Source: Mobula hypostoma (taxonomy: Eukaryota). Taken from it: 64,000 nucleotides of DNA. The DNA lies in NCBI RefSeq assembly GCF_963921235.1, contig NC_086108.1, positions 30,444,001 to 30,508,000 of the forward strand. The letters are read 5' to 3'. This document shows positions 1-64,000 of the stretch, one piece after another. The translations under genes and the position numbers were made by a program. A model generated the notes under the pieces. That model had not been told where the DNA came from. It saw only the letters and a program-made list of their open reading frames with translations, and searched no databases. The number at the start of each line of letters is the position of its first letter. Within the stretch, counting starts at the first letter, position 1.

Positions 1-209
1 GTAATTTTGACTCCAGCTTGGTTTCAATACCATCATTGCCTCAAAACTAATCAATAACACTGGACAACAAAGATTTTGCTTCCTAAATAATTTTAGGTAT
101 ATCTTATGGATTTTAACCTGCTGATCAAGAAAATCACCCTGAAATTTCCCTATCATGCACCACAGTTTTGGAAATTGCCTACATTTGTTATTTCAATCCA
201 TAATTCAAG

Positions 210-535
210 TCAGAATAACCGATGCCAAGATTAAGGAAGGCATTTTTGTTGGTTCATAAATCAAATAAGTCAGCAATGGCAGGCAACCTGATAAACTTCT
301 GGTGGGACTGGAGGGAATTCAAGGGTGTCGTTGAAAGTTGTTTTGGTAACTACAGAGCACTAAACTATGTGCAGCTGGTTGACAACATGCTTCTCTAATG
401 TAAAACCATGTAGTGCAACATGTCACTAAAGATTCATTTTCTGCAATCTTATTTAGACTTCTTCCCTGCAAGTCTCAGTGCTTTCAGTGACCAGGATGGT
501 AAAAGATTTCACCAGGACATTGCAGTCAGGGAGAA
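210..535 (+). pseudogene. Degenerate DNA-transposase fragment, CMC/Chapaev3-like
   Basis: Reads RITDAKIKEGIFVG...MSLKIHFLQSYLDFFPASLSAFSDQDGKRFHQDI, matching the SLKIHFLHSHLDFFP..SDEHGERFHQDI motif; contains stops. Confidence 0.65.
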
Positions 536-539
536 GCAA

Positions 540-1490
540 TTTACGATCAACATTGGTGTACCTCAGGGGTGTGTGCTTAACTCGCTGCTCTACTTCCTCT
601 ATACCCATAACTATGTGGCTAGGTATAGCTCAAATACCTTCAATAAACTTGCTGATGATACAACCGTTTTTGGTAGAATCTCAGATGGAGACGAGGGGGC
701 GAGATATACCAGCTAGTTGAGTGTTGTAGTAGCAACAACCTTGCACTCTGTATCAGTAAGACCAAAGAGCTGATTGTGGACTTCAGGAAGGATAAGATGA
801 GGGAACATGAACTAATCCTCATAGAGGGATCAGAAGTGGAGAAAGGGAGCAATTTCAAGCTCCTGGATGTCAAGATCTCTGAGGATCTAACCTGGTTCTA
901 ACATACCAATGCAGCTATAAAGAAGGCAAGTCAGCAGCTTATTTCATTAGGAGTTTGAAGAGATTTAGTTTGTCAATAGAAACACTCAAAAACTTCTATA
1001 GATGTACTATGGAGAACATTCCGGCAGGCTGCATCACTGTGTGGGATGGGGGTTGGGGGGGCTACTGCACAGGGTTGAAAGAAGCTACAGAAAGTTGTAA
1101 AATTAGTCAGCTCCATCTTGGGTACTAACTTCCTTAGTGTCCAAGGCATCTTCAAGGACTGGTGCCTCAGAAAGGTGATGTCCATTATTAAGGACCCCCA
1201 TCACCCAGGACATGTCCTCTTCTCATTGTTACCATCGGGAAGGAGGTACAGAAGCCTGAAGGCACACAGTCAGTGGTTCAGGAACAGCTTCTTCCCCTCT
1301 GTCATCGTAAATGGACATTGAACCCATGACACTACTTCACTTTTAAAAATAAATATCATTTTTGTTTTTGTACTAGTTTTAAATCGATTCAATATACATA
1401 CACATACTTGCTGTAATTGATTTGCTTATATATTTATTTTTTTCTTTTTATTTAATCATGTATTGTATTGCACTACTGCTGCTAATTTAA
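540..1490 (+). mobile_element. Rex1/Babar LINE 3' fragment (RT C-terminal part and 3' UTR)
   Basis: GVPQGCVLNSLLYFLYTH..KLADDTTV and HPGHVLFSLLPSGRRYRSLK..RNSFFPS motifs, frameshifted. Confidence 0.8.
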
Positions 1491-1554
1491 GAAACACTGG
1501 TGGGTCTACTTGAGATTGAAGTAACACATTGAAGTATTCAATGAAGAACTGGGC

Positions 1555-4050
1555 AGTATGAAAGGAATCATTGTTAAGCTAGGTGTTAAGCCTGACACAA
1601 CACCCAAATAAGGCAAGACCTGTTCCATATGACCTCAAATCAAAGGCAGAGGCTGAATTAGTAAGACTGGCCCAGAATAAGGTATTGGGATCATTGTGTG
1701 TAATCAAACGGACGACTCCAGTGGTTCCTGTCCTAAAAAGGGATGGGTCTTTAAGGCTTTGTGGAGACTTCATGGTAACCATTAACACAGTTCTTATAGC
1801 TGAACAGTCTCTCTTCCCTTCTTTGATTGAATTTTTTGCAGGACTTGCTGGAGGATAGACATTTAGCAAGAATGACTTGCGTCAAGCGTAATAGCAGATG
1901 CACTTGGAGTCAGACTCACAGGAACTATCAACCTTTGCGACTCACAAAGGAGCGTTCAGGTACCGAAGGCTTCCATTTGTGGCATCACCTTAGCTCTTGC
2001 ACTTTTTCAGTGAGCAATGGACCGATCCTGATTGAATTGACAGGGGTGCAATGCTATTTGGTTGACTTACTCATTACAGGGAAAATGAGCACGAGCACCT
2101 ACAAAACTTAGATTCTGCACTACAAAGACGCCAGGTAAGTGGGCTAAGGATCTGGAAGGACAAGTGTGAGCTCTTTTGACCTTTAATTGAATATTTGGGC
2201 CATGTGATCAATAACTCAGGGATTCACAAGGCACCATCGAAGGTGAAGGCAATCATGGAGGATCCATCACCTCTGAATGTACTTAAGTCAATTAAGAGGG
2301 CCCCACAGCAGCACATTGCTTTGCAGTACAGGAGGCCAGGGTTCAATTCCAACCACTGCCTGTAAGGTGTTTGTACGTTCTCCCTGTGATCACATGGGTT
2401 TCCTCCAGGTGCTCCGGTTTCCACCCGCAGTCCAAAGACGTACTGGTTGGTAGGTTAATTGGCATTGTAAATTGTCCCATGATTAGGCTAGGATTAAATT
2501 GGGGGATTGCTGGGCAGCATGGTTCAAAGGGCCAGAATGGCCTATTCTGCACTGTATCTCAGTAAATAAACAAACAAATAAATAAATAAGATCTTTCTTG
2601 GGACTGCTAACATACCACACAAAGTTTGTTCCTAACTTAGCTATCTTAGCTGAAACCACTTCATGAGCTTTGAAATAAATCAACACACTGGCAGTGGATA
2701 GATCACTGTGAAAAGGCTTTAAAAAGGACAAAACAGCTTTGCCACAATCTGAAACACTCGCACCCCAACATGTCATTGTCCATTCAGTTGGCATGCGATA
2801 CAACATCATGATTACCACTCCTTGACGTCAACTTTTTATGGTCCACGTGGAGCCATTCCTTCCCTGGCTGCAGCTGGGCTCTATTACTACCTGCACAATG
2901 AAGTACGGGAGATCTGAGCACCGTTTGAATGCTGATGGACTATCTCGTCTTCTGTTAGCTTTTATAGCTCCAGAGCCATCCCTTTTACTTCAATGAAACA
3001 TCCACAGCTCCAATAACTGTGGCACAAGTCCAGAAGCACACCCATACTGAACCTGTTCTATCTAAAGTGGTGGACACAATAACTCATGAATGAAAAGGAG
3101 AGCCAATCATAGAATTAAAACCTTTCCAAGCTTGATAGGAAGAGCTCACAGTCCAAGCAGGATGTTTACTATGGGAGTATCATGTTGTTATTCCTCCACC
3201 AATAAGAAAACAAATGCTTGACGGGCTACATGCAGGACCCTGTGGTGTAGTGGTCATGAAAGAAATCACAACCAGCTACTTCTGGTGGCCAGGACTGGAT
3301 GTAACTATTGAAGAGATGACCAACGTATGCCTACATTGTCAGCGAGTGAGAAATATTTTTCAGCTTTCTCCTTTGCATCCATAGGAATGGCCTGAAGTAC
3401 TATAACAGAGGTCTCACACAGGACCTGTAGAAAGCCACAGTTCTTGGTCGTAGTGGATGCACAGAGCAAATGGCCGGACGTTGCCATCATGAAAAGCAGG
3501 ACCTCTGAAAAATGCATTGAGGAACTACATTCCACCTTTCGGTGATTTGGATTTCCTCAACAGCGTGCAAGTTACAATGACCCACCACTCCTGTCCGAAG
3601 TGTTCAAGATACTTATGGAAGCAAATGGTATTCAGCACATCAAGCCAGCGTCATATCATCTAGCCACTAATGGCTTTGCTGAATGACTTATGCAACAGTG
3701 AGTGAAACAAGTCCTCAAGATTTCAGTGGGAAGTTGGATCCCTCAACTGGCATCTTCACAGACACATTTTATGCCGCCACCAAAATGGCCCCAGCTACTG
3801 CACTGATGAAAAGACAACTTCACACCAGACATGACCACCTTAGATCCTCCAAACACAAGACGGATGGTGCTAAATGAACTGAAAACCCAAACAGGGAGTT
3901 GTTCCAAGGTAAAGTACAGAAGTTTCACAGCAGGAGAGAGAGTACTTGCCCAGAATTGCATCTCTGGAACAAAGTGGATATCTGTGACCGTGCTGGTAGA
4001 AACTGGTCCTGTGTCTCACACAGAGGAAATTAGTAACATCTCCAGATTTT
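1555..4050 (+). mobile_element. Degenerate Ty3/Gypsy pol (RT, RNase H, integrase remnants)
   Basis: ARPVPYDLK..TPVVPVLKRDGSLRLCGDFMVTIN, RSFLGLL, YFWWPGLD, VVVDAQSKWP, YHLATNGFAE; many stops and frameshifts. Confidence 0.85.
2298..2592 (+). mobile_element. tRNA-derived V-SINE/HE1-like SINE inserted in the Gypsy pol
   Basis: B box GGTTCAATTCC; body gggtttcctccaggtgctccggtttcc..gtccaaagacg; (AAAT/AAAC)n tail; splits the Gypsy 'RSFLG' coding sequence with TAAGA at both sides. Confidence 0.8.
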
Positions 4051-4626
4051 GATCAGCTGTTGCCCATTTCTGAGGTTACTGAAAACAAACACAAATGGAT
4101 CAGTCTAGATCCAGTGGTAGAATTAAGGCAGGATTCTAAGACAACAACTGCAGAATCTTTGCTAAGAGCAAATGACACAGCCAGTGCTCCCCATCACCTG
4201 TGCTTTCTGAGGTGCCTCCTAGTGACAACACAGTACCCAAACCAAGATCTATACATACACCACCCACTAAATGCTTCCTTATGTCAAACCTGAGGGCACC
4301 CGCACTGGCTTCAGCAACTTGGCATGAAGACTCTGGATGTAACTCCTTCCCCTTGAAGTTCTTGTGGTCACAACCCAATGTGTCAGTGCATCCCTTAGCC
4401 TCAGAACGTTTCAGTCCTGGCCAACTCCCTATATTTCTGGAGGACGCTTTGGTAACTCCCACATAGCTGGTATTTTTCCAGCAGCTGTTGAGGTTTGTTT
4501 AAGTGTGTGTGGTTTACCTCTTACCAACTGATTCTTCCCACTGCCCACTTCTTCCGTGGCTTCACTTCCTCCTAACAAGGACAGAGTTAATTCCTTCAGT
4601 GAATCCCCATTCTCATGTAGAACTTG

Positions 4627-5747
4627 AGGAAAAAATTCTGGAGGAACACAGCAGGCCAGGCAGCATGTATGGAAAAGAGTAAACAGTTGATGTTTCTGGC
4701 CAATACTCTTCATCAGGACTGGAAAGGAATGGGAGTGGTCAGAGTAAGGAGGAGGGGATTGGGGGGAGGAAGTACAAGGTAGTAGGTGATAGGTGAAACC
4801 GGGAGAGGGGGAGGGGTGAAGTAAAGAGCTGGGAAGTTAATTGGTGAAAGAGGTAAAGGGCTGGAAAAGGGGGAATCTGATAGGAGAGGACAAAAGACCT
4901 TGGAAGAAAATGAAGGAGGAGGAGCACCAGAAAGAGGTGATAGTCAGGCAAGGAGATAAGATGAGAGAAGGAAACAGGAATGGGAAATGATGGAGGAGAT
5001 GGTGGGGGGAGTGGTAATTAATGGAAGTTAAAGAAATTGATACTCATGCTCTCAGGTTAGAGGCTACTCAGATGTAATATAAGGTTTTGCTCCTCCAGCC
5101 TGAGTGTGGCCTCATCATGGCAGTAGAGGAGGCCATGGACTGAATGTCAGATTGGGAATGAGAAGTAGAATTGAAATGGGTGGCTGCCGGGAGATCCTGC
5201 TTTCTGTGGCGGATGGAACAAAGGATCTCAGTGAGGTAGCCTCCCAATCCACGTTGGGTCTCACCAATACACAGGAAGCAACATCGAGAACACTGGATAC
5301 AGTAGATGACCCCAACAGATTCACAGGTAAATTGTTGCCTCACCCGGAAGGACTGTTTGAGGCCTTGAATGGTAGTGAGGGAGGAGGTGTAGGGACAGGT
5401 GTAGCACTTGTTCCGCTTGCAATGGTAAGTACAAGGAGGGTATTCAGTGGGGAGGGACGAGTGGACAATGGAGTCGAGTAAGGAGCGATCCCTGATGAAA
5501 GTGGAAAGTGGGGAAGGGGGCGTGGGTGGAAGGAAAGATGTGCATGGTGGTGAGATGCTGTTGGCGATGACGGAAGTTATAGAGAGTTATGTACTGGACG
5601 TAGAGGCCAGAAGGGTAGAAGGACAAGAGGAACCCTATGTCTGGTGTGGGGACAGGAGGATGGAGTCAGGGCAAATGTGCATGAAATGGAAGAAATGCGA
5701 GTGAGGTCAGCATTGATAGTGGAGGAAAGGAAGTCCCTTTGAGTTCA
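4627..5747 (-). mobile_element. Penelope-like element 3' fragment (GIY-YIG endonuclease remnant and pseudo-LTR)
   Basis: FTCESVGVIYCIQCSRC..CIGETQR..HFNSTSHS; 12-bp TSD ATGTAGAACTTG at 4615-4626 and 5748-5759. Confidence 0.85.
4684..4721 (-). ncRNA. Degenerate minimal hammerhead ribozyme motif in the Penelope pseudo-LTR
   Basis: Minus strand CAGTC-CTGATGA-agagtattggcca-GAAA-CA-TC-AACTG; core boxes present, helices weakened. Confidence 0.55.
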
Positions 5748-6119
5748 ATGTAGAACTTGCTCTTATTTTAATGCAGTAACCATGGAGATAAGCTCATTTC
5801 CTTACAGCAGCAAAATTAATGATCTATTAGAGGATGTTAGCAGGTGGTTCAGCACCTGTAGAAGGAAATGGACAGACACTTGTCTGACAGATGCTGACTG
5901 AACTACTGAGTTTGTCAAGCAGCTCTTTTCTTGCTTCAAATTCTTGTGTCTCCACTTGCTTATTAGACTGTACCTTTATTATAGGTCATCTGCTCTGACC
6001 AATGCACACAGTGCCATTAAAAGAGAAATATCCATTCATCTTTAAGGGGAGATAATAAACTAACGTGGGAATTTTACTGCACTGCACATTTCCTCATGTT
6101 AATTGGAATGAAACATTCT

Positions 6120-6990
6120 TATTTCAGAATCAGGTTTAATATCACTGGCATACTACAGGTTGTGAAATTTGTTGTTTTGTGGCAGCAATACATGCATAAC
6201 AATAAAAAAAATTACAATAAGAAAGATATAATTAAACAATTGTGCAAGAAGAGTGGAAAAACCTACTGAGGTAGTGCTCAGGGTTTCATTGTCCATTCAG
6301 AGATCTGGTGGCAGAGGGGAAGAAGCTGTCCCTGAAAATTTGAGTGTGTGTCTCCAGGTCCATGCACCTCCTCCTTGATGAGAAGAGAGCACGTCCTGGC
6401 TGATGGGGTTCTTAATGATGGATGGCAACTTTTGGAGGCATCACCTTTTGAAGATGTCTTCTCTGCTGAGCATCCTAGTGGCCAAGATGGAGCTGGCTGA
6501 GTTTACAACTTTCTGCAACTTTTTCTGATCTTACAGTTGCCCTTCCATAGCAGATGATGCAACTATTTATGGGGGTCTCCACGATACACCTGTAGAAATT
6601 CGCAAGAGTCGTTGGTGACATGCCCCGTCTCCACAGACTCCTAATGGAAGGTAGCCATCGTTGTGTTCTTTGTAACTGCATCAATATGTTAGGCCCAGGA
6701 TAGATCCTCAGAGGATGTTGACAACTGGGAACTTGAAACTGCTCACCCATTCCACTGCCGATCCTTGAATGAGGACGGGTGTGTGTTCCCTCAACTTCCC
6801 CTTCCCGAAGACCAGAATCAGTTCCTTAGTCTTGCTGATGGTGAGTGCAAGGTTATTGTGCGATACCACCCAACCAGCTGACCTATATCGCTCCTTTCTA
6901 CCTCCTCCTCACCATCTGAAATTCTGCCAAAAATAGTTGTGCCATTGTGAAGTTTATAGATAGCGTTTAAGATGTGCCTAGCCACACAAT
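6120..6990 (-). mobile_element. Rex1/Babar LINE 3' fragment
   Basis: GMSPTTLANFYRCIVE motif; same family as 540-1490 in reverse orientation. Confidence 0.75.
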
Positions 6991-7344
6991 CATGGCTAGT
7001 CTTTATGTTTTTCCTTCTCCTTTGGTGACACTTTTGGAAGCTCTATGAATGAAATGCAGAAGCAGAATCAGATCACTGACATATGCGGTGAAATTTTTTG
7101 CTTTGTGGCAACAGTATAGAGCAATACATTAAAATATCACTATTAGTTACAATAAGAAATAAAAAAATAAATAAGAAGTGCAAAAAAAAATATTGTGGCA
7201 GTGTTCATAGATTTATGGACCCATGTTTTTATCGCCCAGAATTCAAACCCTGGACTGCTCGCCTCCAAGTCTGGTGCTGATGCCACTGCATGACTGGCCG
7301 ACTATAATGGACATGGCTTTGAATCGATTGCTGTTGCTCATGGG

Positions 7345-7690
7345 TAGCACAATGACTGGCTCAGTGTGTAAAGCTGTTACCTCACAGCTTCACCGACCTG
7401 GCTTTGATCCCAACCTCTGGTGCTGTTTGCATGGAATTTACACATATTCCCTGCGACCACAGAAGATTCCCCTGGGTGTTCTGGTTCCTTCCCACATCCT
7501 AAGAGCCTGTGAAACATTAGATCAATTAACTGCTGTAAACTGCCTGGAGTGTGTAGGTGGGTGGCAGAATGCAGGAAGAGTTGATAGGAGCGTGGGTTAG
7601 GATGGGATTAAAATAAAAAATGTGTGCTTGATCACTAGTGTAGATTCAGTGGTCTGAAGTACCTGTCTCTTTTCTGTATTTCTCTATGAC
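7345..7690 (+). mobile_element. Old tRNA-derived SINE
   Basis: Degenerate A box (tggctcagtg), SINE body and CR1-like ctctatgact tail. Confidence 0.6.
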
Positions 7691-7829
7691 TCAAAGCCTT
7701 TATGATTTAATTTCTTCTGTGATCCAAGCTTTATCCATTTTGGATATAGTGACAGCAGACGATAATTTGAGTGGTTGGAAGAATAGCACTTTGCTTTGCT
7801 TCATGTGTGTTTCTTGAGAGGTTGGTAAA

Positions 7830-8340
7830 GCCAGTCCATGTCCTCCTCTTGTGCCAAGGTGAGGCCACCCCTAGGGTGGAGGAGCAACACCTCATATTCC
7901 ATCTGGGTAGCCTCAATCTGAGGGCATGAATATCAATTTCTCCTTCCAGTAAAAGTTATCCCTATTCCTACCTTCTTCTATTCCCCACTCTAGCCTCTTA
8001 TCTCTTCTCAACTGTCTATATCCTCCCCTTGGGTTCACTCCTCCTTCCCTTTCTCCTGTGGTGCACTCTTCTTTTCTATCAGATCTCTTCCTCTCCACCG
8101 CTTGACATGTCCCACCCACCAGGCTTCAACTATCACCTTCCAGCTAGCTTCCTTCCCCTTCCTCCACCTTTTTTATTCTGGTGTCTCCCCCACCCTTCTT
8201 CTCAGTCCTGATGAATGGTGTCAGCCTGAAATGTCGACTGTTTATTCATTTCCATTGCTGCTGCCTGACCTGTTGCATTCCTCCAGCATTTTGGGTGTGT
8301 TGCTTTGGATTTCCAGCACTTGCAGACTGCCTCGTGCTTT
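7830..8340 (+). mobile_element. Penelope-like 3' fragment and pseudo-LTR
   Basis: EATPRVEEQHLIFHLGSL end of GIY-YIG, pyrimidine-rich UTR and pseudo-LTR similar to 43200-43729. Confidence 0.8.
8203..8240 (+). ncRNA. Degenerate minimal hammerhead ribozyme motif
   Basis: CAGTC-CTGATGA-atggtgtcagcct-GAAA-TG-TC-GACTG; 5-bp helix I intact, helix II and the ACGU palindrome mutated. Confidence 0.6.
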
Positions 8341-9387
8341 TGAAGTTTTGATCATGGATCCTTCTGTGGCCAATACTTTATCTTGCTGCCTGCCCTACGT
8401 GGGCGCTTTCTCATTATCACCTTTCATAATGTACATACAGTATCCTTATACTGTAAGTGCTTAAATATGAAATTTATATCTTGTGTTTGTTCTTCATGCA
8501 GTACTTCACAGCTTTCCAAAAAAACCTTTCACGTGGGTTTCAGTATGTTAACAAAAGATCTGCAGCTCTATTACATTTCTGAATGTGGTTTTGTTCAGTT
8601 GATTCATAACACATTCCTCATTTGGAAGATTTGCTTCAGATACAAGAGGTAGAGACAACTATTTTTAGTGTTTAGATAAAACTTTCCATTTCATATCTGG
8701 TAAACAACTGGCAAGATATATTTTTGTATGGCATAAGCCAGTTGGAAGGTTATTTAATTCGTTACTGTTAACACCAGGGCAAAATGCCAGTTGTTTGAGA
8801 TGAGCCAAGCAGAGTAAAGACACCATCAATACCAGTTGCAGGTGATGACCACTGGGGGCAGAGAGCTCATAATTTCTTCAATAGGGAACTATCGTCAACC
8901 AGACACAAGCAGGTGACGACCAGGAGGTAGCTCTACAAAGTCGACGCTAACAACAACCCATAGGTCAGTGGATAACTCTGAGATTTCTGCTGGTAGTTGC
9001 AGTTTTAATATTGTCATGACTTTACAAGTTATACATTGGTTGACTTTGTGTTCAGCCAAGCAAAATATTCTCGACGCCAATACCTTTGTTTTCGTAAAAC
9101 CTTGTTGAGCTTAATGTGATAACATCTACACCAGGGTTCCCCAATTAGTTTTCCACAAGGGCCAAATTATGTCAAGCATGCCAAGCCAAGGGCCAAAACG
9201 TCCAGGGTTTTTTTTCATTGCGCCAATAAGTTGTTTTATGGGCAGATGTTGTTGTTGCTGCTATTACCATTATTATTATTATTATTATTAGTAGTAGTAG
9301 TAGTAAACATAGAAACATAGAAACATAGAAAATAGGTGCAGGAGTAGGCCATTCGGCCCTTCGAGCCTGCACCGCCATTTATTATGA

Positions 9388-12300
9388 TCATGGCTGATCA
9401 TCCAACTCAGAACCCAGCCTTCCCTCCATACCCCTGACCCCTGTAGCCACAAGGGCCATATCTAACTTCCTTTTAAACATAGCTAATGAACTGGCCTCAA
9501 CAGTTTGTTGTGGCAGAGAATTCCACAGATTCACCACTCTCTGTGTGAAGAAGTTTTTCCTAACCTCGGTCCTAAAAGGCTTCCCCTCTATCCTCAAACT
9601 GTGACCCCTCGTTCTAGACCTCCCCAACATCGGGAACAATCTTCCCGCATCTAGCCTGTCCAATCCCTTTAGGATCTTATACGTTTCAATCAGATCCCCC
9701 CTCAATCTTCTAAATTCCAACGAGTACAAGCCCAGTTCATCCAGTCTTTCTTCATATGAAAGACCTGCCATCCCAGGAATCAATCTGGTGAACCTTCTTT
9801 GTACTCCCTCTATGGCAAAGATGTCTTTCCTCAGATTAGGGGACCAAAACTGCACACAATACTCCAGGTGTGGTCTCACCAAGGCCTTGTACAACTGCAG
9901 TAGTACCTCCCTGCTCCTGTACTCGAATCCTCTCGCTATAAATGCCAGCATACCGTTCGCCTTTTTCACCGCCTGCTGTACCTGCATGCCCACTTTCAAT
10001 GACTGGTGTATAATGACACCCAGGTCTCGTTGCACCTCCCCTTTTCCTAATCGGCCACCATTCAGATAATAATCTGTTTTCCTATTTTTGCCACCAAAGT
10101 GGATAACTTCACATTTATCCACATTAAATTGCATCTGCCATGAGTTTGCCCACTCACCCAACCTATCCAAGTCACCCTGCATCCTCTTAGCATCCTCCTC
10201 ACTGCTAACACTGCCACCCAGCTTTGTGTCATCCGCAAACTTGGAGATGCTGCATTTAATTCCCTCATCCAAGTCATTAATATATATTGTAAACAACTGG
10301 GGTCCCAGCACTGAGCCTTGCGGTACCCCACTAGTCACCGCCTGCCATTCTGAAAAGGTCCCGTTTATTCCCACTCTTTGCTTCCTGTCTGCTAACCAAT
10401 TCTCCACCCACACCAATACCTTACCCCCAATACCGTGTGCTTTAAGTTTGCACACTAATCTCCTGTGTGGGACCTTGTCAAAAGCCTTTTGAAAATCTAA
10501 ATATACCACATCCACTGGTTCTCCCCTATCCACTCTACTAGTTACATCCTCAAAAAATTCTATGAGATTCGTCAGACATGATTTTCCTTTCACAAATCCA
10601 TGCTGACTTTGTCCGATCATTTCACCGCTTTCCAAATGTGCTGTTATCACATCCTTGATAACTGACTCCAGCAATTTCCCCACCACCGACGTTAGGCTAA
10701 CCGGCCTATAATTCCCCGGTTTCTCTCTCCCTCCTTTTTTAAAAAGTGGGGTTACATTAGCCACCCTCCAATCCTCAGGAACTAGTCCAGAATCTAACGA
10801 GTTTTGAAAAATTATCACTAATGCATCCACTATTTCTTGGGCCACTTCCTTAAGCACTCTGGGATGCAGACCATCTGGCCCTGGGGATTTATCTGCCTTC
10901 AATCCCTTCAATTTACCTAACACCACTTCCCTACTAACATGTATTTCGCTCAGTTCCTCCATCTCACTGGACCCTCTGTCCCTTACTATTTCTGGAAGAT
11001 TATTTATGTCCTCCTTAGTGAAGACAGAACCAAAGTAATTATTCAATTGGTCTGCCATGTCCTTGCTCCCCATAATCAATTCACCTGTTTCTGTTTGCAG
11101 GGGACCTACATTTGTCTTTATCAGTCTTTTCCTTTTTACATATCTATAAAAGCTTTTACAGTCCGTTTTTATGTTCTCTGCCAGTTTTCTCTCATAATCT
11201 TTTTTCCCCTTCCTAATTAAGTCCTTTGTCCTCCTCTGCTGAACTCTGAATTTCTCCCAGTCCTCAGGTGAGCCACTTTCTCTGGCTAATTTGTATGCTT
11301 CTTCTTTGGAATTGATACTATCCCTAATTTCTCTTGTCAGCCACGGGTGCACTACCTTCCTTGATTTATTCTTTTGCCAAACTGGGATGAACAATTGTTG
11401 TAGTTCATCCATGCAACCTTTAAATGCCTGCCATTGCATATCCACCGTCAATCCTTGAAGTGTCATTTGCCAGTCTATCTTAGCTAATTCACGTCTCATA
11501 CCTTCAAAGTTACCCCTCTTTAAGTTCAGAACCTTTGTTTCTGAATTAACTACGTCACTCTCCATGTTAATGAAGAATTCCACCATATTATGGTCACTCT
11601 TACCCAAGGGGCCTCTCACAACAAGATCGCTAATTAACCCTTCCTCATTGCTCAAAACCCAGCCCAGAATAGCCTGCTCTCTAGTCGGTTCCTCGACATG
11701 TTGGTTCAAAAAACCATCCCGCATACATTCCAAGAAATCCTCTTCCTCAGCACCTTTACCAATTTGGTTCACCCAGTCTACATGTAGATTGAAGTCACCC
11801 ATTATAACTGCTGTTCCTTTATTGCACACATTTCTAATTTCCTGTTTAATACCATCTCCGACCTCACTACTACTGTTAGGTGGCCTGTACACAACTCCCA
11901 CCAGCGTCTTCTGCCCCTTAGTGTTACGCAGCTCTACCCATATCGATTCCACATCTTCCCGGCTTATGTCCTTCCTTTCTATTGCGTTAATCTCTTTTTT
12001 AACCAGCAACGCCACCCCACCTCCCCTTCCTTCATGTCTATCCCTCCTGAATATTGAATATCCCTGAACGTTGAGCTCCCATCCCTGGTCACCCTGGAGC
12101 CATGTCTCTGTGATCCCAACTATATCATAATCATTAATAACAATCTGCACTTTCAATTCATCCACCTTATTACGAATGCTCCTTGCATTGACACATAAAG
12201 CCTTCAGGCGCTCTTTTACAACTCTCTTAGCCCTTTTTAATGCTTGCCCTGGATTTGTCGGCCTGCCACTTTTACTTTTCCCCTTTGTACTTTTTGCTTC

Positions 12301-12426
12301 TACGCTCACTTTACACCCCTCTGTCTCTCTGCACTGGTTCCCATCCCTCTGTTGTGAACTAACCTCCTCACACCTAGCCGCTTTAATTTGATTCCCACCC
12401 CCCAACCATTCTAGTTTAAAGTCACC
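9388..12426 (-). CDS. CR1 ORF2: APE endonuclease and reverse transcriptase, uninterrupted (about 1010 codons); no AUG before the endonuclease
   Basis: NARSIRNK, GITETW, MGDFN, SDHN, PGPDG, YLDFQKAFD, GVPQGSVLGP, KFADD; frame opens after TGA at 12429-12427; the track start at 12405 is TTG. Confidence 0.93.
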   Translation of the reverse strand, partial: GDFKLEWLGGGNQIKAARCEEVSSQQRDGNQCRETEGCKVSVEAKSTKGKSKSGRPTNPGQALKRAKRVVKERLKALCVNARSIRNKVDELKVQIVINDYDIVGITETWLQGDQGWELNVQGYSIFRRDRHEGRGGGVALLVKKEINAIERKDISREDVESIWVELRNTKGQKTLVGVVYRPPNSSSEVGDGIKQEIRNVCNKGTAVIMGDFNLHVDWVNQIGKGAEEEDFLECMRDGFLNQHVEEPTREQAILGWVLSNEEGLISDLVVRGPLGKSDHNMVEFFINMESDVVNSETKVLNLKRGNFEGMRRELAKIDWQMTLQGLTVDMQWQAFKGCMDELQQLFIPVWQKNKSRKVVHPWLTREIRDSINSKEEAYKLARESGSPEDWEKFRVQQRRTKDLIRKGKKDYERKLAENIKTDCKSFYRYVKRKRLIKTNVGPLQTETGELIMGSKDMADQLNNYFGSVFTKEDINNLPEIVRDRGSSEMEELSEIHVSREVVLGKLKGLKADKSPGPDGLHPRVLKEVAQEIVDALVIIFQNSLDSGLVPEDWRVANVTPLFKKGGREKPGNYRPVSLTSVVGKLLESVIKDVITAHLESGEMIGQSQHGFVKGKSCLTNLIEFFEDVTSRVDRGEPVDVVYLDFQKAFDKVPHRRLVCKLKAHGIGGKVLVWVENWLADRKQRVGINGTFSEWQAVTSGVPQGSVLGPQLFTIYINDLDEGIKCSISKFADDTKLGGSVSSEEDAKRMQGDLDRLGEWANSWQMQFNVDKCEVIHFGGKNRKTDYYLNGGRLGKGEVQRDLGVIIHQSLKVGMQVQQAVKKANGMLAFIARGFEYRSREVLLQLYKALVRPHLEYCVQFWSPNLRKDIFAIEGVQRRFTRLIPGMAGLSYEERLDELGLYSLEFRRLRGDLIETYKILKGLDRLDAGRLFPMLGRSRTRGHSLRIEGKPFRTEVRKNFFTQRVVNLWNSLPQQTVEASSLAMFKRKLDMALVATGVRGMEGRLGSELDDQP

Positions 12427-13184
12427 TCAGTAGCCCCCGCTAATCTCCCTGCCAGGATATTGGTCCCCCTAGGATTTAAGTGTAACCCGTCCTTTTTGTA
12501 CAGGTCACACCTGCGCCAAAAGAGGTCCCAATGATCCAAAAACTTGAATCCCTGCCCCCTGCTCCAATCCCTCAGCCACGCATTTATCCTCCACCTCATC
12601 GCATTCCTACTCTCACTGTCGCGTGGCACAGGCAGTAATCCCGAGATTACTACCTTTGCGGTCCTTTTTCTCAACTCCCTTCCTAGCTCCCTATATTCTT
12701 CTTTCAGGACCTCATCCCTTTTCCTACCTATGTCATTGGTACCTATATGTACCAGGACCTCTGGCTCTTCACCCTCCCACTTCAGGATATCTTGGACACG
12801 ATCAGAAATATCCCAGACCCTGGCACCAGGGAGGCAAACTACCATCCGAGTCTCTGGACTGCGTCCACAGAATCGCCTATCTGACCCCCTTACTATCGAG
12901 TCCCCTATCACAACTGCCCTCCTCTTCCTTGCCCTACCCTTCTGAGCTACAGGGCCAGACTCTGTGCCGGAGGCAGGGCCACTGTCGCTTCCCCCGGGTA
13001 AGCTGTCCCCCCCAACAGTACTCAAACAGGAGTACCTGTTGTTAAGGGGCACAGCCGCCGGGGTACTCCCCATCACCTGCCTTTTCCCCTTCCCCCTCCT
13101 AACCGTGACCCACTTGTCTGCCTCCCGTGGCCCCGGTGTGACCACCTGCCTTCCACTCCTCTCTATCACCTCCTCGCTCTCCCT
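12411..13184 (-). CDS. CR1 ORF1 C-terminal part with SGNH/GDSL esterase-like domain (5'-truncated)
   Basis: GDSIVRG, CLPGA, HIGTND and DGLH blocks; ends TLN-stop. Confidence 0.88.
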   Translation of the reverse strand, partial: RESEEVIERSGRQVVTPGPREADKWVTVRRGKGKRQVMGSTPAAVPLNNRYSCLSTVGGDSLPGGSDSGPASGTESGPVAQKGRARKRRAVVIGDSIVRGSDRRFCGRSPETRMVVCLPGARVWDISDRVQDILKWEGEEPEVLVHIGTNDIGRKRDEVLKEEYRELGRELRKRTAKVVISGLLPVPRDSESRNAMRWRINAWLRDWSRGQGFKFLDHWDLFWRRCDLYKKDGLHLNPRGTNILAGRLAGATEVTLN

Positions 13185-13299
13185 GTAGTAGTAGTAGTAG
13201 TGGTAGTGGTAATAATTTAGGTCTGGGATTCTCGAAGCCTGTGTTGTGGGTCACACAAGATAAAAAAAAATGCACTCTTGAAACAAAATAAGTCCAAAA

Positions 13300-15066
13300 C
13301 CAACCATTTAATTACGACTCTAGCTATCACAACTGTCTGTTTCTGCCCTGGTTCTTGATAGAGTTCATTGAAGAAAACGATGACTCACATATGTACGTGG
13401 AGGGGAACAATGTGAGTAGGAGCATTCCAATAGCTCTCGTGTTTTTGAATTGAGCTTGGGGTGCCACGTTGATCCAAATGTCATTACCCCAACGTCCTTG
13501 TGTTGTGCTTTGAGCAAATCAGATGTTCCCATTTCCAAGACCTCCATCTGAAGAGTTGTCTCATTGATGGAAGGCACCAGCCTTTTGGCCTCGGCAGTCC
13601 ACTGGCTGTCAGCCGAAACGGAGAATGGCTGTCTCAGGAAGAGGAGGATGTCACCTGAGAGTTTAGGGGAGCTTTCAAATCGTTCCCTGAAGTTTTCTGC
13701 CAGGCTCGTCACGAAATCCTTCATCACTGGATCCTGCCACATTTCATTCTTCTTGCAATGCTCCCACAGATGTGGAAAGTGCAAATTTCTCCTGTGAATG
13801 TCTCTCTAAAAGGTTCAGCTTGACTGGAAAGCTTTAGTCGCCTCGTACATGTCCGCAACAGTGTGGTTGTTGCCTTGTAATTGCAGATTAAGTTGATTTA
13901 GATGAGACATGATGTCACACAAAAAAAGAACAGGTGCCATCACCTTGTTTTCACTTAAATCCTTGGGTTTTTTGGCTCTGCAGGCTGGATAAAAATGACA
14001 CAAGCTCATCGTGCATGTCGCACACCCTCTCCAACACATAGCCTTTGCTCAGCCAGTGAACATCATTATGCAGCAAAAGATCTTTGTGTTCCGCTGACAT
14101 TTCCTCCAGCAATGCTCTGAAAAGGTGATGTTGCAGACTAGAACTCTCACGAGCGAAATTTACCAGTCTCGTCACAGTATCCATCGCCTCTTTCATTTCC
14201 CACACAGTTTAGCTCACAACACTGATTTGTGAATAATGCAATGAAATGCCAAGAGTGCTGGGTTAAAAGCAGCAAACCTGCTTACCAAGCCCTTGTGTTG
14301 TCCCACCATCGACCGAGCCCCAATTTTGCTCATATCCAAGCCATTCTTCTCAAAGAACTGTGTCAATTTGTTAAAAATTATTTCCCAGTTGTGCGGCCAG
14401 GCAGAGGAAGCAAACAAAGTAGGTCTTCCCATCAAAAAATCTTGCTAACACAGATAGCTCTTCCAGTTTGATCACAGGACGAGTCTATGGCTAAAGATAT
14501 GGCTTCTGCTTTCTCCAAATCGTGGAGTAGATTGGGAAAAACACTCCTTTGCTAAAACTTCTACTCTTCTTGTTGCCGTGTTAGCCGACAATGGCGCCAT
14601 TTTTAATAGCTCCACAACTGTTTTCTTGGTTTTCTCATCATGATTTAAAACTTCGCCAACCATATCAAATGCACATGTTTTAACAAACTCAGCATCAGCT
14701 AATGGATTCTTAGCTTTGGCAAGATTCCCTGACACATGTAATGATGCAGCTTTTATGCTCTCTTGTGCAGATGTTGACTTACAGATAGTAGAAACAGGGT
14801 GCTTTGATAATGTTATCGTATTTGCAATTTTTTGTTTGTGTTGATCTCATTTTGCAGGGTAGTTGGCATTAAAACTGGCAGCATGCATAGTGTTGAAGTG
14901 CTGCTTTAGATTTTCTGATTTGCAGACAGCTACGGACTGCATGCTAATTAAGTATGTCGCTTTAGCATCGGCATAGTCCAGTAATATAAAACAAAACTGA
15001 TCAGTCCAATCAGATTTGAACTGACGGTTTTCCTGGTTGACTTTGCGCTTTTTCGCTCAGGCCATG
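13300..15066 (-). pseudogene. hAT transposase pseudogene (BED finger, DDE, C-terminal dimerisation domain; GTF2IRD2/ZBED-like)
   Basis: KKRKV..QFKSDWTDQFCF, PLSANTATRR, FHCIIH, LLLHNDVHWLSKGYVLER, LNQLNLQLQG, MFPSTYICESSFS; split by frameshifts and stops. Confidence 0.9.
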
Positions 15067-16447
15067 TTGTTCTTTGTTTAGGGTCTGTGACTTACTGCTG
15101 GTAACGATTTGCTTAGATAACAGATTCACTCTTAGATGACGGACTCACTTCTTAGATGACAGGCGGGTAGCTGGTGCGTGCCGCGGTCTAGTCGAGAACT
15201 GTAGAGAGCGTGCAGTAGGTCGCGTGCTCTATAGGAATACAAAGACCATATGACATAAGAGCAGAATTAGGCCCTTCAGCCCATCGAGTCTGCTTCGGCA
15301 TTTCATCATGACTGATCCATTTCTTTCTCAACCCCATTCTCCTGCCTTCTCTCTATGACTTTTCACATCCTGACTAATAAAGAACCTCTGCCTTAAATGC
15401 ATCCAGTGCCATGGCCTCCATAGCCATCTGTGGCAACAAATCCCACACATTTACCATCCTCTGGCTAAGGAAATTCCTCCTCATCTCTGTTCTAAATGGA
15501 CATCCCCCTATTTTGAGGCTGCACCCTCTAATCCTAGACTCCTCCACCAAAGGAAACATCCTCTTCACATCCATTCTATCTAGGCCTTTCAACATTCCAT
15601 GGTCTTGAATGAGATTTCCCACTTCATTTTGCTAAATTCCAGTAAGTACAGGCATGGAACTCTCAAATGCTCCATATTTGATAAGCCTTTCATTCCTGGA
15701 ACCATTCTCATGAACTTCCTCTGAACCCTCTCCAATGTCAATGCATCCTTTCTTGAATAAGGGACCCAATGCAACTCACAATACTCCAAGTGTGGCCTCA
15801 CCAGTGTGTTATACAACCTTAGCATTATATCCTTGCTTTTATATTCTAGTCCTCTTGAAATGAAAGCTAGTATTGCATTCTCCTTCCTCACCACTGATTC
15901 AACCTGCAAATGAACCTTTAGGACTCCCAAAGCCCTTTGCACCTCGGACTTTTGAATTTCTTCCCAACTAGAAAATAGTCTACGCTGTTGTTTCTTCTAC
16001 TAAGGTAAAGGACCATATACTTTCTAACACTGTATTTCATATTCCACTCTTTTCCCTGTCTCTTAATCTAAGCACTTCTGCAGCCTCTCTGCTTCCTCAA
16101 CATTACCTGCCTCTCCATCTATCTTCCTATCATCTGCAAACTTGGTCACAAAGCTATCAATTTTGTCAACCATATTCTGGACACACAGACCCCTGTAGAA
16201 CATCACTAGTCACCAGCAGTCAATCTGAAAAAGATCCCTTTATTCCCACACTTTGCCTCCTGCCAATCAGCAAATGCTACTATCTTTCCTGTAATGTCAC
16301 GGGCTCTTAACTTGTTAAACAACATCACTTGCAGCACGTTGTCAAAGGTCTTCTGAAAATCCAAGTACTCATCATCCACCAATTTTCTTTTGTCTATCCT
16401 GCTTGCTATTTCTTCAAAGAATTCCAGCAGATTTGACAGGCAAGATT

Positions 16448-19400
16448 GAGAGAGTACAGGGAAGATTTACTAGAATGTTACCTGAGTTTCATCTCCAAAG
16501 TTACAGAGAAAGGTTGAACAAGTTGGGTGTTTATTCTTTGGAGCGGAGAAGGTTGTGCGGGGACTTGATAGTGGTATTTAAAATTATGAGAGGGATAGAT
16601 AGAGTTGACGTGGATAGGCTTTTTCCATTAAGAGTGGGGGAGATTCAAACAAGAGGACATGAGTTGAGAGTTAAAGGGCAAAAGTTTAGAACATAGAACA
16701 TAGATAGAACATAGAACAATACAGCACAGTACAGGCCGTTCGGCCCACAATGTTGTGCCGACCCTCAAACCCTGCCTCCCATATAAGCCCTCATCTTAAA
16801 TTCCTCCATATACCTGTCTAGTAGTCTCTTAAACTTCACGAGTGTATCTGCCTCCACCACTGACTCAGTCAGTTCATTCCACGCACCAACCACTCTCTCA
16901 GTAAAAAACCTTCCTCTAATATCCCCCTTGAACTTTCCACCCCTTACCTTAAAGCCATGTCCTCTTGTATTGAGCAGTGGTGCCCTGGGGAAGAGGTGCT
17001 GGCTATCCACTCTATCTATTCCTCTTATTATCTTGTACACCTCTATCATGTCTCCCCTCATCCTCCTTCTCTCCAAAGAGTAAATCCCAAGCTCCCTTAA
17101 TCTCTGATCATAATGCATACTTTCTAAACCAGGCAGCATCCTGGTAAATCTCCTCTGTACCCTTTCCAATGCTTCCACATCCTTCCTATAGTGAGGTGAC
17201 CAGAACTGGACACAGTACTCCAAGTGTGGCCTAACCAGAGTTTTATAGAGCTGCATCATTATATCACGACTCTTAAACTCTATCCCTCGACTTATGAAAG
17301 CTAACACACCATAAGCTTTCTTAACTGCCCTATCCACCTGTGAGGCAACTTTCAGGGATCTGTGGACATGTACCCCGAGATCCCTCTGCTCCTCCACACT
17401 ACCAAGTATCCTGTCATTTACTTTGTACTCTGCCTTGGAGTTTGTCCTTCCAAAGTGTACCACCTCACACTTCTCCGGGTTGAACTCCATCTGCCACTTC
17501 TCAGCCCACTTCTGCATCCTATCGATGTCTCTCTGCAATCTTTGACAATCCTCTACACTATCTACAACACCACCAACCTTTGTGTCATCTGCAAACTTGC
17601 CAAACCCCTCTTCTACCCCCATATCCAGGTCATTAATAAAAATCACAAAAAGTAGAGGTCCCAGAACAGATCCTTGTGGGACACCACTAGTCACAATCCT
17701 CCAATCTGAATGTACTCCCTCCACTACCACCCTCTGCCTTCTGCAGGCAAGCCAATTCTGAATCCACCTGGTCAAACTTCCCTGGATCCCATGCCTTCTA
17801 ACTTTCTGAATAAGCCTACCGTGTGGAACCTCGTCAAATGCCTTGCTAGAATCCATATAGATCACATCCACTGCACTACCCTCATCTATATGCTTGGTCA
17901 CCTCCTCAAAGAACTCTATCAGGCTTGTTAGACATGATCTGCCCTTCACAAAGCCATGCTGACTGTCCCTGATCAGACCATGATTCTCTAAGTGTCTATA
18001 GATCCTATTCCCAAGAATCTTTTCCAACAGCTTTCCCACCACAGACGTAAGGTTCACTGGTCTATAATTACCCAGACTATCCCTACTACCTTTTTTGAAT
18101 GAGGGGACAACATTCGCCTCCCTCCAATCCTCCGGTACCATTCCCGTGGACAACAAGGACATAAGGATCCTAGCCAGAGGCTCAGCAATCTCTTCTCCCG
18201 CCTCATGGAGCAGCCTGGGGAATATTCTGTCAGGTCCCGGGGACTTATCTGTCTTAATGTATTTTAACAACTCCAACACTTCCTCTCCCTTAATATCAAC
18301 ATGCTCCAAAACATCAACCTCACTCATATTGTCCTCATCATCATCAAGTTCCCTCTCATTGGTGAATACCGAAGAGAAGTATTCATTGAGGACCTCGCTC
18401 ACTTCCACAGCCTCCAGGCACATCTTCCCACCTTTATCTCTAATCGGTCCTACTTTCACTCCTGTCATCCTTTTTTTCCTCACATAATTGAAGAATGCCT
18501 TGGGGTTTTCCTTTACCCTACTCGCCAAGGCCTTCTCATGCCCCCTTCTTGCTCTTCTCAGCCCCTTCTTAAGCTCTTTTCTTGCTTCCCTATATTCCTC
18601 AATAGACCCATCTGATCCTTGCTTCCAAAACCTCATGTCTGCTGCCTTCTTCCATCTGATTAGATTTTCCACCTCACTTGTCACCCATGGTTCCTTCACC
18701 CTACCATTCTTTATCTTCCTCACCGGGACAAATTTATCCCTTACATCCCGCAAGAGATCGCTAAACATCGACCACATGTCCATAGTACATTTCCCTGCAA
18801 AAACATCATCCCAATTCACACCCACAAGTTCTAGCCTTATAGCCTCATAATTTGCCTTTCCCCAATTAAAAATTTTCCTGTCCTCTCTGATTCTATCCTT
18901 TTCCATGATAATGCTAAAGGCCAGGGAGCGGTGGTCACTGTCCCCCAGATGCTCACCCACTGAGAGATCTGTGACCTGACCCAGTTCATTACCTAGTACT
19001 AGATCTAGTATGGCATTCCCCCTGGTCGGCCTGTCCACATACTGTGACAGGAATCCATCCTGGACACACTTAACAAACTCTGCCCCATCTAAACCCTTGG
19101 AACTAATCAGGTGCCAATCAATATTAGGGAAGTTAAAGTCACCCATGATAACAACCCTGTTAGTTTTGCACCTTTCCAAAATCTGCCTCCCAATCTGCTC
19201 CTCTGTATCTCTGCTGCTACCTGGGGGCCTATAGAATATCCCCAGTAGAGTAACTGCTCCCTTCCTGTTCCTGACATCCACCCATATTGACTCAAAAGAG
19301 GATCCTGCTACATTACCCACCCTTTCTGTAGCTGTAATAGTATCCCTGACCAGTAATGCCACCCCTCCTCCCCTTTTTCCGCCCTCTCTATTTAGGGGTA

Positions 19401-19650
19401 ACATGAGGGGGAACTTCTTTACTCAGAGAGTGGTATCTGTGTGGAACGAGCTTCCAGCAGAAGTGGTAGAGGCAGGTTCGATATTGTCATTTAAAGTTAA
19501 ATTGGATAGCTATATGGACAGGAAAGGAATGGATGGTTATGGGCTGAGTGCAGGTCGGTGGGACTAGGTGAGAGTAAGAGTTCGGCATGGACTAGAAGGG
19601 CCAAGGTGGCCTGTTTCTGTGCTGTAATTGTTATATAGTTCTATGGTTGT
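16448..19650 (+). mobile_element. CR1 3' fragment nested in the old CR1 and itself split
   Basis: ERVQGRFTRMLP..GQKFR then GNMRGNFFTQRVV; TSD AAGATT at 16442-16447 and 19651-19656. Confidence 0.8.
16690..19390 (-). mobile_element. Young 5'-truncated CR1 of a second subfamily; open EN-RT frame from 16765 to about 19390
   Basis: 879-aa ORF with GDFNFP, SDH, GVPQGSVLGP, KFADD; (TTCTATG)n tail; TSD TTTAG at 16685-16689 and 19391-19395. Confidence 0.92.
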
Positions 19651-20806
19651 AAGATTTTCCCTTAAGGAAACCATGCTGCCTTTGACCTATTTTGTCATGT
19701 GTCTCCAAGACCACATCATTAACAATTGACTCCAACATCTTCTCTACTACTGAGGTCAGGCTAACTGGATTATAATTTCTTTTCTTCCACCTCTCTCACT
19801 TTTTCAAGAGAAGAGTGACATTTGCAATATCCCAGTCCTCCAGAATCATTTAAGAACCTAGTGATTCTTGAAAGATCATCACTAATGCCTCCACAATCTC
19901 TTCAGCTACTTCATTTAGAAACCTGGGGTAGATAACTCAGGTCCAGGTGACTGATCTACCTTCAGACCTTTCAGTTTCCCAAGGACCTCCTCTCTGTAAT
20001 AGCAACTAAACTTACTTCTGTCCCTTGGCACTCTTCAGCTTCCAGCATATTACTTGTGTTTTCCACAGTGAACACTGGTGCAAAATCAGCCTTTGTCTGC
20101 CTTTTCCTTGCTTCCATCACGATCTCTCCAGCATCATTTTCCAGCAGCCCAATATCTATTCCCACCTCTGTTTTACTCTTTGTATCTGAAAAAAATCTTC
20201 TGGCATAATTTTGATATTATTGGCTAGCTTACCTTCATATTTCATCTTTTCCCCTCTTATGGATTTTTTAGTTGCTTTCTGTTGGTTTTTAAAAAATTCC
20301 CAATCGTCTAACTTCCCACTAATTTTTCCTTTATTTTATGCCCTCTCTTTTGCCTTTATGTTGATTTTGACTTCTCTTGTTAGCCATGGTTGTGCCATCC
20401 TGCCTTTGGAATAATTCCTGTTCTTTGGGATGTATCTATCCTGTGCCACCATCCCTTCTAGTGTCACCTTCCAATCAACTTTGGCCAACTCCTTTCTCAT
20501 GCCTCTGAAACCCCTTTGTTTCCTTGGCTGTATATGTCTAGAGAAGACAACCTCTGGCTCTGCCAAACACATAAGGCTGAGGTGCTCTCCCACCCCAAAC
20601 CCTTGTTTGTGTGGATGCTGTGTAATTTGCTTTGCCTTGCCTTGCGCCCTAAACTCCTGGTGGAGTTGTCGGGGCGCCATCATGACAAGCTTTGTACCAG
20701 TCTGTTCCGTCCATTGTGGTTCTTTGCCAGAGCCTGAGGCGCCGCAAATGTTTTCCCTGTCCATTCTTTAATGTTGTCCGTCCATCTTTTCCTTTGTCTA
20801 CCTCTC

Positions 20807-21090
20807 TGTCATGGTCCGGATCGGGGTCCCTTTAAATTTACTTTGTTTATGTTACGATCCAGACCGTTGACTCCCTGTTTCTCTTTGGTTCCCTGTTTTC
20901 CCGTGTCCCTTGGGATTGGTGATTGGAGGCAATTTACTCTCGGCTGAACTGACAGTTTATAGTCTCCGGCTTTTAGCCGTTTGGCACGAAAGCGTTTGCA
21001 TAGTCACCAATGGTACTGTGAGCCAATGTCATCTGGCCGGAGCAAACCTAGTCTCCTCCCGAAGCAAGTGCCAGCAAGCCGCCTTCCCTT
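20807..21090 (+). mobile_element. Truncated LTR fragment
   Basis: Starts TGTCATGGTCCGG, identical to the terminus of the solo LTR at 28680-29802. Confidence 0.55.
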
Positions 21091-21094
21091 GTCA

Positions 21095-24000
21095 GTATGG
21101 GTCATAATCTCCGACCGCTTCAAATGAGCATCCACAGCAATCAGAGACATGGAGGCCATGAATGGCCAAGCAAAGTCAATATATACTCTTTGCCATGGTG
21201 ATGACACTACTCCCATGGGTGTAATGGTGCCTGTGGGAGTTTCCTTCATGTAGATTCTCTGACACTCTGGTGCACAGTTTAGAGGGAACCTCAACACAAG
21301 ATCCACACATCAGCGTCCTTTGACGTATCAACAGTCGGTCGCGTTTCACTGAGAACACTGGAAACATAGGGTTACCATGAGCTGGCCATTCTTGAATGGT
21401 GATTTCATAGACTTCTGACAATTCCTTGCTTCCCTTTGTATTTCAGCATTTGTTACCAGCAACTGGTCCACCAATGCTGTGTGGATCACTTTTGCTAAGG
21501 CACAGTATGAAGACTTTTCTTCTACAGTTACCAACAGTGGAAGACGTGACAAGCCTTGCTGTGTCGTTTGGTACCCTTGAACTCTACATCATAAGAATGG
21601 GCTCCTAAGAACAATGCCTAACATTGTAAGGGTATTCACTGGAATATCCTTCCTTGGACTGAAAGTGGACACAATGGGCTGTCACTGGCATAGAGTTTTG
21701 TTCATAGAGGTAGTGGTGGAACTTTTTTATTCCCCATGCTAGACTAAGGGCCTCTCAGTCGAGCTGTGCATAGTTGCATTCTGTGCTTGTCTGTGATCTT
21801 GAAACAAATACAATCGGATGTTCAAATCCATCTTTCATAGTGTGTGACAGAACGGCTCCAATGCCAGAAGGGGACGCAGCACATGCCAGTCCGATGGGCA
21901 GTGATGGGTCATAATAGGAGAGCACTTCATCTGATGTTATTAGTCTCTTTATTTCTTTGAATGCTTTTTCCACATCTTTCTGACCGTTTTCACTTTGCTC
22001 CTGTCTGCAACAGTGTGTTCAATGATGATTCAACAACGCTGTAGCAATATTTGGAAGAAACCAGTGGTAGGAGTTTACAAGGCCCAAGTATGACCTGAGT
22101 TGTGATATATTTTCCGTTTGGGTTCCTGTAGTACTGCTTCAACTATCTCCTGTGGATCATGTAAGCCATGATTGTCAATGACATGTCCACAATATGAGAC
22201 TTCATTCTTGAAAAACTCACATTTCTCAGTTTTCTGCTCAGACCACACTCACTCTGCCTGGTAAGCACTTTACCAAGGTTCTGGAGGTGCTCTTCATCAT
22301 TCTTGCCAGTCACGATGATGTCATCAAGATAACATTATGTTCCTGGGGTATCTTGGAACACATTGTCCATTGCTCTTTGCCAACTTGCTGGAGATGATGT
22401 GATGCCAAACACAAGACAATTATACTGGATAAGTCCTTTGAGTGTTGATTGTGCGGAACTTCCTGCTTTACTCCTTAATCTTCATCTTCAGATAGGCTTG
22501 TGACATGTCATTCTTTGAAAACCTCTTCCCACCTGCCAAAGATGTGAAAATGTCTTCTATTCGTGGCAGGGGATAGGGTACAGTACACAGAAGCAAGTTG
22601 ATGCTCACTTTGAAATCCCTACATATGCAAATGTCTTTGGCCTTGCCTCTTTTGATCACTGGGACAATGGGCATGGTCCAATCACTCCACTCAAGCCTGG
22701 AGAGAGTTCCAGATGCCTCCAAGCTCTGAAGTTCAGCATCCACTTTAGACGTAGTGCATAAGGCACCGGACGTGTTTTATGGAGTCTCGGTTTTGCTGAT
22801 TCATTCAATTACATTCTGGCTTTCATGGCTTTGCGTTTACCATTCCCTTTCTCAAGCATCTTCTCATTAGCATTAAGCAGTTGTACCAGTTTTTAGTCCA
22901 TTGCCTGTTGATGCCACACTGAAAGCTTTGATCGAGTGTCAGTCTTGTTGTATTTTTCTCAACCATTCATGTCTGAAAAGAGCTGGCCTCCACCTTTCAA
23001 TACGCAAAGCTCTGACTGCTGTGCTTGTCCTCCATACATCACATTGACTTTCAACTTGCCTTTGGGAGACACTTCTTCCGCTGTCATGCGCATTGCTGAG
23101 GTTTTCTCTAATGGTAACTTTGAAAACAGTCGGTTGTAGTCAGCCTCTGAAATTATGGACAAAGCTGACCCTGCAGCCAGCTTCATTCTCAGTTTTATAC
23201 CAGGCATATCCATCATGATCCAGATGATTTTGTGAAATTCTTTAGTAATCCTATGCAGTTCTGGATATAACAGCTCACCTTTGTAAGACTCTGTGTTGTC
23301 TGATTCTGTTTCATGTGTAGTCACTTGCTTAGTTTTGTGTTTGAAACTTTTCGTTCGGTTGTGCTTTTTGTCTGCCTTGCACACTCCCTTTAAATGACCT
23401 TGTCTGAGACACTTGCTGCAAACTTTTCTTTGAACCAACAATCATGGGAGAATTTACCACATCAATAACGTTTTTGTTTATTTTTTTGCACAATTCAGGG
23501 ACATTTTGTGCATTTCGCAATCTAACCATTTTTCTGTAGTTCTGCTGCATCCTTTGCTGCAGTCTCTTAATGATATTGCAATGATCAATACCCATTCTAA
23601 GGTTAGGTTTCTTTCTGACAGTAGCTTCTTTTAAGAGCTTTGACTATCCAAACCAAATACAAGCCTGTCTCTTAATGCATCAGAAAGTCCATCTCTAAAG
23701 TCACTTCACTGGGAGAGTTTGTGCTGTTCTGCAAAGTAGTCAGAAATGCTTTCATGATTTGACTGGTTCCTTTTGTAAAATCTAAATCTCTCAACTATTG
23801 CCAGCAGTTTAGGGCTCAAGCGATTTTGTAAAATTGTAACAATTTTGTTGAATGTCTTGCTTGCTGGCTTTTCAGTGGTTATTAAGTTGCGTAAGGAATT
23901 GCACATCCTAAGGCCCATTCAGCCAAGAATCATGGGGGCTTTCTTTTGCTCCTCCCTATTGTTCGTGTTACCATACAGTTCCACCCTCTCGATATATGAT

Positions 24001-24498
24001 TCCTAGCCTTCATTAGCACTATCAAATTCATCAACTCTCCTGAATGAAGCCATCGCCGCATTATTTGCACTTTAAGTTTGCTAGATGTACATCTTTCACT
24101 GTGTACTATGCAGTGATACTTACGTGTCTCTTTGCTAGTGTCTACTCCACTACTCCGTACGGTTTAACTCTTTTCTCTCGCTGTTTTGTCCCATAACTCT
24201 CCTGATACAATTTAACTCCGGGCAAAACCCCTCATCTTGGCTGTACCCAGGTGAATTCATGCAGATTCTCTAATGCGCAGTTTGGCGTGAACCACAACAT
24301 GAGCATCCATGGCAATCAGAAACATGGAGAAGATGAATGGCCCAGCAAAATCAATATGTACTCTTTGCTGTGGTGAGAATGGTCACTCCCTTGTCATGCG
24401 CATGTTCCCTCTCTTGCTGCAGTGTGAATACACCAGCTAAAGCCATCTCCAATGTGCGTGCCTTTATTTAATTGATATGTAGTTGCACAGTCACAACA
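21095..24498 (-). mobile_element. Degenerate Ty3/Gypsy element (gag, protease, RT, RNase H, integrase start)
   Basis: gag ERFRFYKRNQ, zinc-knuckle [67 protein letters not shown]. Confidence 0.85.
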
Positions 24499-24565
24499 GT
24501 GTCAGGGTTCAGAGTTCCATTCCAACATCACCTGTAAGGAGTCCCAAAAAATCTCAATAAATAAA

Positions 24566-27281
24566 GAAACATATAGAAACATAGAAAATAGGTGCAGGAG
24601 TAGGCCATTCGGCCCTTCGAGCCTGCACCGCCATTTATTATGATCATGGCTGATCATCCAACTCAGAACCCCGCCCCAGCCTTCCCTCCATACCCCCTGA
24701 CCTCTGTAGCCACAAGGGCCATATCTAACTCCCTCTTAAACATAGCCAATGAACTGGCCTCAACAGTTTCCTGTGGCAGAGAATTCCACAGATTCACCAC
24801 TCTCTGTGTGAAGAAGTTTTTCCTAATCTCGGTCCTAAAAGGCTTCCCCTCTATCCTCAAACTGTGACCCCTCGTTCTGGACTTCCCCAACATTGGGAAC
24901 AATCTTCCTGCATCTAGCCTGTCCAATCCCTTTAGGATCTTATACGTTTCAATCAGACCCCCCCTCAATCTTCTAAATTCCAACGAGTACAAGCCCAGTT
25001 CATCCAGTCTTTCTTCATATGAGAGTCCTGCCATCCCAGGAATCAATCTGGTGAACCTTCTTTGTACTCCCTCTATGGCAAAGATGTCTTTCCTCAGATT
25101 AGGGGACCAAAACTGCACACAATACTCCAGGTGTGGTCTCACCAAGGCCTTGTACAACTGCAGTAGTACCTCCCTGCTCCTGTACTCGAATCCTCTTGCT
25201 ATAAATGCCAGCATACCATTCGCCTTTTTCACCGCCTGCTGTACCTGCATGTCCACTTTCAATGACTGGTGTATAATGACACCCAGGTCTCGTTGCACCT
25301 CCCCTTCTCCTAATCGGCCACCATTCAGAAAATAACCTGTTTTCCTATTTTTGCCACCAAAGTGGATAACTTCACATTTATCCACATTAAATTGCATCTG
25401 CCATGAGTTTGCCCACTCACCCAACCTATCCAAGTCACCCTGCATCCTCTTAGCATCCTCCTCACTGCTAACACTGCCACCCAGCTTCGTGTCATCCGCA
25501 AACTTGGAGATGCTGCATTTAATTCCCTCATCCAAGTCATTAATATATATTGTAAACAACTGGGGTCCCAGCACTGAGCCTTGCGGTACCCCACTAGTCA
25601 CCGCCTGCCATTCTGAAAAGGTCCCATTTATTCCCACTCTTTGCTTCCTGTCTGCTAACCAATTCTCCACCCACACCAATACCTTACCCCCAATACCGTG
25701 TGCTTTAAGTTTGCACACTAATCTCCTGTGTGGGACCTTGTCAAAAGCCTTTTGAAAATCCAAATATACCACATCCACTGGTTCTCCCCTATCCACTCTA
25801 CTAGTTACATCCTCAAAAAATTCTATGAGATTCGTCAGACATGATTTTCCTTTCACAAATCCATGCTGACTTTGTCCGATCATTTCACTGCTTTCCAAAT
25901 GTGCTGTTATCACATCCTTGATAACTGACTCCAGCAGTTTCCCCACCACCAACGTTAGGCTAACCGGTCTATAATTCCCCAGTTTCTCTCTCCCTCCTTT
26001 TTTAAAAAGTGGGGTTACATTAGCCACCCTCCAATCCTCAGGAACTAGTCCAGAATCTAACGAGTTTTGAAAAATTATCACTAATGCATCCACTATTTCT
26101 TGGGCTACTCCCTTAAGCACTCTAGGATGCAGACCATCTGGCCCTGGGGATTTATCTGCCTTCAATCCCTTCAATTTACCTAACACCACTTCCCTACTAA
26201 CATGTATTTCACTCAGTTCCTCCATCTCACTGGACCCTCTGTCCCTTACTATTTCTGGAAGATTATTAGTGAAGACAGAACCAAAGTAATTATTCAATTG
26301 GTCTGCCATGTCCTTGCTCCCCATAATCAATTCACCTGTTTCTGTCTGCAGGGGACCTACATTTGTCTTTACCAGTCTTTTCCTTTTTACAAATCTATAA
26401 AAGCTTTTACAGTCCGTTTTTATGTTCTCTGCCAGTTTTCTCTCATAATCTTTTTTCCCCTTCCTAATTAAGCCCTTTGTCCTCCTCTGCTGAACTCTGA
26501 ATTTCTCCCAGTCCTCAGGTGAGCCACTTTCTCTGGCTAATTTGTATGCTACTTCTTTGGAATTGATACTATCCCTAATTTATCTTGTCAGCCACGGGTG
26601 CACTACCTTCCTTGATTTATTCTTTTGCCAAACTGGGATGAACAATTGTTGTAGTTCATCCATGCAACCTTTAAATGCTTGCCATTGCATATCCACCGTC
26701 AATCCTTTAAGTGTCATTTGCCAGTCTATCTTAGCTAATTCACGTCTCATACCTTCAAAGTTACCCCTTTTTAAGTTCAGAACCTTTGTTTCTGAATTAA
26801 CTATGTCACTCTCCATCTTAATGAAGAATTCCACCATATTATGGTCACTCTTACCCAAGGGGCCACTCACAACAAGATCGCTAATTAACCCTTCCTCATT
26901 GCTCGAAACCCAGTCCAGAATAGCCTGCTCTCTAGTTGGTTCCTCGACATGTTGGTTCAAAAAACCATCCCGCATACATTCCAAGAAATCCTCTTCCTCA
27001 GCACCTTTACCAATTTGGTTCACCCAGTCTACATGTAGATTGAAGTCACCCATTATAACTGCCCTTCCTTTATTGCACACATTTCTAATTTCCTGTTTAA
27101 TACCATCTCCGACCTCACTACTACTGTTAGGTGGCCTGTACACAACTCCCACCAGCGTCTTCTGCCCCTTAGTGTTACGCAGCTCTACCCATATAGATTC
27201 CACATCTTCCCGGCTTATGTCCTTCCTTTCTATTGCGTTAATCTCTTCTTTAACCAGCAACACCACCCCACCTCCCCTTCC
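24566..27281 (-). mobile_element. Second, 5'-truncated copy of the young CR1 at 9306-13184; ORF2 disrupted
   Basis: Near-identical sequence; 12-bp deletion near 26266; frame break between the 228-aa and 555-aa ORFs. Confidence 0.93.
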
Positions 27282-27874
27282 TTATATGGTTACATATAGT
27301 AAATATGTCTTTTGGTTAGGTTTAAATTCATATTTTACCTTCCTTTATCAAATTTGGGGTTAGAGTTGTAGGTTGTATTCAAAGGGGATTAAAGCAATCA
27401 TTTTGGCACACATTATAGAATTAACTGTAAGATTAAGGATCATTTTTCTGCATTGAGTCAAGGATGATTTACTTCTTTTACAATCCTAGTGAATCCAAAG
27501 TCACTGATGCAGGATATATAGACCCTGTCATGAGTGTCTACATGGGTGTGTAACGGAATGGGCAGGAGGTTTCAATGGTTCTGTGTTTCTTCCTCTGTCC
27601 ACATGACCCATAAATACTGTTCCACAGACATCAGGAGATCAGAGGCTCCCACATGAATTAGGTCCCATGAGCTACTGAGGTCACTACGTTCTTTTCCAAG
27701 GGATATTTGAGAATGTTTTTGATGTGTTCACCTTGTGCTCCTGGAAACTCTTCCTGTGAAGAACTCTTATGTGCTTGTTTCCAGAGTCTGGTGTTGGGAA
27801 GAATAGAACTGTTCAACCCAAATCATATGCGCCTGATTCAAAATACTGTGCATTTCTCCTAATTGAGTCCAAAC

Positions 27875-28110
27875 TAGGCAGCATGGGTCATGTAATGGTT
27901 ATTATAACAATTCACAGTGCCAGAAATTGGGGTTCAATTCCTGCTACTGTCTGTAAGAAGTCTGTGCATTCTCCCTGTGACCGCATGGGTTTCCTACCAC
28001 ATTCAAGAGGTGTATAAAAAAAGACAGGTTAGTAAGTTGAAGGCATGCTATGTGGGCACGGGAAGCATGGCGGCACTTGCCGGCTGTCACGGATCATCAC
28101 TGGACAGTAC
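27875..28110 (+). mobile_element. tRNA-derived SINE, degenerate
   Basis: GGGTTCAATTCC B box and ctccctgtgaccgcatgggtttcct body. Confidence 0.6.
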
Positions 28111-28679
28111 TGGCATTGTTGTATGCACAAGTACACTGGGGTACAGATGCAATGGAAAGTTTAAGTTTGCCTGCAGCAACATCACAGACACGTGGATTCA
28201 GGCAACACGTGGAACATAAATTATAGAAGACTGTGAAGAAAAATCCATGCAAAACAAGGCACCAGTGCATATACCTGTAAACCTTTAATATCCATGTACC
28301 TGTCCAACTGTCTTCTAAACATTGTTAATGTACCTGCAATAAGAATAACTGAGAGAATAATACCAAATAGGAGAAGGTAACCATGAATAAAGTTTGCAAA
28401 AAATATTATAAAGGTTTCCACCTAGAGCATATGAAGAACACATGCAATAAGCAAGTGCAGGTCATTCTGCCTCATGTCATTCAATAAGATCATGGCTGAC
28501 CTTTACCTGAGTGCCAATTTCGTACCCTCACCCATATCCTTCAGTAACTAAAACAATTACCAATTCTCCCTTGATTATTCCTAGTAACTGAGTAAAGAAA
28601 TTTGTAAACTTACCAAATGACCATCTATGACCCTAGCCGTCTCAAAATATTTAGTCCACTCCATGATATTGTCATGTTG

Positions 28680-29802
28680 TGTCATAAGGTGGTGGCTGGG
28701 AACGGACCCAAGTGCAAGCCACAGACACTGAAGTACTAGGGACAAGACTAGGATATAGGGTGAGGGCTAGGACATGGACACAAAAACCGGGAACCCGGAA
28801 CAGGACTGGACAAGAGAGCTAGGAGCCCCGACTTGGACTCCGAGCCAGAGACTGGACAAGGACCCAGAAACTGGGTCTTGCCTCTGGCTCGGACCCCAGA
28901 ACTAGGCAAGGACGTGACTTGGCTGGCAGGCAGGACAAGGCTGGAGTCTTCAGACTTGAGGTGAGGCTGGAGACCAGAGACCGGAGGCAAGGCTGGAGAC
29001 CAGAGACCGGAGGCGAGGCTTGATATCTGGGGCCTTGAAGCTTGGCTTGGGGCGAGGCTCGAGGCTTGGGGTCTTGAAGCTCCTCCTGGGCAGGGCGCAG
29101 TACACCTGGGCAGGGCGTGGATCTCCACCCGATGGAGGCCAGGGACAGGAAGGGACAGAACCCACTGCAGGGTAACGGCAATCTGGCCTGACTTACCCAA
29201 CGGAGGGAAGGGACAGGAAGGGACAGGACCCACCGCAGGGTAATGGCAATCTGGCCTGGCTTACCCGACGGAGGCAAGGGACATGAAGGGACAGGACCCA
29301 CCGCAGGGTAACGGCAATCTGGCCTGGCTTACCTGACAGAGGCAAGGGACAGGAAGGGACAGGAAGGGACAGGACTCACCGCAGGATAACAGCAATCTGG
29401 CCTGGCTTACCCGACGGAGGCAAGGGACAAGACCCACCGTAGGGTAACGGCAATCTGGCCTGGCTTACCCAACGGAGGCAAGGGACAGGAAGGGATCTAG
29501 GTTCAGGGTGGCTCCAAGACAAGACTTCAGGCGAGACGAGGTGAGAGATACCAGCAAGACAAGACAAGGCTTCAGGCAAGGAAACAGAAGGCAGGGGAAG
29601 GGATACAAGGAGTAAGGACAAGAACAATCCAGCACCATGCCCTGGTCTCTGGAGGTATTTATGCAGCCAGCCCCAACGAGCATCAGCTGCCTCAATTAGT
29701 GCTCAATAGGAACAGAAACAGGGTAGACTGGAAAACCTGGAGCAAGGGCCGATGGACCGGACCGTGAACCGGAATGCAGACTTCACAGACCGGACCATGA
29801 CA
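28680..29802 (-). mobile_element. Solo LTR (1123 bp) with internal tandem repeats
   Basis: TGTCAT...ATGACA termini; 5-bp TSD TGTTG at 28675-28679 and 29803-29807; about five 68-bp units at 29134-29495. Confidence 0.85.
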
Positions 29803-30399
29803 TGTTGAGCTTAAGCTATTCTAAGACTGTCTGGGATACCAGGAACATTTATAGTGAAAATAAAGAAGGACTTGACAATATCTGTCAGACTGTTTCCGTA
29901 ATTGGTATACTATAAGCCTAATTGTAAATGTCCTGTTGTTAAACCCTTTTTGAAGATAGCTTAAAGGATGGAGGTCAATTGGGATATATGGCCATATATG
30001 GGATATATGGCCATATCTTCCTAGCTTCATATTGAAAAAGAAGAAATAGAAATCAAAGATAAAGTTGTTGGACAGGAAATTAATTTCAATAGGACATTAA
30101 GGGATCCAGCTACATTAGTTAACTGGACCAAATATTAGGCCAGCATTTTATGAATAGGTAAGATCAAAGAAAACATTTCACTGTATTTATAAATGACTTT
30201 CTTAATCTTAGGACATCCCAAAGGGTTATAAAGGCAACAAAGGGCAGTATTTGTCCAAGTATATTCAGAGATTGAATGTAGCATTGCCAAAAGCCAATTT
30301 GTTCAGATTAATTTATTCTAGCTGGGACTTAAAGGATTTAGCAAACATGAAAACGGGAGACCAAGATAAAATAAATTCCAAGTAATGCATGTGGAAAGA

Positions 30400-30842
30400 T
30401 TTAGATTAGATTAGATAAGATTATGAGGACATGCAGTTCTCTTTTATTGTCATTTGGTAATGTATGCATTAAGAAATGATACGATGTTTTTCCAGAATGA
30501 TATCACGAAAACACATGACAAACTGACTTAAAAGCTAACAGAAACCACATAATTATAATATATAGTTACAACAGTGCAAAGTAATACCGTAATTTGATAA
30601 GAACAGACCATGGCACGGTAAAAGTCTCAAAGTCTCTCGAAAGTCCCATCATCTCACGCAGAGGCCAACTTGCCGATGCAGCATGCTGAAAGCATCCGAC
30701 CACAGTCCGACTCCGAGTCCATCGGAAAAACTCGGAGCCTCCGACCAGCTCTCTGACAACAAGCATCGAGCACCATCTCTGCCAAATGCTTCGACCCCGG
30801 CCCCGGCAACAGGCAATAGGCAAAGCCGAGGATTTGGGGCCT
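30400..30842 (-). mobile_element. Non-autonomous retroposon with (AATCT)n tail, copy A
   Basis: Similar to 48455-49072 and 49378-49785. Confidence 0.75.
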
Positions 30843-31103
30843 TTGTCATTTCAGCCAAAACAGAATGTTAGAAGCATATTTAGACCAATAGGTCATTAAA
30901 TCATTAAGAATTGGAGGGAAATGGGATCAAAGTCAAAACTGTGTTTCTTGTCATTTACACAGTACATGTGTGCACAGGTGCAATGAAAAGCTTATTTGTA
31001 GCAGCATCACTGACACATGGCATCATATATGCAGTGAACACAAGAAAAACATACATAAAACATAATTTTTTAATATGAAAACACAATTAGAACAAAAATT
31101 GAG

Positions 31104-31181
31104 CAGGGATCCTCAACTTTTTTTATGCCATGGACTAATTCCATTAAGCAAGGTGTCTGGGGGCCCTAGGTAGGAACCCTG
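31104..31181. mobile_element. Possible miniature hAT-type MITE
   Basis: CAGGGATCCT...AGGAACCCTG imperfect TIRs; no clear 8-bp TSD. Confidence 0.4.
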
Positions 31182-31914
31182 CTAACAGTGAACTAGAGGG
31201 AGTTTTGTAATAATCCAATAGTACATGTAGTCATTATTACTAATGACTTGTTTTTTCTGGTGGGATTTGGACTCAGGTCTCTGATTTATTAGTCCATGCG
31301 ACTAGATTACTAGTGGGGTGATTTAGCAACTGTACCACCACTGCTGGACCGGGTGAGAAGTTAAATTAATTGTCACATAAAGGGTGATGTTGTGGATATG
31401 CATATGATTTTGAGCTATACTTGACTTTTCAATGGATACGTAGGTTAGTTAATGGCTGTCACATCTCTTTCCACACACATGTCATAAATGGGACCTATAT
31501 CAGTCTCTAATTCACCACTCATCTCCTTCATGTGTCTGAACTTCTCATAATTAATAACATCTTGGATTAGTATACTTTCTCCAAATAACAGGAATAATTT
31601 TGTAAGCCACAGCAGGCAATGTCAATCACTTGACAGGATATTGTTTTCTCCAGTCCTAATGGATGACTGTTTTGCAGATTGTTTCTGTTCTCTCCCAAGG
31701 GTGACTCTGAATTGCCAAATGCCCATCACTGTACCACTCCATCCCACTCCCACTATGATTTTCCTGACTTTGGCCACTGATAATGTTCCACAGAAATGTG
31801 ATGTAAGGCTAAGGGGCAGAACTGCATTTTCTGACTTGCTACATTTGTCAGTACCTCTAGTTGAACTCTATCTTTTTGTGTTTTTCCCCTAGCTGTCAGT
31901 CTGTGGTTTTGTAT

Positions 31915-32336
31915 TGCCATGTGCTCCTGTCCCTGCTCCTGCTCTACTCCGGCCCCTGTATTACTGAGTACCCCGTCTCTCACCTGTTTCTCATTATTAC
32001 CTGTATTGCTGCCACCCGTGTCTCATTGTGCTCCACCTATCATCTGCGTCTTTGTTTATTGCTCAATGTATTTCAGTCCTGTGTTTTCACCTGTTTTTCA
32101 GATTGTGCCAGTGAATTTTCCTGAGCCTTTCCAGCATTAGTATCTGTACTCTGCTCGTCTGAATATTGACTCTGCCTGTTCCCCAATTCTGGTTTTTGGA
32201 TTTCTCTGGATGTTTTGATCTCTGCCTGAACTTTGACACTAACTTTGTTTGCACCTCGGGACTTGTTACTCAATTAATATCACTGTGTGGTCAGTACTGG
32301 GCCTGTGATTGGATTCCTGCTCCAGCATTCTGACAA
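31915..32336 (+). mobile_element. Probable solo LTR
   Basis: TGCCATG...CTGACA termini and pyrimidine-rich LTR-like body; TSD not clean. Confidence 0.5.
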
Positions 32337-32529
32337 CATTATAGTCCTCAAGATTCAACACCATGTTCAATGATGTCTGATAAACATCCATTCCTATCTC
32401 CTGGTTATCTCCTCTAGTTTACACTGCCCTTTGCCACTGCATTTCAGACAGTATCACTGCCTTTTATGTTACTGACTGCTTCACCTTCCCTTCTGTGCTC
32501 CTTGCTCTGCCTATTTCAACACTTCAGAG

Positions 32530-33375
32530 GCACAATGCAGAAGCTCAAAATCTGGAGCAATACACAAAGGTGCTGGGGAACCCGGTGGGCAGGCAGCATC
32601 CATGGAGGGAAATGAACAGTCAGCAATTTCCATTGGGACTGGAAAGAAAGTGGGAAGAAGCCTGAATAAGATGGTAGGAATGGGGAGGAGCATGAGCTGG
32701 CGAGTGATCAGTGAATCCAGTTGAGAGAGGGAAGATAGGTAGGTGGGGGAGAGATTGGGGATGATGGCAGAAGCTGGGAGGTGATAGGTGGAAGAAGTAA
32801 AGGGCTGAAGAAGATAGAATCTGATAGGTGAAGACAGTGGGCGATGGAATAAAGGGAAGGAAGTGGGGAACCAGAAGGGGCGATCATGGGGGCAGGGTAG
32901 GGGAACGGGAAGAGGAAATGGGGCCAGATAGATAAGGGAAAACAAAGCGTGCGGAGGTGGGAACAGGGAGCATTGGTTCCCAGCATTTAGAAAAAATTAT
33001 GCTTATGGTATCAGGAAGAATATGAGATGCTGTTATTCTAATCTGCTTCTAGCTTCAACATGGCAGTAGAATACACCATTGACAGACATACCAGCGTGGG
33101 AATGGGAAGTGGAATTAAAATGGCTGGCCACTAGAAGGTCTTGACTGTTGCAGTGGATGGGGCAAAGGTGCTTAACAAAGTGACTCCCCCATTCTGCGTT
33201 GGGTCTCCCTCATCTAGAGGAGGTTGCTCCAGGAGCTCTAGATGCAATAAATGGCACTGATAGATTCAGCTGTGAAGTGCTGCCTCACCTGAAAGGATTC
33301 TTTAGGGCTCTGAAAGTGTAACCCTAGCGTACTTGCAGGAATGAATGGCTGGAAGGGGATCAGTGCGAGGGACAA
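32530..33375 (-). mobile_element. Old Penelope-like fragment
   Basis: Diverged similarity to 4627-5747 (pseudo-LTR, purine-rich tract, GIY-YIG remnants). Confidence 0.7.
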
Positions 33376-34164
33376 GTCTTATTTCTAACGTTTCCAGTTC
33401 TGTTGAGATGTAACACCACTCTGTCTCCCAGATACTGCCTGATCAGCATTCTCTCTGGCAGGTTCCCTCCTCCTTTCTCCTGTACACAGATGAGTACAGT
33501 AACAGCATGTCCTGATCTCGCTCCCAATCAAAACTTCCAGCAGTTTTGCTTTGGATATGTATTATTTTTTTTTCTTCCTTTGCTTAACCTATCTCTGACT
33601 CTTCTCTTACCATTCTATTCAGAGAATAAATGACCTTCCAAGTTAAGTTGCAAATCATATTTATTGCTCATATTTTCAGACAGAAACCACTGCTAACAAT
33701 ATTGATGTTTAATCATTTCTGACTTCCTTCCTCTGTACATCTTCTTTTGATCTTTCCCCATTTCAATTTCCCACTCAAACTTTTCTAATTTTAACCTTTC
33801 TTTTGCAAAAGACAACACTTAAGTTTTATGGTATGAACATTAACTCTGTATCCTTCTCCACCATGGCTGCACAAGGTGCTTTTTTCCCTCTGTCCATTCA
33901 TGGAACATCTAATCACAGATTGTATGTTGCTATTGTACTAATTTTGCATTCACTAATTGCAGTTAATATAATTGAATAATTAAGGCAGCTCATTAAAATT
34001 CTTCCAAACAAAATTTGGCACTGAATCACATGTGGAAATAAAGATTATATCTTGTATATTTCCTTATGATGGAGCTCTGTAGGGCATTGTGTTTCACAGA
34101 ACAATTCTTTCAGTCAAATTTCTCCACCTATTTCTCTGCTATGTCTCCTCCGACATATGCCCAT

Positions 34165-34340
34165 CAATATTTCCCTACACTATTACACAAGGGTAATATA
34201 TGGTAGCTAAATAACCAAACAGCCAGCAAGGCTTTGGGATATGAAGAAATCTAGAGCACGTAAGGAAATCCCATATATCCACAGACCTCACCAGAGGTCA
34301 GAATTGAATTTGGATTGATGGAACTGTGAGACTGTGCCGT
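34165..34340 (-). mobile_element. Old tRNA-derived SINE fragment
   Basis: Reverse SINE body with degenerate B box. Confidence 0.45.
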
Positions 34341-34349
34341 TGAACTTCC

Positions 34350-34585
34350 GAAGAATGAAGATCAAAGAACTGCAGATGGCAGCAATCTGAAACAAAAAAC
34401 AGAAAATGTTGGATACACTCAGCAATTACATGGGCAAAGTCCATAAAAAGAGAAGTAGAGTTAATGTTCCAGAACAAAGACTCTGACAAAGGATGTTCAA
34501 CCTGAAACATTCATGCTATTTCTTTTTCTTTAGATACTACCCTGAACAGCTGAGTACTTCTAGTATCTTTTGGTTCTACTTCAGG
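34350..34585. mobile_element. Penelope pseudo-LTR remnants in inverted arrangement
   Basis: ctgcagatgg..aatctg..actcagc, then CTGACAA-AGG..CCT-GAAAC (hammerhead relic) and ctgagtacttctagtatc. Confidence 0.5.
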
Positions 34586-34594
34586 AAACTTCGG

Positions 34595-34862
34595 TTTCAA
34601 CTCTGCTGTGGACGGTCCCAAGTCTAGTTGCAAAAGGAGGAGGGCTAGCCACCCCATCTTGTAAAAACCCTGTGCTACAGAAACGGCAACAGAAGCTCCA
34701 TCTGTGGGAGAGGAAGGATCTTTGTCTAGACGTATGAAGTCATAAGGTGAAAGCCCACAGGGAAGATCGAATTTCAGCCCAGGACGGAGTACTCTGGTGA
34801 GACTGCAGTTGGAGCTCTATTCCCCAGTGGAGGTGATGGGCTTAAGAAGTAGAAGAAGAAAC
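34595..34862 (+). mobile_element. RTE-derived short non-autonomous element
   Basis: RTE-type 5' part (gtggacggtcccaag..ctagccaccccatcttgtaaaaac) joined to a 3' end with (AAG)n tail. Confidence 0.5.
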
Positions 34863-36383
34863 TTAGGTTTCAAAAATCAAGCTTTTCTATGGAATTTGGG
34901 TGAAGATATAAAGGCAGATTACATTTTACCCCAAAGAACTGTGACTTTGTAAGGCCAAATGTTCACTGTTTCCAAAAACATGCAGATTTTGTTGCTTTAT
35001 TAGTTTTCTCTTTGACATACTGGAAGATATTGGTAGTTTTATTATTTGCATTTATTTTTAAATTTTATTTTTTTTTACATTCAGTTTTATTTAATGTTTT
35101 ATGCAAAGTGGCATTGTACAAAGTATCATTTCTTACAATGACCTTGTTGACAGTGGCGAGTTCCATCGATGGCAGTTAGGACCATCCTGAGAGATGGCAG
35201 ATAGGACCAGTAAAGGAAATGATGCTCTGTAGAACCTTTGGAGATAGACAAACAGCCAACTGAGAGCAAAGGAAAAGCAAAATTGACAGTTCAGGTCACG
35301 CTGAAGTTACCAACTTGACTGAGTTTTTTGACAAGGTGATGAGAGAGATTAGATGAAGGCAGGGCAGTGGATGTTGTCTGCATGGATTTTAGTAAGATGT
35401 TTGACGAAGTCCCTCATGGGAGACTAATCGAGAAGATTAAGGTGCACGGGGTCTGCGGTGAATTGACTGGTTGGATTCAGATCTGGCTTGTGCATAGAAG
35501 GCTGAAAGGTGGTTGAATGGATATTTGTTCGGGCTGGAGGTCTGTAATTGGTGAAGTTTGGCAGAGATCTGTGCTATTTGTGATGTATAAAAATGAGCTG
35601 GATGAACATGTAGATGAGCGGGTTAGTAAACTGGCAGATGATACTAAGATTGGTGGAGGTGTGGACAATGTAGAAGACTGGCAAAGAATACAGCATGTTA
35701 TAGATCAGTTGCAAACATGGGCAAAGAAATGGCAGAAGGAGTTTTACCCAGATAAATGTGAGGTGTTGAACCTTGGTAGGGCAAATGCAAGGAGACAGTT
35801 CACTGTTAAGGACAAAATCCTTAATAGTGTTGCTGAGCAGAGAGATCTTGGAATCCAAATTCAAGTTCCTTGAGAGTGGCTACACGGGTTGATATGGTCG
35901 TTAAGAAGGCTTATGGAATGCTTGCTTTTATTAGACAAGGCACTGAGTTCAAAAGTTATGTTGCAACTTTACTAAACTCTAGTTAGGCCCCATCTGCAGT
36001 ATTGCATACAGTTATGGTCGCCCTGCTATAGGAAAGATGTTGAGGCTTTGGAGAGGGTGCAGAAGAGGTCAACCAGGATGCTGCCTGGTTTAGAGGGCAT
36101 GTGCTATCATGAGAGGCTGGATAAACTTGGGTTGATTTCTCTGGAGCACCACAGGCTGTGGGGAGATCTGATATAAGTAAGATTATGAGAGGCATAGATA
36201 GAGTGGACAGAGAGTATCTGTTTCCCAGAGTGGAAATGTCTAACTCCGGGAGGACTTCCGGGTCATCAAGGGAATGGCGGGGTAAGGAAAAGGTCTCTCG
36301 GCCAAAAAGAAGGTAAACTGCCCCAAAATCGAATTTAGACAAATACTTAATGTTGTATAACTATATTAATAAAAGGGGCAAGG

Positions 36384-37370
36384 ATGATGTCTAAGAACAA
36401 GATTAAAAAGTCCGCTCCGAAGGCTGATAAACATAAAGAGACGCAGCAAGGCGACGGGCCTAGCTCCCCCATGGCAAGCCAGGACGGAGATAATGAGGGG
36501 GAATCGGTGACTCTGTCTTTGATTCTCGGAGAGATTCGCGAGTTCCGACAAGATAACAACAAACAGCTGGAGGATATTAAAGGAGAAATAGTAAAAACTA
36601 ACTCGAGGTTAGATGAAGCCGAAGCGAGGATTGTTGGAATTGAAGAGAAGCTACAAAATGCAGAGGAAGTGATAGCAGAAATGCTGAGGCTACAAGAGCA
36701 GCTCCAGTGGAAGCTAACAGATCAAGAAGGCCGCTCAAGAAGGGAAAATGTGAGGATATACGGAGTTCCCGAAGGAACCGAAGGTAAACCCGGATTGATG
36801 ATTCCCTTCGTGGAGAAGCTGCTTAGAGAGAACCTTGATATACCGACCGCAAAAGACCTACAGATAGAAAGGGCTCACCGCGCGTTGGCACCACAGCCTC
36901 CGGCAGGCGCCAAGCCCAGATCGATTCTGATCAGATTTCTCAGTTACAGAACGAAGGAAGAGGTGCTTAAACAGGCATGGCAAAAGAAAGGTTTCATGTG
37001 GAGCAACTGTAAAATCAGTTTAGGCCACGATTACGCACCGGGGATTCTTGCCAGATGGAAGGAATATGTGGAAACACGGAGGGTCCTGAAGGAAAACAAC
37101 ATCAGATTTCAGACCCTGTATCCAGCTCGGCTGAGAGTCTTTTACGACGAAGGGTCAAAAACTTACGCTACGGTGGAGGAGGCAACGTCGGACCTGACGG
37201 ACCGGGGACTACCTATTGAAGTTATCACCCAACCGGAGTCGCTACTGGAGAGGATACGGCAGAAGTCGTGGCAGTTAGTGGGGCGAGGACGCTCCACTCG
37301 AACCAGAGTGTCAAACTACAAGGAAAAGCTGCAAATATTCAGACGCGAATGTACAGAGAATACAGACTAA
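36384..37370 (+). CDS. L1 ORF1p (coiled coil, RRM, CTD), intact, 328 aa
   Basis: Heptad region, EGRSRRENVRIYGVPEG, IERAHR, PRSILIRF, LYPARLRV. Confidence 0.9.
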   Translation: MMSKNKIKKSAPKADKHKETQQGDGPSSPMASQDGDNEGESVTLSLILGEIREFRQDNNKQLEDIKGEIVKTNSRLDEAEARIVGIEEKLQNAEEVIAEMLRLQEQLQWKLTDQEGRSRRENVRIYGVPEGTEGKPGLMIPFVEKLLRENLDIPTAKDLQIERAHRALAPQPPAGAKPRSILIRFLSYRTKEEVLKQAWQKKGFMWSNCKISLGHDYAPGILARWKEYVETRRVLKENNIRFQTLYPARLRVFYDEGSKTYATVEEATSDLTDRGLPIEVITQPESLLERIRQKSWQLVGRGRSTRTRVSNYKEKLQIFRRECTENTD

Positions 37371-37732
37371 TTAAGAGAAATGATTGAAAAGAGTAAATCG
37401 GACTTAAAGGTAAAATGAAAGCTGGTATCTGAAAATAAACTAGACGGAATAACTTGAATGATAGCAATATGGTCGAGACATAAATAGGAGAAAATTCTCT
37501 ATGATTATTCAAACTGCTGAGGGCCCTCTAACACAGAGTGAAGATAGAGGTTATCCCTCTGAACTGAGGCGGGTCGGTGCTCAGGCCTCACTGTGGGAAG
37601 TCGGGAAAAATTTTCAAATGTTATACGTTCAGAAATGTCTAGGGTGTGGTTATATGTTTTGGTTTACTGTAGAGAAGGGATTGCTTACTGTTTGGTTAGA
37701 AAAGGAGAGTGCTTTTTTTCTACTAGAGAAAA

Positions 37733-40700
37733 ATGCTAATTGAATTGGTAAAAATAATTTCCTATAATGTTAATGGGGTTTTGAATCCAATTAAAAGAAA
37801 TAAGATTATGTCTAAATTGAAAAAAGAGAGGGCACAAATAGCTTTCCTCCAAGAAACAATACGAGCCAATCTGAACATGGAAAATTAAAAAGAATGGGCT
37901 TTAAGCATGTATTTTACTCATCATATAAATTGAGCCACAAAAGAGGGGTAGCTACTTTAATATCAAGTACTCTTAATTATGAACATATTTCAGAGACTAA
38001 AGACAAAGATGGAAGATTTGTAAAAATTACAGGAAGAATAGAAGGTACAGAAATAACATTGCTGAATGTTTAAGCTCCTCCAGGTTGTGAATGGTCATTT
38101 TATAGACACATTTTTGACCTAATGACCTAATGGTCAGTTCTTAAGGGGTAGTAATTTGTGGAGGGGATTTTAATATTAGATTAAATCCTATATTAGATTC
38201 TTCAAGGATAGTTACTCAGAATAAACCACTGACTCGGAAAATGAATTTATTGATGGAGGAGTTGGGAATTATAGATGTGCAGAGGGAATTACATCCCACT
38301 AGTAAAGATTATACACACTACTCTTTCCCTCATTCAGCCTATTCAAGGATAGACTATTTCTTTATCTTTAATACAGATAGACTCAGGATAAAAAACTGTA
38401 ATATTGCAACAATTGATCTGTCAGATCATAGCCCAGTCTCTATGTCTCTAATCCTGGAAAGGAAAATGAGGAAAACACTATGGAGGTTAAATTCACATAT
38501 ACTCAATAACCCAAAAGTAATGGAGAGATTAAGGGGAGAAATCAAAGAATACCTAGACCTTAATGACATGGGAGAAACATCACCAGTGATCTTATGGGAT
38601 ACATTGAAAGCGGTACTGAGAGGGAAAATTATTTCCATTACCACTCACATGAAAAAAATCAATGCACAAAAATTAACAGACCTTCAAGGAAAATTAAAAC
38701 AACTTCAAGTTGTAGATAGCAACAAAAGTAATTCAAATTTAAAACAGGAAATTAAGAAATTACAAAGTGAAATTGACGATATTTATACGTTGGAAACTCA
38801 AAGAAATTTTCTTTACCTGAGACAAAAGAATTATGAAGTAGGAGGTAAATCAGCTAGATTATTAGCATATAAATTACGAAAACAACAAGCAGACAATACA
38901 ATTCATAAAATAAAGAATCATATAAGGCTTGTGGAGAGTACAATAGGGAAAATTCAAGAGAATTTTGAAACATATTATTGAGAGCTGTACTCCCAACCCC
39001 GGGCCTCCAATGAGCCCTATATAGACAGTTTATTGAATTCTTTAGATCTACCTAAACTTACAGAATTACAAAATGAAAGTCTATTAGAACCAGTGACTGC
39101 CAAAGAACTGAATGTGGCCATCTCTAGGTTAAAGGCTGGAAAGTCCCCGGGTTCAGATGGGTTTACCTCAGAGTGGTACAAATCCCTGAAGTCACAGTTA
39201 GCCCCATTACTACTTAACACATTTAATTTGATCTTGCAGAGAAGAGAAACTCCACCTTCCTGGAGAGAAGCGATTATTTCATTATTCCTAAAGAGGGTAA
39301 AGATAAACTAGAAGGTGGCAATTATCGGCCAATTAGTGTTCTTAATTTAGATTACAAACTATTTACATCTATATTAGCGCGCAGATTGGAAAAGCTCTTA
39401 CCTGGCCTAATCCACTTAGACCAGACTGGATTGATTCAACAAAGACAAACACAGGACAACGTAAGGAGAACTCTACACATATTAGAACAGGTTAATAAGA
39501 ACGAGACAGAGACAATGGTAGTAGGATTAGATGCTGAGAAAGCTTTTGATTCGATTAGTTGGGCATTCCTATACAGAGTGTTAGGAAGATTCGGTTTTCA
39601 AGAAAAGTTTATTAAAGTAATTCAGACTCTATATGACAGCCCTACAGCTCGAATTAAGATAAATGGGGACCTCTTTGACTCCTTTATTTTAGAGAGAGGC
39701 ACTAGACAGGGATGCCCAATTTCTCCTCTCCTTTTTTGCGCTATATATTGAACCACTTGCCCAACTAATAAGACAGAGCGAAATCGTAAGAGGTATCAAG
39801 GTGGCAGGGATTGAACAGAAAGTGGCGTTATTCGCAGATGATGTTTTGGTCTAGCTGAGTGAACCAGAAAAATCATTTATAGAATTGTTTACACAGTTGG
39901 ATGACTTTGGGAAAATATCAGGTTATAAAATAAATGTAAAGGAAACGCAGGTTATGTCCCTAAATTATACACCATCCAAAAAATTGCAGGATACATATGA
40001 TCTTAAGTGGGAAGCTAAATCATTAAAATATTTAGGAATAACCCTGCCGAAGGATCTTTCGACGCTGTCACAGGTAAATTATGGGCCATTGATCTCAGAG
40101 ATAAAAGCAGATATGCATAGATGGAATCTTATCCCCTTTTTATGTTTAAATTCAAGGATAAATACTATAAAAATGAATATTCTTTCTCGGTTACTGTATC
40201 TTTTCCGTACTTTACCTGTGGAAGTGGATGATAATAATTCAGGGAATGGGACAAATTCATTTCCCGCTTCAGTTGGCAAGGAAAGAAACCTAGAATTCGA
40301 TATAACACCTTACAGTTAGGGAAGGAAGGAGGAGGTATGGTTCTTCCTTGCCTGAGAAATTATTTTTATGCCTCACAGATAACCCCTCTGTTATATTGGT
40401 GCAATAGGGAATATAAGGCTAGATGGAAGGAAATAGAATTTGGATTGGTTGACAATTTTCCTCTATAGGCCTCAATAGCTGACAAAGGATTGATGGCCCA
40501 ATTGGAAAAAATTAAAAACAGTTGGATAAATCTTACATTAAAAGTATGGCAGAAGGTGGTTAATTCATGTGGAATTAATAACATGTTAAAACTCTTCAGA
40601 TGGTGTGCATATGTTACTGAATTCCTTCCCAACAGAGGAGATAAAAGATTTGAACTATGGATAAAGAAAGGTCTTACAATCTACCTCTCATTTATACATA

Positions 40701-41524
40701 AAAGAGTATTACAAAGTTTCCAAATCCTGCAGGACAAACATGGCCTAGAACACAATGACTTTTTTAGGTACCTTCAAGTACAAAATTATGTTAACCAGAG
40801 TTGTAGATATACAGACCTATCAACAGTAGAATTAGAATTTTTCAAGATTCTTAATTCGGCTTGCGGTTCAATACCTAGTAAATCAGTTTCTCGATTATAT
40901 AATGCACTCTCCCATGCTAAAAATGTGAACACATTGTATATTAAAGAGAAGTGGGAGAAAGAAGCGGGGTTGGTACTTTCAGAGGAGGCTTGGGGGACAA
41001 TATGCAGCTTTCAGTGGTCTTCGACTAATTCTTTGACTTGGAGAGAACAATGTTGGAAAAATATTATAAGATACTTCAAGACCCCATATCAGGAAAAATA
41101 TAAAGATACAAACGTGACGTGTTGGAGAAGGTGCGGCTCCAAGGAGGCAAATTATTTCCATATTTTCTGGGATTGTCCTAAATTAAGTCTATATTGGGAA
41201 GGTATTCATAGAACATTAGTTAAGATACTTAGGACCCAGATACCTCTGAACTTTGAGACGCTCTATTTGGGGCATGTATTGTTCCTTGAACAGAAGGAAG
41301 ACGTAAAATTGCTGTAGGCCCTTTTAGTGGCAAGTAAGAAATCAATCACTAGAAAGTGGCTAAATCCAATACCACCTACATTAGAAGACTGGCACGAAAT
41401 TATCTTGGAAATATTTAAAATGGAAAAGTTGACTTACTCGCTGAGAATTCAAAAAGAAAATTTTTATCAAATCTGGAATAAATGGATTGAATATATAACC
41501 CCAATGCGAGCAGACTTTAGATGA
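37733..41524 (+). pseudogene. L1 ORF2 (APE endonuclease, RT, CCHC) with several stops and frameshifts
   Basis: [68 protein letters not shown]. Confidence 0.92.
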
Positions 41525-41822
41525 CTCTCCTAATGATTTATACTGCTCTTCTCATCAACACAGTAATATTGCTAACGTAAGCACCCCTAGTCTAAATGTT
41601 TACTGTTTTTGTTTTTTTTCTGGAAAATAGAGAATTAATACAAGTAAAGGAAAAGATTTAGGTAAGGGATAAAAAATGATAAAATTAAGTAAATAAGTAC
41701 ATAGGGATTGGATAATTATGTTTGGGGGCAGGAGCAAGCATGAACAAGTTAGGATATAAACAACACACATCAAAGTTGCTGGTGGATGCAGCAGGCTAGG
41801 CAGCATCTCTAGGAAGAGGTAC

Positions 41823-41858
41823 AGTCGACGTTTCAGGCCGAGACCCTTCATCAGGACT
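41823..41858 (-). ncRNA. Minimal type I hammerhead ribozyme motif
   Basis: AGTC-CTGATGA-AGGgtctcggCCT-GAAA-CG-TC-GACT. Confidence 0.8.
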
Positions 41859-43598
41859 AACTGAAGGAAGAGTGAGTAAGAGATTTGAAAGTTGGAGGGG
41901 GAGGGGGAGATCCAAAATGATAGGAGAAGACAGGAGGGGGAGGGATAGAGCCGAGAGCTGGACAGGTGATAGGCAAAAGGGGATACGAGAGGATCATGGG
42001 ACAGGAGGTCCGGGGAGAAAGACAAGGAGTGGGGGGGGAACCCAGAGGATGGGCAAGGGGTATATTCAGAGGGACAGAGGGAGAAAAAGGAGAGTGAGAG
42101 AAAGAATGTGTGTATAAAAATAAGTAACAGATGGGGTACGAAGGGGAGGTGGAGAATTAGCGGAAGTTGGAGAAGCCGATGTTCATGCCATTAGGTTGGA
42201 GGCTACCCAGACGGAATATAAGGTGTTGTTCCTCCAACCTGAGTGTGGCTTCATCTTTACAGTAGAGGAGGCCGTGGATAGACATGTCAGAATGGGAATG
42301 GGATGTGGAATTAAAATGTGTGGCCACTGGGAGATCCTGCTTTCTCTGGCGGACAGAGCGTAGGTGTTCAGCAAAGCGGTCTCCCAGTCTGCGTCGGGTC
42401 TCACCAATATATAAAAGGCCACATCGGGAGCACTGGACGCAGTATATCACCCCAGCCGACTCACAGGTGAAGTGTCGCCTCACCTGCAAGGACTGTTTGG
42501 GGCCCTGAATGGTGGTAAGGAAGGAAGTGTAAGGGCATGTGTAGCACTTGTTCCGCTTACACGGATAAGTGCCAGGAGGGAGATCAGTGGGGAGGGATGG
42601 GGGGTATGAATGGATGAGGGAGTCGCGTAGGGAGCGATCCCTGCGGAAAGCGGTGGGGGGGAGGGAAAGATGTGCTTAGTGGTGGGATCCCATTGGAGGT
42701 GGCGGAAGTTACGGAGAATAATATGTCGGTCCCGGAGGCTGGTGGGGTGGTAGGTGAGGACCAGGGGAACCCTATTCCTAGTGGGGTGGCGGGAGGATTG
42801 AGTGCGAGCAGATGTACGTGAAATGGGGGAGATGCGTTTAAGAGCAGAGTAGATAGTGGAGGAAGGGAAGCCCCTTTCTTTAAAAAAGGAGGACATCTCC
42901 CTCGTCCTAGAATGAAAAGCCTCATCCTGAGAGCAGATGCGGCAGAGACGGAGGAATTGCGAGAAGGGGATGGCGTTTTTGCAAGAGACAGGGTGAGAAG
43001 AGGAATAGTCCAGATAGCTGTGAGAGTCAGTAGGCTTATAGTGGACATCAGTGGAGATGTCCTTAAAGTGGAGCCCCTTAAAGAAAGGGGCTTCCCTTCC
43101 TCCACTATCTGCTCTGCTCTTAAACGCATCTCCCCCATTTCACGTACATCTGCTCTCACTCCATCCTCCCATTCTGACATGTCTATCCACGGCCTCCTCT
43201 ACTGTAAAGATGAAGCCACACTTAGGTGGGAGGAACAACACCTTATATTCCGTCTGGGTAGCCTCCAAACTGATGGAATGTACATCGACTTCTCTAACTT
43301 CCGCTAATGCCCCACCTCCCCCTCGTACCCCATCTGTTACTTATTTTTATACACGCATTCTTTCTCTCACTCTCCTTTTTCTCCCTCTGTCCCTCTGAAT
43401 ATACCCTTGCCCATCCTCTGGGTTCCCCCCCCCCGTCTTTCTTCCTGGACCTCCTGTCCCATGATCCTCTCGTATCCCTTTTGCCAATCACCTGTCCAGC
43501 TCTTGGCTCCATCCCTCCCCCTCCTGTCTTCTCCTATCATTTTGGATCTCCCCCTCCCCCTCCAACTTTCAAATCTCTTACTCACTCTTCCTTCAGTT

Positions 43599-43634
43599 AG
43601 TCCTGATGAAGGGTCTCGGCCTGAAACGTCGACT
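43599..43634 (+). ncRNA. Minimal type I hammerhead ribozyme motif
   Basis: Identical 36-mer to 41823-41858: helix I AGUC/GACU, CUGAUGA, helix II, GAAA, ACGU palindrome, GUC cleavage triplet. Confidence 0.8.
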
Positions 43635-44954
43635 GTACCTCTTCCTAGAGATGCTGCCTGGCCTGCTGCGTTCACCAGCAACTTTGATGTATGTTGCTTG
43701 AATTTCCAGCATCTGCAGAATTCCTGTTATTAGGATATAAACACCTACAATGGTTGTTACATAGGCTTACATACAACATTTTGGACCAGAAGAAGTGATC
43801 CAGAAGAGATATATGGAAACTATTACTAATCCACTATTATTACTACTTTTCTTAACAATTAATTCCATTACTTAGCCTAATAGATTAGAATTTCTACTGT
43901 ACATAATATCTATTTAAGTGTCTAATTTCTTTTTATATCATCTCAATGTGTACTTAAGAATGTATAAATAATTATAGTTTTATACATATAAAAAATGGAA
44001 AAGGTTATACATGTGAAAAAGTACATGATACCTGTGAATTCCTTATCCAAATAAAAATAAAAAATTTTAAAAAATTTAAAAAAAGGAAATGTCTAACTCC
44101 AGAGGACATGCATTGGAGGTGAGAGGGAGTAGGTTCAAGGGGGATGTGAGGGTAAGTTTTTACTCAGAGAGTCATGGAGATCTGGAATGGTGGTAGAGGC
44201 AAATACCTCAGAGGCTTTTAAGAGACGTTTGAACAGGCACGTGGGTATAAGATATATGGAGAGATATATGATGTAGGTAGGAGGGATTAGTGTTTGGGAG
44301 TTTGTGATTTGCACTTTAGCTAGTTCGGCACAACGTTTTTATTGTCATGCTGTACTGTTCTATGTTAACAATGAGGCTTCTCCCCTCCACCTGCAGATTC
44401 CTGCACAGTGCATGAACCCATGAACACTACCTCATTTTTCGTCTTTTACTCACCTTTTGTACTATTCTGTTAGTTTGTAAATTATGGTAATTTTTATGAC
44501 TTGCACTGTACTGCTGCTGCTTAATGATAAATTTCACAATGTACGTCAGTGATAATAAAACCTAATTCTGATTCAGAGAAATGAACCAACAATTTCGTAG
44601 GAATGCTCTGCTCCAAATGTAATGAAATATGATGGAGCAATCTTTAAAGGTGAATGAATACCTTATTCTTTAGCAAAGATTAACACAAATGGAAGGGAGA
44701 AACAAAATGAAAACAAATGTGGGACCTGTAGAAGTATAGGGTTAATGTAGGATTAGTGTAAATAGGTGGTGATGGTACTCGGGGGCGGGGGGGCAGTTGA
44801 AATGCTAGTTTCCCATGCTGTTTGACTCTTTTACCTATCTCTGTCTCATTCACCAGACCTCAGTTCCTTCGCCATACTAAATCTAAAGATGTGCTTGTGG
44901 GTTAGTAGACTGCTGTAAATTACCCTTGGTGTTAGTAAGTAGCAAAAGAATCAA

Positions 44955-46310
44955 AGGGGCATTGATGGACCTGTGTGAGATAGGGACCGTGGGCATGTGA
45001 GAGAAAAGGGCGTTGTGGGCATGTGTGAGATAGGGGCATTGTGGGCATATGTGAGAAAGCTGTACATGTGTGAGTTAGGGGCATTGTGGGTGTGCGTGAG
45101 AAAAGGGCGTTGTGGGCATGTGCGAGATGGGGGCATTGTGGGCATGTGTGAGATGGAGACATTGTGGGCGTGTGTGAGAAAAGGGCATTGTGGGTGTGCG
45201 TGAGAAAAGGGCGTTGTGGGCATGTGCGAGATGGGGGCATTGTGGGCATGTGTGAGATGGAGACATTGTGGGCGTGTGTGAGAAAAGGGCATTGTGGGTG
45301 TGTGTGAGATAGGGACTGTGGGCATGTGAGAGAAAAGGGCATTGTGGGCGTGTGTGAGAAAGGGGCATTGTGGGTGTGTGCGAGAAAGGGGCATTGTGGG
45401 CGTGTGTGAGAAAAGGGCATTGTGGGTGTGTGTGAGATAGGGACTGTGGGCATGTGAGAGAAAAGGGCATTGTGGGCGTGTGTGAGAAAGGGGCATTGTG
45501 GGTGTGCGTGAGAAAAGGGCGTTGTGGGCATGTGCGAGATGGGGGCATTGTGGGCATGTGTGAGATGGAGACATTGTGGGCGTGTGTGAGAAAAGGGCAT
45601 TGTGGGTGTGTGTGAGATAGGGACTGTGGGCATGTGAGAGAAAAGGGCATTGTGGGCGTGTGTGAGAAAGGGGCATTGTGGGTGTGTGCGAGAAAGGGGC
45701 ATTGTGGGCGTGTGTGAGAAAAGGGCATTGTGGGTGTGTGTGAGATAGGGACTGTGGGCATGTGAGAGAAAAGGGCATTGTGGGCGTGTGTGAGAAAGGG
45801 GCATTGTGGGTGTGTGCGAGAAAGGGGCATTGTGGGCGTGTGTGAGATAGGGGCATTGTGGGTGTGTGCAAGAAAAGGACATTGTGGGTGTGTGCGAGAA
45901 AAGGACATTGTGGGCATGTGCGAGATGGGGGCATTGTGGGCATGTGTGAGATGGAGACATTGTGGGCGTGTGTGAGAAAAGTGCATTGTGGGTGTGTGTG
46001 AGATAGGGACTGTGGGCATGTGAGAGAAAAGGGCATTGTGGGCGTGTGTGAGAAAGGGGCATTGTGGGTGTGTGCGAGAAAGGGGCATTGTGGGCGTGTG
46101 TGAGATAGGGGCATTGTGGGTGTGTGCAAGAAAAGGACATTGTGGGTGTGTGCGAGAAAAGGACATTGTGGGCGTGTGCGAGATAGAGGCATTGTGGGCG
46201 TGTGCGAGATAGGGACATTGTGGGCATGTGTGAGAAAGCTGGGCATGTGTGAAGTAGGGGCATTGATGGGCATGGAGAAAGATGAGCATGTGCGAGAATG
46301 GGGCATTGGT
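44955..46310 (+). repeat. G-rich minisatellite, 26-bp unit GGGCATTGTGGGCGTGTGTGAGAAAA, about 50 copies
   Basis: Direct reading; variant monomers recur at 128-bp spacing (45287 to 45415, 45595 to 45723). Confidence 0.95.
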
Positions 46311-46675
46311 GGTGGTTGTTTATATGCTATGCAACCATGTTAAAGGTGAAATCGAAACTGTATAAAACATATGAGCTATGTTGCACTGCTGCATTATCAC
46401 TACACAAGATCTTCCCTTCCAATGCAAAATATCTACAATTAAAGCAGTGACCAGAGAGTTTCAGGTACCTTGCAAAACTAAATGGCCTGATTATTTAGAA
46501 GCAAGGAGTCTAACTTTATTATCACTTTGTAATGTAAAGGTCTCCATCTTTTTTTATTTCCTTCAGTTAGGTTGTTCTTTCTCTTTATCAAATGCTTAGT
46601 GCAGAATTGTGAATGAGTGGTGAAAATAAGTTACAGTTTAACCACAAGATCCCATAAATGAAGAATTAGAAGCAG

Positions 46676-47458
46676 AAACATAGAAAACCTACAGAACAAT
46701 ACAGGCCCTTCGGCCCGCAGAGTTGTGCCAAACATGTCCCTACCTTAGAAATTACTAGGCTTACCGATAGCTCTCTATTTTACTAAGCTCCATGTACTGT
46801 ACCTATCTAAAAGTCTCTTAAAAGACCCTATTGTATCCGCTTCCACCACCGTTGCTGGCAGCCCATTCCACACACTCACTACTCTCTGAGTAAAAAACTT
46901 ACCCCTGACGTCTCCTCTGTACCTACACCCAAGCACTTTAAACCTGCGTCCTCTTATGGCAACCATTTCAGCCTTGGGAAAAAGCCTCTGACTATCCACA
47001 CGATCAATGCCTCTCATCATCTTATACACCTCTATCAGGTCACCTCTCATCCTCCGTCGCTCCAAGGAGAAAAGGCCCAGTTCACTCAACCTATTCTCAT
47101 AAGGCATGCTCCCCAATCCAGGCAACATCCTTGTAAATCTCCTCTGCACCCTTTCTATGGCTTCCACATCCTTCCTGTAGTGAGGCGACCAGAACTGAGC
47201 ACAGTACTCCAAGTGGGGTCTGACCAGTGTCCTATATAGCTGCAACCTTACCTCTCGGCTCCTAAATTCAATTCCACAATTGATGAAGGCCAATACACCG
47301 TACGCCTTCTTAACCACAGAGTCAACCTGCGCAGCTGCTTTGAGCATCCTATGTACTCAGACCCCAAGATCCCTCTGATCCTCCACACTGCCAAGAGTCT
47401 TACCATTAATACTATATTCTGCCATCATATTTGACCTATCAAAATGAACCACTTCACA
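46676..47458 (-). mobile_element. CR1 3' fragment
   Basis: 190-aa ORF with VRPHLEYCAQFWSP..FFTQRVV; 3' hairpin and tail. Confidence 0.88.
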
Positions 47459-48454
47459 ACAATTGACTTATTATTGGTTATAGCCAGACTCAGGTGACTC
47501 TGTCTGGTTTGTGGGTGTTCTATATTTCCTTGTGCATAGATTTTATTGCTTTATGAGAGATTTTATTCAACTAAAATATAAAGATGATGTTTACAGTTAA
47601 AAATATTTCCATTTACTCTATTTATAGTAGATATGGTTGGCCATTGTTTTTAACTTCAAAATCTTATGGTTACTTCAAATGAATACTGGATAATATAGAA
47701 TGTTGTGTTTGTGAGAAAAAGACAAAGAAGCAGCCTTAATAATGATTTAAGTGTGTTATTTATATAAGGGCATTACAATCACAGTGGCAGGCAATCAAAT
47801 TATTGCATTGCCTTTAGTTCAAAGTTCACAGTAAATTTGTTATCAATATACATATATATCACCATATACAAGCCTGAGGTTCATTTTCTTGCAGCTATAT
47901 TCTATCAACCCATAATAGAATAATTACCATAATAGAATCAATGAAAAACCAGATCAATGTGGGCACTTAATCAATGTGCAAAAGACAACAAACTGCGCAA
48001 ATACAAAAAAGGACAAGCGATAATAATAAATGAATAAGCAATATCGAGATCATGATGAAGAATCCTTGAAGGTGAGTCCATCGGTTGTGAGAACATTTCA
48101 ATGATGGCCCAAGTGCAATTGAGTGAAGTTGTCCAATTTAGTTCAAAAGCCTAATGGCTGGGGGGTAATAACTGTTCCTGAACCTGGTGGTGTGTGTCCT
48201 GAGGCTCCTGTAGCTCCTTTCTGATGGCATCTGTGCTTGGGTGGTGGGGGTCCCTGATGATGGATGCTGCTTTCCTGCGACAGTGTTTCATGTAGATGTG
48301 CTCATAGGTATGGGGGAGGGGTGCTGATGGACTTGGCTGTATCCGCTACTTTTTGTAGGATTTTCCATTCAAAGGCATTGGTGTTTCCATACCAGACTGT
48401 GATGCAGCCAGTCAATATACTCTCCATCACACATCTATGAAAGTTTGTCAAAAT

Positions 48455-49072
48455 TTAGATTATGAAGACACGTAGTCCCCTTTTATTGTCATTTAGTAAT
48501 GCATGCATTAAGAAATGATACATCATTTCCTCTGGTGTGATATCACAAAACACAGGACAAACCAAGACTGAAAAAAAACTGACAAATCCACATAATTATA
48601 CATATAGTTACAACAGTGCACAATACCACAACTTGATGAAGAAGTCCATGAGCACAGTAAAGTTCAAAGTTTCTCAAATGTCCCACATCTCACGCAGTCG
48701 GGAGAGGGAAGAAAAACTCTCCCTGCCATGCCGACCACAATCCGACTCCGAGTCATCCGAAAACTTCTGATCAGCACTCCGACACCGTCTACTGAGCGCC
48801 ATCTCTGTCCGAGCGATTTGACCTCTTTCTCGGTCGCCAAAAGCAGGCAAGGCCGGAGATTTTGAGGCCTACCCTCCGAAAGATTCCCGACCACACAGTA
48901 ACAACAGCGGGGAACAGGCATTTCAGAAATTTCCCCAGATGTTCCTCTGTGATTTAACGTCCATTCTCCATCAAATCAGAATTGTCCACGGCCCCTATTT
49001 AACAGATATGACATCATTTTTCACCGGAGAGCTGCACGCGCGCGGCGCGCTGCCATCTTCTCCTCCCGCCTT
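48455..49072 (-). mobile_element. Non-autonomous retroposon copy B, longest, with GC-rich 5' end
   Basis: Starts AAGGCGGGAGGAGAAGATGGC on minus; AAATTTA(A)GAT at both junctions. Confidence 0.75.
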
Positions 49073-49377
49073 AAATTTAAGATGTCATGCTGAATCTTTG
49101 CAAACTCCTAAGGAAGTGTAGGTGCTGCCATGCTTGCTTCATAATTCTCATGCTTTCCTGGGCCCAGGACAAGTCCTCTGAAATGGTAACACCAAGGAAT
49201 TTAAAGTTGCTCATCCTTTCCACCTCTGATCCTCTGATGAGGACTTGCTCATGGGACCTCTGGTTTCCTCCTCCTGAAGTCAATAATCACCTCCTTGGTC
49301 TTGCTGACATTGAGTAAGAAGCTATTGTTGTAGCACCACTCAGCCAGATTTTTGATCTCCCTCCTATATGCTGATTT

Positions 49378-49785
49378 GCGGGGTTGAAGCGCTCGGCAGA
49401 GATGGTGCTCAGTGCTTGGTGTCAGAGAGCTGGTCGGAGGCTCGGAGTTTTCGGACGGACTCGGAGTCGGACTGTGGTCGGATGCTTCCAGGACGCTGCA
49501 TCGACAAGTTGGAGGCTCACCATCTGCGTGAGATAATGGGACTTTCGAGAGACTTTGAGACTTTTTACCATGTCCATGGTCTGTTCTTTATCAAATTACG
49601 GTATTGCTTTGCACTGTTGTAGCTATATGTTATAATTATGTGGTTTTTGTCAGTTTTTCAGTTGGTTTGTCACGTGTTTCTGTGATATCATTCTGGAGAA
49701 ACATTGTATCATTTCTTAATGCATGCATTATTAAATGACAATAAAGGAGGATTGCGTTTCCTCATAATCTAATCTAATCTAATTT
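49378..49785 (+). mobile_element. Non-autonomous retroposon copy C
   Basis: Ends AAATGACAATAAA, GAGGA..TCCTC hairpin, (AATCT)n. Confidence 0.75.
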
Positions 49786-50839
49786 ATCCACTTTTGATTC
49801 AGTCTCCAATGGTGGTGTCATCAGAAAACTTGAATATGGTATTGGAGCTGTGCTTAGCCATACAGTCATAAGTGTAAAGCAAGTAGAGCAGGGGGCTGAG
49901 CACACAGACTTGAAGTACAACTGTGTTGATGGAGATTATGCAGGAGATGTTGTTGCCATTCTGAACTGACTGGGGTCTGCTAGTGAGGAAATCCAGGATC
50001 CAATTGCACAAGGAGGTATTGAGGCCAAGGTCTTGGAGTTTGTTGATTAGTTTTGAGGGGATGATGATGTTGAATGCTCAGCTGTAGTCAATGAAGTACA
50101 TCCTGATGTATGCATCTTTGCTGTCCAGATATTCCAGGATTGAGTGAAGAACCAATGAGGTGGCATCTGTAGTGGGCGTGTTGCTCTGGTTGGCAAATTG
50201 GAGTGGATCCAAGTCACTTCTTGGGCAGAGGTTGATATGTTTCATCACCAACCTCTCAAAACACATCATCGCTGTGTGTGTAAATGCTGCTGGATGACAG
50301 TCGTTGAGGCAGGTTACTACATTCTTCTCAGGCACCAGTATAATTTGAAGCCAGCTTGAAGCAGGGGGGTACCTCAGACTGCTGAAGCGAGAGGTTAAAG
50401 ATACTGAGGAACACTCTGGTCAGTTGATCAGCACAGATTTTTAATACTTGGCCCTGTACCCTGTCTTGGCTGGATGCTTTTTGTGGGTTCACCTCCTTGA
50501 AGGCTGCTCACATGCTGGCCTCAGAGACTGAAGTCACATATGGCATACTCTGAAAACTAGATCAACAGAAACTCTGCAGTACAGAAAAACCTCTGTAGGG
50601 TTAGTTCAAAAAAAGTTCTCATTTTTGTTTCATATGAGAAAGTGCTGATTTGTAGATTGATTACCCTAGATTCACAGGAAAAAACAGCCTTCAAGTTTAA
50701 ATGCGTCAATTTACGCAGAGCCACAAACTTAAATGTCACTTTAACTCAAATAAATCTAGTTTCAGAGTACGTCATCTTGTTGAACTAAACCTCAAGTTGG
50801 AGAGGTGTGTCCAGAAGAAGGTTCTGATTCTCTTCTGCC

Positions 50840-51560
50840 TGAGAAAGTAATGGCAAATTGAGTTTAGTTTGGATGAAGTGTGAGGTGTTTTATTTTAGAA
50901 AGTCAAATCTAGGTAGGATTTTCACAGTGAACAGTAAGATCCTGGGGAGGGTTATAGAACAGAAGGACCTTAGAATGTGGTACATGGTTCACTGAAAGAG
51001 ACAGAGGTAGACAATGGATGCAGGTTTGGTGCGTTGACCTTCATAAATCAGGCCATTGAGTATGAAAGTTGGGAAGTCATGGTACAATAGTATAGGACCC
51101 TTCAGAGGCCACACTTGGATTATTGTTCTCAGTTTTGGTCACCCTACAATATGAAAGATGACATTTCAATAGAAAGAGTGCAGAAAATGTTTACAAGGAT
51201 GTTGTTCAGACTGCAGGACGGAGTTATAGGGAAAGGTTGGACAATTTAGGACTTTATTCCTTGTAGCTGGTGAGACTGAAAACTGATCTTATAAAGGTTT
51301 ATAAAATCATGATGGGCATAGAGAGGGTGAAAGGAGTCAATCTTTTTCCCAGGGTTGGGGAATCAAAAATTAGAGGGCATATATTTAAAATGAGATAGAG
51401 AAGATTTAAGAGGAATGAGGGGTAATTTTTTTTTACACAAAGTGATTGCACCTTTTTTGACCTGCCAAAGGAAGTGGTTGAGGCAGGTACAACAACTTTT
51501 AAGAGACATGCACATAAGTTGGAAGCGTTTAGAAAATTAAGGGCCAAATGTGGAGAGTAA
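50840..51560 (+). mobile_element. Old CR1 3' fragment
   Basis: RPHLDYCSQFWSP and FPRVGESKIRGH remnants. Confidence 0.7.
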
Positions 51561-51569
51561 ATGTTTTCC

Positions 51570-51770
51570 CTACGGCTATACGGTTTTCCTCCAGGTTCAT
51601 CCAATGTCGCAAAAGTGTATGGGTTGGTTGGTTAATTGGCCTGTGCAAATTGTCCCTAGTGTGAAGATGCTCAGTAGAATCTTAGGGCAAGTGTCAGAAG
51701 CAGAAAGCGGGATTTAGTGTAAGATTGGAGCAAAGGAATGTGTAGTGTTTGGCACAGACTCGGTAAGTTC
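51570..51770 (+). mobile_element. SINE body fragment
   Basis: ggttttcctccagg..ggttaattggc..aaattgtccct. Confidence 0.5.
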
Positions 51771-53569
51771 AAGCGCCTACTCAAACTCTTATAACACACT
51801 CCTTGGTAATTTTCTGCCTGGGGCCTCTGTCACAGACAACTTGCCCCCTCTAGCCACTGCTCTTCATCAGGTTGCATGTGATCTTACTTGCACCCTTTCT
51901 CCATCCATTTCTCCCCTACCTGCAGTTCCTGTCTGTTATATAACTACACTTCCCTGGAGCTCAGTAAGTAGCCCTGAAATGTGGCATGTCCTTTTAAGAA
52001 CTCAGTGCCAGTTGCAGGGGGAACTGTAGTGAAAGGTAATAAAGCATGTTTTATGCTTCATAAAAGTACAGCACCCAGAACTTCTGAGTGAAACTACAGG
52101 GACATCACCTTATACAAGGAACAAAAAATCAAACTGCCAGAAGAACTCAACGAATGGACTCTGATCTCAGTGGAAAGTGTAACTAAACATGAAAAGTCCA
52201 GGTGAGTAAAATTTAGCCCAGTCCCTCACAATGTGATCTTCTTTGTGAGATTATTGGAGGGATGTAGAGATGCAACTCTTTCCTTGTTCACACTAATGGT
52301 TAGAAGTAAGACATTAGGCGACATTATCAAACACAATGTAACGCAACTTAAGTAGACCCAGAATTGATACAACTGCACGACATGACACCCCAATGGCACT
52401 GATTGTTGCAGAAAAGATTTTTTTTTCATTAAGTGAGTTTTGTTGACCTTTCGGGGTTATTCTTGTTTCTACCCACTCGGTATCTTTTCATTTTATTTGG
52501 CTTATAAAATCATTGAAAACAACTATCACTTTCAATTTAAATGTCTTTGTGGTTATATATTCGAAAGCAAAAGTCATGAAATGGAAACCTGAGCTTAAAA
52601 GCGAGTTTGGCAGAACTTGGGCTGCATTTTTGTTCACGCCAGAGTCTAAATTAAGTTCAAAGTTCAAAGTGCATTTATTATCAAAGTATGTATGCAGTAT
52701 ATAACTCTGAAATTTGTCTTCCCTACAGACAGTCATGAAACACGGGACCACAGAACCAATCCATTCAAAGAAAAACATCAAATATCCAACAGCCCTCCTC
52801 CTCCAGTGCTAAAAAAATTGCACAAATGGCAACAAAAAAAAATCAAAAACACAGAATATAAAACTCAAAAGGAATATTTCAGCTCAGCACAAAAGGAATA
52901 TTTCAGCTCATCGCTGATATAATTTATGTATACATAATTATGATATAATTTATTCTTGTGTGATGCCACTGCAAGCAAATTATTCATTGCTCCTATACCT
53001 TACTGTACTGTACACATGACAGTAAACTCGACTTGACTGCAGTTGGCGAGACATAGTTGCTTCTTCAAGAGCAGATTTGTGTATCAGTCAGGTTCTTGTG
53101 ACAAATAGTGAAAATCATCGATGTTGAGAGGAACTGTGCATTAGAGTTTGTCTTTTACTGAATTTGCTATGTAGACCCAGGATTGGACAGCACCTGAATT
53201 AGCAGGTTCAACAGGCTTGCCTCAAAAAACAGACAACCCCCAACTAGCACACAAGAATTCAGTCTCAAATTTCAGCTATGCTATGCTCACCATATCAAAA
53301 TCTTCTTTTTTTCCGTTTTGTTAAAAATAGAATTTGAGTTCTCAGGTAGTCCTGGTGGAATGTAACATCTTCATTTCCTGGTATGGATTTTGAAACAATG
53401 AGTTACTTATCACAGAGAAACAGCTTCTACTTCATTGCATGAATAAAACCGCCTCCCAATTGTGAAATTTCTGCTGTAAGGTGAATAACCTCAGCTCCTG
53501 CAGTTTCTTCATATAATGGGCAACCTTCAAATCAGCTGTCCATGAAAGTTATATGTATAAATTGGTGAA

Positions 53570-54160
53570 GTGGTTTTTTACTGTCACATGTACTGAGTTT
53601 TACAAACCATCCATACAGGTCATTCCAGTATAGTGTTGCATTGAGGTAGTACAAAGGCCAACAACAGCAGAATACAAAATGAAGGGTTACAGTCACAGAG
53701 AAGGTGCAATGTAGGCAAAAAATATGGTACAAGGCATAACAAGGCCATGATGAGGTAAATTGTGAGATCATGAAACCATCTTATCGTAATAGGGGACTTG
53801 TTACAGTGGAATAGGAACTGCCCTTCAGCATGATGGTATGTGCTGTCAGGCTTTTCTTTTTTCTGCTCAATGTGAGGGGGGAGAGGAGAGAATATTTGGG
53901 GTGGGAGGGATCTTTGATTATGTTGGCTTCCTTACTAAGGCAGTAAGAAGTCTAGACAGAGTTCACACTGGGTTGCTAGTTTCCATGATGTGCTGAGCCG
54001 TGTCCATAACTCTCTGTTGTTTCTTGCTGTCCAAGGCAGATATATTACCATACAAGCTGTGGTACTTCAGATGGGAAGCTTTCTATGATGCATTGATAAA
54101 AAATAATGAGGTTCAAAGGGATATTTTGAATATCTTTAGCCTCCTGAGGAAGTAGAGATG
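53570..54160 (-). mobile_element. Old Rex1-like 3' fragment
   Basis: Diverged similarity to the other Rex1 tails in the window. Confidence 0.5.
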
Positions 54161-54164
54161 CGGG

Positions 54165-54805
54165 CGGACCTCATTCCAGAGATTTCATCGGACAGACCTC
54201 TCCTGACACACCACTGCAGTAGTATGGGATTCTTCTTTCTTCAGCAGATCCTTGAGGCATGGGGTGACTGAAGAGTCCCTTGTGAGATCTTCAGACTCTG
54301 CCGCAGGCACAGCCATTTGGGTCAGATAGGTGGGTTGCTGGGGTCTGCTATTTACATTTGACTTCCATATGCTTCCAGAGAGACTTCAAGAGCTCGTCCC
54401 CTTCCTGACACTTCCGTACCATTTTAAGCAGTCATGGGTCAGAGTTTCCCACCAGTCTGTGCATATGTTACATTTTTTTCATGGAGATTCTGAGGACCTC
54501 TTTGAAGTAGTTTCTCCATCGTTTTGGAAACATCCTCCAGAGATGGAGCTGATTTAGTGTGACTAAAGCCTCCAGGCTGGAAATGTTGACTGAGACAGGG
54601 TGCCGACAAGAACCAACCGCCATTACAATGCAAACAACAGGAATTCTGCTGATGCTGGAAATTCAGGACGAAGGGTCTCGGCCTGAAACGTCGACTGCAC
54701 CTCTTCCTATAGATGCTGCTTGGCCTGCTGCGTTCACCAGCAACTTTGATGTATGTTGCCATTACAATGGACTGCATACTCGGTATTCCATCACTCATCA
54801 TCAAT
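54165..54805 (-). mobile_element. RTE LINE 3' fragment
   Basis: Remnants resembling NISSLEALVTLNQL..FKEVLRISMKKCNI..WETLTHD. Confidence 0.55.
54631..54757. mobile_element. 127-bp Penelope-derived mini insertion
   Basis: 12-bp TSD GCCATTACAATG at 54619-54630 and 54758-54769; pseudo-LTR sequence nearly identical to 43605-43729. Confidence 0.88.
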
Positions 54806-54808
54806 CCC

Positions 54809-57800
54809 TGTTATGATACGCACCCAACTGCACCAGCTTCCATGGTTTAGATGCTCTAGCTCTCCGGAATTTAGCTAGCTGGCGTGACCCCTTTAAGGAT
54901 TCAGGGCCATCTCATTAATTGGCAGCCATGTTTTGGCACCAGGATTTCAATATTTAAGAAACACGTGAAAGGCGGCTCAGTGCTCAGTTGTCAGTTCTAC
55001 TTGGATTATTGCCTAGCATTTAGATTAGTATTCTGCTCTTGCTTCAGTCTTGCATCCTGTCTTGATTCCAGCTTTGTATCACTTGGGACCAACCACCCTC
55101 ACTTAGGTCCCTTGTCACAGTACGATTTAGCCAGACATGGACCCAGCAGGGTATTGAAGCCTCTTGTCCACTGTGGGCAGCCACAGAGAGAGGACTTCTA
55201 GCCAGAGTAAGGAGATACGCACCTCCAGGTTGCCGTGTGCCAACTTTTGCAAGGGGGAAGCCAGAGTCACTCAGGTGAGGCTGTCGATCGCTCTGCAGAG
55301 CCAGTACATTTTCCAGCCCCCGAGAGATTCAACGGTGACCCAGGTTCTTGTCGTGGCTTCCTCATTCAAAGCTCATTGTTGTTCAAAATCTAGCCATCAA
55401 GGTTCCCTTCGGAGTGTGGAAAGGTGGCCCTCATTATCTTTCTCCTGACTGGGAGAGCCCTGGCCTGGGCCACCACGCGTTGGGAATAAAGGTTGGAGAT
55501 TTGCTTGGATTCAGAGGAATTCATATCTGCCATGAGGAAGGTATTCCGTAATCCCGAGGCAAGCCAAGCCTTGGACTGTCAGATTCAGGTGCGTCAGGAC
55601 AGACGGTCAGAGGCCGACTATGCTATTGAGTTTTGGACTTTGGCAGAAGAAAGTGGTTGGAATGGGGAAGCCTTGACCACTCTACACCACCATGGACTCT
55701 GAGATGAACTAATGGATGTCCTCACCTTGGGAGAACCACAGAGAACTTAGGGGTTCTGATTGACCAGTCCATCCGCCTCGATAATCGTCTGGCGGAACGT
55801 ATGTGGAACTACTTCAAGAGGTTGAAGAACGCTAGCTCAAGCCTGGCCTCAACACATCACAATTCCACTCCCCAATCTTGGACATTGACCAGCCTGTCTC
55901 CTGCTCTGGATCCTGTCGAGCCCGCGCAAATTGTCTGCACAAGACTCTCTGCCGATGAGCGGTCCCGGCATCAGGGTTAAAGTGGCCGCTAACTGCAGGG
56001 ACAAAGATCACCTGAGGGTTAAATGTCCGAATCTGTAACCACTGAGAGAACTGCTTAGACCGTCCAGTGTTGGGAGGGCAGTAATGGTAGCAGCCGCTAC
56101 TCCAAACCCCATGGATTCTGGTCTTGCACTGCAGGCAAAGATCTCCTGGGGTACGAACCAATGAGAGGTGAATGCCTAGGGCAGCTGGTAATATCCTGGA
56201 CTTGGGGAGCGTCCATCAGCTCAACGTAATGCTGCAGGAAGTGACCCAGCACATGCCAGCAACTGTCCTGGACAACCACCTGCTAGGTTCTAGGCTAGTG
56301 GTCGCCAGCCGGTCGATCGTTGAGCCTTTCCCAGTAGATCCCGAAAAAAATGAAAAATAAATAAATACACAAATACTGTTGTAATGTGAGCATTTTAAAA
56401 ATAAGTAATACTAATTAGGATAATGGTAATATAGCAATACTCTAGCTACTGAAAGCTGTTTGTAAAGAGAGATAGTTTCTGGGTTGCGGGGTTTTAGTTC
56501 TGTTCTTTCTGCCCAGTACACATGTGTGTGTGTAGCTCCCCCGCCATGCACCGCGGTAGAAAAGACCGGAAGTAAAACCTTGCAACCCTTGAAGCAACCT
56601 CTCTTTACAAACAGCTTTCCGTAGCTGCGCAGCTACGGGATTACTATATTATCATTATCCTAATTTGTATTAACTTAACTTTATAATGTTCATGTTACAA
56701 CAGTTCTCACCCTTTAAATTCCAACATTTCCCAAATATAAATAACTGGGAAACAAAAAACAGTGGTGTCATTATCTTGCATACCTCTGAAACTTATACTA
56801 GCATCTCAGTAACAGTTTACCAATAAAAAAACACCTGAAAAATGTGGCAGTTTCAATATTCAGTCTAACAAAGGAAACAGTCCCTTCAAATATTCAGTCT
56901 GTCAGGAGGTTTGCGAGAGCACTGTGCTGCAACAGATGAAAATTATGAAATCTATGTACGGGTACTGTCTTACTGGCAGACATCTCACAGACTGTCTCAG
57001 ACTGGCTGTCTGTAGTTATGAGCCAAATTTCAGGGATCTAGCAGAAAGTATTCAGCCCCAGTCATCACACTGAGTGCAACAGTCAATTTTTATTTATTTG
57101 TTTTTCGTGTTGAAATAAAATTAAATAATGAAACATAGAATTAAAGGTGTTGTAATGTGAGCATTATAAAAATAAGTAGTACTAATTAAGATAATGGTAA
57201 TATAGCAATACTCCAGTTACTGAAAGCTGTTTGTAAAGAGAGATTGTTTCCTGGTTGTGGGGTTTTACCTCTGGTCTTTTCTGCCCGGTGCACATGCATG
57301 TGACTAAACGATTTAGTAGGTCGATCTTTCCTTTCACTAAGGCTGAGGTAGGGGATCTTGGGCTTAAGAAGGTTGGCGACCACTATTCTAGGCAGATCCA
57401 GGCAGTAGTCAGGGGTTTTGCAGATGAGGATGGAGATCATGTGGAGGTCTTTAGCTTCTGTAGCAATGATTTGCTTGTCATACCCCTGATCTTTGGGCAC
57501 CCTTGGCTGTCCCAGATTAGCCCTTTTGTGAGCTGGAAGTGAGGATTATTTCTTGGTCCAGTCATTACAAGAGGTATGTATTTGATATGATTTTCTGATC
57601 TCCAGACTCTCCTGAAACCAACGCTCGATGAGGGGGCAGGGTAACCTGAAGCCTTCTGGAGACCCAGTCCTGCCCTAAAGGAGAGACAAGCCAACTTTGG
57701 CCAACAGGACTGTGTGAATCTTGATCCTCTTTAGTCAGAGGCACATTGGAGCTAGTGAGAAGGGGATTTCTAGTTCAGGAGCAAACCAAGGAGTCTAGAA

Positions 57801-59780
57801 CAGACTCTACCTGCTAAGCCTAAGGGATCCAGTTGCCAGATCTCCACTAAAGGAAAGACTCCTAAACACAGACCTTCAGAGCATAGTCCTGGGGGTTTAA
57901 GGGGCATTTGTTATGCTTCGTTGCCATTGTCTGAAAATGTGGACAAGGATTTGGACTTTAATTCGGCCATTGTTTCAACGAAGGAGTCCAGTGAACCCAT
58001 GGAGGAGACTCTGAGGTCTGTTGAATGACCCCTGCCACCCAAGGAGCCTCGGAAGTCACCCTTGAAGAAAGATTTGGAGTTAATTGTAACACCCAAACTG
58101 TACGAAATCCCTTCTGTCAACAAAGATTTGAAAGACGTCTTCAGCAAGGGAAAGGCCTCAACTCTTTTACTGCACCAACTCAACAGCTGTGCAATAGATC
58201 TGCTGCCTGATACTTGTCCTCTGCAGGGCCAATTGTACCCCTTGTCAGTCCCAGAGAGAAGTGCATTGATTACAGAGGGTTGAATCGCATAACGGCCAAG
58301 AATCGTTAGCTCCTTCTGCTCATGAACACTGTCTTTGAGATTCTTCAAGGGGCAAGTGTATACTCAGAGCTAAACAGGCGGAGTGCATACAATCTGATCC
58401 ACATAAATGAGGGCAACGTGTGTGAAATTGCATTCAACATGCCAACAGGGCACTATGGGTCCCTGGTCATGCACTTCAGCTGTGCAAATGCTCCAGCAGT
58501 TTTCCAGGCCTTTTTATACAATGTGCTTGGGAATGCTCTCCACAAGTATGTCGTCATCTACATGAATGACATACATATCTTCTCAAAGTCCATGGAGGAG
58601 CATGTCGCTCACATCAGGGTCATTTTAATAGGCATTTAGACCATGGACTTTACGTCAAGCTGGAGAAATCCGAATTTCACGTGACCACCATTTCATTTTT
58701 GGGTTTTATCATCTCTAGTGGCAATCTCAAGATGGATCCTACTAACAGACAGGCAGTCAGAGATTGGTCACAATCATCCAAGGTGAAACAAGTCCAATGA
58801 TACTTGAGATATGTCAACTTTTCCTGGAAGTTCTTCAAGAACTTCAGCTCAGTGGTAGCTCCACTGACAGCTCTGTGTAAGGAACCCATGGGCTCTTTTT
58901 CTGGATTACTGAAGCAGAGCAGCTTTTGCAGGGCTCAAACAGCTGTTCAGGACAGCTCCTTCTTTGGTTTCACCTAATCTGGACCTTCCCTTCATCATGG
59001 GGGTGGATACCTCAGATATCGGAGTGGGTGCATTGTTGTCTCGACGGACACCTTCAGACAGTAAACGGCACCCACGTGCATTCTTCTCCAGGTGGCTATT
59101 GCTGGCAGAAGGGAACTATGACATTGGGAACGGAGAGCTGCTCACAGTTAAGTTGGCTCTGGAGGAATGGTGTCACTGACTTGAGGGAGCCAGAAACCCT
59201 TTTATCGTTTGGATAGACCACAGAACCTGGCTTGTATTCAGGAGGCTAAGAGATTGAATTCCAGGCAGGCCAGACGGTCTCTTTCCTTTAGATGCTTTAA
59301 TTTCATCCTGACCTCTCGACCAGTACCAAAAAACCAGAAACCAGATGTCTTGTCCAAACAACAGGAATCTACTACTATTTGAACCCAAGCCAAGGTAATA
59401 GCGCCAATTCATTGGGGAATCAGTGCTTTTCTTCCCAAGGCCCAGGCACAAGGGGAATTTCTTAAAAACACTTTTTCGGGTCAGCAGCTCATCCAGTTCC
59501 GTCCAGTCTCAGGTTCTTCAATGGGGACATGCATTGAGAATGACCACTCACCCACTGATTGTCAGAACCCTTGAGTTCATCAAGAGCAGATATTGGTGGC
59601 CTGGAATGGCAAGTGAGGTCCAACAATATGTGCAGGCATGTGAGGTGTATGCCCGGAACAAGGAGCCCTGTACCCAACCTCAAGGACTCTTTCATCCACT
59701 GCCTGTTTCAGACAGACCATGGCTGCACATCTCCATGTACTTTGTCATGGGTCTTCCACATTCCAGGGTCACGCTTGTAT
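54809..59780 (+). mobile_element. Degenerate Ty3/Gypsy (Sushi/Tf2-like): 5' LTR 54809-55119, gag, pol, truncated in integrase
   Basis: TGTTATGA...GTCACA LTR followed by PBS-like GTACGATTTAGCCA; RQDRRSEADYAIEFWTLAEESGWN, AYNLIHINEG, NYDIGNGELL, YWWPGM..PWLHISMYFV. Confidence 0.85.
56296..57385. mobile_element. Non-autonomous hAT element (1090 bp) nested in the Gypsy
   Basis: TIRs TAGTGGTCGCCAGCC / GGTTGGCGACCACTA; 8-bp TSD TTCTAGGC at 56288-56295 and 57386-57393. Confidence 0.92.
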
Positions 59781-59966
59781 GAGGTGTCAGGGAGAGGTAA
59801 CACCTCTGGTGGGGGAACATGTCGCGTCCTTTTCAAGGCGGTTAGCCCACCTTTGGTAGCCACCTGGCACTCAGCTCTCACCTGCGGCTCCCCGTAGCTG
59901 TTTGCATGCGACAGCGGCCACATCCTGGGCAACAGCTTCTACATGCCGGCTAAACCAGGTGAGGGT
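59781..59966 (+). ncRNA. Candidate HDV-like self-cleaving ribozyme
   Basis: P1 GAGGTGT/ACATCCT, P2 GCTCTCACCTG/CAGGTGAGGGT, P3 GGC/GCC, P1.1 CC/GG, P4 GCA..TGC, J4/2 GGCTAA. Confidence 0.6.
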
Positions 59967-60075
59967 AGCCGACGGGTCTCAAACCCTCGGTGAGATAGGG
60001 AGTTGTCTATCCCAGCATGTGAAGACAGACTCCGGCAGACTGAGTGGACGAGACCAATGGAAGGTCCAACGGTCC
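59781..60075 (+). mobile_element. RTE (BovB-like) 5' UTR fragment
   Basis: GC-rich structured leader recognised as an RTE-type 5' end from memory; begins where Gypsy homology stops. Confidence 0.55.
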
Positions 60076-60089
60076 CAACAGTGGCTGGG

Positions 60090-62165
60090 ATGTGGATGAC
60101 AGATTACAACAGGAATAAGAAAAGGCATGTCAAAAGGGCAAGGTTATGATAGTCATAAGTGATTTCAACATGCAGATTGATTGGGAAGATCAGGTTGGAA
60201 ATGGATCTCAAGAAATCATGACAGGGCCAAGGAGACAGCAGATGAACTAAATGAGTATTTTGCATCAGTCTTCACTGTGGAAGACACAAGCAGTGTGCCA
60301 GGTGTTGAAAAGTGTGGGGGCAGAGAAGAGAGTACAGTTACTATTACAAAGGAGAAGGTGCTCAAAAAGCTGACAGACCTAAGGGTACATAAGTCACTCA
60401 GACCAGATGAATTGCATCCGAGGGTTCTGAAAGAAGTAGCAGTAGAGAGGACTGGAAAATTGAAAATGTCACTCCACTCTTTAAAAAAGGAGGAAGGCAG
60501 CATAAAGGAAATTATACATCAGTTAGCCTGACCTCGGTGGTTGGGAAGCTGTTGGAGTCAATTTTTAAGAATGAGGTTATGGAGTACTTGCAGACACAGG
60601 ACAAGATAGGACAATACTAGTATGGTTTACTTAAGGGAAAATCTTGTCTAGTGAACCTGTTGGAATTTTTTGAGGAGATTACAAGTAGGATAGGTAAAGG
60701 AGATGTAGTAGATGCCATATATTTGGACTTTCGGAAGGCCTTCGACAAGGTGTCATAGATGAGGCTGCTCACCAAGTTAAGAGCCTATGGTGTTACAAGA
60801 AAGTTACTGGCATGTTAGAGCATTGGCTAATTGGTAGGAGGCAATGAGTGGGAAGAAAGGGATCCTTTACTGACTGGCTGCCAATGACTAGTGGTTTTCC
60901 GCAGGGGTTGTTGTTGGGACTGCTTCCTTTTTTTCTGTATATCAATGATTTGGATGATGGAATAGCTGGCTTTGTAGCCAAGTTTGCAGATGATATGAAG
61001 TTTGATGGAGGATTAGGTAGTGTTGAGGAAACAGGTAGACTGTAGAAAGTCTTGGACAGATTAGGAGAATGGGTGAGAGAGTGGTAAATGAAATACAATG
61101 TTGGAAAATGCATGGTTATGCACTTTGGTAGTAGTAATAAATATGCAGACTATTTTATAAACAGGGAGAAAATCAAAAACGTGGTGATGCAAAGGGACTT
61201 GGAAAGCCTTATGCAGAACATCCTAAACTTTAACTTGCAGGCTGAGTCACTGGTGAGGAAGGCAAAGGCAATGTTGGCATTCATTTCAGGAAGACTAGAA
61301 TGAAAGAGCAGGGATGTAATGCTGAGGCTTTAAAAGGCACTGGTGAGGACTCATGTTGAGTATTGTGAACATCTTAGAAAGTATGAGCTGGCAATGGTTC
61401 ACAATGATGATTCTGGGAAAGCAAGAGTTATCACATGAGGAATGTTTGATGACTTTAGGTCTGTACTCGCTGGAATTCAGAAGGATGAGGAGGGATCTCA
61501 TTGAAAGCTTTCGAATGTTGAAAGGCCGAGACAGAGTAGGTGTGGGAAGGGTATTTACCATGGTGGGGGAGACTAGGACAAGAAGGCACAGCCTCAGGGT
61601 AGAGGAGTGTCCATTTAAAACAGATGCTGAGAAATTTCTTTCACCAGGGAGTGGTGAATTTGTGGAATTTATTACCATAGGCAGCTGTGGAGGCCAGTTC
61701 GATGGGTGTATTTAAGGCAGAGCTTGATGGATTCTTTTTTTTAATATAAGTTTTATCAAATTTTCAAAAAGAATACATGAAAAGATAAAATCTACCCACC
61801 ACCCCTCCCCTTAACCCTCCCCCCCCCATATATAGTCCTACCTAAAAAGAAAGAAAGAGAAAAAAACAGAGCCGCCTGGGTATTGGAAGGTTTCCACATG
61901 CTCCATGGGATTCAAAATAAATTTGGTATAATTATTCGTTACTTTCCCCAAGTAACCAAAATCTTTATTGGAGCACCTAAATATGCCATCTTATCTTCTG
62001 TAAATAAAGCTTGATGGATTCTTGATTGGACGTGGCATCATAGGTTACAGGGAGAAGGTCAGGAAGTGGAGGTGAGGAGGGGAAAAAGGATCAACTATGA
62101 TTGAATGGTAGAGCAGACTGAATGGGCCAAATAGTCCAATTCTGCTCCTATGTCTTATAGTCTTA
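60090..62165 (+). mobile_element. Old CR1 LINE fragment
   Basis: LNEYFASVFT, SGFPQG..KFADD, LGLYSLEFRR; CR1 3' tail. Confidence 0.85.
61737..62007 (-). mobile_element. Short poly(A) retroposon, probably an L1 3'-type fragment, nested in the CR1
   Basis: Poly(T) at left end, G-rich tract on minus, 16-bp TSD AGCTTGATGGATTCTT at 61721-61736 and 62008-62023. Confidence 0.75.
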
Positions 62166-62589
62166 AAATATAGCTCTACTGTGAATCAACACAGACATTA
62201 CTCCAAATAGTATGCTTAAAATTATGCTAGAAATGATATCTGGGCACTGTTCAATAGTTAGCATAATTTGGGTAAGCTGAACACCTAAAATACGGCACTA
62301 AAGTAGTCAAATTTCTTATATCAAGAAGTACCTACCTTATTAATAATTAGTGTTAACTAACTCAGACATATGCACTAACTGGTAAAGGTCTGCTAATTCT
62401 TATTTGTCTGTGTAACACCATCTGTCGGGGCTTTGCACAGATAAATTTCTTGGCAACCAAATGATAGAAATTGGGGAAGGCAGCCACACGGTTTATCTGC
62501 CTCATTATTCCAGCTGTAAGAACACCACAGACTGGCCTTGCAAATGCTAAACAAGATAAGGTCCAACGTAAACTTTTCACTGTGTGAAA

Positions 62590-63225
62590 AGGCACCCAGG
62601 AAAGTGGAAGTTAGGAGAAAACACACCAATCCTCACTGAGGGGTCAGTGGTAAAAAACAGCGTCATGTTCCTCAGCCCAACATATTGGTGCTTTTTGAAG
62701 AATGCACACCAGTGTTTCTACTTCATTAGGAGTTTGAGGAGATTTGATATGTTGTCGAAGACTCTTGAAAATTTCAATATGTGTATGATGGAGAGCATTC
62801 TGCTTGGCTGCATCACAGCCTGGTAAGGAGCCTGCAATGCACAGGATCACAAGAAGTTGCAGGAACTTGTGGATTCAGCCAGCTCCATCAAAAGCACATC
62901 CCTCCCCACGATCAGGGACATCTTCAAGACGTGGTGCCTCAAGAAGGCTGCATCCATCACTACAGAGGACAGCCCTCTTGTTACAACACTGGGGAGGAGG
63001 TGCCGGAGACTGAAGACCAATGTAAAATGATTCAGGAACAGCTTCTTCCCCTCTGTCATTAGATTTCTGAATGGACCATGACGTCATGAGCACCAACTTG
63101 TTAATCCTTTTTTTTTTGCACCTTTTATTTATTTTGTTATTTATAGCAATTTTGTATCTTTGCACTGTATTGCTACCTCAATACTACAAATTACAGCTCA
63201 TAAAATCTTTGATAATAAACCTATT
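62590..63225 (+). mobile_element. Rex1/Babar 3' fragment
   Basis: CFYFIRSLRRF..ESILLGCITAW and FRNSFFPSVIRFLN. Confidence 0.75.
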
Positions 63226-63549
63226 CTATTTAAGAGGAATCACCATGCCATCCATTCCACTCCTCTATGCAACTCGAAAAGCACCTTAAGAACTTGTATT
63301 AAAGTATTATAATTAGAAGAGTGAGAATGAGGGTGTAGTGGGGGAGGGTCACAGCTACCCCTCATTAAGGGTTGGTAAAGGGGAGTGCTTGATGATGACT
63401 TTATGTACTGATAATGCCATGGGAGCCAAAGTGTATTGCTTAATGCACTCCTTTGCAATGTTCCACAGGAGTGAAGTCTTTCCCTGATTCATGATGTGTC
63501 AGTTGCATTAGAATCACAAAGCTAATTTATAAGAAAATACAAAGGGGAG

Positions 63550-63780
63550 GGAGGGAGGGAACGTCGACTCAGACCATGAGAGGCCTGCGTCGGGCATTTT
63601 CATGCTTTACAAGGCGCAGATTGGAGGTCTGTGTGGGGTGCCACTCCTCGAACAGACTAGAGCAATGTGTGGTTAAGTGCCTTGCTCAAGGGCACAAACA
63701 GGCTGCCAAAGTTGAGGCTCGAACTAGCGACCTTGAGATAACCAGACGAACGCCTTAACCACTTGGCCACATGCCCAACA
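63550..63780 (-). mobile_element. tRNA-derived SINE with CORE-like domain and (TCCC)n tail
   Basis: A box TGGCCAAGTGG, B box GTTCGAG, GTGCCCTTGAGCAAGGCACTTAACC. Confidence 0.8.
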
Positions 63781-64000
63781 AAGATCCCAGTTAATTTTTT
63801 GCAAGTGGTGCAAAGTGTTTGGAAATGGTAATTTTTACATTTCAGTCCAAAAAAACATGTTTTTATTTGCATAATACTGATATAAATAGTACACTTCCAC
63901 CTTACGGAAATCTAATTGCACCCAGAATATCTCTACTTTAAAAGTCCAACATTTCTTTTTTTCTGGGCTCGGATATAATTTTTCTGTTTTATTTGCTTCA

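Follow-up and report, generated by a model that had tools for sequence, protein, structure and literature searches.

Self-cleavage by HDV-like ribozymes gives the RNAs of R2, L1Tc, and RTE retrotransposons a defined 5′ end (PMC6765202, PMC5786205), and RTEs headed by such ribozymes, along with two-ended derivatives of them, are already known. Here, we describe a repeat family, family A, that shares with the ribozymes of RTE, R2, R4, and Ingi/L1Tc elements a fold marking the element 5′ end and the conserved P3, L3, and P1.1 (PMC5786205, PMC6765202, PMC3774820), and with R2 the duplication of P1 strands (PMC3774820). It differs from them, as they are described in the available text, in L3, which has 7-8 nt in those ribozymes and 26-29 nt in family A and the lineages that share its head; 7-8 nt is also the length given as normal for L3 in HDV-like ribozymes generally (bioRxiv 10.1101/2022.09.22.508989).

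With mosquito drz-Agam-2-1 (Webb et al. 2016, PMC4908430), family A has in common a nested double pseudoknot, a 12-bp P2, a large J1/2 closed by P1.2, and a (here predicted) cut at the first P1 base; the available text of that study mentions neither an L3 hairpin nor a downstream knot. Activity was measured for drz-Agam-2-1, whereas family A is known here from its sequence and predicted fold. The J1/2 domain of drz-Agam-2-1 speeds cleavage almost a thousandfold, and tertiary stabilization by a peripheral domain had, according to the same text, not been suggested for the HDV-like family before, the P1.2 pinch aside (PMC4908430). Bipartite non-autonomous RTEs and R2 SIDEs (Kojima 2018, PMC5786205; Eickbush 2012, PMC3414825) join, like family A, a ribozyme-bearing LINE 5′ end to a short LINE 3′ end, are non-coding, and are flanked by target-site duplications; the available text of these papers does not describe the internal ribozyme architecture of such a family. 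Two further systems resemble it in part. In L1Tc, too, an HDV-like ribozyme interacts with the sequence that follows it directly on the 3′ side (PMC4035085), but there the downstream region probably refolds the core, whereas the family A strand is predicted to pair with an added loop only, leaving the core helices intact. CPEB3 likewise has a palindromic, pairing-competent stretch tied to L3 (bioRxiv 10.1101/2022.09.22.508989), but its 7-nt L3 pairs between molecules at the expense of P1.1, whereas in family A it is an added hairpin that holds the palindrome, and the palindrome varies among lineages. Our literature search returned no report of a hairpin insert in L3 or of a third knot, and the figures or supplements of Ruminski 2011 and Webb 2009 may show such a variant.

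The window, that is, the whole stretch of 64,000 nucleotides of Mobula hypostoma contig NC_086108.1 analyzed here, contains one piece of a family A element. The reading that we favor, with moderate confidence, is that this piece is a decayed copy of a two-ended RTE derivative whose family carries an HDV-like 5′ end with a hairpin in L3, a predicted cut at its first G, and a third knot formed with a downstream strand. The features of the window copy, with pairings as predicted, are as follows.

59776..60074, plus strand: 5′ half of a family A element, a bipartite non-autonomous RTE derivative (blastn against an intact copy: 91%, element positions 6-303)
59776..59778, plus strand: leftover of the true family P1 5′ strand, its last 3 nt
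59780..59873, plus strand: structured J1/2 domain, P1.2-like, which includes the P1 strand of the first-pass annotation; 59780-91 is predicted to pair with 59863-73, closing the domain
59874..59885, plus strand: P2 5′ strand (in the family, P2 has 12 bp and a single bulge)
59886..59896, plus strand: P3 5′ strand GGC and the canonical part of L3, UCCCCGUA, with C59890 and C59891 of P1.1
59897..59915, plus strand: hairpin inserted on the 3′ side of L3, with a stem of 5-6 bp and a 7-nt loop (59903-09)
59904..59909, plus strand: loop strand of the predicted third pseudoknot
59917..59928, plus strand: P3 3′ strand, P1 3′ strand, and the GG of P1.1
59933..59948, plus strand: P4 (59933-38/59943-48), 6 bp in the family, with 2 mismatches in the window copy
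59949..59953, plus strand: J4/2 GCUAA with the candidate catalytic C59950
59954..59966, plus strand: P2 3′ strand
59968..60013, plus strand: two small predicted hairpins (59968-91 and 59998-60013; RNAfold per lineage), differing in sequence among lineages
60015..60024, plus strand: conserved strand GCAUGUGAAG, of which 60015-20 are complementary to the L3 hairpin loop

A genome search (3.5 Gb) with 59770-60075 returned 2,797 first-look candidates, of which 40 were scored; the best 30 loci align as a non-coding repeat of ~560 nt with a short (AAC)n tail. Thirty family A copies picked by pattern lie a median of 4.4% from their consensus. The family opens with a tandem GGGGTGT-AT-GGGGTGT, the first unit of which is the element start and would fall at 59772-78. 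Of 58 loci examined, 43 had a tail, and 15 of these were flanked by target-site duplications no shorter than 10 nt; 13 of the 15 duplications end 0-1 nt before the G of the first unit, in a search that extended 6 nt past that G and so left ends at the second unit outside its reach. At least six of the first seven letters are kept in register in 17 of the 30 pattern-picked copies. Family D differs in this respect: five of its nine aligned copies begin with a single unit and two with two (one is ambiguous and one truncated), so that either register can mark a start.

Family A positions 3-430 match the 5′ untranslated region (UTR) of the family C LINE at 75%, and positions 232-505 match the LINE of family F, a young family, at 76%. 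Of the last 28 nt, 23 agree with the F tail immediately past the open reading frame (ORF), a weak hit (E = 0.089) in the right place, and (AAC)n follows this match in both families. On these matches, family A is a bipartite non-autonomous RTE layout, a known kind, and its head and tail may come from different RTE lineages. The "RTE-like element" of the first-pass annotation is RTE-related, as a non-coding two-ended derivative and not a full RTE. Contigs from four organisms and four studies cover the element; all 24 of the 24 runs found are contigs, which show presence only. Two complementarities were observed beside these matches: a perfect hairpin stands where the two halves of family A join (tail region of L035), and in family F the end of the 5′ UTR (L230:1074-1095) is complementary to the 3′ UTR (4620-4650). 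Together, they may mark the site of an internal deletion that yields two-ended derivatives.

The same head was found in four families of the genome, the non-coding A and B and the LINEs C and D, and in three of 26 metagenome contigs of other origin (L184, L185, and L189). In families C and D and in the three contigs it precedes frames for an APE endonuclease and a reverse transcriptase (RT); C copy L119 has pieces of both, and F copy L230 has a single ORF of 1,129 amino acids with PF03372 and PF00078. The partners C, D, and F have a single ORF of ~1,100 amino acids, with the endonuclease before the RT, in an element of 4-4.4 kb. From this architecture, we take them to belong to the RTE clade. 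Protein relatives numbered 1,441 at E ≤ 1e-50. A tree of the endonuclease (16 rows) places the hairpin-bearing LINEs in one clade (98/97), and a tree of the UTR beyond the conserved strand joins F to A (100/99), apart from C. The ribozyme descriptor, run over 26 metagenome and 24 genome_contigs loci, gave three hairpin-type matches and one clean short-L3 match; a further five loci gave poor, probably chance matches, and most of the remaining loci lack a 5′ UTR. DNA-pattern scans of genome_contigs and viral_contigs gave 0 matches, and protein scans gave none in viral_contigs or phages.

Covariation was assessed with one copy from each of seven lineages (A, B, C, D, L184, L185, and L189). In the core helices 96.4% of cells are paired and four pairs change on both sides, three of them among the six pairs of P4, which is 100% paired, and one in P2 (93.8% of cells paired). 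None of 500 shuffles reached the core covariation score, and slid controls were 27-50% paired; mean column identity of the seven is 84%. Related sequences can beat shuffles, and the counts are not independent since the lineages are related. P1 of the family consensus has 7/7 pairs in A, B, C, L184, and L185, 6/7 in D, and is weak in L189. P3 is paired in 21 of 21 cells. P1.1, in which UCC of L3 meets the GG after P1, is paired in 13 of 14 cells, with no variation to support the pairing. J4/2 is present in all parsed lineages (as GCCAA in family C), and the long stem closing J1/2 is predicted in A, B, C, L184, L185, and L189.

The first-pass annotation had proposed, from the letters of the window, an HDV-like fold at the element's 5′ end, and at the family level, where P2 and P4 covary, the proposal holds. 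P2 (59874-84/59955-66) and P3 GGC/GCC (59886-88/59917-19) lie where it had put them, and P1.1 (C59890-C59891/G59927-G59928), the inserted hairpin (59897-59901/59911-15, 5/5 pairs), and J4/2 GCUAA were all recovered, with C59950 at the catalytic position, where 58 of 59 copies of family A have a C. Covariation, proposed there as a check, was found in P2 and P4, which change on both sides, but not in the L3 hairpin stem. The fold and its L3 hairpin are real, but they are a property of the family more than of the window copy.

Within the window, a double-pseudoknot descriptor (L3 of 7-45 nt) matched once over the two strands, at the site near 59781; it was composed post hoc with the site already known, and it also matched in 4 of 100 dinucleotide shuffles. 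Plain folding energy of the site, in a model without pseudoknots, was not significant (z = −0.87). The HDV-type models of Rfam matched neither the window nor an intact copy, nor the canonical short-L3 relatives L219 and L246.

In the hairpin lineages L3 is composed of the canonical 7 nt and an insert of 19-22 nt, which is missing (0 nt) from the short-L3 relatives; it thus exceeds the 7-8 nt that are normal in HDV-like ribozymes. The hairpin stem is paired in 34 of 35 cells over the seven lineages, with two one-sided changes and zero two-sided ones, and the loop differs in both length and sequence. A first impression of a two-sided change in the stem disappeared at the consensus level, where family C has U-G. 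Family E of the same genome, L246, and L248 (parsed with a looser pattern than the other loci) share the scaffold and have a 7-nt L3 with different letters in P1 and P3, the latter being GCC/GGC or ACC/GGU. The shared scaffold identifies the insert as sequence added to L3, on its 3′ side. Canonical short-L3 folds lie at L219:960-1020 and in L181 and L216-L218 (all family E), at L246:4275-4360, and at about 3870-3935 of L248. The P1 strand of family E is a (GT)n repeat, and L246 and L248 are contaminant contigs in genome_contigs.

The last six letters of the hairpin loop are complementary to a strand ~50 nt past P2, which is conserved while the sequence flanking it diverges; the two small hairpins stand between this strand and the ribozyme. 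In the seven-lineage alignment the loop-strand register is the best of 236 gap-free registers, with 42 of 42 cells paired, the next best having 36 (the loop with itself) and 34; when single copies are aligned, 2 of the 42 cells are unpaired. Family C has C-G in place of the U-A of the others (of 39 copies, 35 have the loop C and 31 the strand G), and family D changes G-U to G-C in 6 of 6 copies, at a position that shows three pair types overall (G-U, A-U, and G-C). The strand was not found in three family E copies or in L246, all with a short L3. Together, these observations make it likely that the loop pairs with the downstream strand, as a third knot, a partner that the first-pass annotation had not noticed.

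The same two parts occur in family F, where, in all 15 copies, an unrelated 6-bp stem carries the loop AGCACGC and a strand GCGUGUG lies ~50 nt beyond it, about half the family A spacing. As F groups with A and not with C, loop and strand have switched jointly at least twice. The ribozyme descriptor found no match upstream of the F loop in the 15 copies, many of which share less than 300 nt there, and a far-upstream ribozyme may since have been lost from the family. Some F copies (L210:395-754 in G000:C50, common to L211, L260, and L264) start with a GC-rich piece whose translation gives a domain of the glyoxalase superfamily (PF13669, E = 1e-11), which we take to resemble methylmalonyl-CoA epimerase; L212, L214, L221, and L225 have a different GC-rich head. 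These heads look like captured fragments of host genes, new 5′ ends replacing the ribozyme.

In the mechanism that we propose, host transcription would read through into an intact copy, and the family fold would cut before the first G by way of the equivalent of C59950, freeing element RNA whose 5′ end is defined. The structured J1/2 would pinch P1 and P2, by analogy with what was measured for drz-Agam-2-1, and an RTE protein recognizing the short 3′ tail, for which family F is the best candidate, would mobilize the RNA in trans. The third knot would tie the 3′ flank back to L3. Most likely it acts as a cis-acting scaffold that shields the uncapped 5′ region or binds the RTE protein, with L3 as its mount, because the non-coding families A and B and the ribozyme-free F keep the knot; it may also tune cleavage.

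Alternatively, the main role of the knot could be catalytic, that of a strut or switch, with the docked strand speeding cleavage or shutting it off once the downstream 55 nt are transcribed. This would suit the placement of the hairpin in L3, the loop forming the active site (PMC4908430), and the lack of the strand in short-L3 relatives, and it has a parallel in the L1Tc ribozyme, described as attenuated, probably through refolding, by its downstream region (PMC4035085). We nevertheless hold it to be unlikely as the main role, since loop and strand are retained in family F, in which no ribozyme core was detected, and this indicates that the pairing has a role needing no catalysis; scaffold and catalytic roles can coexist.

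Beyond the scaffold reading, we suggest tentatively, and would not be surprised to be wrong, that an RTE sub-lineage took one half of an independent RNA module and grafted it onto its ribozyme's catalytic loop, giving a triple-pseudoknot ribozyme with a downstream strand docked on the active-site loop. As the loop-strand module stands alone in ribozyme-free relatives, such a graft would couple self-cleavage physically to a retrotransposition signal, and the HDV family would gain its first known peripheral contact mediated by a loop. L3 being part of the HDV active site, a natural and widely amplified hairpin variant would redefine where the fold tolerates additions, and standard descriptors would miss it. 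Through the third knot it can be tested directly whether HDV-like ribozymes, like hammerheads, make use of peripheral loop contacts, and the loop-strand pair suggests that the 5′ UTRs of RTEs hold a conserved cis-signal. One genome supplies the natural controls: hairpin and ribozyme together (A-D), a ribozyme with no hairpin (E), and the loop-strand pair with no ribozyme (F).

Less probable again is that the hairpin is a passenger tolerated by an HDV-like ribozyme that is otherwise ordinary, with loop and strand conserved separately and matching by chance or through CpG drift. The shuffle control for the hairpin and third knot in single copies was not beaten (109 of 500 reached the score), the lineages are few and related, and the only two-sided change, that of family C, involves CpG-type transitions at both letters. 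Such drift fits poorly, however, with a register that is the best of all those compared, with three pair types at one position, and with a match that F keeps on another stem and with roughly half the spacing.

The window copy itself is probably inactive, an ordinary decayed repeat. Its 5′ end is clipped by 4 nt and ~260 nt are absent at its 3′ end; the second piece of the element, its 3′ half, was not found within the 64-kb window. The likely cut-site G of the family would fall at 59772, where flank sequence stands instead, and four of the seven bases of the true P1 strand are lost, leaving three mismatches and no P1 of 6-7 bp with a G at the cut site. The first-pass annotation had itself cautioned that this strand might be gone, and rightly so. 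The P1 3′ strand carries two C-to-T changes relative to the family, T59885C removes the P2 pair adjoining P3, and P4 folds at −1.0 kcal/mol vs −7.1 kcal/mol in the family. With P1 clipped and P4 broken, the copy is probably dead; of 59 family A copies, 11 have every core helix intact together with the C at the catalytic position, and it is not among them.

In the first-pass annotation the copy had been given a P1 5′ strand GAGGTGT at 59781-87, with the cut-site G59781 as element boundary, and P4 had been drawn as GCA..TGC. None of these assignments survived comparison with the family: GAGGTGT is the second unit of GGGGTGT-AT-GGGGTGT, with 59863-73 as its predicted partner, and the boundary is therefore not at G59781; the family starts 9 nt upstream, at the first unit, and its P4 is the 6-bp helix 59933-38/59943-48. 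That the window copy is nonetheless active and cuts at G59781 through GAGGUGU/ACAUCCU strikes us as very improbable. Six of the seven pairs can form, with G-U at position 1, R2 is described as able to use both of its duplicated P1 strands (PMC3774820), and family D often starts at a single unit. Yet the duplex would have −3.6 vs −11.8 kcal/mol, and freeing the strand would cost ~9 kcal/mol of the J1/2 fold (−38.3 to −29.0 kcal/mol). Also against it are the P4 mismatches, the lost P2 pair, and the fact that the copy reaches 5 nt upstream of G59781.

Kissing dimers between element RNAs driven by the palindromic loop GCAUGC, which have a precedent in the CPEB3 L3 loop in crystals (bioRxiv 10.1101/2022.09.22.508989) and would form a loop-loop duplex of −8.0 kcal/mol in five of seven lineages, are the least probable reading of all and were rejected, because in family C and L185 the loop is no longer palindromic (−0.5 and −3.4 kcal/mol) but still pairs with the strand (−7.7 and −6.3 kcal/mol), and the F loop is likewise non-palindromic.

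The surroundings of the copy are broken repeats as well. It interrupts, in the same orientation, a broken pol region of LTR-retrotransposon type (57900-59775; RT, RNase H, and integrase zinc-finger matches at 58310-59779), and a broken RT-encoding LINE fragment, presumably CR1-type, follows directly after the 5′ half (60076-62160). Among the loci collected, 24 in prokaryote genome bins (L236-L259) encode endonuclease-RT retrotransposon proteins and are probably animal contamination. A further RTE lineage, in L186:1-130 and upstream of the ORF in L195, has at its 5′ end a conserved hairpin-GG-short stem in which the descriptor parsed no HDV-like fold, and L229 carries ~12 tandem copies of a 43-nt unit inside an RTE 5′ UTR. 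Upstream of its ORF, L239 has the same bulged P2, with a perfect 19-bp inverted repeat in place of the P3/P1′ region; this RTE head would be either a rearranged copy or another variant.
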